From NCBI RefSeq assembly GCF_009914755.1, contig NC_060931.1: a stretch of 64,000 nucleotides of DNA; one strand, 5' to 3'. A program made the translations under genes and the position numbers. The stretch is from the human T2T-CHM13v2.0 reference genome, Homo sapiens. Below are positions 1 to 64,000 of this stretch, piece after piece; position 1 is the stretch's first letter, and the number at the start of each line of letters is the position of its first letter. The notes beneath the pieces are model-generated. The model was not told the DNA's origin and ran no database searches. It saw nothing but the letters and a program-made list of their open reading frames with translations.

Positions 1-24
1 GGAGGTGCCACTCCCCGTTCTTAG

Positions 25-392
25 GCAGGGGCAGGGGGGTGCGTGGGTGTGTGTGGTCGTGCAGGGGTATGTAGGGGTGTGTCGGGGGGTGTCTGTGGGT
101 GTGTAAATGTAGGTTGGTGTTTGTTGGTGTGTAGGTGTGTGCTGATGTGAGTGGGTGTTTGAGGTGTTGCCTGCAGGTAAGCACACCTGGCCGTCCCGTC
201 GAGATTAGGCCCTTGTGTCTGTGGGTGTGTAGGTGTGTGTTGTGTGTAGTGTAGGGTGTGGTGTGTGTAGGTGTGTATGGGTATGTACATGACTGTGTGT
301 GGGGTGTGTGCTGATGTGTGTGGGTGTATACGTGTGTGTCCAGGTAAGCACACCTGGCCGTCCCTTCTAGGGGTCAGGCCCTTGGGTCTGTG
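25..392 (+). repeat. GT-rich low-complexity region with a 167-bp spaced duplication
   Basis: (GT)n-like tracts; caggtaagcacacctggccgtccc occurs at 174 and 341. Confidence 0.8.
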
Positions 393-577
393 GTCAGCAT
401 GGAGAGATCTACCCCAGTACTCAACCCTGAATATCAGGCAGAGAATCCATCAGCCAGGCGAGAGCTTCACTGCAGAAAACTCAAACTTCCCAGGCAGAGT
501 GGGACCCCTGGACCATGCCCAGAGGACCCGGATTGCAGCCAAGAGCCCTCGTCCGCACAGGAGAAGAAGGGGCGTGA

Positions 578-697
<120 letters not shown>

Positions 698-1044
698 TAA
701 GTGCCGAGGCCTGTGGGCTGGGGCGTGAGGAGCTGGAGCTGCAGGCGAGCAGGCGCCGGGCTTCTGCTGGGGATGGCCGTGTCTCCTCCCAGGGTGTTTT
801 GGGGAGACTGTGGGTGACCACTCTCAACTCTCCCCGTCATGGCAAACGAGCAACAGAGGTGGCCTCATTTTCTCTCCTCTCCCACGGCCTCCCCACCTCC
901 TCCCTTTTTATAGGACGGAAAACCTACTGCTGGTTATTCTTACCCTGTGAGAATGAGCATTTGTATTTTAAACAAGTAACCTGGAATGTGAACACCAAAG
1001 AATGCCTCTCTGGAAGAGGTGACGTCCGCACCTTCCCAGCAGGC

Positions 1045-1258
1045 CTCCGGAGCCCGCACACCTTTGCTACAAAGGGCCGGACGCAGCTATTTCAGGCTTT
1101 GCAGGTGTATGGTCTCTCCCTACTATTCAGCGGGTGGTCCTAGCCCCAAAGCAGCCAGACGCAGTACGTGGTGATGGGGGAGGCTGAGTTCTAATAAGTC
1201 TTCATTTATGCAACAAAATGGGCTGGATGTGGTCCAGTGGACAGTGTGCCCTGATCTG
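1045..1258 (+). mobile_element. MER58-like hAT-Charlie DNA transposon fossil
   Basis: aaagggccgg...ttcaggctttgcagg...aaagcagccagac...gggctggatgtggtcc resembles the MER58A consensus as recalled. Confidence 0.55.
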
Positions 1259-2814
1259 GATAAAATAGAAACTGTGTCAGTCACCAAAACCGATAACACA
1301 GCGCTCCGTGGCACGCGACAGCTCGTGGTGAGGGGTGTGTGGACACCTGGCCACCCCAGGAAGGCTGCTGGGCTGGGTGGGGTCTGTGGCAGGCGTCCCA
1401 CAGGAAGGGGCCAGCGGCCTGTCAGCTCACTAGATCTTGGCCATCTGGCCTGATTTCCAACTTTCTAGAGAAGCCAGAAATATGGATTTTTTTTTCCTGT
1501 TTTAATCTTGGTGGTAACTAATTCAGAAGCTCTTCATATACTTTGCAGGTAAAACAAAATATAGCTGCCTGCTTGCAAGTTGTGGCTGGAGGCAGATGTT
1601 TGCAGCTGGGCTCGGTTTCTGGGCCTCTCATTTCTCTGGACAGATGTCCTGGAGGGACTCGACCGAGGGAGGTGGCCCTGCCCCGGTCTTCCCCCAAGAC
1701 CCACGAGTCCTGCCTCAGACCCGGGGCTGCCGGGAGCCGGTGGATGAGTCACAGCCCCGTGCCTGAGCCCGGGCCGAGGGCATCCCCGCTCACACGCTCA
1801 CACAGGGCCGGGGAGCAGCCGTTCACCAAAATTACACGGAGGCCATCAGAGCTCAGGGCCTGGGGCTGAGGGCTGCTACCAGGGGTGGGATGAACGCACG
1901 GGAGCTGATCCGCTGCCCCCACGGGTCTCACGGCCCAGCCCTGCGGGGGGCCTGAGATCACAAGCACTTCCTTCCCCGTTTCTGTGCGTGGATGTGAAAC
2001 TCAGCCTCCTTGGGCCTCTCGTGGCCTCTGCCCCGGTTGAGGAGGCTCAGCCAGGAGAGATGGCGTCGCCCGGAGACCTGAGGGTCTCCTGGGTTACGTG
2101 AAGGAGCTGTTTGAAGACCCCTCCTTTCAGGATGCTGTGGTGTGGAGCCGGGGGTGGGCAGGAGACAAATGAGCCTGGGCAGCTTCCCCTGGTGCTGCGT
2201 GGACCCTTCCGCTGGCAGTAATGGGAGTGGAATAGTCGCTGAATGGCGGCGTCTTCATCTCCCTTGAGCTGGCTTCGAGCCGCGGGCACGGCTGGGGGAG
2301 GCAGACTCCTGCCTCCCACCTGTGGGAGCATTTTTCAGCCTCGCAAATGTTTCCAGGTTCATTCAGGAGCATCCCCTGGAGGGGTGGCCCCGTCACGCCG
2401 AGCTACGGGACCTTGAGTGCTGTGTCCCATCCGCAGAGAGCAGAGTGTTCCTGGGCGCCAGCTTGTCCGGCCCCTATTTCATGGTCCGTGTGAATCCTCA
2501 GGCCCCGTTTCTCATCTCTGAGGAGGTGGAAAGTGCAGCTGTGGTTGGAGAACGGTGACATTTACCGAGCCGCTGCTCTAACCCAGGCCCTGCGGGAACC
2601 GGCGTCTCGTGGGCACTCGGTAGCTGTGGGCCCGGCCTGTGCTTGGGGTTTATATACAGAAGCCTTTATGTTTGTCCATCCTCACATAGCCCTGTGAGTT
2701 ATAGGAGGTGACGCTTACCGCTGCGTAAAGACGAGAGAACTGGGGTTTAGAGAAGGAAAGTAGAGACCCTCCTGGACCAGGATCCAGTGTCCCCTTAAGC
2801 CCAGGGTGCGCGAC

Positions 2815-3172
2815 CTACCCTCCGCCTCCCCCAGCCTTCTCCCTTCCTCCTCCCCCGTCAGCCTCCCCGGGCCTCCTCCCAGCCTCCGCCAACCTCCCCC
2901 AACCTCCCTCAGCCTCCTCCAACCTCCCTCAGCCTCCCCTCGGACCTTCCCATGCCTTCCCTGGACCTCCCCCCAGCCTCCTCCACCCTCCCAGCCTTTT
3001 CTGAGCCTCCCCTTAGACATCTCCCAGCCTCCTCCCAGCCTCCCCACAACCTCCCGAAACCTCCCCCAGACCTCCCCCAGCCTCTTCCAACCTCCCGGCC
3101 TGCCCCCAACCTTCCACCTCACCTCCTCCACCTCTTCCTCCCCAGGCCTCCCCAAACCTCCCCAGCCCCCCA
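2815..3172. repeat. C-rich (CCTCCC-like) low-complexity tract
   Basis: Degenerate cctccc/cagcctcc reiterations; G-rich on the minus strand. Confidence 0.8.
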
Positions 3173-3899
3173 CCGTGATGGGCACCCCACGTCCCCAGCG
3201 TGGCCACATGAGGGGCTGACCTTAGAGGTCAGGGGACCTCCCATGGTCCTGCAGCGGGCAGAGGTGGCGCCAGGCTCCAGAGCCCCCTCCCTAGGACCCG
3301 TTTGTCAGGGCCCTGCCATCCCAGCTTGCCTGAAGGCCGAGGCTGCTGACGGATGGGCTGGGCAGGGCTGTGCTGTCACCCAGGGAGGCCAGTGTGACGC
3401 GTGGGCTAAGCGGGGAGGTGGGGGCCGGGTTACAGCATAGCCAGGAAACAGGCCTGAGAAGCCTGCTGCAGTTGGGGAAACTGAGGCCCGGAAAGGGAAA
3501 GGATACGTCCAAGGCCGTGGCGTCCAGAGGCTGGTCCGGGACTCCGTCTTCCCACAGGGCACGTGGCGGGCGGAGGCAGGGACCCCACACCTCAGGCGGG
3601 CGGGCGTGTGCGAACCTTTTGCAAACCTCCCAGCTCGGTCCTCTCACCGCCGCCCCCCAGGTCAGGTTAGGGCGTTGGCTGGTGCCCGACCCTCCTTTGC
3701 AAACCAGGGGGCCTGGATCTGTCATTGATGGAGGTCCTGCAGCCAGTGGCGCCCCTGATGACCTATGGGGGCTGTGCCCAGGGCCTGGGGGATGATCGTT
3801 TCTTCTTCCGCAGAGGCTGTGGTTTGCATACGAAAGCAGCTGTGGTTCATGACCATAGCATTAATGAGTTAAAATCCATGATTAATAGTTCTCTTTAAA

Positions 3900-4198
<299 letters not shown>

Positions 4199-4782
4199 TT
4201 AGTAAAGGACTTTGCTCTCTGCGCTCATCACGGCTCGGTGAGTTCCTAGTACAACGTCGTGAATTAGAGAGCACAGTGTTTCTCCTCCGAGGTGCTAGAT
4301 GTGCGGTGAGAGGGTGTAGGTGAGGGGCCGGCGGTGAGGTGGGGGCCAGCCTGGGGTGCTGCACAGCGTGTGGGGGGCGGGATCACCAGGGGAAGTTTTA
4401 GGGTCTCCGTTTCTAATAGTCGCTGAAAAGCACGTAGCCGGCACATCAACCCAAGCGCTCCTGGGTGCTTTTGCTTTAGGGTTACGTTAAGATATTTACG
4501 TTCTTTTTTTAAAGTCAGCTTTATTGAGATATAATTCACAAGCCATGCGATTCACCCACTTAAAGTGTGCAGCCTGGGGGCTTTCGGCTCAGAACTGTGC
4601 GTTCATCACCGCAGTTGATTTTAGCCCGTTTTCCGTGACTCCACAGAGAAATCCTTCGCCATTCTGTCATCACTCCTCAACCCCCTTGTCCGCCTCCAGC
4701 CCCCGTCAAGCACTAGCCTACTTTCTGCTTCTTGATATTCATAAGTTACTTATTCTGGATTTTCATACAAATGGAATCACGC

Positions 4783-5190
4783 ACTGCGTAGTCCTTTGTG
4801 AGTGACACGTTTCCAAGGCTCTGGAGTCCTGCAGTGTGTAGTCCTTTGTGAGTGACATGGAGGGCTGTGGAGTCCTGCAGTGTGTGGTCCTTTGTGAGTG
4901 ACATGGACGGCTGTGGAGTTGTGCAGTGTGTAGTCCTTTGTGAGTGACATGGAGGGCTGTGGAGTTGTGCAGTGTGTAGTTCTTTGTGAGTGACATGGAG
5001 GGCTCTGGAATCCTGCAGTGTGTGGTCCTTTGTGAGTGACACGTTTCCAAGGCTCTGGAGTCCTGCAGTGTGTAGTCCTTTGTGAGTGACATGGAGGGCT
5101 CTGGAGTTGTCCACTGCGTAGTCCTTTGTGAGTGACACGTTTCTGAGGCTCTGGAGTCCGGCATTGCATAGTCCTTTGTGACTGACACGT
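4783..5190. repeat. Minisatellite of 46/50-bp units, about 9 copies
   Basis: gtagtcctttgtgagtgacac/tg...ggagtcctgcagtgt reiterated. Confidence 0.9.
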
Positions 5191-5762
5191 GGTTCCAACG
5201 CTCATCGGTGCTGCAGCACGCATAGGTGCCTCCCTGTTTTTCATGGCTAAGTAATATTCCAAGGTGTGGCTGTTCATTCTTTCCTCTGTTGACGGGCATT
5301 TGAGTTGTTTCCGCTTTTGACAATCAAGGATAATGTTGCTTTGAGCAACCGTGTATGAGGTTTTGCAGGGCAGGTATTTTCAGCTCTCTTGGATGTATTC
5401 TGGGGAGCAGTTGCCGGATCACGTGATAACTGCGTTTAACTGTTTGAGGAACTGACTGTCCGTTTTCTGCAGCGGCTGCACCATTGTGTAACCCTGCGAG
5501 CTCGTTCCCGGGTTCCAGTTTCTCCACCTCCTCGTCAGCGTGTGCTGTTGTCTGGCTTTTTGATGACGGCCGTCCCGGTGGGGGTGGAGGGGGGTTTTGT
5601 GGTGGTTTTGACTTGCACGTCCCGGTGACTAATATTGGAGTGTCTTTCCATGTGGGCACGGGCCATTGACGTGTCTTCTTTAAAGAAATGTCTATTCAGA
5701 GCTTTTGCCATTTTGTTCAGTTGGGGTATTTGTCTTTTTGTTACTAAGTTTTAAGACGTCTT

Positions 5763-6057
<295 letters not shown>

Positions 6058-6944
6058 TCTTTACATGTTCTAAATACAAGACCTTTACCACATATGTGGT
6101 ATCATGTGAAGGACAAGCTTAATTTTAGGACGTCCAATTTAGTTACTTTTGTTATTCTCGTGCTTTTGGTGTAATTACGTTTGAATGCTGAAAGCACGTG
6201 TGTTAGGTGAAGAGTGGTGCGGGAGGCGGTACCTGCACTTGGCACGGTCAGCGGAACGGTGCGGCTTTAGGAAACACCACGTAGCCACAGAGCGACGGGC
6301 CTGGCGTAGCCACTGTTGCTGTTTGACCTGACTGAGTGCCCTCACTTCCTGGAACTCAGCGTACCCATCTGTCAACAAGGGCGTTGGAAGAAGAGGTCTC
6401 AGGCGCTTGCAGGGCTGAACCCTTTTGACCTGGCCTAGGAGACCCGGCACTGGCTTTCCAGCTTGGAGAAGTGGGGGACTGAGCATGGGTTTGAGTCCGG
6501 TGGACGCACCAAGCAGGCTGTTGGCTACAAATTCCATCTTGCATCTTGGAAAGAAGCTTCCAGGCATGCGGCGGCTGCCCACGACACTGGCTGTGACCAC
6601 CTCCAGGTAGAAATATTCATTTAGTCATTCCACAAACTCGGAGTGCCGGGCCTGGCCTCCCGCCAGGCACTGGGAACACAGACGTGACTCAGACTCGAAG
6701 CCTGAAGGTGGTCTGACCTCTGGACGTGGGGAGGCCCAGCCACAGGTGCTGCCTAAACACTCCTCGTCACTACACTCTCCTATGCTCCACGGGAGACAGG
6801 CAGCTACGTGTGTCCAGTCTCCCAAAGTGGCCCAGGAGGACAGGGCGTGGTTAACAGTGGGAGTTATGTACAGAGTGAAAGAGAAATGTACAAAAGAGGC
6901 GGAGTGAGCGAGTGAGCACCGTACCACAGAGTTTAGAGGCTCCA

Positions 6945-8275
6945 GCTGGGGGGGGAGCAGGGCCCCTGGTGTATGGAGAGGATGGAGCTGGGTGGGGGGA
7001 GCAGGGCCCCTGGTGTATGGAGAGGATGGGGCTGGGTGGGGGGAGCAGGGCCTGTGGTGTATGGAGAGGATGGGGCTGGGTGGGGAGCAGGGCCCGTGGT
7101 GTATGGAGAGGATGGGGCTGGGGGAGGGGAGCAGGGCCCCTGGTGTATGGAGAGGATGGAGCTGGGTGGGGGGAGCAGGGCCCCTGGTGTATGGAGAGGA
7201 TGGAGCTGGGTGGGGGGAGCAGGGCCCCTGGTGTATGGAGAGGATGGGGCTGGGTGGGGGGAGCAGGGCCCGTGGTGTATGGAGAGGATGGGGCTGGGTG
7301 GGGGGAGCAGGGCCCCTGGTGTATGGAGAGGATGGGGCTGGGTGGGGGGAGCAGGGCCCGTGGTGTATGGAGAGGATGGGGCTGGGTGGGGGGAGCAGGG
7401 CCCCTGGTGTATGGAGAGGATGGAGCTGGGTGGGGGGAGCAGGGCCTGTGGTGTATGGAGAGGATGGGGCTGGGTGGGGAGCAGGGCCCGTGGTGTATGG
7501 AGAGGATGGGGCTGGGGGAGGGGAGCAGGGCCCCTGGTGTATGGAGAGGATGGGGCTGGGTGGGGGGAGCAGGGCCCCTGGTGTATGGAGAGGATGGGGC
7601 TGGGTGGGGAGCAGGGCCCCTGGTGTATGGAGAGGATGGAGCTGGGTGGGGGGAGCAGGGCCTGTGGTGTATGGAGAGGATGGGGCTGGGTGGGGAGCAG
7701 GGCCCGTGGTGTATGGAGAGGATGGGGCTGGGGGAGGGGAGCAGGGCCCGTGGTGTATGGAGAGGATGGGGCTGGGGGAGGGGAGCAGGGCCCCTGGTGT
7801 ATGGAGAGGATGGAGCTGGGTGGGGGGAGCAGGGCCCCTGGTGTATGGAGAGGATGGGGCTGGGTGGGGGGAGCAGGGCCCCTGGTGTATGGAGAGGATG
7901 GAGCTGGGTGGGGGGAGCAGGGCCCCTGGTGTATGGAGAGGATGGGGCTGGGTGGGGAGCAGGGCCCCTGGTGTATGGAGAGGATGGGGCTGGGTGGGGG
8001 GAGCAGGGCCCCTGGTGTATGGAGAGGATGGGGCTGGGTGGGGGGAGCAGGGCCCCTGGTGTATGGAGAGGATGGGGCTGGGTGGGGGGAGCAGGGCCCG
8101 TGGTGTATGGAGAGGATGGGGCTGGGTGGGGGGAGCAGGGCCCCTGGTGTATGGAGAGGATGGGGCTGGGTGGGGAGCAGGGCCCCTGGTGTATGGAGAG
8201 GATGGGGCTGGGTGGGGGGAGCAGGGCCCGTGGTGTATGGAGAGGATGGGGCTGGGTGGGGAGCAGGGCCTCTGG
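6945..8275. repeat. G-rich 44-bp (42-bp variant) minisatellite, about 30 copies
   Basis: Unit gagcagggcccctggtgtatggagaggatggggctgggtggggg; starts at 6955 and 6999 give period 44. Confidence 0.97.
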
Positions 8276-8409
8276 TGGTAGATTCCCAGCCTGTGGGGTG
8301 ACATCTCACTGAGGAAAGGCCAGCTGGGAGCCCTGGTCCTTGATGCTGGCCGGGGAATCTTTTCTCCAGAGATGCCTGCCCTCCCTGCTCTTTCCAGCCT
8401 GGGAGTTTC

Positions 8410-8530
8410 TGTGTGTGTGTGTATGAGTGTGTGTGAGTGTGTGTGAGTGTGTGTGAGTGTGTGTGTGAGAGACAGAGTGTGTGTGAGTGTGTGTGTGTGT
8501 GTGAGACAGAGTGTGTGTGTGTGTGTGTGT
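8410..8530. repeat. (TG)n/(TGAG) compound microsatellite
   Basis: Seen directly in the sequence. Confidence 0.9.
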
Positions 8531-9190
8531 CCGTCTACGTCTCCCAAAGAGACTGTCTGCAAACAGCTGTCCCAAGGCCCAGGAACTCCTCCCAGCCAAG
8601 ACACATGAACAGAGGCAGTTGCAGAAGGGCTTGCGGGGCTGACACAGTATTTCTAGATGCAGAAACTTTAGCCCTCCTTCCGGGCTCTGACAACACATGG
8701 CCCGCTGGGGCCTGTCTCCGGGCAGCAGAGCTTGAGCAGTGACGAGGAATTAAAGGCAGGAGCGGGGGCCCACCCTGAACGGCCTCATCCCAAGCAGCAT
8801 CGTACTGGCGTGAAGAGGCCCTGTGTCCTGTCTGACTGGCTTCCTATGACCCAGGCACAGCTCCGGGGCCACAGCCAGATGCCTCCTCTACCGAGCGAAG
8901 GGGCCCAAGAGGAGGATGGCCGTCAGCGGCCCCCCAGGGGTGAGCAGGTGCAGCTCAGACAAACCTTTCCCAGGTGCCCTGGGGCTGCTGACCCCCCGAG
9001 GCCTGTGGGGGAGGCGGACACAGCTTTGGCCTCGGACTTGCAGCTGTGTGGGGCCTTCTGCGGGACCTGTGTGCAGTGGGGGTGTTATTGGGGTCGAGGC
9101 TTGCCCAGGCCCCTCCTGGGGTCATCATCCCTGGCTCCTGTTGCTTTCTCTAGGTTGTGACATGGTGGTCACAGACTGGCTGTGGGTGAG

Positions 9191-9274
9191 CTCCAGCCCC
9201 TCCCGGGTGCCCCCCTTTAGGGTAGAGCTGCACTCCAGCCCCTCCCGGGTGCCCCCCTTTAGGGTAGAGCTGCA
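9191..9274. repeat. 42-bp tandem duplication
   Basis: ctccagcccctcccgggtgcccccctttagggtagagctgca x2. Confidence 0.9.
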
Positions 9275-10590
9275 TTTGGCTGTTTGTGCATCAAGGGGGT
9301 AACATGCACCTGGACCTGGGGGAATTTCAGGGCCATCCTGGGGGGCGGTGCTGAGATGGTGGCCTCGGGCTTGGCTTGAGGTTAGGTGTGTCCCTAGAAT
9401 GCACTGGATGGCAGACAGCTGCCTGGTGCAGGGCGGCCCTAGAGAGGTGCCGGCTTTCCCTGAAGCGGCTTCTGAGGCCTTTCTCGCACCCGTGCCTAGG
9501 GCCAGGCAGAGGTGCCCTGAGGGTTCTCTGCAGTCCCACGTGGCCACGTCCAGAGAGGGCAAAACAGATGCAATATTAATAAGAAAGACGGGAGAACAAT
9601 GACCCGGGGCCCGCGCGTCACTGCAAAGCTTTCCATTTGTACGAGGAGAGGACTGAGAGGTTCGATGAGCGCCTGGCTGGGGCTGGCCGTAACGGCCACC
9701 CTCAGAGGAAGAGGGGCCTGGCTGATGGTGGTGCACGTCGGCTGGGAGAGGAGGTGCAGCTGCTCTTTAATTGATGTTCTATTGATGTTCCTGTTCGATA
9801 AGCTACCTGGGGTCCTGTACAGTGGGCCGAGGGCTGCCCGTCCCCGTCGGCCCCGGGATGCTTTGTTAGCAGGACGTGTGAGGCCAGGAGTGGTGGGGTA
9901 GGGGTTGGACGCTCAGGCCTGCTGCCTGTGGGCTGGCTCTCGAACTTCCCCGGGCCTCAGCCTCCTCGTCTGTGAAACGGGGTCACACGAGCTGCCAGGC
10001 AGGCCACAGCGTTCACCCGGCAGCTCAAGCCCAGCCACAACCACACTGGCTGCTTTTCTCAATGAAGCAAAGTATTTAGGTGTTCACCACGTGGCTGTGG
10101 GGCCTTTCCGGCAGCTCCTCGCCCTGCAGGCCTGGGCTCAGCACTTCCTGGCAGCCGGGGCCCCTTTCCGGTGCTCCCGTCCTGGAGGGTCCCTCCGTGT
10201 GTCCTGCGGGGCCTCCGTCCAGTGCCGCGCTGCGTGCTGCCTCCTCAGTTCACCCGCACTGACCCTCGGGTGTGGCCCCTCTGACGGGACTGCACGACCT
10301 GCTCAATGTCCTGGTAAGCTCGTGGCCCAGCCGGGGAGCTGAAGGGAGGCCGGGACGCCAAGCTCCAAGCCTGGTCAGAGGGAGGGCGGGGCAGGGTCTG
10401 AGTGACAAGTGTGTGGGCATCGTTGTGCGGCCTCACCACCGCTCTGACGCCTCCTGGCTCTCTGGACATGACCCGTGTCCACCACGTGGCCCAGCCGAGG
10501 ACAGGGCTGGTCACTCCTCCATCCCAGGGCTCACTCAGCCAATGCTTATTGATTAGTATAGACTGGGAAACCGAGGTGGGAGAGGTGACA

Positions 10591-10815
10591 GGAGCTGACA
10601 CAGGCCCAGGACGCACAGATCACTCCCGTCCGGCCGGGAGCTGACACGGGCCCAGGACGCACAGATCACTCCGGTCCGGCCGGGAGCTGACACGGGCCCA
10701 GGATGCACAGATCACTCCCGTCCGGCCGGGAGCTGACACGGGCCCAGGACGCACAGATCACTCCCGTCCGGCCGGGAGCTGACACGGGCCCAGGACGGAC
10801 AGATCACTCTGGTCC
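10591..10815. repeat. 46-bp minisatellite, about 5 copies
   Basis: ggagctgacacgggcccaggacgcacagatcactcccgtccggccg reiterated. Confidence 0.92.
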
Positions 10816-11180
10816 AGCCCAAACCCAGTGGCATGGACGGGACTTGCTCAGAACCTGTTAGTGGCTCAGACAGGACATAAAGTGAGGGTTCCCCAGTGCT
10901 CCCCACCGCACAGAGGCTGGCCCCTCCTGGGGTCGTCACCATGGGTGGTGGTGGTGTTTGGAGGCACGGTTGCCTTCTGCGGTTCTTGTCCCTTCTCCGT
11001 GATGCAGGAAGCCAGGCTCCACCTGGGGCGAGGTTTGAGGGGAGCATGTGACTTTGTTGTCCAGGGCTGGGCAGGTGAACAGGTGGAGAATGGGGGGAGG
11101 GGCTGGGGTCGCTGCATGAACCCCACCGTGAATGTGCACAGTCCGTGCTTGCTGAGTGCATGGATGAAAAGTGAAGGACA

Positions 11181-11309
11181 CCCAGCCCAGGACAGCAACG
11201 CCCAGCCCAGGACAGCAACGCCCAGCCCAGGACAGCAATGGCCAGCCCAGGACAGCAACGCCCAGCCCAGGACAGCAATGGCCAGCCCGGGACAGCAACG
11301 CCCAGCCAG
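11181..11309. repeat. 20-bp minisatellite, about 6.5 copies
   Basis: cccagcccaggacagcaacg reiterated. Confidence 0.92.
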
Positions 11310-12748
11310 GGCTGTCGGCGGGGTCTGAGGGAGGCGCGTTCCCTCTCAGAGTGGGGGCTTGGCTTCGAATCCGGTACCTGAAGCAGCAGGAGGTGCCTCG
11401 GCTGTGGCTGTGCAGACGCCTCCTGGGGCCTTGGCTGAAGGCCTTGGGAGCCACAGGAAAAGCAATTCTGGCCAAGAGGACTGTCCAGCAGTCAGCCCAG
11501 GGTGTCCTGCAGAGACTCCTGGGTGAATCCTGCCAGGCAGGGACCTGGCCTCCAGGGCCGGGGTAAGGACGGGGAGGGCAGGGGAGCTGGGCTCACACTG
11601 GCTCTTCTCCTAGAGCCCATGAACTAAGGCTCGGGGAAACAAAATGGTTTTGAGGACCAGTGAGGGATCGGTTTGGAATTTCGAAGGATTTTCTGTTCTG
11701 CTGATAAAAATTCATGTTTCTCTCCACTGTGGCCTCACCGGTTCCAAAGGCAAACAGATTGCCCAATGGGCTGGGTGGGTGTGGACCCAGCAGAGGCCTG
11801 GGCCTGACCAGACCTGGACAAGGACCCCTTTGTGTCCACACTGGGTGTGGGCCGGCCTCCAAGCCCGCTCCTCACCCTGGGTCTGGCTGGGCAAAGCTGC
11901 CTGGCACTCAGGAGCTCCTGCTGACTCCCTGGGGGAAGCCAAGCCAAGGCCCCTTGCAGGAAGGTTGATCCACCTCATTGGAAGCTGCCGGGACCCCCAC
12001 ATGCTGCCCTCGCTGTGGTGGGGTCCCTGTGCCCAGAGCTGCTGGCTCCTGGCATGGAAGTGGCCTCCTGGGTCCTGCCTGAGAGCCTGTCCCTTTTAAA
12101 CTCAGGAAATTAGGCCCTTGAGCAGAGGCCAAGTCCATTCTCCTCTCACCCCTGCCCTGCCCAGCAGAGTCGCTGGGCCCACCCACTGGGCGCCTGCTGT
12201 GGCTGGGGATGCTGCTCACGCAGGTTCCCACCTCAAGTGGAGCTTAAATTCCCGGGGGGCGTGGTCAACGCACATGTGAACAAATACGCAGGAACGTTTC
12301 AGAGAGGGGTGATGCGTGGAGGGACTGAAACGAAGGAGCATGGCAGAGACGGGCTTGGTGAAGGGGGCGTTGTTCCACTGACCTTCTGGGGTCTCTCCCA
12401 CAAACTGAGTTAAGCATGACCTCTGTGTAGGCACCGCCTGGGGAAGTCCTAGGAGGCGGCGTTGGAGCTGAGACCTGAATGGCATGGTCGGCAGCAGGGG
12501 GCGGTCTGGAGAGGAACATTCCTGCAAGGGCCTGTGCTGGCCACGTGTGCAGGGGAGAGAGGCCGGAGGGAGGGCGGGACCCGTGCACACAGGAAGCTCC
12601 ACGTGGTGGGCAGGTCATCTGGTGCTCGAGCATAGGAGGCCTGGGGCGGTCAGCTGCATTTTCCCTGGGCACCCAGCCGTCACGCCCTGGGGAGCAAGGA
12701 CAGGAGGCCTCCCATGCCTGAGAAGTGAGAGCCTGGATGGTGGGCCCA

Positions 12749-13195
12749 GGGCACAGGGCGGAGCCTCGTCTCTAGCAGGGCAGGGGGCTGCAGGAGCCGT
12801 TCTTAGCATCTGGGCACAGGGTGGAGCCTCGTCTCCAGCAGGGCAGGGGGCTGCAGGAGCCGTCCTTAGCATCTGGGCACAGGGCGGAGCCTCGTCTCCA
12901 GCAGGGCAGGGGGCTGCAGGAGCCGTTCTTAGCATCTGGGCACAGGGCGGAGCCTCGTCTCCAGCAGGGCAGGGGGCTGCAGGAGCCGTTCTTAGCATCT
13001 GGGCACAGGGCGGAGCCTCGTCTCCAGCAGGGCAGGGGGCTGCAGGAGCCGTTCTTAGCATCTGGGCACAGGGCGGAGCCTCGTCTCCAGCAGGGCAGGG
13101 GGCTGCAGGAGCCGTTCTTAGCATCTGGGCACAGGGCGGAGCCTCGTCTCCAGCAGGGCAGGGGGCTGCAGGAGCCGTTCTTAGCATCTGGGCAC
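12749..13195. repeat. 63-bp minisatellite, 7 copies
   Basis: gggcacagggcggagcctcgtctccagcagggcagggggctgcaggagccgttcttagcatct; starts at 12749 and 12812. Confidence 0.95.
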
Positions 13196-13844
13196 TCGGG
13201 AGGGAGGGGCCTGTGGGGAGCCAGAAGTGCGCAAGTCAGGAGACAGGGCAGGGCTGGAGGCCACGCAGGGATGTCTGGAGGTCCAGGGCAGCTGTGCTGT
13301 TGTGTTTTGTTTCTTAGAAAGCTTCTCAGTGGGTGTTATGGGTCAGTGGAGAGTGAGCGCCCTGTGAGAGTCAGGGCAGGCCTGGTCCAGCCCCCGGCAG
13401 TGAGGATGGAGGGACTTGGGTGTCCAGAGGAGCCCAGTGCTGCAGTTGGGTACTGAGAGCAGCTGGGGTCACCGTCAGCCCCCACTGTGGTCCCCAGACT
13501 TGCAGGCCCTCAGTAAGGGAGTGGATTGCCCTGGCACAGGCTCAGGAAGCAGATGCCTGGTGAAGAACGGCCTGAACCCCCCAGGCCCAGGGCTGGCACT
13601 GAGAGGGGAGTGCACAGGTGTCCACGGAGGCCCTGCCCCTCCTGGGGGCTCTGAGACCCTGGGGCCAGGATCCCAGCAAGAGGTGAAGGGACAGGCCCTG
13701 AGGTGCCAACCAAAGGCTGGAGAGCGGAAGTGAGGGGCCCTGAGGTGCCAACCAAAGGCTGGAGAGCAGCCCAGCACAAGGGGAGGCAGCACCGTGGCAG
13801 GCAGAGTGCCTGGAGTGCTGCTTGGTGCTGGGGGTGGGCATGAG

Positions 13845-14210
13845 CATGTGCTCAAGTGTATGAGTAGGTGAGCGTGTGGGTGTGCATTGCCTGTGTATGC
13901 GTGTGTATGAGTGTGTAAGGGCATGTGTGTGCATGCATGTCCTGTGTGGGTGCACGTGTCGGTGTGCGTGTGTGGCATGTGTACATGTGTAACGTGTGTA
14001 AGGGTGTGCATGTGTGGGTGTGTGTACACACGTGTGCATGTGTGTGTGAGGGCGTTCATCTGTTGTCATGCAGGTGCTGTGTGGGTGCATGTGTGGGCAT
14101 CTGTACGTGTGTGTGCCCGTGCATGTGTATGTGAGGGCATGTGTGTGTGCACACTCATGCACGTGTGTGTAGGCTTATGTGAATGTGGGGGAGTGTGCAC
14201 GTGTGTATGA
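13845..14210. repeat. Degenerate TG/TGCA-rich simple repeat
   Basis: Seen directly in the sequence. Confidence 0.85.
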
Positions 14211-15099
14211 ATGGAACCCGTGTGTGTTCCTATGAAGGGCAGATGGGACCAGGGCTGGTCCCCAGTTCTCAGTGAGAGGGCCTGGGGCGAGCTCCCTTCT
14301 GTCCAAAGCCTGAAGTGTGGGCGTGTACAGCTGTCCCAGCCTCACAGGGATGGAGACGTGGGGATTTCCGTGTTGTCAGATCGTCCGCTGGGCTGCAGGC
14401 TCCACGGCGGGTGGGTGCTGAGTCTTAGCTCAGCATTGTGTCCGCAGCACTAGCCACATAGCAGGGGCTCGATGTGTGGTTCTGAGCAAGTGAATGATCA
14501 CAGAGCCTGCCGGGGTAGAGGCCAAGGAGCCCGTCTGTCTCGCTCTCCGGGGCTGTCCTGGTGGCTGTGGGCCTCGCAGAGGCAACCACTGCAAAGGATG
14601 CAGGAGGAGCAGAGGGGCAGGCGGGCACATGGTGGGGCAGATGCCGTGGGGCGGACATGTCCCTGCAAGTGACGTCTGCAGCCGGCTCCTCTGTGTGTGG
14701 GGCGTCCCGGCTGCTGCACCGAGCCCCGTGGGGACGGCACCTGGTGCCTGCAGAGGGGTCAGCCTGCAGCTGCAGTCGCAGGGAGGGGCCCTCACGCGGA
14801 TGCCGCAGGTGGTCCCGGCATTGGCCTTGCCGGCCCCAGGTAGAGGACGTTCACGTTGCTTCCAGTTTCCTGGCTTATTTTTATAGTCAGAAGAAAAATG
14901 AACTTTTTTCATTTGAAGAACAATCCTGAAATGAGCTTTCGAGAGACTCTATGGGGTCCCCTGCCCCAGGCATCTCAGAAGCACAGAAGGACGAGGAGGC
15001 TGAATGGGTGCTGCCCCTGAGGGGCACCTGGGACCCCTGAGCCTGCCCAGCCCTCCACCCCAGGACCGTCCTGTGCCTGCCCCGGGCTCCCGGCCCGCC

Positions 15100-15930
15100 A
15101 GCACCATTACGGGGGTCGCACGGCGGCTGTCCCCTGAGCCTTCTCTCATTGCGCAGAATGGCACCGTCACGGGGTCGCACGGCGGCTGTCCCCTGAGCCT
15201 TCTCTCACAGAGCAGAACGGCACCCTCACGGGGGTCTCACAGCGGCTGTCCCCTGAGCATTCTCTCACGGAGCAGAACGGCACCGTCACGGGGTCGCACG
15301 GCGGCTGTCCCCTGAGCCTTCTCTCACGGAGCAGAACGGCACTGTCACGGGGCTCACACGGCGGCTGTCCCCTGAGCCTTCTCTCACGGAGCAGAACGGC
15401 ACTGTCACGGGGTCGCATGGCGGCTGTCCCCTGAGCCTTCTCTCATTGCACAGAATGGCACCGTCACGGGGTCGCACGGCGGCTGTCCCCTGAGCCTTCT
15501 CTCATTGCGCAGAATGGCACCGTCACGGGGGTCGCATGGCGGCTGTCCCCTGAGCCTTCTCTCACTGAGCAGAACGGCACCGTCACGGGGTCGCACGGCG
15601 GCTGTCCCCTGAGCCTTCTCTCATTGCGCAGAATGGCACCGTCACGGGGGTCGCATGGCGGCTGTCCCCTGAGCCTTCTCTCACTGAGCAGAATGGCACC
15701 GTCACGGGGTCGCACGGCGGCTGTCCCCTGAGCCTTCTCTCATTGCGCAGAATGGCACCGTCACGGGGGTCGCATGGTGGCTGTCCCCTGAGCCTTCTCT
15801 CACTGAGCAGAACGGCACCGTCACGGGGTCGCACGGCGGCTGTCCCCTGAGCCTTCTCTCATTGCGCAGAATGGCACCCTCATGGGGTCGCACGGCGGCT
15901 GTCCCCTGAGCCTTCTCTCATTGCGCAGAA
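15100..15930. repeat. CpG-rich 59/60-bp minisatellite, about 14 copies
   Basis: ggggtcgcacggcggctgtcccctgagccttctctcattgcgcagaatggcaccgtcac, with alternating variants giving a 119-bp super-period. Confidence 0.95.
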
Positions 15931-18900
15931 CAACCTGGGTTTCACTGAGTTCCATGAGACTGGATGGGAGAAGAAGCAGGGGTGATCTTGGGGGTCAGAC
16001 ACCAGGGCTCACCTGACCTGCTAGGGTGTGTGGCCTGGAGTGCGATGGAGGCCTTTGGAGAAGGAGCTGCACCTCCCAAACCCACTGGGTTCAGCCTGGG
16101 CCCACTGCAGGCCGCCCTCTTGGTGTCCACGCACCCCATGTCCCACCACAGAGGACGGATTCCCTTCCTCTGCCTCGTGACCGGCTAAGCTGTCTGAGTC
16201 CCTGGAGAAGACCGGCTAGGAGGGGCCCTGGAGGGTCACAGTGCAGGGGGTGGAAGGTTTGAAAACAGATCAACGTTAACAGCGTGTCTCCTGCATGGGC
16301 TGACTCAGAGGGGCGTGCCACAAGGCCTAGTCACCCTCACAAGAGTCCCAGCGCTTACCAGCCAAGGACGAGGGCCCAAGGCTCAGGGAGGAGGGAGTCG
16401 CTGTCCCGCAGCCACACGGCCGCCCGGCTGGGCCTCTCAGGTGGCCCCGTGTGCCCCCCGGTCGTGGCCCCGATACCAGGTGGTGTTAAGAGACTCCACC
16501 CTCTCGCAGGTCTGTGGGGACGGGCACAGGCGGCCGCTCCACCCCACTGCCCACGACAGGCCCGAATCCGCCCGGGCTGGAGCCTCTGGCCTCTGAGGTC
16601 ACTTTGGCTTGTCCAGACACCCTGATGATTTACTGGTGGCCAAAGTTACATCAACTGAGGCTGGCCACAGAAGGTAGCTGTCTTCTCCTGCCCTCACCTG
16701 GCAGCTAGACATTTCTTTGCTTAATAAGTAAAAGGAAATTATTAACAATTATGTAACCATTGCAGAGAATCTGACAGGGAAATGAATAAATGGTAAAAAC
16801 AGCAAAACCCTCAGAGAGTGCGGTTCTGGGCCCTGCACCCACTTTACCGATGGGGAAGCTGAGGCCCGTCCCTGCAGCCGTCCAAGCCCACACTGGCACC
16901 CTCCCCTCGGCTGTTCCGATTAGGCCTTCTCAGCCTCCCCAGGCCGTCCGACCCTGGCCGACTGAGGATGTGTGTTTCCGTGGGGTCTCCTGGAAAAGAT
17001 TACCCCATTTGTTGAAAATCAAGGAAAGTCATTTTTTTTTTCCAAAAGCATTCCCCAGAACGGCAATATCGAGGGTCTTTTTGTATTTTCTCCAGTTATG
17101 ACGGTCGCCGGGGTGCCGCTAGTGTGTGGGCCGTCGTTCTAATTGTCACGAAAGGGAGGGAAGATTAAAAGGACGGGAAAGAAAATATGGCCTTCATTTT
17201 CCTCGTACTGGGGACGAAAATGGAAGCCAGGGGATTTCATTCAAAAGCAGTTTGCTCAGGTCTGGTTGTTTTTAATGCCAAAAAAGGAAACTGCAGATTT
17301 AAGATCTCCTTAGACAAGCAGAGAACGGGCTCAAACACTAGCCCCTAACTATGCATTTAGTTTATTTTTCTTACTGATGTTTTTTTTAAACATCTAGGGC
17401 TCCACGGAGGAAAAACAAGATTGTAACAGTAACCTTGGTGCTCAATATTTAATCCTGGTTTAGTAGTTAGTAGCAGCTTTACCCTTTTATTACTTTGAAA
17501 TGAAAGGAAGCATCACAAGGGTTTCATAGGAAAGATGTCTGCACCTGTGTTTTCAGGCTACCGGGGAGCCCGCGTTCATTTCCAGTCTAGTCGTACTTCC
17601 CTGAGTCCTGTCCATGAATACTGGATGAGCCGACAGTAGCGTGTTTAAAACTACAGTGGGTCTGAGACTTTCAAGCAATTCTTTTTCCCCGTTTGCTTTT
17701 GAAATAAAGTCTAAACCATCGCAATTGTTTTCAAGTGGAAATGACTTCAGACTTTTACAGTTGCAAATCACTGAATCATTTTAAAATGGATTTTCATTAA
17801 ATTGACCGTAAGAGGTTGAAGAGCCTCTTCTGAGATGATGTTCCAGCCAAAGAAATGATTCTCTCCTTCTTCTGTGTCTCACGTTGAAGAGCTGGCGCAG
17901 AGGTTTCCTGCAGACCCGGGAGGGGTACCTGGGGCCGGTTAGGAGGGTCCTAGGGTTCACCTGAATGGTTCTGAAGCCCTTTAGCCGCACCACAGCGACC
18001 CGTCAGAGCTGATGGGGGACGGCGGGCTCAGTCAGGCGCACAGGCCTGTGCCTGCGTAACGAAACACCAGGGGGGAAAGCCATCCGCCTGGCATGGTTGT
18101 GATGAGGCCCGTGGCCAATCAGAGAAATTCTGAGAAAATAAAAGATAGGTCAGTAGGCGACCCCTGCCCTGGGCAGGGTCTTGGCTCAGTGCTGCCTGTC
18201 CCCATGGGTTCCGAAGAAGGCAGGTTCATTGGAAAAGCTTGGAAATCTCTAGTCCTTAGATCACAGGGGCTCTTGTCAGTGTGGCTGTCTCAGACTGTGA
18301 GGACTCAGGCCCCTCTGCTGGGTTGAGGAGACCCCCAAGACTGGCCACCCAGGGGGCTGGTGTCACGGCTCAGTGTGGGGTCAACAAGCCAGGTCCGTGT
18401 CCCTGTCCCTCCCCTGTGAGAGGCTGACACTGCCATGGGGGCTGTGGAGGGTGGAAGGGGAGACGCCCGCTGCCTACACCCCCAGCTCTCCTCTGAGGGC
18501 AGCGTTTCCACAGAGCCGGTGTGAGCCAGGGGAATGACCTGTCCCAACAAGAAGCTCAGGTTTGGACAACTGGTGCCTGGAGCTGAGGTCCTTAGCATCT
18601 CAGCACAGCTGCCAGCCTCCACGGCACCTGTGGGTCCATCCCACATCCTCCACCAAGAGTGACCTGACTGAACAGACGCCACGACTCTCACGGCTCCTGC
18701 TGACGGCATGAGTGGGGTCCCGGGCAGCCTCCTCAACGTGTTTGTAGTCCTGACCTGTAACAACTGCATGCTGGCTGGAGGGTCCCACGCTGGGGATTCC
18801 TCCTCCTCAAACTCAGCACTGGGAGCCCCTTCCAAGACCGCCCACCAGGCATCTTGTTCATGGATGGGGATCACAGCCAGGGTGAGTAGCGACACCAGGA

Positions 18901-19939
18901 CCCGTAGTCGGGCCACACCCTGCCCCACCCACGCACCCCACCCCCCCACCACCAAGATGCCTCCCTGTCAGCCCCACGGGGGCCACTCTAGGACCAGAAG
19001 CAGGGAAATGTCCCACCCAGGAGGGGCCCTTCACGTCCAGATGAGGTCTCGTCATAACCTTCAGCACCTCCGGGTTTGTGTGAAATAGGCGGATTGTCTG
19101 GGCTCCGATGTGTGGGAAGTGAGTTTCCTTCCACGTGCAATGAGGCAGCCCCCTTTTCTGTGAGGAATGCATTTTCTGGGAACTTTGCTGCAATGTGTTC
19201 TGGCTGGTGTATAAATAATTCCGCACATCGCCGCCCTCCGGTCCTTCCTGGGCCCTGTGCCATTCTCATTCCCAGTTCTCCTGACTCACACATGGCCGCT
19301 GAAAAAGACCTCCTGTGTTGAGCGGGAAGGCCTTGGCTGCAGCTGGTCCAGGTCCTGGCCGAGCCCAATGGGGCCCCTCCTGCCTGCAGCCCTGTGGCTG
19401 GAGAGCTCGCCGTCCTCACGCAAACAGTCCAGACCACAGCGGTGGCACATCGTGAGAATGACAGATGGGGGATGAGCAAGGTGCCAGGGGTTTTAAATAA
19501 GACGGCCGCGTTTTGCCAAACACCTACCCCACGGGGCTGGAACAAGTGACGCAGAAATGGGCAGGAAGCGTGGACCGCGAACTCGGGGACCAAAAGGTCG
19601 TGCCGGAGTCACTGCCAGGGAGAGCCCCGCACCTTCCAGAGCTCTGCCGGCTGAAAGCCTGGTATTAAACAGCTTAATATATCTCGCTAATGACAGGTGG
19701 TGGTTTTCTGCTGTGTGAGTGATGAGAAGATTACCCAAGATAGAAAGGCTAATTTTTGCCTCCGTGCCTTCATTTAGTGAGTCAGGGATCTAGTGTGTTT
19801 GGAGGAATAAGAAAGTGTCTGTCTTATCTAGTTTTGGGCCTCCCTGAGTTTGGCCCTGGAGAAGGGAATCCAAGAGAAATGGGATAGAAAGATGGGGTAG
19901 GGGGATGGGGAAGGACCAGCTTCCGCTTCCGCGACCCTC

Positions 19940-20356
19940 TGGAAGGTGCCCCGAGTATCTCGGGCCCCGGCCGTGGAACCTGTAAATGTCACCTTCTTTG
20001 GAAAAGCGGTCTTTGGAGGTGTGGTTAAATTAAAGACTTCGAGATGAGGACTTTCCCTGGGCCCAAAATGCAATCCCCTGTCCTCATAAGAGGGAGGTGG
20101 AGGGAGATTAAACGCAGAGGAGGAGGCCAAGGGAAGGGGATGCAGGGCTGCAGTAACAAGCCCAGGAGCTCCTGGAGCCCCCAGAGCTGGGAGAGGCAAG
20201 AAGGATCCTCCCTAGAGTCTCCACGGGGAGCTCAGCCCTGCCCACAGCTCAGCCTTGCATTTCTTGTCCCCAGGACGGGGTGGGGGGGGGGGGGGGGGCG
20301 GGAACAGATCCCCGTGGCTTAAAGTGCCCCTGTCTGTGGTTATTTATTACAGCAGA
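19940..20356 (+). mobile_element. MLT1-type MaLR LTR fossil
   Basis: cctgtaaatgtcaccttctttggaaaa..gtctttg..gtgtggttaaattaaagac..gagatgagg and 3' tgtggttatttattacagcag resemble MLT1. Confidence 0.65.
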
Positions 20357-20623
20357 GCCTCGTGGCTGGACCTCTGTGTCCCGGCGTTCGGAACACCAGG
20401 AGCCCTTCACGAGGCTCCTGTGGGGCCGTGGGTGGATGGAGGGTGGCCGGGCCGTCTGGTCCACATGCCTCACCCTGGCCGGCCACCTCAGACAGGTCCT
20501 TGGTGTCTCCCCGATTCAGTGTTCCCATCTGTAAAATCGGTGGAAAAACGCCTGCCCCATAGAGCCTGGTATTAGATGAGTCGCGATACAGAAAGCTCTG
20601 AGGATAGAGCCTGGCACATGGAA

Positions 20624-20750
20624 AGTCCTGTGTGTTTACTGCCCTCAGTAATATACTGAATAATACCTATCGGTTAATGAAGGGAAGAGTCCTGTGTGTT
20701 TACTGCTCTCAATAATATACTGAATAATACTTACCAGTAAATGAAGGGAA
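20624..20750. repeat. 64-bp tandem duplication
   Basis: agtcctgtgtgtttactgc...taatatactgaataatac at 20624 and 20688. Confidence 0.85.
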
Positions 20751-20804
20751 AAGCGCCACATCAACCTGGCTTCAGTGTGGACCCGCTGCTGGACCCCGGT
20801 GGGT

Positions 20805-20883
20805 CCTATAGTCCCAGCTACTCGGGAGGCTGAGGTGGGAGTTTCGCCTGAGCCCAGGAGGCTGAGGATGCAGTGAGCTATGA
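20805..20883 (+). mobile_element. Alu right-arm fragment (J/FRAM-like)
   Basis: cctatagtcccagctactcgggaggctgaggtgggag...gcagtgagctatga. Confidence 0.85.
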
Positions 20884-21204
20884 AAGAAAAGACGGCCTGG
20901 GAGATGATGCTGGAAGACACAGGCCAGGGTGGTCCAGGCCAGGGCAGCGAGTACAGAGGCAGGAGCAGCAGCCCCAGCAGGACCCTCCCATCCAAGCATC
21001 AGGAAGGCTGGCGTGGCCGACCCCAACCATCATGCAGACGGGAGACAGGAGTGGGTGCGCTGGGGGGTCTGTTCCGGGGCAGCGAGGACCCCTGGAGGGC
21101 AGAGCAGGAGCAGCAGCAGCATGTTCGGGGAGCCCGGGGTGGCCGGGGCGGGAGACGTCGACTGACACTTTGGTGGTGGTGAATGACACGCATCAGTGGG
21201 GCCC

Positions 21205-21410
21205 CATGGGAGGAGGGTCCCGGCGTGGAGGACTCTGTGGGAGGAGGGTCCCGGCGTCGAGGGCCGCGTGGGAGGAGGGTCCTGGCGTGGAGGGCCCCGT
21301 GGGAGGAGGGTCCTGGCGTGGAGGACTCTGTGGGAGGAGGGTCCCGGCGTCGAGGGCCCCGTGGGAGGAGGGTCCTGGCGTGGAGGGCTCCGTGGGAGGA
21401 GGGTTCTGGC
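21205..21410. repeat. 31-bp G-rich minisatellite, about 7 copies
   Basis: tgggaggagggtcc recurs every 31 bp from 21207. Confidence 0.9.
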
Positions 21411-23264
21411 TGAGGTCATCCAGCAGCTGCACTGTGTGGCCTGGCCTGGGGATGGTGTTCTTGGTAAGCCCAAGTGTGGTCAGGAGGCTGCCTGCCTGTT
21501 TCCAGGAGGGTGAGCAGGAGGCCTTAGGCACAGAGGAGCATCTGTGAGGGGCGCGTGCGTCTGGCTGAGTGGGCACCTGGCGGTGTGTGCAGGCTTCCCA
21601 GCTCTTACGGCCTCTCAGGCACCGGGTCTTTTTCTGCCTGTCTGGCAGGGTTTGGGAGGTGGTGGTTTTCCATAATGCATGAATGGTTGGTGTTTGACCC
21701 ACCCCTCTTTGGGCCTCAGTTTCCCATCTGTGCCCAGGGGCCTGGGGCGGTCCTCTGTGCTGAGCAGGACACCCAAGGACTCCATCCTCCGGCCCCAGCA
21801 CCCGCCCCTGCCCAGGGTTCCGCCTGATGGTTTGCTGTTGGTCTCTGCCGCCGACCCGGCATCCGTTCCGTCGGCCTCGTCGGGCTGTCCCTGCTTTGTG
21901 GGACACGCTGAGCCGGGGAAGGCATCTGCCTCCCTCATCAGACTGGACGCCCCTTTCCCTGCTCGGCCGCCGGCCCAGCTGGGTAGCAGCGGGAGCAAGG
22001 AAGGACAGTGGCTCTTTGCTGATGCCCTGAGCTGCCTCCTCTGCAATGCTTCTTGGAAAAACCTCGGGGGACACCCCACTCCCCATCCACCTGGAGAGGG
22101 TGGGAGTCGGCGGCCCTGGGTGAGCAGACCTTGTGGCTACCTGTCTGTTCTCCCATGTGTCCAGTGGAGAGAACGCGGCCCAGCCCCCCACCTCTCAGAC
22201 CCCGTCCAGGGACATCCCGTGGCTCCACAGAGCCGTCTCCTCCCTGGACAGAGCAACCCTCACGCCTGCACGCGTGGCCCTGGGTCACTGCCTGCACTGG
22301 CCATCTCCGTGACTGTAGAGCAGGGGGTCCCGAAGGTTTTGCGAATCAATTCACTCAAACAGCTTAGCACAGCGCTTAGCTCAGAGTGAGAGCCACATCC
22401 CTGTTGGCTTCTAGTCCCTCATAGGCATTGGTAATAAGCTGCCAGTTTCCTCTATTTTTAACCAAAGCAAACGTTTTCTATTTTCCCACAAACTGAAGAG
22501 CGTTGAAATGTTTGTTAGCAGCAACAGTGGGAACCGTTCTATGAGAAGGTGCCACGTGGTCCTAACAGCAGTTGGAGGGGCCAGCTCCGGGAATGCCTAG
22601 CGCCGCGGCTGACCGGCCCCTCGGCCGTGCCGGGATCGTGTGCGTTGCAGGACGGGGCACCCGGCGTGGTGTCCCTCCCGCTGAAGCCACAGTTGTTAAG
22701 GAGCCCTGGATTTCGGAGAAACAACGAATCCTCTTGGAGCCAGGACCTCTCCAGGGATGGGTCCTCTGCAGACCTCTGGGCCTGCAGCCCCAGCCTTCCT
22801 GAGAGGGGCCCAGATCCGGGAGGAAACACGGACGTTCGGAACAGCAGGAGCTGGTGTGTGGTTTTTGGAGGGCCCTGAAGAAAAGATCACAGGCCTGAGT
22901 CAGACTCCTGGTTCCCGTCCAAGCTGTGCCATGTTCTGGCCGTGCGATTCTGCAGACGCCTCTGTCTCCTTCCAGACCTCGGTTTCCTTGTCTTTAAAAT
23001 GGGGGCAGCCGCGAGAGCCATGGGGGCTCCCGTGAGGACGCGTCGCCTGGCCCGGGGATGCACGTGTGGTGTTTGTCACCCTCTCTCTGGCTCCTTTGTG
23101 AACAGCAGTGCCTTCTCTCGATCATTCTGTGTGGTTTTCTAAGTGTCATGAGCCTTAGCATTGATGGCCTGACTGGATTTGGAGGAAACAGGTCGTAATT
23201 TCACAGCCTTTCCAGCTGGGACTAAATCACCGTGTCCATCTGCCCTGCCTTCGTGTGGCTGGGT

Positions 23265-23665
23265 ATCCTGTATTCCCCTCCTTGGCTGCTGGAACAAATC
23301 ACGGCAAACGCAGTGTCTTCAGACAACACAAGCATCCTCTTCCCAGCCCAGAGTGCAGGGGTCTAAAAGGACGTGCAGGCTGAGCTCCCCCGGGAGGCTC
23401 AGGGAGGAGCCGTGTCCTGGCCCTTCCGGCTCCTGGAGGCGCCTGCGTTGGCGGCTGGGGTCCCTCCTCCATCCTGAGAGCCGGCCGCGCAGCGTCTTCT
23501 GAAGTCAGGTCTCCCTCGGCCCCTCTTGCAGGGACGCTGTGGTCTCTCCTTCCCCAGAGCCTCAGTCACATCTGCACTGTGCCTCCCGCCACGCGAGGCA
23601 GCAGTCACAGGTCCTGGGGTTCAGATGCGGACAACTTTGGGGGACCGTTATTCTGCCAGCCACGA
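23265..23665 (-). mobile_element. MLT1-type LTR fossil, antisense
   Basis: ggctgctggaacaaatcac...aaacgcagtgtcttcagacaacac and 3' tttgggggaccgttattctgccagccac. Confidence 0.55.
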
Positions 23666-24931
23666 AAGGCCTGGGAGAGGTCAGCTCAGTCGTCATTCCT
23701 ACTTTAGTATGAATAACCACAATTAGTACACCTCCTGTGTTGTTTTTCAGAGCTGAGGGAAATCCTTCTAAGGGAAGGGGTTTGGGTGTGGCCAGCTCTG
23801 GGGGGAGGGAGAGAAGGATGCACGGTGTTGGGGGCTGCAGGCAGCTCCTGGGAACTGGTCCTGGGCAGACCCCAGAAGATGTGGGCATCACGGCTGCTCA
23901 GTGCCCCCCTGGGGGCTGCCTTCCTGCCCCTGCCTTTCTGGTGCCCTTTGAGGCCCAGGGAGGCCGTCCCGGCAAGTGGAGGCGTGACGCCTGTGGGGCC
24001 TTCCTTCGTGAGGAGGAGAGCACGAGAGCCTTCCCGGGCTCGGCCGCCAGGATTTCACCCGGTTCTGCCGAGTCCCCCTCCTCGTGCCCTCAGTGGGACG
24101 CTGACCTCAGAGCTGCGTCCTGGGCCTCTTTCCTCAGCTGGGCTTTTACAAGGGCGACAAGCCCAGTCGGGAGTTGTGAAGTCAGCCTTTAAAAGTCTTC
24201 CTTGCTGCCCACGACTGAGGCTGGGCGTGGCCGGGTGCAGCTTGATCTCGCCTCACAGGCAGTGGTGGGGGGTCCCAGGCCCCGACCACTCCCTGTATCG
24301 GGGGTGGCTGGCCGAGGGCAGGGCCGGCGTGCCAGGACCGGGACTCCTCTGAGCCCTGGTCTTCTGGGGCCGCAGGCTGTGGGTGTCTCTCGTGTCTGAC
24401 ACAGGAGGCTTTGCCGAGAAGGTGCTTGGGGAGGAGTAGCTGCTGCATGGGGTCTGTGGTCCCCGGCACCATCGGGGCATCCCCGGGCCCTGTGTCTGCC
24501 CTCAGCATGTGGCTCCTTCCTGCACAGTTCAGTGAGTGACTTAGGAAGAACAGAAAGGCGGGTGTTGAAAATCTGCCCTGTCCTTCCCGCTCTGAGGCTG
24601 TCCTTCTGGCAGAGTCACGTGGAAGGTTTGGGACGGACAGCCCCAGCCCAGGCCCTCCCTCTGTGGGCCAGCGAGCTCCCATCCCTGCCGTTTCTCCGAG
24701 ATGAGTCCCGAGAAGCCCACGGCACTGCATGTCTCATGGGGACCTCAGCACCCCCTTTCCAGGAGCCCTCAGGCCAGCACCCCTCTCAGCTGCGTTGCAA
24801 CCCTGCAGCTAGGCAGACAGGGTGGGGCTAGGCAGGGAATGGGCCACAGTCATGCCAGGAATGGGCCCCGGGCCACTTGCTTCTCGGAAGTTCCCTGTGT
24901 GTTGAAAATGAGAGAAATGTCACATCACGTT

Positions 24932-25114
24932 AGCCCAGGCTGCGGCATTTTCAAACTGTTTACACTGAGCCCAGGCTGCGGCATTTTCAAACTGTTTACA
25001 CTGAGCCCAGGCTGCGGCATTTTCAAACTGTTTACACTGAGCCCAGGCTGTGGCATTTTCAAACTGTTTACACTGAGCCCAGGCTGTGGCATTTTCAAAC
25101 TGTTTACACTGAGC
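24932..25114. repeat. 36-bp minisatellite, 5 copies, each with TGTTTAC
   Basis: agcccaggctg(c/t)ggcattttcaaactgtttacactg x5. Confidence 0.95.
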
Positions 25115-26547
25115 ATGCTGGTGTCTTCTGCCTCCACGGTCTGGGGTATCCGGCGCCTTCTGAAATGCCGGACGCACGTGGACTGCCGATCTGTGAGCTC
25201 AACCCTGCAGCCCAGTGGAGCCCGTGACATGAGTGTGGGTTGCAGTAACCAGACCTACGTCCACGTGAGGGGCTGCAGGTGTGAGTCTCAGGACAAATGC
25301 ACCTCCCCCAACCCCCGGGCAGGTGAAGTTCTATTCCACCCTGCACATAGTCAGCTTGTTTGTTTTAATAATTTCCTTCTTCGAATGTGATGTTTTGTTT
25401 ATCGTCACATAAAAAGCAAAACCAGACCCCCTCCCTGAGCCCTGCCGAGGAGGTCCTGGGTAGCTGGCGCTTCCCTGAGTGGCAGCGCCGTCTCCTCCCG
25501 CTCGGGTGGGGCCCGCGGCCTTGGAGTTGCTGGAGCAGCCGGTCAGCTCAGCTTGCTGCTGGGAGGGACGGTCTGTCTGGCCTAGGCTGCATGGAGGGTC
25601 AGTGGTGGACGGGGCTGCCCACCTGTCCCACTCGCTGGTAGTCTCCTGGCAGGCTGACCATGCTGGTGAGGACTGTGACTTCTGGGCCTGGGCCCAGGGC
25701 TCCCAGCATGCTTTGGACTGACCATTCCTGTTCCAGGAAACATTTGGGCGACTGCCCTGTCTCCCCCAGCCACGGTACGCTCTGCTGCTCGGCTAACCCC
25801 GCTGGATCTGATAACATCTTTCCACATTTCAAACCCTGACTCCTGGAAAAGGAGACCATGCCTGTCACCTGCCCTCCTCACCTGGCATACCTTCTGTCAG
25901 GGCGCCCAGGAAGAAGGAGAGGCTGCCAGGTGACCGCTTCGGCCGAGTTCGTCCCCTTCCGTGCAGAGGGTTCAGTACTTTTCCAAAGCCTTTTTCCCGG
26001 GGGCTGAATCAGCAGCATCCCCTCCTGATCCCTGTGCAGAAGGGAGGCTGAGCGGCTCCTGGCCGAGGTGAGAGGCCGAGCGGCTCCTGGCCGAGGTGAG
26101 AGTCGGCCTGCTGGTCTCCGCCGAGGACGCCCCTCTCCTCTCAACCTTGCAGGTGCAGGGAGAAACATCCCAGTCTTCCCAGGCTGTCCAGCACTGCTGG
26201 CTTCTGGCAACCCTTGAGGTGTCCGTTGCAGCCCCTGTGAGCCACCTGGCTCTGAGAAGCCTGCGTGGCTAGGCCAGGGGATTGAAGCCACAGCTGCCTC
26301 CTGCTGTCACCAGTAGACCCGATCTTCTCAGGCGTTTACTGGCTGCAAAAATTTCCCCCCTTCCCCTCGCCCTCACCTGGGGACCCCCTGGGATCGTCTT
26401 GCTCCCACTTCTTACTCTGCAGAAAGGGAAACTGAGGCCTAGGGCCACCCAGCAAGCACTCTTTCTGCTCCCCTCATGGGCCAAGGGACATCTCACAGGG
26501 CACAGCAGAGAACTTGAGGGTGGAGATGATGATAAGGATGGTTGATG

Positions 26548-26736
26548 GTCGGGGTTTCATGCGGAGGTGAGGCGGGTGCCCTGGAATCTGGGGTCCCGGT
26601 GGCTGTCGGGGTTTCATGCGGAGGTGAGGCGGGTGCCCTGGAATCTGGGGTCCCGGTGGCTGTCGGGGTTATGGTCGGGGTTTCATGCGGAGGTGAGGCG
26701 GGTGCCCTGGAATCTGGGGTCCCGGTGGCTGTCGGG
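26548..26736. repeat. 57-bp minisatellite, about 3 copies
   Basis: gtcggggtttcatgcggaggtgaggcgggtgccctggaatctggggtcccggtggct. Confidence 0.92.
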
Positions 26737-27241
26737 CTCATCTGGATGCGTGGCCAGAGGGCAGAAGACTCCAGGAGCATTTCAGAGCCTCTTCCAGGAG
26801 TGGGACATGGACAGAAAGCGTGTCATCACCACGTCTCTGAACTTCCTGGACTGTTCTAGGAAAAGGGGCATCCAGAAGCCAGGGACAGCCCGCAGGTGGC
26901 CTGTGAGGCAGATTGGCTTGGCCTGGATGTCAAAGCTGTGAGGATCCCAGAACAGGCTGCCTCGGGGCTGGGAATAGAACTGCTTGTTCTGTGAACAGCC
27001 AGCGTCATTGGAAAGCCCCAGGTATGAAATGCAGGGATCAGGAACTGTGCTAGAATCAGATTGGCCTCGAGGCAGGGCCTGGTCCCTTTTCAGTGCAGCA
27101 GGTCTTGGAGCCACCTGGATTCCACGTGCATGAACTGCTCAGAGGAGTAGGCAGGGGAAGGAGAGAGGGACAAAGGCCGAATCATCGGCAGATAGAAAAG
27201 CTCACATTTTAGCATCACACAACGTTGTCACTGTACCTCAG

Positions 27242-30000
27242 GTGATAATAGTGCAGTATGCGTTCACAGCAACAGTGGTGGAGATAATGGTGATGACGGT
27301 GATGACGGTGCTGATGGTGATTGTGATGATAGTGATGGTGATGATGGAGATAATGGTGATGGTGATGATGATAACGATGGTAAAAATGATGACGGTTACG
27401 TTGGTGGTGATGACCATGGTAGGAGTGGTGGTGATAGTGGTGATGATGATGGAGGTAATGGTGATGGTGATGATGATGGTAGCAATGATGGTAATGATGG
27501 TGGAGGTGATACTGATGGTGATAGTGATGATAGCCATGGGAGAGCTAATGGTGATAATGATGATAATGGTGATGAAGGATGGTAATGATGGTAGATGATG
27601 ATAATGATGATGATGGTGATGGTGATGATGATGTTGATAAGGATGATAATGATGGTGGAGGTGATGATCATGGTAGAGGTAATAGTGATAGTGATGATGA
27701 TGGTGGTGGAGGTGATGATGATAAGGATGATAATGATGGTGGAGGTGATGATCATGGTAAAGGTAATAGTGATAGTGATGATGATGGTGATGATGATGAT
27801 AAGGATAATGATGGTGGAGGTGATGATCATGGTAGAGGTAATAGTGATAGTGATGATGATGGTGGTGGAGGTGATGATGATAAGGATGATAATGATGGTG
27901 GAGGTGATGATCATGGTAAAGGTAATAGTGATAGTGATGATGATGGTGATGGTGATGATGATAAGGATGATAATGATGGTGGAGGTGATGATCATGGTAG
28001 AGGTAATAGTGATAGAGTTGATGATGGTGGTGATTATGTTGTTGATAAGGATGATAATGATGGTGGAGGTGATGATCATGGTAGAGGTAATAGTGATAGT
28101 GATGATGATGATGATAAGGATGATAATGATGGTGGAGGTGATGATCATGGTAGAGGTAATAGTGATAGTGATGATGATGGTGATGATGATGATAAGGATG
28201 ATAATGATGGTGGAGGTGATGATCATGGTAGAGGTAATAGTGATAGTGATGATGATGGTGGTGGAGGTGATGATGATAAGGATGATAATGATGGTGGAGG
28301 TGATGATCATGGTAAAGGTAATAGTGATAGTGATGATGATGGTGATGATGATGATGATAAGGATGATAATGATGGTGGAGGTGATGATCATGGTAGAGGT
28401 AATAGTGATAGTGATGATGATGGTGATGGTGATGATGATGTTGATAAGGATGATAATGATGGTGGAGGTGATGATCATGGTAGAGGTAATAGTGATAGTG
28501 ATGATGATGGTGATGGTGATGATGATGATGATAAGGATGATAATGATGGTGGAGGTGATGATCATGGTAGAGGTAATAGTGATAGTGATGATGATGGTGA
28601 TGGTGATGATGATGATGATAAGGATGATAATGATGGTGGAGGTGATGATCATGGTAAAGGTAATAGTGATAGTGATGATGATGGTGATGGTGATGATGAT
28701 GATGATAAGGATGATAATGATGGTGGAGATGATGATCATGGTAAAGGTAATAGTGATAGTGATGATGATGGTGGTGGAGGTGATGATGATGATGATAAGG
28801 ATGATAATGATGGTGGAGGTGATGATCATGGTAAAGGTAATAGTGATAGTGATGATGATGGTGGTGGAGGTGATGATGATGATGATAAGGATGACAATGA
28901 TGGTGGAGGTGATGATCATGGTAAAGGTAATAGTGATAGTGATGATGGTGGAGGTGATGATGATGATGATGATAAGGATGATAATGATGGTGGAGGTGAT
29001 GATCATGGTAGAGGTAATAGTGATAGTGTTGATGATGGTGATGGTGATGATGATGTTGATAAGGATGATAATGATGGTGGAGGTGATGATCATGGTAGAG
29101 GTAATAGTGATAGTGATGATGATGGTGGTGGAGGAGATGATAAGGATGATAATGATGGTGGAGGTGATGATCATGGTAGAGGTAATAGTGATAGTGATGA
29201 TGATGGTGGTGGAGGTGATGATGATAAGGATGATAATGATGGTGGAGGTGATGATCATGGTAAAGGTAATAGTGATAGGGATGATGATGGTGATGATGAT
29301 AAGGATGATAATGATGGTGGAGGTGATGATCATGGTAAAGGTAATAGTGATAGTGATGATGATGGTGGTGGAGGTGATGATGATGATGATAAGGATGATA
29401 ATGATGGTGGAGGATCTGATGATCATGGTAGAGGTAATAGTGATAGTGATGATGATGGTGGTGGAGGTGATGATGATAAGGATGATAATGATGGTGGAGG
29501 TGATGATCATGGTAGAGGTAATAGTGATAGAGTTGATGATGGTGGTGATTATGTTGTTGATAAGGATGATAATGATGGTGGAGGTGATGATCATGGTAGA
29601 GGTAATAGTGATAGTGATGATGATGATGATAAGGATGATAATGATGGTGGAGGTGATGATCATGGTAGAGGTAATAGTGATAGTGATGATGATGATGATG
29701 ATAAGGATGATAATGATGGTGGAGGTGATGATCGTGGTAGAGGTAATAGTGATAGTGATGATGATGATGGTGATGATGATGTTGATAAGGATGATAATGA
29801 TGGTGGAGGTGATGATCATGGTAGAGGTAATAGTGATAATGATGATGATGATGGTGACAGTGATGATGATGATAAGGATGATAATGATGGTGGAGGTGAT
29901 GACCATGGTGGTGATGATGATGATAGAGGTGATGGTGGAGGTGATGATGATGTGGAGGTGATGGTGGTGATGGTGATGGTGGTAGAGGTGACATTGATAG
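27242..30000. repeat. (GAT/GGT)-based triplet repeat with about 28 higher-order units of 69-90 bp
   Basis: Core ataaggatgataatgatggtggaggtgatgatcatggtagaggtaatagtgatagt plus a variable (gat/ggt)n spacer; degenerate flanks. Confidence 0.97.
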
Positions 30001-30989
30001 AAATGGAAGGAATGAGGTGGCAAGAGCTCAAGGCTGCAGATAGATCTAGACTTCTCTGGACAATTCTTTGACTGAGTCCTCATTCATTCATTTGTTTATG
30101 AAACACCTGTTCGGAAGCAAGCCCTTGGCCAGGCATGTGATCCAGAAAACTGAACACTCTTGCCCTGGGGCCCTCTCCCCTTGAGTCCAGCAAACAATGC
30201 CACCGATTGTGGCCCGGGCCAAGCACTCCTTAGGGAAGAGCCACATTCTGCCTCAGGCTCCAGGAAAGCCCCACAGAGGGGCTGAGACAGACCATGGCAG
30301 GGCTGGCAGGGGGCACATGTGAAGGCAGCGGGCGGAGGGCTGCGGGCTTGAGTCTGGCTTCCTGAGCACGTCCTCCCTGAGCAGGGGGTGGGGCTGAGGT
30401 AGAGGAGGGGCAGGTGCTGGAGAGCTGACTCATATTCTAGAGGGAACTGGTGAGGTTTCTGCACTGATTGGAGAGCCCCAAGTGGGGCCGGGGCTTACGG
30501 GCTGGGGTGAGCTTCGGGGTGAATTGTCCTAAAGGGGTGGTTTGTTGGAAGCTGCTTTCTTCCTTGCCCCTGGGGCTGCTCCCTCCCTGCTTCCTCCTGC
30601 TGGGGTCACCTGGGTCTGGCCCCTTCCCTGGGGCTTTCAGCCCAGCTGTGGCAGGAAGTGGCCCGAGGGCCTCGGGAGCGGAGCCCAGAGTAGAATTCAC
30701 TGCCTGCTGCCCTCTGCCCGGGAGCAGAACACAGGGTCAGATGGGAGCCGCCAGATGGGATGTGCTTTAATGACCGGATTTGTGCAGGTGACTCAAGTCA
30801 GCAAGTCGTTCGTCTTCTGCGTGAGCTTTGAGTCTCTTTGCAGGGAGGAAATCAGACTCCGCCTTTTCAGGGCCACTAAATGCGCTTTCCCAGCCAGCCC
30901 CGCTGCAAGGCTGTGCCAGGGAAAGATCGATGGAGCCGGGTCTTAGTCCCCTTCTCACCAAGAGGCCTCCGACAGCACTGTTCTGTGGG

Positions 30990-31392
30990 GGTTGTGTGTG
31001 TGTGTGTGTGTGTGTGCACTCCTGCGAGTGTGCATATATGTCCATGCACACGTGTGCATCTGTGAGTGTGCGAGTGTATGGATGCACATGTGCATGAATG
31101 TGTGTACGCACATGTATCTGTGCACATATGTGTGTGCACACGTGTTAATGTGCATCCACTGTGAGCGCCCGTGTGTGTGTTTCTGAGTGTGCAGGTGGGT
31201 GTGTGTGCATGAGCGAGTGTGTGTGCATGTGCACACGTGTGAATGTGCATCTGTGTGTGTGCCCGTGTGTACGTTTGTGAGCGTGCAGGTGTGTGTGTGT
31301 GCATGAGTGGGTATGTGTGTGTGCATGAGTGTTCATGTGTGCATGTGCACACGTGTTAATGTGCATCTGTGTGTGTGCGTGCGTATGCATAC
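30990..31392. repeat. (TG)n microsatellite plus degenerate TG/TGCA tract
   Basis: Seen directly in the sequence. Confidence 0.88.
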
Positions 31393-32067
31393 TGTAGTGG
31401 GTGGTTAGAACTAAACCACTCAGCATCCAGGCCCAGCCCCATGCCAACGCTCAGTGGACATTGCCTGGGCCAGCCCCTCCCTGGGCCTCAGTGTCCCCAG
31501 AGGCCCCCTGCGCTCTGGCAGGCCTGGAGAGCTCTGCGGGGACATCCCATTGTACTTCGCCTGCTACTGAGACGTCCACATCACCACACGGTGAGCTCCT
31601 GCAGTGTACCAGGCCCTGTGTGTGCCCGTCCCGCAACAGCTCTGGGAGGCAGCTGCTCTTTTTCTCCCTCTGGGGTTTGGAACCTGGGCTGGCGAGGGTC
31701 AGTGGCAGCAGCAAGATGAACACCCAGACCTGGAGATGTGCTGTCTGTGGGTCCGGGGACGCGGATCTGACAAATGCCCTTCTGCAGGCCTTGTGTGTAC
31801 AGGGCAAGGGGCGTCCGCAGGACGGAACGATTCCAGAGGGTCTTCCTGGAGGCGGTGGCCAGGACAGTCCTGACTGAGAAAGCAGAAGGAGGAGGGTGGG
31901 AAGGGAGGGCAGGCTGGGCTGCAGGCTGGGGAGACAGCACTGTTCGGTGCACTGGGGGCAGGGCCAGTGAGCTGGGGGAGGGGGTGGACTCGGCCCCCTC
32001 CATCCTGGCCAGGGAGCGGGATGGACAGTGGGCAGACACCAGAGGCCTCAGAAGGCCCCATTCTCAG

Positions 32068-32250
32068 AGCTGCACTGCACACCACTAGCCAGGTGTGCCC
32101 ATTAGATTTAAGATAAAATCAGACTTAAAACTCAGTTTCTGGAGGCTCTGGTCACATTTCGAGTGTCCCACAGCCATGTGTGGCCACTGGCTGCCGAGTT
32201 GGACAGCGCAGAAGGTCACGTCCATCACAGAGGAAGCACCGATGGACAGG
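32068..32250 (-). mobile_element. MER3/MER33-like hAT-Charlie fossil
   Basis: ccactagcca...aaactcagtttc...cacatttcgagtg...agccatgtgtggccactggctgcc..ttggacagcgcag matches the recalled MER3 antisense. Confidence 0.6.
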
Positions 32251-32381
32251 CCAGGCTGGGGGTGAGGTGACTCCAGGTGCCCACACCAAGGGGCAGGCTC
32301 AGAGGGACGTGGAGTGGCTGTGTGTCCAGGGGACCTGGCCAGGGCGAGAACAGCTGCCCCCCAAGACAGTACCTACAAGAA

Positions 32382-33212
32382 ACCTGTGCCACCCGGGATA
32401 CCTGTGCCACCCGGGATACCTGTGCCACCCGGGAGACCTGTGCCACCAGGAGACCTGTGCTAACCAGGAGACCTGTGCCACCCAGGAGACCTGTGCCACC
32501 CGGGAGACCTGTGCCACCCAAGAGACCTGTGCCACCCGGGAGACCTGTGCCACCCAAGAGACCTGTGCCACCCGGGAGACCTGTGCCACCCAAGAGACCT
32601 GTGCCACCCGGGAGACCTGTGCCACCCAAGAGACCTGTGCCACCCGGGAGACCTGTGCCACCCAAGAGACCTGTGCCACCCGGGAGACCTGTGCCACCCG
32701 GGAGACCTGTGCCACCCAAGAGACCTGTGCCACCCGGGAGACCTGTGCCACCCGGGAGACCTGTGCCACCCAAGAGACCTGTGCCACCCGGGAGACCTGT
32801 GCCACCAGGAGACCTGTGCTAACCAGGAGACCTGTGCCACCCGGGAGACCTGTGCCACCCAAGAGACCTGTGCCACCCGGGAGACCTGTGCCACCCAAGA
32901 GACCTGTGCCACCCGGGAGACCTGTGCCACCCAAGAGACCTGTGCCACCCGGGAGACCTGTGCCACCCGGGAGACCTGTGCCACCCAAGAGACCTGTGCC
33001 ACCCGGGAGACCTGTGCCACCCGGGAGACCTGTGCCACCCAAGAGACCTGTGCCACCCGGGAGACCTGTGCCACCCGGGAGACCTGTGCCACCCAAGAGA
33101 CCTGTGCCACCCGGGAGACCTGTGCCACCCGGGAGACCTGTGCCACCCAAGAGACCTGTGCCACCCGGGAGACCTGTGCCACCCGGGAGACCTGTGCCAC
33201 CCAGGAGACCTG
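32382..33212. repeat. 18-bp minisatellite, about 46 copies
   Basis: gagacctgtgccacc(cgg/caa) reiterated. Confidence 0.97.
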
Positions 33213-33355
33213 GGCGCCGCCTCTGCAGTGGATGTCCCAGGAGCTCAGTTTCCTAGCGGCTTTATCAGGCACCCAGTGGTGCAGGCCTTTGCTCCAGGGG
33301 CCTACAGTGAATTCTGACTGCCCAACTGATAAGTAGCTGAGGATTTTCTAAAGAA

Positions 33356-33610
33356 AATAATAATAATAATAATAATAATAATAATTATTATTATTATTAT
33401 TATTTGGAGACAGGGTCTCACTGTGTCATCCAGGCTGGATTGCAGTGGTCACTGCAGCCTTGGCCTCCTGGGCTCAGGTGATCCTCCCATCTCAGCCTCC
33501 CGCGTAGCTGGGATCACAGGTGTGTGCCACCACGCCCAGCTGATTTTTTTATTTTTCGTAGACCTGGGGTCTCACTATGTTGCCCAGGCTGGTCTTGAAC
33601 TCCTGGACTC
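33356..33610 (-). mobile_element. Alu (J-type, partial), antisense, with (AAT)n(TTA)n tail
   Basis: gagacagggtctcactgtgtc...ggtcttgaactcctggactca. Confidence 0.9.
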
Positions 33611-34806
33611 ATGCTGGGCCGTTCTGGGGAGTCACTGTGCAGACGTAAGGCTCGAAGTTTACAGAAAAGAAATCTTGCCTCCATCTGGAGTTCCCTTTTT
33701 CCAGCTGAAAGTTACTAAAATCTAGTAGAACTAGTGTTCTGTGGAATGAGTTTTGCTCAAAGCCAATCCTTCCAAGTTGAAAACAACGAAGGCTTTTTAA
33801 CCTCAAAAATATCCAACACTCCAGAATTTACCACCCCTGGAACTGCGGGCTGACTGCAGCGGACCATTTGGTTTGACCTTTAGTGTTTTAGAAAAATGAA
33901 ATCCATTTGCCAGCGCTTAAAACCCGGGAGATTCCACAAGGTCTAGATTCTTTCTCTTGAACCTCAGGATCCCGGCCAGTCTGGGCCTCGGCTCTGCAGG
34001 GCGACCCTGGCGGGCAGCATGTTCAGTTTGCCGCCATACCTGCCACTGCCCTGCCCTGCACCCCAACCCTCCTTTGCTGCTGGTTTCAGAAGTGCACAGA
34101 GATAGCAATGGCCACAGACCCAGTGGGGTTATGAAGCAAATGTGACCTTCAGGCGCCAGCCCACCATCCGCATTTTATTTTTAAGTAGCTCCTGGAATCC
34201 TCATCTGGCCTTGCGCCTACCCAGGGCCCTGTCAAGGCGAATATTATGTGGGATCGTGGAAAGTGGTCTGTTCTCAGAGTTTCTAGCAGCAGAGACTAGT
34301 TCTTAAAAAGGCCGTGGGTGGTACACATCTTTAACCCCCCATAAGAAACGTTCCGGGAACACGGAGAATTGTGGCCACAGCTTTCTGAGAACAGCGTGGG
34401 AGGACGGGAGCCACGGGCTGGTGTGTAATTGACGGCCTGTGACCCAGACGTGGTCCCCCCGAAGGGACGTGGACATGACATACAGGACCTGTGCCCCACC
34501 CCGCTGTTCGTGTGGCGATGATGTCGGCCCGTGGCAGGGCCAGGATGCTCCCAGGAGTTGGGCGGACCTCCGCTGCGTATATGGAAGGAAGGACCCGGCC
34601 GGGGAAGCCGAGGGCTGGGAAAGTGACCGGGGCGGCGTCTGTAGTCTGCATTGCTGGAGTGTTGGAGCCCAGACGGAACACAGTCTGCCCTGAGTGGGAG
34701 GTGTGGGCTGCAGGGCGTGCGAGCTGGGGATTCCCGCCAGCTCTGGTTTCCAGCACCTGGAAAGGTCACCAGAGTTTGAATCTGGTAAATTCTTCCTGGA
34801 TTGGGG

Positions 34807-35030
34807 GCTGAGTTCCCTCCCTGGGCCTGGCATGGGAGGACATCCTGGGACGGGCTCTCCTTCCAGTGGAGGCAGGGGCCAGCCTTGGTGGAGGAAGCCT
34901 GGGTTGGAGGCTGAGTTCCCTCCCTGGGCCTGGCCTGGGTGGACGCCCTGGGACAGGCTCTCCCTCCAGTGGAGGCAGGGGCCGGCCTTGGTGGGGGAAG
35001 CATGGCAGGGGCCGGCCTTGGTGGAGGAAG
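34807..35030. repeat. Approximately 103-bp imperfect tandem duplication
   Basis: gctgagttccctccctgggcctggc at 34807 and 34910. Confidence 0.75.
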
Positions 35031-35560
35031 CATGCTTACACGCTTACACGCTTACGCGCTTACACACTTATGCTCAGACACGACCTTGACAATTCCTCCA
35101 CGTTTCCACCATGACCACATCGGTCAAACACTTGCGTGGACCGGCACCTCACAGGGCCCTGCGGCTAGGCTCCCCTTCCCCTGGAGTATTGGCCTGAGAT
35201 ACAGGAGCCCTATGGTGTTTACAGAATGGCACTGACCTTTCATAAACAGCCCCACCTGTGGCCTCCTGTCCCTTGGCCAGGGTGGAGGGACAGGGCGGTG
35301 CCCACATTGCCCTTCTTGGGCTCTTACTGTGGGAGGCGTCCACGGCAGAGCCAAGGGGTCCTGGAGGCCGTGGGGGAGACTCGGAAACCAGAGGGTGGGC
35401 GGTGCCAGGGTGCACACAGCAAACCGGGGCTGAGCCAGGCCTGGGACACCGAGCCCAGCCTCTCCCCTGCGGTGTGACTGTGGGTCCCAGGGTGGACGTG
35501 CCGGGGCCCCCAGCCAGTGCAGGAGAGGCCTTTGAGCAGCTTACCTGAGAAGGGCCCATG

Positions 35561-35950
<390 letters not shown>

Positions 35951-36038
35951 TGAGCCCTTCCTTCCTCCCTCCATCCGCGCTCCCGTGCGCTCAGACCCAC
36001 CGGTGAGTGAGGCCGTCCTGCACTGGACACAGCAGGAC

Positions 36039-36216
36039 GTCATCGTCACCTTCGTCACCATCAGGCAGCGCCGGTGCCTGCTCTCCCCCCACCCCGAGTG
36101 CTGCCCTGAGCAGGGTCCTGTATGTCATCGTCACCTTTGTCACCATCAGGCAGCGCCGGTGCCTGCTCTCCCCCCACCCCGAGTGCTGCCCTGAGCAGGG
36201 CCCTCTGTGTCATCGT
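36039..36216. repeat. 85-bp tandem duplication downstream of exon 4
   Basis: gtcatcgt at 36039, 36124 and 36209. Confidence 0.88.
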
Positions 36217-36909
36217 AGCCCACACAACACGCGGTAGGGAGAGCCTTTCATATCCCCCTTTACAGATGAGAAACTGAGGCTCTGTGAGCGGCGATTTGCC
36301 CAGGTTCCCACGCTCCTAATCATCCCTCTGTCACCGAGGGAGAGGGCGCCTGCCCTCAGGGCACCTTAATCCAGATGGGCCCCTCCTGCACCCCCACAGT
36401 TCAGGCAGATGGGAGGCACAGAAGCTGCTGTGCGGTCGGTAATAGAGGAAAAGGAAAGAGGGAAGGAGGCAGGGAGGGAAGGGGGAGTATTAAGTGCTGC
36501 GAATCTTAACACAGAGACTCACAGAGCACAGGCTTCTCTGGGAGACCAAAGCAGGCTTCCTAAGGAGGGGGAAGCGATGTTTGTGATGAGGGGGCCTGGG
36601 AGGCCCCACGGTCGCCTGTCTCCAGAGGGGCCGCCCCAGCCCAGCAGAAAGTGAACCCCTTGTGAGGGTCAGCTTGGCCCTGCTGCTGGGAAAGTGGGGG
36701 GTCCGTGTTCAGTGCCCTCCAAGGGCAGTAAACGGGCCTGGCCCAGGTCCAGAGGGGCCCCGTGGATTGAAGGACCTTGCCCTGGTGCAGTGGAGGGAGG
36801 AGGCGCCACCCTCAGCCCCCAGAGCCTCCCTGCCTGCCCTGCACGGCCCTGACACGTCCCAGCCTGGGGTGCGGCCCCAGGGCCGGCAGCATTGGGGTTG
36901 CCCTGGGCT

Positions 36910-37005
36910 AGTTGGAATGCAGAGTCCTGGGCTCCACCCAGACCTGGGACAGAATCTGCATTTTAACAAGATCCCTAGTGACGCGGGCGTACATTGGAGT
37001 TTAAA
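36910..37005. mobile_element. MER5-like DNA transposon fragment
   Basis: aatgcagagtcctgggctccacccagacc...agaatctgcattttaacaagatccc. Confidence 0.6.
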
Positions 37006-37613
37006 GGGCTTTTTTAAAGATCAAAGTCTTCTGTGGTGACTATAGAAATCGCCAGAAGCCAGATTTTCCACCATTTCAGCTATCTAGAACAGCCTGAACC
37101 CAAAAAGGGCTTTTTATGAAAAGAAAGACGGGGAGGGTCATTAGGAAACAGCCCCCCTCGGGTCCACCTGTTTATAAAACAGGACACAGAGCCCAGCACC
37201 CAGGCGAGCCGTCTGACAGGTGGAGGGGGAGGGTGCTCCACGCAGAGGCGTGGTCGGGCCTTGGGTCCCGGGTCGGCCCTGGCAGACGGCCCACGTCCCT
37301 CCACACCTGGTCACCTCGCCTCACAGGACAATCACCACGTCCTCCGTCAGCAAGAAAAGCTCTCGCCCTGCATTCTCCATTTAATTAAGCGAGTGGGAGC
37401 CTGTGGTGTGGTTCAGAAGGAGTTCCATTAAAAGTGGCTCCTTTAATTTAATTTTGTTTTAAATTTAGCCCTGGAATGAGGGCAGGCTTTAGCTATGCAG
37501 GCAGTTGGTGCTGTGTGCCCATCAGTGAGGCATCGCCAGCCCCAGTCCCTCAGGGGCCTCTCCCACCCCCATCACCGTGGGGCCAGGCAGAGCCACCGGA
37601 CCTAGGGCTGGGT

Positions 37614-37750
37614 TTATTCGGAGGCAGGGACACAGAGGCCCGCTGAGCCGCACAGAGCACAGACCCTCCCCTGCCCCGTTCTTATTTGGAGGCAGGGACA
37701 CAGAGGCCCGCTGAGCCGCACAGAGCACAGACCATTCCCCGCCCGTTTCT
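37614..37750. repeat. 68-bp tandem duplication abutting the exon 5 acceptor
   Basis: gaggcagggacacagaggcccgctgagccgcacagagcacagacc at 37621 and 37689. Confidence 0.9.
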
Positions 37751-37756
37751 TGCCAG

Positions 37757-37872
37757 GATCCTGGACTTCCGCCGGGTCCCTCCCGTGGCCGGCAGGATGG
37801 TCAACATGACCAAGGAGATCCGGGACGTCACACGGGACAAGAAGCTCTGGAGGACCTTCTTCATCTCTCCAG
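37757..37872 (+). CDS. FAM20C: FAM20C coding exon 5 (116 bp): [38 protein letters not shown]
   Basis: Acceptor tttcttgccag|G. The first donor CCAG|gtagcc gives the known FFISP-ANN junction with exon 6. Confidence 0.96.
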
Positions 37873-38320
37873 GTAGCCTGGCACGGGGGCCCGCATTCAT
37901 CTCTCCAGGTAGCCTGGCACGGGGGCCCGCATTCATCTCTCCAGGTAGCCTGGCACGGGGAGCCCACATTCATCTCGCCAGGTAGCCTGGCACGGGGGCC
38001 CACATTCACCTCTCCAGGTAGCCTGGCACGGGGGGCCGCATTCATCTCTTCAGGTAGCCTGGCACGGGGAGCCCACATTCATCTCGCCAGGTAGCCTGGC
38101 ACGGGGGCCCACATTCACCTCTCCAGGTAGCCTGGCACGGGGGCCCGCATTCATCTCTCCAGGTAGCCTGGCATGGGGAGCCCACATTCACCTCCCCAGG
38201 TAGCCTGGCACGGGGAGACCACATTCATCTCGCCAGGTAGCCTGGCACAGGGGCCCGCATTCATCTCTCCACGTAGCCTGGCACGGGGGCCCGCATTCAT
38301 CTCTCCAGGTAGCCTGGCAC
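37860..38320 (+). repeat. 36/37-bp minisatellite made of the exon 5 3' end plus splice donor, 13 copies
   Basis: ttcatctctccag|gtagcctggcacgggggcccgca; GT at 37873, 37909, 37945, 37982, 38018, 38054, 38091, 38127, 38163, 38200, 38237, 38273 and 38309. Confidence 0.97.
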
Positions 38321-38887
38321 GTGCCCTGTGCCCCCTTCCACACCAGGGTGCTGACTCACAGTGCTGTTCCCAACCCACCTCCCACGCAGGGGTGCCCTGT
38401 GCCTCCTTCCACACCCGGAGTGCCAGCCCACGGACAGCTTCAAGGTGCCACCATCAGGGTTTAACCAATGTCCTTCTGTGCACAGAGAGACTGTTTCTTC
38501 CATTTCTTTGTTTATTTTAACTGGTGAAACGATTCACTTTTGGGAGGTCCTAGCCTCTCCAGGAAGCCTTCTCCAGGTGGCCCAGCCAGCAAACATCCAT
38601 GGGACCTCCCCACCCGGACTTAAACACACTCAGCAGGACCCCCGTTGTATAGTAACAGGGTGGGCGGCCTCCCCCGCCTCGGCGAAGTGGCTGGACTGTG
38701 AGCAGGGCTGGCCCAGGCCCCTGGTCCCTGGTGCCCTTGAGGGGATACAGGATGGCCTGAACGTTAGGCAGGAATAGATGTCTTTGTTGGTGCTGAGGTT
38801 TATAAAACCTTCAAGACTCTACGTGATAAGTACAGCGCACACATAAACACATGATTTTCTACTTAATTATCTACCCAGGTTGCTTTA

Positions 38888-39352
<465 letters not shown>

Positions 39353-40585
39353 CTATGTTTCCATCTTGAAGGTCAAGAGTGGTCCCAGCGATGGTGGGCC
39401 CTGCAGAATGAAGGGACCCTCACCCCAGGAAACCCTGCAGAGCAAGGTCCCCACTGGGGAGGGGCCCTCCGGATCGGAGGCTCTCACTGTAGGGGGCCTC
39501 AGCCACTCTCCTGGCCCATCTGTTTAATTCATGCAGATAAAATCCAATTAGGGCCCCTGATTAGCTGCGTCTTCAGATTTGCTGGCACATAAAACCTTGA
39601 CCTAAAAGCTCATTTCCTGCAGATGTTTCAGATCGATGTACGGACTCTGCGCTTTCTCTTAATGCATTCATGAATTTGTCAGAACCCGGCCCCCGAATCC
39701 ATGATTTAATTAAGCTCCGTTCCGTCAGCCAGGGCTCACCGAGATCCTCATTTGCTTTCTTCCTCTCAAAGCCCATTAATAAGAGAAAAATAGGACAGAA
39801 AGCTCCACAGAGGCGGGAAGAAGGGCTCCCTTCCCTGGCCCACTGGTGCCTGGCCCTACACACCAGGAATCGGGGCAGAGGCAGAACCTGAGCGTGGGGG
39901 TCTTTGAGGGCTCCCCGGTCAGCTGTGCCTGAGCCAGGCACACCTCCAGTGATGGGGAACGCATTGGCTCACAGACAATTCAGTCCCTGTTTGGATGGCT
40001 TGAGCTGTCCATCTTTTTTAAGGGGCTGAAACTCGCCTCCCCACCCTGGGAGTCCAGGGCTTCCTAAGCACGCCTGAGCTCCGGCCGCTGTCAGCCCTTG
40101 GGTCGACCCTGACCGCACTGTCCAGCCACCGCCTCCTGCCCCACCGTCCACAGGACTGACCGCACTGCAGCCCGCCATGCACACCCTGGTGCCCACGGAG
40201 GCTGGGCTCCGCTCCAGTGATGCCTGGATGCCCGACTGCTTCTTATCCACGTCTTTTTACAATTTTTATTGCAACTTTTAGGGTGATGTATTTCAAAGGT
40301 TCCAAAGACTGACATTCCCCATCCTCAGGTGCCAGCGCCCCATGCAGTGACTGTGGGAATTCCTCCAGCTTAAACTCCATTCTCTGCATTGCAGACCAAG
40401 CTCTCGGTTCAGGACCGATTGAAAGAGACGGTCACAGGGTCACGCAGGGAGGGGTCAATGATGCCCACTGATGCTGAGAACATGCCCTGCCTGGCTCTGC
40501 TCAGAGCAGCATCTCCGGAACTCCTCATTTTGTTGTAAAATGAGCCTGTGGGGGCAGGTCGTTTCCTCCCCGTTTCTAAGGTCTT

Positions 40586-40981
40586 ACTGAGTGGCCGGGC
40601 ACGGCGGCTCACGCCTGCACTGAGTGGCCGGGCACGGCGGCTCACGGCTGCACTGAGTGGCCGGGCACGGCGGCTCACGCCTGCACTGAGTGGCCGGGCA
40701 CGGTGGCTCACACGCCTGCAATCCCAGTACTGGGAGGACCCCTTGAGCCCAGGAGTTCAAGATCAGCCTGGACAACGTAGCGAGACCCCATCTCTACAAA
40801 AAATGAAAAATTAGCCAGGTCTGGTGGCATGCATCTGTGATTCCAGCAACTCAGGAGGCTGAGGCAGGAGGATGGCTTGAGCCCAGCAGGTCTAGGCTGC
40901 AGTGAGCTATGATCGGGCACCACTGCACTCCAGCCTGGGTGACAGAGTGAGACCCCGTCTCAAAAAAAAAAAAGACTGAGT
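40586..40981 (+). mobile_element. Alu (J-type) whose 5' TSD plus head is tandemly repeated 4 times (33-bp unit)
   Basis: actgagtggccgggcacggcggctcacgcctgc at 40586, 40619, 40652 and 40685; actgagt recurs after the poly(A) at 40975. Confidence 0.92.
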
Positions 40982-41572
40982 TGATTATTAGTCCAAGCAG
41001 GTGAATTAAGTCACCTCTATGTCCCATGTTGGCTGACACTTGGAATCCCCAGGTCCTCAGCAGGCCAGGGACGGTGGTCACCGGAGTGCCCCTGAGCTCT
41101 GTGCTGCAAGGCGGCCATCGACCACCTTTGGTGCCGTTGCTGGAATCCCTTCTCACGTCTCCCTGGAGCCAGCACTTTATTAAGCGCTCCAGCAGCTTCC
41201 CTGGCCACTCCTGGTTCTGGATATTAGTTGCGTTTTCCAGGGCAGCGCAAGTTTCTCCCCTGAAATCCAAGACTTCCTCGGCCACCAGAGGCCCCAACAG
41301 TTCCATGTCCCTGCCTGGACAGACGAGTCCTTGAATCTCCCAGAGCAGCCAGGCCCAGCATTGTCAGGCGCCCCTGAACGCAGCCCCTGGAACCCCACTG
41401 CTGCCACTCCAGCCGCGCTGCCCTGTCAGTCCGATTTCTTCCAGAAGCCTCTGTGAGCATTTGACTTTCTCTCAAGCAGCAGGGGCCCAGGAGCCCGGAT
41501 TCCTCTCCTAGAGAACAAAATCTGTTCAGATTCGTTTGCTCCACTTTGCTTTGCATGTGTCTCCCAACCACA

Positions 41573-42020
41573 GATGCCAGGTGACCTCAGAGGCCCTGCC
41601 GGAGCCAAGGGCACATCAGAGGGCTGAGCCCACTGTAGACACCCCCTCGGCCTCCCGACCAAGGATGCCAGGTCATCTCGGAGGCCCTGCCGGAGCCGAG
41701 GGCACATCAGAGGGCTGAGCCCACTGTAGACACCCCCTCGGCCTCCCGACCAAGGATGCCAGGTCATCTCGGAGGCCCTGCCAGAGCCGAGGGCACATCA
41801 GAGGGCTGAGCCCACTGTAGACACCCCCTCGGCCTTCCGACCAAGGATGCCAGGTCATCTCGGAGGCCCTGCTGGAGCCCAGAGCACATTGGAGGGCTGA
41901 GCCCACTGCAGACACCCCCTCGGCCTCCCAACCACGGATGCCAGGTGGTCTCGGAAGCCCTGCTGGAGCCCAGAGCACATTGGAGGGCTGAGCCCACTGC
42001 AGACACCCCCTCGGCCTCCC
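41573..42020. repeat. 91-bp minisatellite, about 5 copies
   Basis: gatgccagg...gagggctgagcccactg(t/c)agacaccccctcggcc; starts at 41573 and 41664. Confidence 0.93.
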
Positions 42021-44029
42021 GTGGCCTGAATGACCCTCCCGTGGGGTCAATCAGAAAAGGGAAAATCCCATCAGCCAGGAACAAGGTGAGGGGGCGAGAG
42101 GTGGCCAAGGCCAGTGCTCGGGGAAGGTGGGCTCTGGGAGGGAGAAGCAGGAGGCTGAGCCCCAGGCAGCCCCCTGCCCCACGTAGGGATTGTGGAGCTC
42201 AGGTTCAGAGAGGGCAATTAGGACCCCAGCACCGCACAGCTGTGTAGGGGCCGGGCCGCAGTCAGAGCCCACATCTTCTAAGCCCCAAACGCTCACAGAA
42301 CACACTCCCCTACTTCTCACGTAAGTTACCGTCTGCACGTTGCAAACGTCCCAGAGGTGCACAGGTCATCCGTGCACAGCTTTGCATTTCTGCAAGGTGA
42401 GCGCCCCCAGGACCAGGCCCAGGTCCTCAGCAGCTCCGGAAGCCACTCAGCCCGACACAGCCTGGACAGAAGGGCTTTGCCATCATCCGCTTCGCCTTTT
42501 TTCCTGCCACGGTGGCCTGGGCTGGGCAGGGCGGTCCTCAGGACTCTCTCCAGTGCTGCGTCCAGCTTAAATGCAGGTTGCAGGAGACACGTTTCCAGCG
42601 ATGGACCCAGTTCGGGCACCCAGAGCCGCTGCCCTAAGTAACAGTGTCCGCCGGGCCCGCAGCTGTCCAGGGCACAGCTGTCCAAGGTGGCAGATGGCAG
42701 ACGTCCGCCTTGCAAAACGCTCCTCCTGCTGGGTCAGCCCCGACACAGTCAGCGAAAGGAATGGTGGGAGACGCTTGAGCCGCAGGGTGAAGGAGCCATC
42801 TTCGTCCTTGCCAGGAGCCACACTCTTGCCTGTCTGCGCTCTCCGGGAGGCCAACCGTGATGCCATTTCCTGGTGACTGGAGGAGGCAGGATCTCTCCTG
42901 GGTTTGTCCGCTACCCTGGCTTTCTCCTTGCTGTTTGTGTCTTTTATTATTACTAAAATGGAAAAGGACTCACGCTCCTTCCTCCCAGAAAGCCCCCACT
43001 CCAAGTGCAGGGCAGCCTTCGTTACCTGGACAGCTGCCTCCCGTGGCTTCCTTGTGTAATTCCCAGCCCGTGATGCCGGCGTTGCTGGGACCCCCGCTTC
43101 CCGGGCGAGGGGCTGGGCACAGAGCAGGGAGGCACTTGCCTGAGGTCACACAGCTCCAAGCCCTCCTAACCCCGCCCGGGAGGCCCCTTTAATACCCGAT
43201 TTGGATCTGCAAAGAGAAATGGCTGTGGGCCCGAGAAATGCCTTTCTCTTTTAACACGATACCATCTGAAACCGGCTTAGGCGAGGACGGGAGGCTGTTA
43301 ACAGCAGACGAATTTTAAGCCTCCAGCCAATGAGCGCTCGGATGAAGATTTTCCTCCTGAAATGGAGCTCCTGCCCCGGTGGGGGCTGCCTCGTCCGACT
43401 GTGGGCTGCCGACTAATCTGTATCAGCACGAGACAGGATTGCAGCTGGTCTTTCCTTGATCGTTCGTTCTTACAATAATGACCCAGCGTTGGCAGTGGGG
43501 TGAGGGGGCGCGGGAAGGAGGGGGCAGGCAGGTGATCGGGGCGTTGGAACCAGACCAGCCGGGACCTGCCGGGTGCGTGGGGTGTGGTGGGGGCCAGGTC
43601 GGCCTGGCACCCACCCCGTTTCCTCTCCGAACCTCAGCTTGTTCAGCTAAGAAAGGGCAGCCGGGACCGGCCACCCTCCTGTTCACTCCGCTGGGAAGCG
43701 CCCTGCCGAACCTGCCTTCTGATCCCACGGGGAGCCTGCCCTGCAGCCAGGAGAGACCCCTGGAATCACTCAGCCTGGCTGCATAGGAATGCTGGGACTG
43801 GGGGAGCTGTGAGTGAGGTTCGGGGCTCCGGCCCCAACAAAACCACGTTCTCACCAGTTCTACAGCCCCAGGCTTTCCAGAGTTTCTCCACAAACAAATA
43901 AAGCAAGAAAAACTAGATTTAATCAGCAAATAAATACAGGAATAGCGCCGTCGGCCGGGCCTCCAGCATCAGAGCAGTGAACCCGCACTGCTAGCGGGCC
44001 TGGACAGCGCTTGCATTTTTCTGATTATT

Positions 44030-44985
44030 CTTTCTTTATTAAGGTATAATTCATGTACCACAAAATTTACCATTTAAAAGCGTACAGTTCCGTGGTTTTT
44101 AGTATATCCACAATGGTGTGCAACCATCACCACTGTCTAAATCCAGAATGTCCTGCTGACCCCAAAAAGGAGCCCCGTACCATGAGCAGGCGGTCACCGT
44201 TCCTCACCCCGCAGCCCTCGACGAGCAGCGTCCCACCCCCAGTCTATCTGGATTTGCCTGTTCTGGGCGTTTCATATTAAGAGGGTCATACGACGTGTGG
44301 CCTCCTCTGTCTGGCCTCCTTCGCGGAGCACAGGGTTCTCGGGTTCAGTGAGGGCTTCATTCCTCTTCTTGTTTCATTTCGTTTCGTGTCATCGCACGGA
44401 TGGACCATGTTCACCTGGCGTGTCCACTCCTCTCTTGATGGACATTTGGGTGGATTCTCTCTTTTTCGGCTGTGGTGAGCGGTGCTGCTGTGAGCATTCG
44501 TGTCTGAGTTTTTGTATAGAAATGTTTTCTCTTCTCTTAGGGGTTTACATGGGAGGGGAGTTCCTGGGTCACGTGGAAACACTGTGTTTAATCAGTTGGG
44601 GGCTGCAGACCGTTTCCGCCGTGGCTGTGCCGTGTGCACCCCCCGCCAGCAGCGCACAGAGGTGGCGGTTCCCCCGTCCCAGCCGGCAGCTGCTCTTTTG
44701 ATGGAAGCCATCCCAGCAGACAGGAGATGGTGCCTCACCGTGGCTTTGATTTGCATCTCCCCGGTGACTCACGATGGCGCCCGTCTCTTCTCATGCTTGT
44801 CGGCCATCAGGGTCGTCTTTGGAGAATCAGCTGTTCAAGCCCTCTGCCCATTTATTAGTTTTTTTTGTCTTTTTGTGATTGAGTGATGAGAGTTCTTCAT
44901 ACACTCTAAATGCTAGATCCTCAGATGTGCGGTTTGCAAACGTTTTCTACCATTCTGTGGATTGTATCTTCACTTTCTTGACAAT
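44030..44985 (-). mobile_element. Old L1 (L1MB-like) 3' end, antisense
   Basis: tttattaaggtataattc...tttaccatttaaaagcgtacagttc..gtggtttttagtatat, gatggacatttggg and gtggctttgatttgcatctccc. Confidence 0.8.
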
Positions 44986-45269
44986 ATGAATGCATTTTTT
45001 AAAAGACTAAATGTTGGCCCTAGGGTTTCCATAGACCAGCCCCTGATTTTCGAGGGTTCAGGCCGGGCTCTGCCTCTGGGGAGCTGTGTGGCCTCGGGAA
45101 GTCAGCTCTGTGGGTTCATTTTTCTGTACCGTGGGGTGGAGGTGTTTGCTGGGATTGATGGGGGAACTGTGGGTGAGTCCTGCCCATGAGAAGCACCAGG
45201 CAGAGCCCGGCCCGGCCTTGGGGGCCGTGAGACCACAGGTGAGGACGCAGCCCTGTGCGGCCCTGGTAA

Positions 45270-45473
<204 letters not shown>

Positions 45474-45680
45474 TGAGTGCGGGGCCGGGGGGCTGGCGTC
45501 CGGCCACCCTACGGCAGAGGGAGCTGGGCCTGGGCGGGCATGGGAGGGTCGGCGCCCACGGGGGTGGCAGAGATGGGTGCAGAGCCTGCTGTGCGATGCT
45601 GGCCTGTGTGAGATGACCGCTTCCTGACGAGACGGTGGCAGAGGGCGTCCTTACTCCAGTATTTCCATGTGCTTCCCTGA

Positions 45681-46391
<711 letters not shown>

Positions 46392-46425
46392 TGAGCTACG
46401 TGGCCCGGCTCCCCACGAGCTGTGA

Positions 46426-46530
<105 letters not shown>

Positions 46531-47169
46531 TGAGCCTGTCCTCGCCCCTGCACACCCAGGGAAGGGCCGGCCACCTCCCAGCTACCTGCAGCCCACCTGA
46601 GACCCTGGGGACGGGGGGAGCAGACCCTCCAGTGGAGGGATGGGAATGTCGCAAAGGCCCATCTCAGAGCCAGATGCAGAGGGCGGCCCCAGGCCCCAAC
46701 CAGGAGGGAGGGCCGCCCCGGGAGTGGGACCTCCGAGGCACAGGAATGCTGCAGACCAAGTCCCGGCAGAGCTGGTGTTACCTGGGAAACGGAGGCCAGG
46801 AGAGGCTGCTGGTAGGAAGAGCAGGACCGTGCAGAATAGATGGGCCTCTGCCTGCACGCGGTACCTGGAGCCAGCCAGCGGGGGATAGGCGGCCTCTGCG
46901 GCCGCTGCTGGCCTGCCACGGGGGGTCTTGGGCGGCGCTGTGAGACCCTGGTTACCAGGGAGGGTGACCCCTAATAAGCAAAGCATGGAGGCGAGTAACT
47001 CGGGCAGGAGGACGTCCATTCCCAGGCTCGGAGGCCTCAGAGAGATGGACTTTGGGCACTTCAATAGCTAAACTGTGGGCTGACGCTCCCTGGAGCCATC
47101 TCAACTCGGCTGCCCAGGACCCTTCCCCAGGCCAGAGGCCAGGACCCCACATACAGGGCTGGGGACAGG

Positions 47170-48660
47170 CGGGGTGGACCCACTGCCTGGGGTGCTGGAG
47201 ATGGGCAGGGTGGACCCACTGCCCGGGGTGCTGGAGATGGGCAGGGTGGACCCACTGCCTGGGGTGCTGGAGATGGGCAGGGTGGACCCACTGCCCGGGG
47301 TGCTGGAGATGGGCTGGGTGGACCCACTGCCCGGGGTGCTGGAGATGGGCTGGGTGGACCCACTGCCCGGGGTGCTGGAGATGGGCTGGGTGGACCCACT
47401 GCCCGGGGTGCTGGAGATGGGCTGGGTGGACACACTGCCCGGGGTGCTGGAGATGCCCGGGGTGGACCCACTGCCCAGGATGCTGGAGATGGGCTGGGTG
47501 GACCCACTGCCCGGGGTGCTGGAGATGGGGCTGGGTGGACCCACTGCCCGGGGTGCTGGAGATGGGCTGGGTGGACACACTGCCCGGGGTGCTGGAGATG
47601 CCCGGGGTGGACCCACTGCCCAGGATGCTGGAGATGGGCTGGGTGGACCCACTGCCCGGGGTGCTGGAGATGGGCTGGGTGGACCCACTGCCCGGGGTGC
47701 TGGAGATGGGCTGGGTGCACACACTGCCTGGGGTGCTGGAGATGCCCGGGGTGGACCCACTGCCCAGGATGCTGGAGATGGGCTGGGTGGACACACTGCC
47801 TGGGGTGCTGGAGATGGGCTGGGTGGACCCACTGCCCGGGGTGTTGGAGATAGGCGGGGTGGACCCACTGCCCAGGATGCTGGAGATGGGCTGGGTGGAC
47901 CCACTGACTGGGGTGCTGGAGATGCCCGGGGTGGACCCACTGCCCGGGTGCTGGAGATAGGCAGGGTGGACCCACTGCCTGGGGTGCTGGAGATGGGGCT
48001 GGGTGGACACACTGCCTGGGGTGCTGGAGATGGGCTGGGTGGACCCACTGCCCGGGGTGTTGGAGATAGGCGGGGTGGACCCACTGCCCAGGATGCTGGA
48101 GATGGGCTGGGTGGACCCACTGACTGGGGTGCTGGAGATGCCCGGGGTGGACCCACTGCCCGGGTGCTGGAGATAGGCAGGGTGGACCCACTGCCTGGGG
48201 TGCTGGAGATGGGGCTGGGTGGACCCACTGCCCGGGGTGTTGGAGATAGGCGGGGTGGACCCACTGACTGGGGTGCTGGAGATGGGTGGGGTGGACCCAC
48301 TGCCTGAGGTGCTGGAGATAGGCAGGGTGGACCCACTGACTGGGGTGCTGGAGATGGGTGGGGTGGACCCACTGCCTGAGGTGCTGGAGATAGGCAGGGT
48401 GGACCCACTGACTGGGGTGCTGGAGATGGGCAGGGTGGACCCACTGCCTGAGGTGCTGGAGATGGGCAGGGTGGACCCACTGCCCGGGGTGCTGGAGATG
48501 CCCGGGGTGGACCCACTGCCCGGGTGCTGGAGATAGGCAGTGTGGACCCACTGCCTGGGGTGCTGGAGATGGGTGGGATGGACCCACTGCCCGGGGTGCT
48601 GGAGATGGGCTGGGTGGACCCACTGCCTGGGGTGTCGGGTACAGGCAGGTGGACCCATGG
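47170..48660. repeat. 36-bp G-rich minisatellite in intron 8, about 41 copies
   Basis: ggtggacccactgcccggggtgctggagatgggctg with 35/37-bp variants. Confidence 0.97.
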
Positions 48661-48734
48661 CCCAGCTCCCAGCCCAGCAGCCTGTTAGGAACCTTGTACA
48701 GGGGCCCTTGACAATTCTGCTTTTCTTCTGGAAG

Positions 48735-48794
48735 GTTTGGGAAGTATTCGCACGACGAGCTCTCCATCCTGGTGCCGCTACAGCAGTGCTGCAG
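48735..48794 (+). CDS. FAM20C: FAM20C coding exon 9 (60 bp): FGKYSHDELSILVPLQQCC(R)
   Basis: Acceptor ttttcttctggaag|G and donor TGCAG|gtacag; phase 2-2, frame continuous. Confidence 0.96.
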
Positions 48795-49276
48795 GTACAG
48801 CCCCTGCCGGAGCCGGCTCCAGCTCCACCCTCCTCCCTACTGCGCAGGAGACAGAGGAGGCCACAGCCTTCCCCACCCCACCCCGGCCATCACATGGGAG
48901 AGAAAAGGCCCCGAATTCAACCACAGCCCCGAATTCAACCCACACCCTCACTCGGCGGCCTGGAGGAGCAGACCTCACCCGCCCACCACCCCAGGCCCAT
49001 CCAGCTCGAGCCCCCTCGGGCCTCCACTCTGTGCCCGTCCTGCCACCCCAGTTACAGAGAGAGCTCGAGGCCAGGGCAGACGCCAGCTGAGACACAGGGA
49101 CCCTGCTCCCGCACGCAGCTGCCGGTCTCTGCCACTGCCACCTTCTGCGGGGGTTCAGACCCCCTTTCCCCCGTTTCATGGCTGGGGACGCAGGCTTGCA
49201 GGGCAAACGCTTTGTACTTCTCTAAGGAGGCATCACAGCGCCCGTGTTGTGCGGATGTGCTGAGCTGGGGTCGGTC

Positions 49277-49357
49277 TCCTGGGTGAGTGGGCCGCCCTCC
49301 TCACCTCCCCATCCTCCTGGGTGAGCGGGCCGCCCTCCTCACCTCCCCATCCTCCTG
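49277..49357. repeat. 38-bp tandem duplication containing GGGTGAG
   Basis: tcctgggtgag(t/c)gggccgccctcctcacctccccatcc x2. Confidence 0.85.
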
Positions 49358-49475
49358 CCGGGCCCCTCTGGGAAATACACCGGCCACCACATCCTGCAAG
49401 GGCACCCTCATCCCTTGTGCAGGTGAGAGGCGGCAGACCACGCCGAAGCAGGTCACACAGCCCGGCGGCTGATGA

Positions 49476-50201
<726 letters not shown>

Positions 50202-50972
50202 TGTCCGCCGGCCGCTGCGCTGCCCGGGACAGAGACAGAGGGGCCGGACCTCCCAGCAAGCGCATGCGCCCGTCGTGAATTCAGTGAATTCAGAGGCAGG
50301 ACGGGATCATCCGGAGTCGGGAGCTGCTGCCACAGGAGGCGAGGCTCCCCAGGTCTCATAGGACACATTTTGTCAGTGTTTGACCAGAAAAGCTTGGGAA
50401 GGAAGCGCTGTCTGTGCTCACGGACAGAGGCGGCCGGCGCCGGAGGCATTCCATCCTTTCTGTAGGGAAAGGAGCCTTTATTTACTATTTTGTATTTATA
50501 TTTGATGAATAAGTATATAAACAGAGACGTGTACACAGATGCCAATCACCTACCAAACCAAACACGAGGACCGCCCTCCCTGGTTCTGGGGGCCCCTCAA
50601 GGCCAAGCTCACCCCTCAAGTGCTCTCACACTCGGGACCTAATTCAAGTAAAAACCCTTTCTCCTTCCTGGGGCCTCGGCTCCTGGAGGGCTGGAGGGTC
50701 TCGTCTGAGGACGGGAGGAGGCTCTCGCTGGACGTCTGGCCTGTGCGCTGGTGGACGGATGCCTACGCGGTTTTGGAGGACCCGATGACCAGGCGTCCTG
50801 CGAGTCCGCCCGCTGGCCTGCAGCACCCACCTCGGACTTGGCTGTGGACGGTTGGTGCAAGTGCATCCTGCAGGGCTGGCTGTGCGCAGCTGTGGGCTGA
50901 CCTTTGCAGAGTTTTGTGGAATAGTTTGCAATGTCATAAAAGTGCAATAAAGGTACAGCAGATGTGTGTCGG
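50202..50972 (+). other. FAM20C: FAM20C 3' UTR (3' end approximate)
   Basis: Runs from the stop codon to about 20 nt past AATAAA, where a GT-rich stretch (gatgtgtgtc) follows. Confidence 0.8.
50946..50951 (+). terminator. FAM20C: Polyadenylation signal AATAAA
   Basis: First canonical AATAAA after the stop codon, with a downstream GU-rich element. Confidence 0.85.
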
Positions 50973-51864
50973 CCTCACGGGGCGGGTCCCTCACACCCTG
51001 GTGTGTGGCTGCCTGTCCACCCCCTCTCCAAAGAAAAACCAGTCCTGGAACCAGGCATGGCCAGGAGTCGGCATTCAAGGTGGCCTGGACCCGAGGCCTG
51101 CTGGGGTCGGAGGGGGCTTCCTGCCAAGCCCTGGTGCAAACAGGCCAGGTGGGGCCCCACCTCCAAGGCAGGGCGGTCCGTCCTGGGTTGCTCTCAGAGG
51201 CTGGGGCCGCGACCCAAAGCTGCGGCGGCCCCGAGGGCAGCCCCTGTCTGTAGCCCTGGCATGGGCAGCTTCCAGTGTTCCAGCAGGACTGGGCAGCCAT
51301 GCGTGGGGCAGCTGCCCCGGGGCTGTGGTGAGTGAGGGGCACCGTGAAGGGTGCCAGCCCCTTCCCACTGCTGGCCTCGGGGCTGCAGAGATGGGGCTGG
51401 GCTCCCAGGCCAGCATCTCCCCTGCTGGCACCATGTGAGGGGCAGAGGCAGGAGCCAGCATCCTGGCTACCACCTGCCCAGGGTCACACGGCCCAGGAGC
51501 CCTAAGAAATCAGCTGTGGGGCCAGTCACTGTGGCCCCCTCTTCTAAGAGCCTCTGCATCCACTCACCTGTCCGTTCCACAAAGTCCCTGACACCCATTT
51601 GAGCTGTGCCAGGCTGGGTGCAGCGGGGCCTGAGAGACTCAGCTCTGTCCTCATCACCGCCGCCTTGCAGAGCAGCGGGAGACGCACAGTAAATGCACAG
51701 ATGGGTCACAAACAGGGCCCTGCACATGGCAAGGAAGTCGGCAAGGGCAGAGGATGCGCCAGGCAGACATTGCGTGTGGGGCAGCCAGGGAGGTGCTGTG
51801 GCCCCTTCATCCACTGGCTGGAGCCGGCCCCCCCATGTCTCTCTCTCTTTGGGACTGAACCAAA

Positions 51865-52115
51865 AGAGGTGATTAAGTGGCGGGAGGGTTCGGGTGGTCC
51901 TGGTCCAATCTGACAAGAGCCCTTATGAGGAGAGGAGACACAGGGACGGCCCCGTGAGGACACGGAGAGGATGACATCCACGAGCCACAGAGAGGCCTGG
52001 AGGAACCAGCCCTGCCGTGCAGTGACCTCGGACTCCAGCCTCTGGGACTGTCTGTGGTTGAAGCCACCCCATCTGTCCATGGTGCTGTCACGGCATCCTG
52101 AGCGGACTCATGCAG
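51865..52115 (+). mobile_element. MaLR (MLT1/MST-like) LTR fragment
   Basis: ccaatctgac..cccttatgaggagaggagacacag...aaccagccctgcc...gactccagcctc...gaagccaccc. Confidence 0.55.
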
Positions 52116-53135
52116 GCAGCCTCCAGGAGGGGCTTCAAGGGGCCCCATGAAGGACGGGAGGCAGTGATGCCAGGAGCAGGGCCGGAGGCGCAGGTGGAGA
52201 AATGCAGCGGCCGTGCCCACCCTGCCGCGTGGGGCTGGCCCAACAGTGCCAATGTCGAGACCCACAGCCATGATAGAATTAAGTTAGTGTTTAAACAGAC
52301 ATGCCCCGGAGTCTGGACTGATAGAGGGGAGTGCTCTGTGCAGAAGCAGCTGTCGCCATCATCCGGCCACCACCGCCAGGGTAGCAACCACAGGGGAGGA
52401 AAAGTGTGCAGATTCCAGGGCCTGGGAGAGACCAGCAGGACCTGCTGCAGGGCTGGAAGTGTGGAGAAGAGAAGGAGAAAGTGTGACCTCCAGGATCTGA
52501 CTTCAGCCACGGCATGGGGCACCCTTCACTGTGGGGTGTTGAAGGAAGACCCAGAGGGGCAGGGAGGAGGCGTGTGGTGTCCCTGCAGGCACCAGATGAC
52601 AGCGGGGCTGGGTATAAAACATGGTGCTGCCAGCAAGGAGCTGGAACGTGGAGCCACAGCGAAGGGAGGAGGGTGCGCACGAGGCCTATGACAGCTCATG
52701 CACGGCTGGAGTCTGGGTAAGTGGAGGGGCAGCAAGGGTGGGGCTGATGGTCCAGACAGAGCAGACGACCCTTGCTGTCCACTATGGAAGGACACACAAG
52801 AACCATCATGCGTGTGAGAGCCTTTGGCATGAGAGACACAAAGCCACAGGGAAACACATGGTGTGGAGACTGTGCTGAGAGCAGAGATGCAGAGATGCAG
52901 AGACAGCAGAGATGCAGAGACAGCAGAGAGTGGACGAACGAGGAGGGTGTGGGGTGGCTGGGGATGGTGTGAGGTCCAGGGAACAGGAGGGGCTCTTGTG
53001 CACCAGCGTGGGTGGAGAAATCAAACAGGATGAAGGCTCGACAGAAAGAACAGGACACGAGACTGAGGAAGCTCCGAGAGAGCAGCGAGGGAGACCAGTG
53101 GCTGGAAAATGAGAAAACAAAGCCACTGAGGCCCC

Positions 53136-53930
53136 AGCAGCAGCCCCAGTGCCAACCAGCAGGGGGCACAGGACAGAGAAGAGGAAGCGGCAGCAGCCCC
53201 AGCGCCGACCAGCAGGGGGCACAGGACAGAGAAGAGGAAGCGGCAGCAGCCCCAGCGCCGACCAGCAGGGGGCACAGGACAGAGAAGAGGAAGCGGCTGC
53301 AGCTCCAGTGCCAACCAGCAGGGGGCACAGGACAGAGAAGAGGAAGCGGCAGCAGCCCCAGCGCCGACCAGCAGGGGGCACAGGACAGAGAAGAGGAAGC
53401 GGCAGCAGCCCCAGCGCCGACCAGCAGGGGGCACAGGACAGAGAAGAGGAAGCGGCAGCAGCCCCAGCGCCGACCAGCAGCGGGCACAGGACAGAGAAGA
53501 GGAAGCGGCAGCAGCCCCAGCGCCGACCAGCAGGGGGCACAGGACAGAGAAGAGGAAGCGGCAGCAGCCCCAGCGCCGACCAGCAGGGGGCACAGGACAG
53601 AGAAGAGGAAGCGGCAGCAGCCCCAGCGCCGACCAGCAGGGGGCACAGGACAGAGAAGAGGAAGCGGCTGCAGCTCCAGTGCCAACCAGCAGGGGGCACA
53701 GGACAGAGAAGAGGAAGCGGCAGCAGCCCCAGCGCCGACCAGCAGGGGGCACAGGACAGAGAAGAGGAAGCGGCTGCAGCTCCAGTGCCAACCAGCAGGG
53801 GGCACAGGACAGAGAAGAGGAAGCGGCAGCAGCCCCAGCGCCGACCAGCAGGGGGCACAGGACAGAGAAGAGGAAGCGGCAGCAGCCCCAGCGCCGACCA
53901 GCAGCGGGCACAGGACAGAGAAGAGGAAGT
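53136..53930 (+). repeat. 53-bp minisatellite, 15 copies, each with a CTCF-like core
   Basis: ccagcag(g/c)gggcac at 53156 and every 53 bp to 53898. Confidence 0.97.
53156..53911 (+). promoter_or_regulatory. Predicted tandem array of co-oriented CTCF sites
   Basis: CCAGCAGGGGGCAC matches the CTCF core CCASYAGRKGGCRC in 13 of 15 units. Binding itself is not shown by sequence. Confidence 0.6.
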
Positions 53931-53996
53931 GAGGAAATGGAAGAAGAGGGTTGACCTGAGCTGAAGGACATGAACTTCCACGTGAAATAGCCCCAG

Positions 53997-54330
53997 GGCC
54001 GGGCACAGTGGCGCACGCCTGTAATCCCAGCACTTTGGGAGTCTGAGGCAGGAGGATTCCTTGAGCCCAGGAGTTCGAGACCAGCCTGGGCAACACAGTG
54101 AGACCCACCCCCTCCATCTCTACAAAAAATACAAAAATTAGCCAGACACAGTGGCTCACACCTGTAGTCCCAGCTGCCCCAGAGTCTAAAGCAGGAGGCT
54201 CACTGGAGCACAGGAGTTCGAGGCTGCCGTGAGCTACGATTGCACCACTGCACTCCAGCCTGGGCGACAGGATGAGACTGTGTCTCAAAAGAAGAAAAAA
54301 GGAAAAACTAATAGTTAAAAGTAAATAAAT
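53997..54330 (+). mobile_element. Alu (J-type)
   Basis: GGCCGGGC head, two arms, degenerate A-rich tail, aaatag(c/t)ccc flanks. Confidence 0.92.
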
Positions 54331-55895
54331 AGTCCCGGTTTCCAGCAGAATAAAAGGAAGGTCAGCAGAAAGGCCAGGACGGCCTGAAGGAACTTCAGGG
54401 CTGGGACTGTGGGGTGGAGCCGTCCCTTCCGGATGCCGAGCGAACGGACCTCCCCGCAAAAGCACAGGGGTGAGGGGATGAAGTCATGTTCCACACACAG
54501 GATTTAGACACGGCTCATGGCCCATGCACCCGAAACCAGGATGTGCATCGAGGAGAAGGAGGAATGGGGCACAGTGGGGCGGCAGAGGCCCCGGGGTGCT
54601 GACGAGAGGAGCCCCGAGGGGGACATGGAGACAGGAGCAAGAGGACCCTGCAGAGAGGGGCGGGTGCCCGCCCAGAAGAACAAGCCAGGGGAAGAGGTGG
54701 AGATCCTGGCACGGCCAGGACGCCGTGGCTCAGCCTTGAGTGCGGCCACAGACACATCGTAACAGGAGCACCCAACGTCATTTTTCCATCAAGAAGAAGG
54801 CGGCGATATCACCGTATTGGGGAAGGGAGTGTTTGAGTGGGGAGATGTTGAGCTGTGACGTAAGCCTGTTATTTGGAAACACGGAGGTAAATACAAAAAC
54901 CAAACACGCCCAGCAAAACAAGGAAGGTGATTTTCTCTGGGTCTTTGCCAGGGGCAGGAGGGGTAGGAGGGGCAGGAGGGGCAGGGCCTGCTGGGTTTCA
55001 TGATTGCAGTGCTATTTCAGACTTTTTAAGCACTATTCACTGGTTTGATACAAAGTCAGAATGCAGTTTGACACCCACTAGCCGGGCCAGAGCTGACAGC
55101 CTCCTGGGGAGGGGTCAGCCCAGCCCCACGGCAGCCCTGGTGCACACCCACAGTGAGACCTGAGTTCATCTTTTACCTGCTTTGCTCCTCACAGTTACTC
55201 GGGGGTAGGAATTGTGGCCCCGTGTGCCCACGTCATAGTTGTGTAAACCGGGGCTTAGACAGTGGGTCGACTTTCTGGAGCTCAATACGGATAGTGCCTG
55301 CATGTGGACCCCGCCCAGACAGCCGCCCTCTTCCCACCTACCCGTTAACACCCATGCTGCATGCAAAGCCACCCACCCGCAGAAACAGGTGGTGCAGAGA
55401 GGGGGCGGGGGGATGAGACCAAGGGCTGAGGAACAAAATGAAGAAAAAGGGCTTTCAATTAAGTTCTTTCCCTTGGTGCAGGCTGCTTCCCACGGAGCAC
55501 TAAGCTGCCACTTTGTCCGCAAGTAGGACAGTGTCTTGCCAGAGAGGCCGACGAGAAGCGTGGGGGTTGAAATTCAAACATGATTTTTTACAAACCAGGG
55601 GAAAACCTGGGATTTCACTTCACAGAATTGAGAGTCAGGAAGGGAGTGGCTCACAAGGGGGGCTTCTGCCTGGCGCTGGGACCCCCGCCCCTGAGCCATC
55701 GGGGCCGCGCACCTGGCAGAGACCACAGAGCTGAAGGTGGGCACCACTTTTCTCTGAATTAAAGTAAATGAATGAAGAAATAAATAAATATATGAATGGG
55801 GATTCGTGTGTGGCCTGGCCCTCTAGGGCCATGGGACAAGATCTGAAGAACAGGCTGCTGGGGAATGCGGGTGGTGGGCACAGCCCAGCCAGGAT

Positions 55896-56058
55896 GCAGA
55901 AGCCTGCTCTGAACACAGAGGACACAGCCCACCCCAGCCCACAGCCCACAGCCCAGCCCAGCTGCAGAAGCCTGCTCTGAACACAGAGGACACGGCCCAC
56001 CCCAGCCCACAGCCCACAGCCGAGTCCGGTTGCAGAAGCCTGCTCTCAACACAGGACA
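55896..56058. repeat. 68-bp repeat, about 2.4 copies
   Basis: gcagaagcctgctct at 55896, 55964 and 56032. Confidence 0.85.
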
Positions 56059-57529
56059 CTGCCTGGCCCGAGACCACGTCACAGAAGGGCAGGGTTCCTG
56101 GCCCTCCCAGGGAGCTCCCTGGAGGCACCTGCGCCGTCCTCACCTGGGAGTGAGCTCCATATGCAGATTCCCGGGCCAGGTCCCCAAGCCCAAGTACAGA
56201 GGTTGGGGGCAGAGGCCTTCAGCTACCGAGGGTCCTGGATGCAGGGGCTCCCAGGCTGTCCTTTTGGGACTCACGGCTCAGCCCTTCCCCACCTCCTGGG
56301 GGGACCTCCCCGGAGTACCCTGACTGCACAGACACCCTCGGCACACCTGGCCTGCAGCCAGTCCGTTCCACAGAACCCCCAAGCCACTGTCCCCCAGGAG
56401 GGCCTTCACCAGGGCAGACGACAAGAGAAGGTTCCAGAAGCCTCTGCCTGCCCAGGTGGGCCTGAGAGGGGCGAGGAAGATGGATGGGCCCAGACCAAGC
56501 GATTGTCTGAGGAGCAGAGTTCCAGCTCCCAGTGTGTGGGGGATGCGGACATCTTCCTGTGCACAGAGGGCTCTGCTGACCCTTTCAGTGACAGGGGAAG
56601 GGCGCCTGCATTTGGAAGAAGGGGCTTGTAGCCGGCCGCCTGCTGGGAGGGCGTCCTCCAGAAGGGGAGGCATTTGCTCCTGCCCTCGCAGCTTGTCCTG
56701 AAGTAAAATTCCTCTCCTGGGAAAAGTGGGAGAGGAATTAGGAGAGCCCCAGGGCTGCTGCTGTGTGGGGTCTGGGCGTGGCGGTGCCCGCTGGGCCCGT
56801 ACCAGCCATACCCTAGCCTAGGTTGCCCAGGTCGGCCACCCAGCTAGGCTACTGTGGGGGGCTCCGGCCAGCCGGCCCCTTCCCAGAGCGCCTGCCCCGC
56901 CCATCTCCGTGGGTCCCAGGGCTCGGCCATCCTGTGAGCTGGAGGGACCCGCAGGTCCGCAGGTGAGCGCAGGTTCCCGGGACACCTGCTCATGTCTGGT
57001 CCGCGTGCGTCACCTAGAGGACAGCCGGGGAAGAGCAAGAACCAGCGTCCGCGTGAGCGGCGGCCCCAGCCGAGAAGCAGGTGCCTTGTCCTCAGCGCCC
57101 AGGGTCAGCATGGCCCCACCGCCTCCCTCAGCCCGGCCCAGAGCCCAGGCCACATGGAGCTTGTGCATCTCCTGCTCCTGCCTCCCCAGGACCAGCTCAG
57201 TCCTGGCAACTCCATAACTCCTGCCAGGTAACCGGGTTCTTCTCCTGTACGTCCATTCTGAAAGAACACTGTGCAAATTCAGTACCCTGCACACCAACAC
57301 ACCTACGACACCTCCCTTAAACGTGGAACCGGAAGCCTGGAATTGCCCTGGAGGGCAGCGGGAGCTGTTGCTGCCCCCCCACCGGCCTTCCAGAGCCTCC
57401 GAAGCCCCCTGCATGCATGGCGCCTTGGGGCCTTTGCATGGCTGCCCCCTGGAGCTCTGCGCCTGCCCAACCCCTTCACTTTGTTAATTCCTGTCCTGAC
57501 GCGGCTCAGACGTTTCATCTGGGAGGATG

Positions 57530-57692
57530 GTTTCAGGTGCACACCACCCCACCCAGCCAATTTTTCAATTTTTTATAGAGATGGAGTCTTTCTGTGCTGC
57601 TCAAATTGGTCTCAAACTCCTGGCTTCAAGTGATCCTCCTGCCTCAGCCTCCCCAAAATGCTGGGATTCCAGGCATGAGCCACCGTGTCCAA
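57530..57692 (-). mobile_element. Alu left monomer/FLAM, antisense
   Basis: ggtctcaaactcctggcttcaagtgatcctcctgcctcagcctccccaaaatgctgggatt. Confidence 0.85.
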
Positions 57693-58603
57693 CCCCGTTT
57701 TATAAATAAGATCATGTTCTGAGGTTCTGGGAGGACATGAATGTTGGGGGCACACATTTAACTCACTACTGTCTTCCAATCCAGATGAATTTTCTCTCCC
57801 TTTCATAGCTCAGTCCGTTTTGTTTTTAAGCGTGCTGTGAGTCTTAACGAGGATAGCAAGTGCCACTCCCCATTCGGAGTAGACCATCATCTCATTTAGA
57901 AGAGACGGCGTGCATTAGATACAAAAACTCAAAGGTGTTTAGATATGAATGTGGCAGAGACACAAATTAACTGCGAATCGCAGCTGTCATCCAGGGCAGA
58001 TTTCCTAAAGAGGTGCTATCTGTCTAAACAGCAAGAAACATTTATTGTAACTCATGGCTATGGTGCCTTCCAGATTTTCGGGAAGTAAAAGGCCATGATT
58101 GGTGTCCCCCAAGGCACAGAAATCCTTATTTCGGAGGAAAAGCTACACACCAGCCAGGGTGGCTGAGAACCCTGCCCTGAAGAACAAATCCAACTTTCCC
58201 TCAGCCACACCTCAAAGAATATGAACATAAACAGAGCCTCACTCCCTACATCCCAGGCCGAAGGCCACAGCTCAAACCTGCACAGTCCTGAGGCCCTGCA
58301 TGTTCTGCCTGACCCTGTGTTTATGTATTGGCCACGTGCAGAAATCCTGCAATCAATGAGAGATACATTTGAGTGTCTATAAACTCAACACATGTTTACT
58401 GAGCACCTACTATGTTACAAATGCCCTTGATGCTGGGGATGGGATGGGGAGCAAGACAGGCTCTGTCCTAGGAGGATGCCGTCCTGGGACACGCCAGCAG
58501 GTCAGGGCAAGTGCACGAAAGCCGTAGGCTTCAGACTTTATTGGCGACAACCGGGACCACTGGAGGACATTCGGCAAGTCTCTGGAGTGCACAAAACGGA
58601 GGT

Positions 58604-58803
58604 TCTCTTCCTGTCTCCGTTACACTCTCCTCCTGTCTCCTTTATGCTCTCCTCCTGTCTCCTTTACGCTCTCCTCCTGTCTCCTTTACGCCCTCCTCCT
58701 GTCTCCTTTACGCTCTCCTCCTGTCTCCATTACGCCCTCCTCCTGTCTCCTTTACGCTCTCCTCCTGTCTCCTTTACGCTCTCCTCCTGTCTCCTTTACG
58801 CCT
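58604..58803. repeat. 22-bp pyrimidine-rich minisatellite, about 9 copies
   Basis: ctctcctcctgtctcctttacg reiterated. Confidence 0.92.
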
Positions 58804-59103
58804 TCCTGGCTGCTGGAGGACGGCTCAGCGGGCCCTGAATCCCCACAGTCAGAGCAGGTCACTGACCTCCGTGCCGCAGCCTCAATTCATGAGACTGCTG
58901 AGTCCAAGACATGACTCAAAGCTCTGCCCTTGACCCTGGACTCAGTCGCTCCCTCCTGAGGCTTAGGCTGCAGGGGATTTCTCCATTCTCCGCCCTCCTT
59001 CCATGGCCCGGCTTGCTTCGCTGGTGGGAAAGGCAGGGAGGGGGCCAGGGGTGCTGAGTAGAACCTTGAAGCTGCCTCCACAATCAGGTCAGCAGTGCAT
59101 GAA

Positions 59104-60146
<1,043 letters not shown>

Positions 60147-60745
60147 TCGCCCATCTTTCTTAGCTGTAAGTCGGGGCCTCTGGGCCTGATCCCCACAGGG
60201 ACCAGAAGTGAGAACGAGGACACCCACAGTGGTACCCGGGCCATCTCTCAGACCTCCTGCCAGCTCCAGCTTCAGCTGGCCAAGGGGCCCAGAGTCATGG
60301 TCTGGTCATCCAAACACCCTTTGTGAGTTCCGCATGGGTTGGGGCTGGGGTGTCTGCCTCCCAGGCACTAGGGAAGTTCCCACTGTGTAATCTGGGACCT
60401 GTCAGAAGTTTCTGTAAGGAGGCAAGCCCACCTCTGCCTTCCCTAAGTTTCTGGCAGAGTGAACGAGGACATCTTCCCCCACCTCCAGCCTCCCCAACCC
60501 CAGCGGCCTCTCCTGCCCTCTGGCCCGGAGGCAGAACCTCCCACGGCCACCCAGGCTGGCCAGCTGCCACCGTCATTCCCAGAGACCTGTGCCACAATTC
60601 CTCAAGGTCAGCTCAGCCTGGGTGAAACTCGTTCATTCTTTAATTCCTCTCAGTGAAAGTTTGAAAGTCTGCAAATGGAGTTTCCTGCTTAAAGAACAAA
60701 CAACAACAACAAAACACACACACACAAAGTTGGGGGCATGTTTTA

Positions 60746-61088
<343 letters not shown>

Positions 61089-61629
61089 CAGAAGGATATT
61101 TCAAAGGATATTTTGGAAATAACTGGACAGATTTGCCTATGGGCTCTATGTCAGTGATAAGATTGTGTTGACATCCCATTTCCTGGGCCTGGCGCTGTGT
61201 CCATGGAGGAGAGCGTGCTTGTCCTTGGGAGAGGCAGGCTGAGGCCTTCAGGATGAAGTGTAATGGCATCTGCAGCTCACTTTGAAATGTTTCAGCAAAA
61301 AAAATGCTCACCAGGAGTTCAAGAAGATGTCTAAATTTGGCTCGGGGATGGAATTTCACCCACAGAGTATAATTAGAAAAAATACATTTTATGCAAACTC
61401 CGCTCTTCTGTGAAGTAAGTGAGTCAAGATGTTCATGACTGGCGGATTTAGGAGCTGAAGCATTTGTGGGTGTTCACTGCACTGTTCTTTACACTTTTTG
61501 GTGGGTATAAGAGAGTGTGCACCGCCTTCATGAATTGTCTGGAGGAAAAGATGGGTACGCACAACTCAGGGCCCTGTTTAGGGACGGGGTCAGCTCCTGC
61601 CCGCCCATTCCCCTCTCCTCCCAGGCAGA

Positions 61630-61952
61630 GGCTGAGGATGTGGAGGAGGAGCAGCATCTGAGGCCCCTGCAGGGGGGAGCGAGGAGGGAGCACGGCTGAG
61701 GATGTGGAGGAGGGACAGCATCTGAGTCCCCTGCAGGGAGGAGTGGGGAGGGAGCACGGCTGATGATGTGGAGGAGGGACAGCATCTGAGGCCCCTGCAG
61801 GGAGGAGCGGGGAGGGAGCACGGCTGAGGATGTGGAGGAGGAGGAGTGGCGTCTCAGACCCCTGCAGGGAGGAGCAGGGAGGGAGCACAGCTGAGGATGT
61901 GGAGGAGGAGCGGCACCTGAGGCCCCTGCAGGGAGGAGCGGGGAGGGAGCAC
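61630..61952. repeat. Approximately 64-bp purine-rich minisatellite, about 5 copies
   Basis: ggctgaggatgtggaggag...cccctgcagggaggagcggggagggagcac. Confidence 0.9.
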
Positions 61953-62172
61953 TCCAGAAACACTTCCCAAGTCCACGTGCCTGCATCCCAGATTTCCTCT
62001 CCCTGGGATGGCTGCTGGACATCCCAAATTCCGCCGAAGCTGATCCCGCACTCTCCCCCACAGAAGGTTCTCCCCACGCAGCCTTCCCTCATCATCAGTA
62101 ACAACTCCCCTGACTCTTCTCCTCCCCCAGCACCCCTCACGTGCTGAGCTCCACTTCTGGAGATGGAAGAAC

Positions 62173-62372
62173 AGCCCCTCCCTCCACGCCCCCACTGTGC
62201 ACGTTCCCAGACACCGAAGTCACCTCCTGGTTCTGAGTCCCAGTGGCCTGCACAGTGACCCTCACAAGAGCCCCTCCCTCCACGCCCCCACCGTGCACGT
62301 TCCCAGACACAGAAGTCGCCTCCTGGTTCTGAATCCCAGCGGCCTGCACAGTGACCCTCACAAGAGCCCCTC
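62173..62372. repeat. 96-bp tandem duplication
   Basis: agcccctcc at 62173, 62269 and 62365. Confidence 0.88.
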
Positions 62373-63109
62373 CTCAGCTCGCAGTCCAAGGGACCCGTAA
62401 ATGTGTGAGCAGATCACACCCCCTCTCCTTCACGCACCATCCCCATCCCACACGAGGGCAAGGCAGAGTCCTCACAAAGGCCTTCGGGGTCCTCTGCAGG
62501 TGGCCTCGGTCCACGTGCTAAGATCATCCTGCTTCTCTTCCTCTCACGGGTTCTCCTTCAGCCCCAGGCCTGGCTGCTTCTCGGTCAGTGGGCATTCACC
62601 CGCACAGCCCTCTGCCCTGTGCCTCCCTCAGCCTCGCATGGCTGGTGCGTCCCCTCTTTTGGGTCTGTGCATAGATGTCATCTCATGGGGGAGCCTACTG
62701 TGACCAGCCCATGACCACCCACACACCCATGCATGCACACACACACCCAGACACACAGGGAGACTGCTGTGGCCAGCCCATGACCACCCACACACTCGTG
62801 TGCACACACACACCCAGGCACACACACCCTGGACCCATGACCCTGCTATGTTTCTTTCCCCGTAGTACTTTTCTCACCTAGATTATCATTTTAGTCACCT
62901 TTTGGTCAATAATTTGTCTCCTCCGATAGAACCTAAGCCCATGAAGATGGAAGACAGGGCAGGTTTTTTACTACGATTATTGTTCACTGGCATAGCCCAA
63001 CCACGTCGACCACATTGTAAGCTCTTGATAAAAAATAAGAATGACTCCACATGACAGAAAGAGCCACCATGTGGCCATAAGGGACCAAACCACAGACCCA
63101 CTCAGGCCG

Positions 63110-63932
<823 letters not shown>

Positions 63933-63933
63933 A

Positions 63934-64000
63934 TGTTAAACCCAATTAAATATGGCCTGAGAAGGACTCCATACTTCTATATTTGAGTACTTGTGGATGA
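63934..64000. mobile_element. Start of a probable ERV1-class LTR (runs off the window)
   Basis: TG start followed by aaatatggcctgagaaggactcc..acttctatatttgagt..ttgtggatga, resembling a recalled LTR 5' end. Subfamily not assigned. Confidence 0.5.

What the first reader, a model, noticed from the sequence alone, without database searches (positions are those of the whole stretch)
37860..38320. A VNTR made of the exon 5 splice donor: 13 tandem 5' splice sites, the first two extras in frame
Seen: the last 13 exonic bases plus the first 23-24 intronic bases are repeated, giving CAG|GTAGCC at 12 positions (copy 12 is CAC|GT). Donors 2 and 3 (+36, +72) are identical to the real, non-consensus donor and would add one or two [12 protein letters not shown] peptides with no stop. 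The third unit is 37 bp, so donor 4 frameshifts and later donors include TAG at 37983-37985. Known, from memory: F354/P357 in this FFISP segment contribute to FAM20C homodimer and FAM20A heterodimer contacts. Inference: repeat number and the position of the first 37-bp unit could divide transcripts among canonical, insertion-bearing and NMD-targeted forms, a heritable splicing rheostat.
Basis: partly seen in the sequence, partly recalled or inferred. Interest (0 to 1): 0.88.

Follow-up and report, generated by a model that had tools for sequence, protein, structure and literature searches.

The report
Repeated splice donor minisatellite in FAM20C
A 36-base minisatellite begins inside FAM20C exon 5 and copies its splice donor twelve more times into the intron, an arrangement already known from F7, IFI6, CBS and PDGFA, where usually only the first copy is used.

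Summary
A 36/37-bp tandem array (37860-38321, 12.7 copies, 91% match) starts 13 bases before the end of FAM20C exon 5. It repeats the donor CAG|GTAGCC at 12 positions plus one decayed CAC|GT copy. Donors 2 and 3 would add 12 or 24 residues in frame. Donor 4 shifts the frame, and donors 5-13 carry an in-frame TAG at 37983-37985. The recalled role of F354/P357 in dimer contacts is in print.

The kind is not new. A 2006 paper defines this class (F7 IVS7, IFI6, CBS, LMNB2, PDGFA) and shows for F7 that identical downstream donors work but stay silent, because the most upstream site wins. I found the F7 and PDGFA arrays in this same genome.

All 4 of 4 annotated FAM20C transcripts containing exon 5 use the first donor. 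A search limited to named-source proteins of 41-131 aa found none carrying the insertion. The "splicing rheostat" is untested here, and F7 and the annotation argue against it, while IFI6 and CBS show it can happen. Verdict: a new, or barely mentioned, member of a known kind.

The parts
37757..37872 (+). FAM20C exon 5 (c.957-c.1072), encoding residues up to P357. Its last 13 bases are the start of the repeat.
   Evidence: RefSeq rows; phase computed; 38 of 38 residues match human FAM20C chain 5yh3_C 180-217.
37860..38321 (+). 36/37-bp minisatellite, 12.7 copies, whose first monomer spans the exon 5 / intron 5 junction.
   Evidence: score 755, 91% match; 109-bp higher-order period at 94%; unique in the genome.
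37870..37878 (+). Authentic donor CAG|GTAGCC, the only one annotated as used.
   Evidence: In a weight matrix built from 289 chr7 GT donors it scores 5.05 bits, rank 33 of 289 from the bottom, against a median of 8.1.
37906..37914 (+). Pseudo-donor 2 (+36). Its use would insert 12 residues in frame after P357.
37942..37950 (+). Pseudo-donor 3 (+72). Its use would insert 24 residues in frame.
37945..37981 (+). First 37-bp unit. It puts pseudo-donor 4 (+109, 9-mer at 37979-37987) and every later unit out of frame.
37983..37985 (+). TAG in frame with exon 5. It is a premature stop for any transcript spliced at donors 5-13.
37945..38162 (+). Two 109-bp higher-order blocks (37945-38053 and 38054-38162) that differ at 2 of 109 positions, a sign of recent three-unit duplication.
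38270..38278 (+). Decayed copy 12, CAC|GTAGCC, with a matrix score of 0.64 bits.
38306..38314 (+). Last pseudo-donor (13). The array ends 13 bases later.
45292..45472 (+). Exon 6, whose acceptor is the single partner for all 13 donors. It encodes the residues from A358 onward, starting [14 protein letters not shown].
   Evidence: acceptor matrix score 9.15 bits, rank 134 of 304.

Best explanation
This is a subtelomeric minisatellite that arose by tandem duplication of a 36-bp piece straddling the exon 5 / intron 5 junction of FAM20C, and then expanded partly in three-unit (109-bp) blocks. It therefore places 12 near-copies of the weak authentic donor in the first 450 bases of intron 5. I propose these copies behave as 5' pseudo-sites of the F7 IVS7 type. 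They are probably competent, but in normal transcripts the splicing machinery takes the most upstream site, the one next to the exon body, so nearly all mRNA carries the 37872-45292 junction. On this reading the array matters mainly in two ways. It is a reserve of cryptic donors: loss of donor 1 would be expected to shift splicing to donor 2, giving a +12-residue protein altered at the dimer-interface motif, together with exon skipping. It also complicates variant calling at c.1072+1 and nearby. What is shown: the array, its register on the exon, the identity of the donors, the reading-frame outcomes, and the exclusive annotation of donor 1. What is inferred by analogy with F7: the competence of the pseudo-donors, first-site dominance, and the behaviour after donor-1 loss.
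For: Exclusive use of donor 1 holds in 4 of 4 annotated transcripts with exon 5. One named-source candidate of 41-131 aa shared words with the read-through peptide and none scored; 138 candidates of unnamed source were left out before scoring. The class is defined in PMC1557585 (Introduction, one Results section and Discussion read). In F7, five identical pseudo-sites each became active only when every site upstream of it was inactivated, and none competed with the first. [quoted passage not shown] The F7 and PDGFA arrays are present in this same genome. F7 has 6 donor 9-mers at 37-nt spacing, and PDGFA has 3 copies of its exon 4 donor in the 1.7 kb I fetched. All 17 of 17 annotated PDGFA transcripts use the first donor. 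First-site use holds across donor strengths, with matrix ranks of 33 (FAM20C), 60 (F7) and 252 (PDGFA) out of 289. The unit alignment gives no sign of selection on the pseudo-donors: 9 of 37 columns vary, 1 of them lies in the 9-mer, and the hypergeometric P is 0.28. The gene is packed with minisatellites: 34 arrays of score 100 or more cover 22.5% of the window.
Against: I could examine no RNA reads, so 'silent' rests on annotation and analogy. Two members of the class, IFI6 and CBS, do use their first two extra donors. Donor 2 is identical to donor 1 from -13 to +52, and donor 3 from -13 to +16, so no local sequence difference explains a preference. Predicted RNA structure does not explain it either. 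In the full fold the mean unpaired probability of the 9-mer is 0.19 for donor 1 and 0.12-0.37 for the others. In nascent-transcript folds it is 0.31-0.33 for donor 1 and 0.26-0.32 for donor 2. The authentic donor is weak, at about the 11th percentile of my sample, which could loosen exclusivity. [quoted passage not shown] I could not open the source it cites.
Confidence: 0.62

Rival explanations
1. IFI6/CBS-type behaviour. Donors 2 and 3 are used constitutively at a low level, giving minor +12 and +24-residue FAM20C isoforms that current annotation misses. They would be splicing noise or minor isoforms, without allele-dependent regulation.
For: [quoted passage not shown] Donors 2 and 3 are identical to donor 1 over at least -13..+16, they are in frame and they escape nonsense-mediated decay. 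The authentic donor is weak.
Against: 0 of 4 annotated transcripts use them. No named-source protein of 41-131 aa carries the insertion (a weak test). F7, with almost the same unit length (37 bp) and a similarly weak donor (rank 60 of 289), shows none.
Confidence: 0.22
2. Repeat number and the position of the first 37-bp unit heritably divide transcripts among canonical, insertion-bearing and decay-targeted forms, with an effect on kinase dimerisation or dosage.
For: The frame outcomes are as described. The insertion would fall directly after the F-x-S-P dimer motif, whose mutation gives a largely monomeric, low-activity kinase. The reference list seen holds a title linking the CBS 31-bp array to reduced enzyme activity.
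Against: The same evidence as against the minor-isoform rival applies. In addition, there are no data here on polymorphism of this array, and in F7 the pseudo-sites did not compete with the authentic site. The paper searches found no FAM20C splicing QTL or isoform report in main texts.
Confidence: 0.08
3. The array is a working cis element for exon 5. Its downstream donor copies bind U1, its one G-run per unit acts as an intronic enhancer, or its composite acceptor|donor motifs support stepwise (recursive-like) removal. Any of these would strengthen recognition of the weak first donor.
For: Each unit junction also scores as an above-median acceptor: 10.46 bits, rank 187 of 304 real acceptors, and only 44 of 4992 AG sites in the window score as high. 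So 3' and 5' splice signals lie side by side 12 times. Every unit carries a run of four to six G about 13 nt past the donor. The role of G-runs and of U1 bound downstream is recalled knowledge; only titles on G triplets were seen.
Against: In F7 the authors report excluding intronic auxiliary elements. The F7 unit has no AG at the junction, so the composite motif is not a feature of the class. The unit alignment shows no sign of constraint. Intron 5 is only 7.4 kb; recursive splicing is, from recall, a feature of very long introns.
Confidence: 0.07
4. Assembly artefact or chance similarity.
For: None found.
Against: Score 755 with 12.7 copies. 0 of 100 shuffles reach the observed count. The locus is single in a telomere-to-telomere assembly.
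Confidence: 0.01

Closest known systems
F7 intron 7 37-bp minisatellite (PMC1557585)
   Same: The first monomer spans the exon-intron junction. Unit length is nearly the same (37 against 36/37 bp). The authentic donor is weak and off-consensus (matrix rank 60 against 33 of 289). Identical pseudo-donors follow at unit spacing, and only the first is annotated or used. In this genome F7 has 6 copies.
   Different: FAM20C has about twice as many copies here (13 against 6). According to the paper the exonic share of the F7 monomer is 4 bp, against 13 bp here. The first two FAM20C extras are in frame, while the paper says the F7 sites that avoid a premature stop are the fifth and sixth. The FAM20C junction also looks like an acceptor, and the F7 junction (TGG|GT) does not. 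FAM20C has no minigene data.
IFI6 (6-16) minisatellite that supplies multiple splice donors (described in PMC1557585; original paper not held)
   Same: A minisatellite reiterates the donor, and the first two extra donors are used and give longer products.
   Different: It has 25 pseudo-sites. Use of the extras is established for IFI6 but not for FAM20C (0 of 4 transcripts).
CBS intron 13 31-bp VNTR (described in PMC1557585; titles seen)
   Same: The array lies on the exon/intron border. Two pseudo-sites are used. A listed title links the array to enzyme activity, which is a precedent for a heritable effect.
   Different: 15-20 monomers of 31 bp, not a multiple of three. I saw no primary data.
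PDGFA intron 4 and LMNB2 reiterated exon/intron junctions (PMC1557585)
   Same: Only the authentic donor is used. PDGFA lies about 250 kb from FAM20C in the same subtelomeric band, and I saw its reiterated donor in this genome.
   Different: The monomers are longer: 81-100 bp in the paper, and periods of 97 and 118 in the 1.7 kb I fetched. The PDGFA donor is strong (rank 252 of 289).
FAM20C c.952_956+30dup at the exon 4 donor (review PMC8348777, passages and table rows)
   Same: It is in the same gene, one exon upstream: a 35-bp tandem duplication across an exon-intron junction, listed as a common polymorphism that is predicted to add a second downstream donor.
   Different: It has two copies at most, the extra donor is out of frame, and this reference carries a single copy.

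Membership tests
Minisatellite whose first monomer spans an exon-intron boundary and reiterates the 5' splice site (class set out in PMC1557585: F7, IFI6, CBS, LMNB2, PDGFA) | Head-to-tail array of minisatellite-sized units | tested here: met
   Period 36, 12.7 copies, 91% matches, score 755.
Minisatellite whose first monomer spans an exon-intron boundary and reiterates the 5' splice site (class set out in PMC1557585: F7, IFI6, CBS, LMNB2, PDGFA) | The first monomer contains the annotated exon-intron junction | tested here: met
   The array starts at 37860 and exon 5 ends at 37872, giving 13 exonic plus 23 intronic bases.
Minisatellite whose first monomer spans an exon-intron boundary and reiterates the 5' splice site (class set out in PMC1557585: F7, IFI6, CBS, LMNB2, PDGFA) | The exact donor sequence recurs in the following intron | tested here: met
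   11 of 12 downstream copies keep the 9-mer CAG|GTAGCC. The window holds 13 matches against 0.72 expected.
Minisatellite whose first monomer spans an exon-intron boundary and reiterates the 5' splice site (class set out in PMC1557585: F7, IFI6, CBS, LMNB2, PDGFA) | Copy number varies among people | not testable with these tools
   Reads, assemblies and pangenomes are off. PMC5941971 lists FAM20C among genes rich in polymorphic repeats but gives no locus in its main text, and supplements are closed.
F7 / LMNB2 / PDGFA subtype: pseudo-sites silent, only the most upstream donor used | Transcripts carry only the first junction | tested here: inconclusive
   4 of 4 annotated transcripts with exon 5 use 37872. 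No read-level data were available.
F7 / LMNB2 / PDGFA subtype: pseudo-sites silent, only the most upstream donor used | Pseudo-sites become active in order when upstream sites are inactivated | not testable with these tools
   This needs minigenes. The review table lists no variant at the exon 5 donor.
IFI6 / CBS subtype: first two pseudo-sites used | Products longer by one or two units exist | tested here: not met
   0 of 4 annotated transcripts. A word search with residues 31-75 of the read-through peptide found none among named-source proteins of 41-131 aa. Both tests are weak, because longer proteins and RNA were not examined.
Recursive splice site motif (acceptor directly followed by donor) | Acceptor-like and donor-like signals juxtaposed at one AG|GT | tested here: met
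   The unit junction scores 10.46 bits as an acceptor (rank 187 of 304) and 5.05 bits as a donor (rank 33 of 289). These are simple weight matrices from my own chr7 sample.
Recursive splice site motif (acceptor directly followed by donor) | Used as a splicing intermediate in a long intron | not testable with these tools
   There are no lariat or nascent-RNA data, and intron 5 is only 7.4 kb.

The most novel reading that the evidence does not exclude
Alleles that differ in unit number or in where the first 37-bp unit sits send different fractions of FAM20C pre-mRNA to +12/+24-residue proteins and to decay-targeted forms. The insertion falls directly after the F-x-S-P dimer motif, so it could weaken or poison dimer-dependent activation. 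That would make secretory-pathway kinase dosage a repeat-encoded heritable trait. A related bolder reading is that the 12 juxtaposed acceptor|donor motifs let the array be removed stepwise while regenerating the donor each time.
Probability: 0.1. Interest if true: 0.62.

Novelty: new member of a known kind. Interest (0 to 1): 0.33.

Why it matters
FAM20C is the Golgi casein kinase, and its loss causes Raine syndrome. There are three practical points.

First, a variant that destroys the exon 5 donor may not be a simple null. By analogy with F7, splicing could fall back on donor 2 and yield an in-frame +12-residue protein changed at the dimer motif. That affects how such variants should be classified.

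Second, units 2 and 3 are exact copies of the junction. Short-read calls at c.1072+1 and neighbouring positions, and junction counts for exon 5-6, therefore need care.

Third, FAM20C offers a second natural test bed for the unresolved question of why the first of several identical donors wins. It has more copies than F7, an in-frame read-out for the first two extras, and an acceptor-like junction that F7 lacks.

If the extras were used in an allele-dependent way it would be a clear repeat-to-protein mechanism. The CBS and IFI6 cases mean that even this would extend a known idea rather than found a new one.

Tried and rejected
RNA structure as the reason donor 1 wins. In a fold of 831 nt, all donors are mostly paired, because the 13-mer around each junction is nearly self-complementary and units pair with one another. 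The mean unpaired probability is 0.19 for donor 1 and 0.12-0.37 for the rest. The array folds better than its shuffles, z = -3.33. In nascent-transcript folds of the last 250 nt, donors 1 and 2 are alike (0.31-0.33 against 0.26-0.32), and only donors 4-8 are clearly lower. I rejected this as an explanation, which matches what the F7 authors report for their array.

Selection on the pseudo-donors. Of the 37 alignment columns, 9 vary and 1 of those lies in the 9-mer. The hypergeometric P is 0.28, so nothing can be concluded.

Public protein evidence for the insertion. The word search used residues 31-75 of the 75-residue read-through translation. One named-source candidate shared words and none scored, and 138 candidates of unnamed source were left out. 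The tool sees only proteins of 41-131 aa for this query, so full-length isoforms were not tested. I found no allowed way to submit a full-length query, because the coding sequence is split over exons.

Known RNA families. There were 0 matches at gathering score in 36500-39500. The six-frame ORF list for 37700-38400 gave 9 mechanical ORFs made of repeat translations and nothing more.

Literature on this array. The searches found one sentence only (PMC5941971). The paper it cites is not held, and neither is the original IFI6 paper. Searches looked for the class in general; one search found the F7 paper and one search gave nothing useful. PMC10078293 (passages), PMC11610458, PMC3416761, PMC4526556 and PMC13094348 say nothing about this array. 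Supplementary tables of repeat catalogues and splicing-repeat studies are closed and may list the locus.

Donor strength. MaxEnt and SpliceAI are not available. Instead I built simple weight matrices from 289 GT donors (290 donors in all) and 304 acceptors of MANE-select transcripts in 20 gene-dense chr7 stretches. That sample is GC-rich and small. In it, 0 of 290 donors had their 22-mer reiterated within 150 nt, and 0 of 289 had the hexamer GTAGCC.

Age, primate distribution and human polymorphism of the array could not be examined.

Full report
WHAT IS THERE. Reading 37700-38500 and running Tandem Repeats Finder shows one array at 37860-38321. Its period is 36, with 12.7 copies, 91% matches and score 755. 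It also scores as a 109-bp higher-order period (36+36+37) at 94%. RefSeq ends FAM20C exon 5 at 37872, so the array begins 13 bases inside the exon. A script finds 13 junction-like sites with spacings of 36, 36, 37, 36, 36, 37, 36, 36, 37, 37, 36, 36. Twelve read CAG|GTAGCC and the twelfth in order reads CAC|GTAGCC. The 9-mer occurs 13 times in the window, 12 of them in the array. Shuffles give 0.72 on average and 0 of 100 reach 13. The array has a single match in the whole assembly.

CODING CONSEQUENCES. Exon 5 starts in phase 2, so P357 is its last whole codon. This fits the published c.956+5 and c.957-3 labels for the flanks of intron 4. I joined each candidate donor to exons 6-10 inside a script. 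Donor 2 (+36) inserts [12 protein letters not shown] and donor 3 (+72) inserts it twice, both reaching the normal stop. Donor 4 (+109) shifts the frame to a stop 196 nt past the junction and 237 nt upstream of the last exon junction, so it is a predicted decay target. Donors 5-13 contain the in-frame TAG at 37983-37985. The exon 5 peptide matches human FAM20C chain 5yh3_C 180-217 at 38 of 38 residues. Phe354 and Pro357 form the F-x-S-P motif in both the Fam20A-Fam20C and the Fam20C homodimer interfaces. Ser356 and Asn360 make hydrogen bonds there. F354A/P357G is largely monomeric and the least active mutant. An insertion after P357 would therefore sit inside this contact region; its actual effect is inferred, not tested.

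THE KIND IS KNOWN. A full-text search led to PMC1557585 (PLoS Genet 2006). I read its abstract, Introduction, first Results section, Discussion and part 1 of 2 of the reference list. [quoted passage not shown] IFI6 has 25 pseudo-sites, and the two most proximal are used as well as the authentic one. CBS intron 13 has 15-20 monomers, and two pseudo-sites are used. In LMNB2 and in PDGFA intron 4 only the authentic donor is used. F7 intron 7 has a 37-bp unit in 5-9 copies, and only the first is used. For F7 the authors inactivated sites one after another. Each time, only the next most upstream site was used, with rising exon skipping, and no pseudo-site competed with the first even when strengthened to a consensus value of 91. 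They report no explanatory RNA structure and no intronic auxiliary element, and the result was the same in three cell types. A later review repeats this account (PMC6627357, passages).

CHECKS AGAINST CLASS MEMBERS IN THE SAME GENOME. A pattern built from the paper's F7 motif and spacing found the F7 array on chromosome 13, with 6 donor 9-mers at 37-nt spacing. I fetched 1.7 kb at the PDGFA exon 4 donor, about 250 kb from FAM20C. It shows the donor and its exonic flank repeated, with 3 exact 9-mers at spacings of 171 and 118 nt. All 17 of 17 annotated PDGFA transcripts use the first donor. For strength I built weight matrices from MANE-select splice sites in 20 gene-dense 10-kb stretches of chromosome 7. 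The FAM20C donor scores 5.05 bits, rank 33 of 289 from the bottom against a median of 8.1. F7 ranks 60 and PDGFA 252. First-site use in this class is therefore not tied to donor strength. In the same sample, 0 of 290 donors had their 22-mer repeated within 150 nt, so the arrangement is rare per donor. In this gene, however, 34 arrays of score 100 or more cover 22.5% of the window. A boundary-spanning array is therefore unsurprising here.

IS THE FIRST DONOR REALLY THE ONLY ONE USED? All 4 of 4 RefSeq/Gnomon transcripts that contain exon 5 end it at 37872; the fifth FAM20C model stops earlier. A word search with residues 31-75 of the read-through peptide found no named-source protein, but it sees only proteins of 41-131 aa, and 138 unnamed-source candidates were dropped. 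Five FAM20C-centred literature searches found no report of such isoforms. One sentence in PMC5941971 credits a 2007 paper with a VNTR that spans an intron-exon junction of FAM20C and affects alternative splicing. That paper is not held, so I cannot say which junction was meant. A review (PMC8348777, passages and table rows) lists c.952_956+30dup, a 35-bp duplication across the exon 4 donor. It is called a common polymorphism and is predicted to add a second donor. This reference has one copy there. The review's table lists no variant at the exon 5 donor.

WHY WOULD DONOR 1 WIN? Donor 2 matches donor 1 from -13 to +52, and donor 3 from -13 to +16, so the choice must come from position, not local sequence. 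Predicted structure gives no answer. The junction 13-mer is nearly self-complementary and units pair with each other. Unpaired probabilities are 0.19 for donor 1 against 0.12-0.37 for the others in the full fold. In nascent folds donors 1 and 2 are about equal. I therefore adopt the F7 explanation, that the site nearest the exon body is taken first. I add, as inference from general knowledge only, that exon 5 has a purine-rich stretch about 30 nt upstream of donor 1 which could favour the nearest donor.

A FEATURE THAT F7 LACKS. Each unit junction also scores as an above-median acceptor: 10.46 bits, rank 187 of 304, with only 44 of 4992 AG sites in the window as high. The array is thus 12 juxtaposed acceptor|donor motifs. 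F7's junction has no AG. I cannot tell whether this has any consequence.

EVOLUTION OF THE ARRAY. Aligned units vary at 9 of 37 columns, which is 23 of 444 cells. Three of the eight substitution columns are changes at CpG sites, and the commonest variant (six units) is one of them. Two 109-bp blocks differ at 2 of 109 positions, which points to recent block duplication. Only 1 variable column lies in the donor 9-mer, but that is not significant (P = 0.28).

VERDICT. This is a new, or at most passingly mentioned, member of a known kind. Interest is modest. It matters for classifying exon 5 donor variants in Raine syndrome, for read mapping at this junction, and as a second natural model for choice among identical donors.

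Noticed in passing
window 37614-37751: A 68-bp unit is present twice (91% match). It ends 6 bases before the exon 5 acceptor, so the region that should hold the branch point and pyrimidine tract is duplicated. The first copy has no AG at its end.
   Followed up: partly
window 35945-35985 (exon 4 donor at 35949): A review lists c.952_956+30dup, a 35-bp tandem duplication across this junction, as a common polymorphism that may add a second donor. This reference has a single copy. FAM20C thus has two neighbouring exon-intron junctions prone to tandem duplication.
   Followed up: partly
window 41561-42021 and annotated exon 41574-42085: The non-coding exon of two Gnomon XR transcripts lies almost wholly inside a 91-bp x 5.1 tandem array.
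   Followed up: no
window 53030-53932 (LOC124906654 coding part) and 53137-53929: The predicted coding region of this Gnomon gene is nearly all a 53-bp x 15 tandem array at 96% match. Since 53 is not a multiple of three, the model looks doubtful (and the supplied annotation).
   Followed up: no
window 47168-48634: Another 36-bp array (40.8 copies, 88% match) with an unrelated unit ends about 100 bases before the exon 9 acceptor at 48735.
   Followed up: no
whole window: 34 tandem arrays of score 100 or more cover 22.5% of the 64 kb, and only the exon 5 donor among 7 coding donors and 8 acceptors lies inside one. PMC11610458 reports that FAM20C was incompletely assembled in all 100 nanopore samples with two assemblers.
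   Followed up: partly
L022 (chr7:610200-611900, minus strand), PDGFA exon 4 donor: The PDGFA exon 4 donor and about 25 exonic bases are reiterated at 171 and 118 nt, separated by GGGAG-type simple repeats. This is a known class member lying about 250 kb from the FAM20C array.
   Followed up: partly
window 37860-38321: The array is not among the stretches listed as masked repeats for this chromosome. The nearest listed one is chr7:348894-349210, which is window 38894-39210.
   Followed up: no
G000 chr14:99770333-99772046: The F7-derived pattern also hit an unrelated 37-bp tandem array on chromosome 14, and one site on chromosome 17, carrying the same 9-mer at the same spacing. I did not examine them.
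   Followed up: no

What the first reader, a model, noticed from the sequence alone, without database searches (positions are those of the whole stretch)
53136..53930. VNTR-encoded array of 15 co-oriented, helically phased CTCF motifs just downstream of FAM20C
Seen: CCAGCAGGGGGCAC every 53 bp (53156 to 53898); 13 intact, with units 7 and 15 carrying a G>C core change. Units 4, 11 and 13 have TGCAG 12 nt upstream of the core, the spacing I recall for the module read by CTCF zinc fingers 9-11. The intact core has no CpG, and 53 bp is about 5 helical turns. Known: clustered same-orientation CTCF sites form strong directional loop-extrusion barriers. Inference: a polymorphic super-anchor pointing away from FAM20C, whose insulation strength depends on copy number and unit type.
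Basis: partly seen in the sequence, partly recalled or inferred. Interest (0 to 1): 0.85.

Follow-up and report, generated by a model that had tools for sequence, protein, structure and literature searches.

The report
Minisatellite made of CTCF binding sites
Just past the end of the FAM20C gene lies a 15-copy, 53-base tandem repeat in which every copy carries a sequence that fits the genome-folding protein CTCF, a known kind of element whose actual binding and effect here still need an experiment.

Summary
There are 15 head-to-tail 53-bp units (window 53137-53931). Thirteen carry CCAGCAGGGGGCAC; units 7 and 15 carry a G>C change. Units 4, 11 and 13 have TGCAG 12 nt upstream of the core.

The core 12-mer is identical to the one in the HighOc1 CTCF probe and in the crystallised CTCF ZF3-11 DNA. 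The three B-type units also repeat that DNA's upstream module at the same 8-nt offset. The 53-bp spacing falls in the published clustered-site class, which gives double footprints.

The array is single-locus. It is one of five places in CHM13 with runs of at least five co-oriented strict cores at 32-92 bp period. Two of the others are subtelomeric 61-mer arrays of the family over which CTCF/cohesin ChIP peaks have been published. Homology to them is not shown.

The RefSeq ORF over the array is a by-product of a unit with almost no T.

CTCF occupancy, insulation, copy-number polymorphism and any meaning of helical phasing could not be tested. The 61-, 74- and 81-bp arrays show no common phasing.

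Verdict: a new member of a known kind, very probably binding-competent, with its function as a boundary unproven.

The parts
53137..53931 (+). 53-bp minisatellite, 15 units in the order C A A B A A D A A A B A B A E. It is 68% G+C with 11 T in 795 bases.
53156..53858 (+). Span holding the 13 intact CTCF cores CCAGCAGGGGGCAC. They start at 53156, 53209, 53262, 53315, 53368, 53421, 53527, 53580, 53633, 53686, 53739, 53792 and 53845.
53298..53328 (+). Unit 4, a B-type full site: upstream 9-mer TGCAGCTCC (53298-53306), an 8-nt spacer, then the core (53315-53328).
   Evidence: layout compared by eye with the crystallised oligo quoted
53669..53699 (+). Unit 11, a B-type full site with the same layout.
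53775..53805 (+). Unit 13, a B-type full site with the same layout.
53474..53487 (+). Unit 7 variant core CCAGCAGCGGGCAC. It has C at the consensus G/A position and gains a CpG.
   Evidence: consensus
53898..53911 (+). Unit 15 variant core with the same G>C change. The unit also ends GTG instead of GCG.
53190..53348 (+). Three-unit block A-A-B (units 2-4), repeated at 100% identity at 53561-53719 (units 9-11). This points to multi-unit duplication inside the array.
53030..53932 (+). CDS of RefSeq Gnomon model LOC124906654. The open frame is a by-product of the T-poor repeat, not a supported protein.

Best explanation
This is a single-locus minisatellite whose 53-bp unit is a complete CTCF recognition site. 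It most likely arose when one real CTCF site was amplified by slippage or unequal exchange.

Shown here:
- there are 13 perfect and 2 weakened cores, all on the + strand;
- 3 units carry a good ZF9-11 upstream module at the high-affinity offset, and the other 12 carry a degenerate one (6 of 8 specified bases);
- the centre-to-centre spacing of 53 bp leaves about 33 bp between 20-bp cores.

Inferred:
- several CTCF molecules (and CTCFL/BORIS where it is expressed) occupy neighbouring units at once, as at published clustered sites;
- their N-termini face the centromere side (FOXL3, PDGFA);
- the array therefore stalls cohesin arriving from that side and shields FAM20C;
- because the intact core has no CpG, binding should resist DNA methylation of the core itself.

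That barrier strength scales with unit number and unit type is a further, weaker inference.
For: - Array anatomy.
- The strict core CCASYAGRKGGC occurs 13 times in the window, all in the array, against 0.82 expected.
- The same 12-mer core is in the HighOc1 site used for EMSA and single-molecule barrier assays, which has a Kd of 17 nM for the 11-ZF domain. It is also in the oligos of PDB 8SSS and 8SSQ.
- The 8SSQ oligo reads TGCAGTACC + 8 nt + CCAGCAGGGGGCGC. B units read TGCAGCTCC + 8 nt + CCAGCAGGGGGCAC.
- An upstream motif raises affinity and insulation, and a 5-bp spacer is better than a 6-bp one.
- At local base composition, an upstream-module match at one fixed offset has P = 0.005 for at least 6 of 8 bases and P = 0.0004 for at least 7 of 8.
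- Two motifs with a 30-40 bp linker give double DNase footprints in vivo.
- CTCF/cohesin ChIP-seq peaks span tandem 61-mer arrays of like design.
- Insulation rises with the number of tandem sites.
- The array holds 13 of the 16 strict cores found in 294 kb of tiles around it.
- Orientation rule.
Against: - No occupancy, accessibility, methylation or contact data could be consulted.
- RefSeq lists no functional element here, though that set is sparse.
- Nine A units and units D and E have G+C-rich upstream flanks (read). A preprint reports that such flanks cut predicted affinity by more than 75%.
- CpG observed/expected is 0.42. Unit types differ by CpG>TpG and CpG>CpA changes. This suggests germline methylation of the array, which is unusual for constitutively bound sites (inference).
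- No strict reverse-oriented core was found downstream, but only half of 374-654 kb was scanned.
- Published clustered sites associate with promoters and enhancers more than with boundaries.
- A rough estimate suggests a handful of minisatellites would carry a strict core by chance.
Confidence: 0.55

Rival explanations
1. It is a neutral subtelomeric-region minisatellite. The unit happens to contain, or once was, a CTCF site. In chromatin the array is methylated and nucleosomal, little occupied, and has no architectural effect.
For: - The region downstream of FAM20C is packed with other minisatellites.
- CpG observed/expected is 0.42, with CpG-decay differences between units.
- No functional element is annotated.
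- G+C-rich flanks are reported to lower affinity.
- Chance estimate: 0.82 strict cores per 64 kb is about 7e-4 per 53-bp unit. Against tens of thousands of VNTR loci (35,638 in the abstract listed), this predicts on the order of ten such arrays by chance. Five runs were found.
Against: - The core is identical to a 17 nM site and has no CpG to be blocked by methylation.
- The upstream module at the correct offset is unlikely by chance (P = 0.005 to 0.0004).
- 61-mer arrays of like design are bound in vivo.
Confidence: 0.28
2. It is a diverged relative of the subtelomeric 61-mer (TERRA-promoter type) repeat and works as a CTCF-dependent promoter element. It would drive the unspliced 6.8-kb transcript modelled as LOC124906654 rather than act as a boundary.
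For: - The module order and the 8-nt offset are the same as in the 61-mer.
- The non-core parts of the units align better than shuffles: P = 0.002 for A and 0.0185 for B.
- The transcript model runs in the same direction as the motifs.
- CTCF sites drive TERRA transcription (abstract of PMC5727389 as listed).
- BORIS turns clustered sites into transcription start sites.
Against: - The middle segment alone is not significantly similar: P = 0.08 with mononucleotide shuffles and 0.22 with dinucleotide shuffles.
- Unrelated minisatellites of the window score 12-23 against the 61-mer, compared with 21-25 for the 53-mer.
- Array-level BLAST gives 185 bits, and 2 of 30 shuffled arrays score higher.
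- The flanks are unrelated.
- There is no telomere-like repeat in the array, and Tandem Repeats Finder reports no 29-mer or 37-mer array in 50000-64000.
- The orientation relative to the telomere is opposite to the p-arm 61-mers.
- The model's 5' end lies upstream of the array and coincides with its ATG, so the transcription start site is unknown.
Confidence: 0.1
3. It is the coding sequence of a real protein, as in RefSeq model LOC124906654 ('topoisomerase 1-associated factor 1-like').
For: There is an ATG at 53030 and an open frame of 300 codons to a TGA at 53930.
Against: - 53 is not a multiple of 3, so the 'protein' cycles through all three frames.
- All six frames are open because the A unit has no T.
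- Stops follow the array at once in all three frames, so any copy number gives an ORF.
- None of 881 scored candidates reached E <= 0.001. A further 7119 candidates were left out before scoring, so this blank means less.
- No Pfam family matches at E <= 1.
- The model is Gnomon-only, with no 5' UTR.
Confidence: 0.02
4. The repeated motifs are read mainly by other factors. Candidates are ZIC-family zinc fingers on CAGCAGGGGG, or ETS/SPI1-type factors on the GAGGAAG present in every unit.
For: GAGGAAG occurs 15 of 15 times on the + strand. The resemblance of the core to ZIC motifs, and of AGAGGAAG(T) to ETS/PU.1 motifs, is recalled and was not tested.
Against: The full 12-14 bp core plus the upstream module at the correct offset is specific to CTCF/CTCFL. 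No matrix scan for other factors could be run.
Confidence: 0.05

Closest known systems
Subtelomeric 61-mer tandem repeats (beside TERRA promoters and internal telomere-like islands)
   Same: - Short-period tandem arrays in which each unit has a strict CTCF core preceded by a TGCAG-type upstream module 8 nt away, all co-oriented.
- Copy number runs from 2-4 at chromosome ends up to 13.6-14.6 at the chr18p and chr9q loci.
- CTCF and cohesin ChIP-seq peaks span such arrays (passages of PMC4032850).
   Different: - The period is 53, not 61.
- No demonstrable homology exists outside the CTCF modules.
- The flanks are unrelated and the locus is single-copy.
- There is no neighbouring telomere-like repeat in the array and no 29/37-mer array nearby.
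- The motif points away from the nearest telomere, whereas p-arm 61-mers point toward it.
- The core ends GGCAC, with no CpG, instead of GGCGC.
Clustered CTCF target sites (2xCTS; Pugacheva et al. 2015, PMC4562119)
   Same: Two or more CTCF motifs lie under one peak with a 30-40 bp linker. They give double DNase footprints and are occupied by CTCF homodimers or CTCF-BORIS. Here the linker between 20-bp cores is about 33 bp.
   Different: Here there are 13-15 sites, generated by tandem duplication rather than two conserved sites. Occupancy is unknown. 2xCTSes are enriched at promoters and enhancers.
VNTR-borne CTCF sites proposed to tune folding (HRNR repeat, Lu et al. 2023, PMC10234305)
   Same: [quoted passage not shown]
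   Different: HRNR is a coding repeat, and the sites were weaker FIMO matches (P < 1e-4) to the 34-bp matrix. Here the array is non-coding, with a much shorter period and perfect cores.
Macrosatellites that bind CTCF (DXZ4, ICCE, FIRRE; the tRNA VNTR at 1q23.3)
   Same: These are tandem repeats with one or more CTCF sites per unit, implicated as boundaries or superloop anchors (titles and abstract starts only).
   Different: Their units are kilobases long (3 kb and 7.3 kb), so sites are far apart. Here the sites are 53 bp apart.

Membership tests
CTCF binding site | Core motif read by ZF3-7: CCA-S-Y-AG-R-K-GGC (IUPAC form recalled; written form CCACCAG(G/A)GGGGGCC) | tested here: met
   13 of 15 units match the strict 12-mer. 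Units 7 and 15 have C at the G/A position. The 12-mer is identical to the HighOc1 and PDB 8SSQ/8SSS DNA.
CTCF binding site | Optional upstream 9-mer read by ZF9-11 at a 5-6 bp spacer (8-9 nt before CCA) | tested here: met
   3 of 15 units (4, 11, 13) have TGCAGCTCC + 8 nt + core. That is 7 of 8 specified bases of TGCAGTNCC (consensus recalled; the crystal oligo reads TGCAGTACC + 8 nt). The other 12 units have AGCAGCCCC, 6 of 8.
CTCF binding site | Binding of CTCF protein in vitro (EMSA or affinity measurement) | not testable with these tools
   Only inferred from identity of the core with measured sites.
CTCF binding site | Occupancy in cells (ChIP-seq, CUT&RUN, footprints) | not testable with these tools
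   No such data were reachable. No paper found names this locus.
Clustered CTCF sites (2xCTS) | Two or more motifs close enough to fall under one peak, with a 30-40 bp linker | tested here: met
   A period of 53 bp gives a linker of about 33 bp between 20-bp cores.
Clustered CTCF sites (2xCTS) | Double footprints, or CTCF-BORIS co-occupancy | not testable with these tools
   None.
Subtelomeric 61-mer repeat family | Sequence homology of the unit beyond the CTCF modules | tested here: inconclusive
   Non-core alignment gives P = 0.002 (A) and 0.0185 (B). The middle segment alone gives P = 0.08 and 0.22, with control minisatellites scoring alike. In the array-level BLAST, 2 of 30 shuffled arrays score higher.
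Subtelomeric 61-mer repeat family | Shared flanks or duplicon context, a neighbouring telomere-like repeat, and orientation toward the telomere | tested here: not met
   Flanks are unrelated. There is no TTAGGG dimer in the array. The left flank is single-copy. The chr7p array lies on the + strand, while p-arm 61-mers lie on the - strand.
Minisatellite / VNTR | Head-to-tail units of tens of bases | tested here: met
   Period 53, 15.0 copies, 96% matches.
Minisatellite / VNTR | Copy number varies between people | not testable with these tools
   Only one haplotype is available. Internal block duplication makes variation likely. Supplementary VNTR tables of the papers were closed.
Loop anchor / domain boundary | Cohesin accumulation and an insulation dip in contact maps, with a convergent partner | not testable with these tools
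   The motif scan found no strict reverse core in the half of 374-654 kb that could be fetched.
Protein-coding gene (LOC124906654) | Homologues, domains, and a repeat period compatible with a reading frame | tested here: not met
   No homologue reached E <= 0.001 (with many candidates left out). No Pfam family matched. The period of 53 is not divisible by 3, and all six frames are open for lack of T.

The most novel reading that the evidence does not exclude
The array arose independently of the 61-mers as a tandem block of 13-15 tightly packed, co-oriented CTCF sites whose cores have no CpG. Many CTCF molecules occupy it at once. It forms a boundary, or a CTCF/BORIS-driven start site, whose strength differs between people with unit number and unit type. 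That would make it a natural human allelic series for asking how barrier strength scales with the number of adjacent CTCF sites, and a second, convergent invention of the 'minisatellite of CTCF sites' design.
Probability: 0.2. Interest if true: 0.7.

Novelty: new member of a known kind. Interest (0 to 1): 0.45.

Why it matters
If the array is occupied, it packs up to 15 same-direction CTCF sites into 0.8 kb, 2.1 kb past the FAM20C 3' end. Minisatellites change copy number readily, so people would carry different numbers of sites. That would allow barrier strength to be measured as a function of site number and type (with or without the upstream module, or with the weakened core) in native chromatin. 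So far this has been approached mainly with engineered insertions. It also bears on annotation. A predicted protein-coding gene in the T2T RefSeq set rests on this repeat alone and should be treated as doubtful. Short-read ChIP and variant pipelines may mis-handle the locus. If the array is not occupied, it is an ordinary minisatellite that shows how a perfect motif match can mislead.

Tried and rejected
Homology to the subtelomeric 61-mer. I tested it three ways and compared the flanks. Similarity is confined to the CTCF modules, so I do not file the array in that family.

Coding reading. I translated the ORF, searched for homologues and scanned Pfam. Nothing was found. The homologue search left out 7119 candidates of untold source, so that blank is weak on its own.

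RNA families. Rfam at gathering thresholds over 50000-64000 gave 0 matches.

Recombination and telomere motifs. The recalled PRDM9 13-mer and a TTAGGG dimer gave 0 hits in the array on either strand.

Other copies. The three-unit query matched only this locus. The left flank is single-copy, apart from about 110 bases of a dispersed repeat.

Convergent partner. Only 294 kb of tiles between 190 and 644 kb could be scanned.

Literature. FAM20C+VNTR returned 5 papers, none about this array on the listing; I read the FAM20C passages of two of them. FAM20C+CTCF returned 25 papers, of which 15 were listed. None of those looked relevant from title and abstract start, and I read one passage. The exact 14-mer in full text matched one paper, on tenascin-X, which is unrelated. 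Supplementary tables of VNTR catalogues and of the subtelomere ChIP study (which covers the first 500 kb of each arm, so may show this site) were closed.

No position weight matrix was available, so no FIMO-type score is given. I could not map the position-18 finding of PMC3902912 onto this core without its figure, and I left it out.

Comparison with other primates and between human haplotypes was not possible with these tools.

Full report
WHAT IS THERE. Window 53137-53931 is one tandem array of 15 units of 53 bp (96% matches, no indels). It lies 2.1 kb beyond the annotated FAM20C 3' end at 50993.

The 14-mer CCAGCAGGGGGCAC recurs every 53 bp on the + strand. Thirteen copies are exact, and units 7 and 15 read CCAGCAGCGGGCAC. 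That is 15 hits at up to 1 mismatch against 0.21 expected, and 0 of 100 shuffles reach 15.

Cutting the array into units gives five types in the order C A A B A A D A A A B A B A E:
- A occurs nine times.
- B (units 4, 11, 13) differs from A by four linked changes. Two of them are CpG>TpG and CpG>CpA. One (A>T) creates TGCAG.
- C (unit 1) has only the two CpG changes.
- D and E carry the core G>C change.

Units 2-4 are repeated at 100% identity as units 9-11, so blocks of units have been duplicated. The copies are one amplified sequence, so the enrichment statistic does not measure 15 independent events.

COMPOSITION AND THE REFSEQ GENE.
- The A unit contains no T at all (G 21, C 16, A 16), and the whole array has 11 T in 795 bases. 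That alone explains why all six frames are free of stops.
- RefSeq's only feature here is a Gnomon model, LOC124906654. Its CDS (53030-53932) is the ATG 107 bp upstream plus the array.
- The period is not a multiple of three, so the predicted protein cycles through three frames.
- Stops follow the array at 53930, 53952 and 53962 in the three frames. Any copy number would therefore yield an ORF.
- No candidate homologue reached E <= 0.001 among 881 scored, with 7119 others left out unscored. No Pfam family matched. I read the ORF as a by-product of the repeat.
- No RefSeq functional element and no soft-masking covers the array. Rfam finds nothing in 50000-64000.

IS IT A CTCF SITE? The strict core CCASYAGRKGGC (IUPAC form recalled, and consistent with the consensus written in the Introduction of PMC12885311, read in full) occurs 13 times in the 64-kb window. 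All 13 are in the array, against 0.82 expected.

The same 12-mer is the core of three measured DNAs:
- the HighOc1 site used for EMSA and single-molecule cohesin-barrier assays (Methods passages of PMC10132984), whose Kd for the 11-finger domain is 17 nM (passage of PMC3902912);
- the oligo of PDB 8SSS;
- the oligo of PDB 8SSQ. Both oligos are quoted in a bioRxiv Methods passage.

The ZF3-11 crystal DNA (8SSQ) reads TGCAGTACC, 8 nt, CCAGCAGGGGGCGC. B units read TGCAGCTCC, 8 nt, CCAGCAGGGGGCAC (comparison by eye). It corresponds to the 5-bp-spacer class that a preprint reports as higher affinity than the 6-bp class (passages).

The upstream module increases affinity and enhancer blocking. The 12 non-B units carry AGCAGCCCC at the same place, 6 of 8 specified bases. 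At local base composition, a match of at least 6 of 8 at one fixed offset has P = 0.005, and at least 7 of 8 has P = 0.0004. The G>C variant puts C at the G/A position of the consensus and creates a CpG, so units 7 and 15 should be weaker.

Against strong binding, A-type upstream flanks are G+C-rich (read). The same preprint reports that high-G+C flanks cut predicted affinity by more than 75%.

CAN NEIGHBOURS 53 BP APART BE OCCUPIED TOGETHER? Pugacheva et al. 2015 (passages) describe clustered sites with two 20-bp motifs separated by a 30-40 bp linker. These give double DNase footprints even without BORIS. They show higher CTCF signal and bind CTCF-BORIS in germline and cancer cells. Here the linker is about 33 bp.

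Stong et al. 2014 (passages) report CTCF and cohesin ChIP-seq peaks spanning 61-mer arrays: 7.3 copies at an internal site and 2-4 copies at chromosome ends. Simultaneous occupancy of adjacent units is therefore plausible but untested here.

HOW UNUSUAL IS IT IN THIS GENOME?
- The three-unit query matches only this locus. The left flank is single-copy except for about 110 bases.
- The exact 14-mer occurs 87 times in CHM13, 13 of them here.
- I searched the whole assembly for two co-oriented strict cores at a period of 32-62 bp (52 and 30 matches) and 63-92 bp (2 and 26 matches).
- Runs of at least five consecutive pairs occur at five places: this array (5 + 6 pairs); chr9:150.39 Mb (12 pairs); chr18:0.25 Mb (11 pairs); chr2:114.40 Mb (5 pairs, 74-bp period); and chr14:100.27 Mb (5 pairs, 81-bp period).
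- The chr9 and chr18 arrays are 61-mers of 14.6 and 13.6 copies. They are 98% identical including flanks.
- Pairs with the related 58-nt-spaced sequence lie 2.8-5.1 kb from the start of chr6, 9, 11, 12, 16 and 19. On chr6 they sit beside the terminal telomere repeat.
- The tool warns that counts of repeats are lower bounds and that closed regions are not shown.
- A rough chance estimate: 0.82 cores per 64 kb is about 7e-4 per 53-bp unit. Tens of thousands of VNTR loci exist (35,638 in an abstract listed). A strict core in some minisatellite is therefore expected by chance about ten times. Requiring the upstream module as well brings this to roughly 0.1 or less. This is inference, not a computed test.

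RELATION TO THE 61-MERS. The module order and the 8-nt offset are the same.
- Non-core parts of the units align better than mononucleotide shuffles: P = 0.002 for A and 0.0185 for B.
- The segment between the core and the upstream module does not: P = 0.08 with mononucleotide and 0.22 with dinucleotide shuffles.
- Unrelated minisatellites of the window score 12-23 against the 61-mer, versus 21-25 for the 53-mer.
- Array-level BLAST gives 185 bits, and 2 of 30 mock arrays score higher.
- The flanks share nothing.
- The chr7p array is on the + strand, whereas all p-arm 61-mers found are on the - strand.

Homology is not shown. The resemblance is one of functional design.

ORIENTATION AND LIKELY ACTION. 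According, ZF7 reads the CCA end. The N-terminal/ZF3 side lies 3' of the core and faces into the domain from which cohesin extrudes.

In 294 kb of tiles between 190 and 644 kb, the array holds 13 of 16 strict cores. The others are one reverse core at 304,077 and two forward cores at 421,880 and 538,133. Only half of the downstream interval could be fetched.

Reporter work shows stronger blocking with more tandem sites. Lu et al. 2023 already proposed that VNTR length sets CTCF site number and folding at HRNR. I therefore rate binding competence as very likely, occupancy in at least some cell types as likely, and a copy-number-dependent boundary as possible but unproven.

Signs of past germline methylation are a CpG observed/expected ratio of 0.42 and CpG-decay differences between units. 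These, together with the promoter/enhancer bias of clustered sites, count against a constitutive boundary.

HELICAL PHASING. 53 bp is 5.0 turns at 10.6 bp per turn and 5.1 at 10.4. Over 14 steps, that uncertainty exceeds a full turn. The other arrays have periods of 61, 74 and 81 bp, so the CTCF-bound 61-mer family is not phased. I give this point no weight.

VERDICT. This is a real and neat feature: a minisatellite built from a complete CTCF site, at a single locus, and not described in the papers I could search. It belongs to a known kind, namely tandem-repeat arrays of CTCF sites and clustered CTCF sites. Its architectural role, its variability and its dose dependence remain to be shown.

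Noticed in passing
L008 948-1837 (chr9:150,391,547-150,392,436) and L009 915-1740 (chr18:250,514-251,339): Two long 61-mer CTCF-core arrays (14.6 and 13.6 copies) lie about 225-250 kb from the 9q and 18p ends. They are 98% identical including flanks and inverted relative to each other, so they are a subtelomeric duplication. Neither stretch has a TTAGGG dimer within the fetched 2.6-2.8 kb.
   Followed up: partly
G000 chr2:114,404,255-114,404,638: A 74-bp tandem repeat has a strict CTCF core in each of at least six units. It was seen only in the pattern search and not fetched.
   Followed up: no
G000 chr14:100.27-101.15 Mb, with copies on chr15:19.08 Mb and chr16:32.4-35.5 Mb: There are many short-period (about 20 and 81 bp) repeats of CCACCAGGGGGC...GCTCAGGA. 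From recall, this is the IGH region and its dispersed copies.
   Followed up: no
window 55879-56054, 58604-58801, 59103-59583, 61630-61952, 62173-62373, 62689-62824: A cluster of further minisatellites (periods 68, 22, 57, 64, 96 and 69) lies in the 9 kb downstream of the array. None carries a strict CTCF core.
   Followed up: partly
window 51938-52051: About 110 bases in the left flank resemble (72-84%) a repeat present in many copies, mostly within the first few Mb of chrX and chrY and at several other chromosome-end regions.
   Followed up: no
window 53137-53931: Every unit also holds GAGGAAG (15 of 15, + strand). The last unit reads AGAGGAAGTGAGG, which from recall resembles an ETS/PU.1-type site. 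The + strand is 69% purine, with G in excess over C.
   Followed up: partly
window 52873-52929: A short (TGCAGAGA)n-like repeat with nested 17- and 25-bp periods lies 200 bp upstream of the array.
   Followed up: no
window 53030-59877: The RefSeq 'protein-coding' model LOC124906654 is a single 6.8-kb exon whose CDS is almost wholly the minisatellite. The protein name looks like a low-complexity artefact.
   Followed up: yes
FAM20C region generally: A long-read study reports that FAM20C was incompletely assembled in all 100 samples with both assemblers (passage of PMC11610458). This locus may therefore be poorly represented in population assemblies.
   Followed up: no
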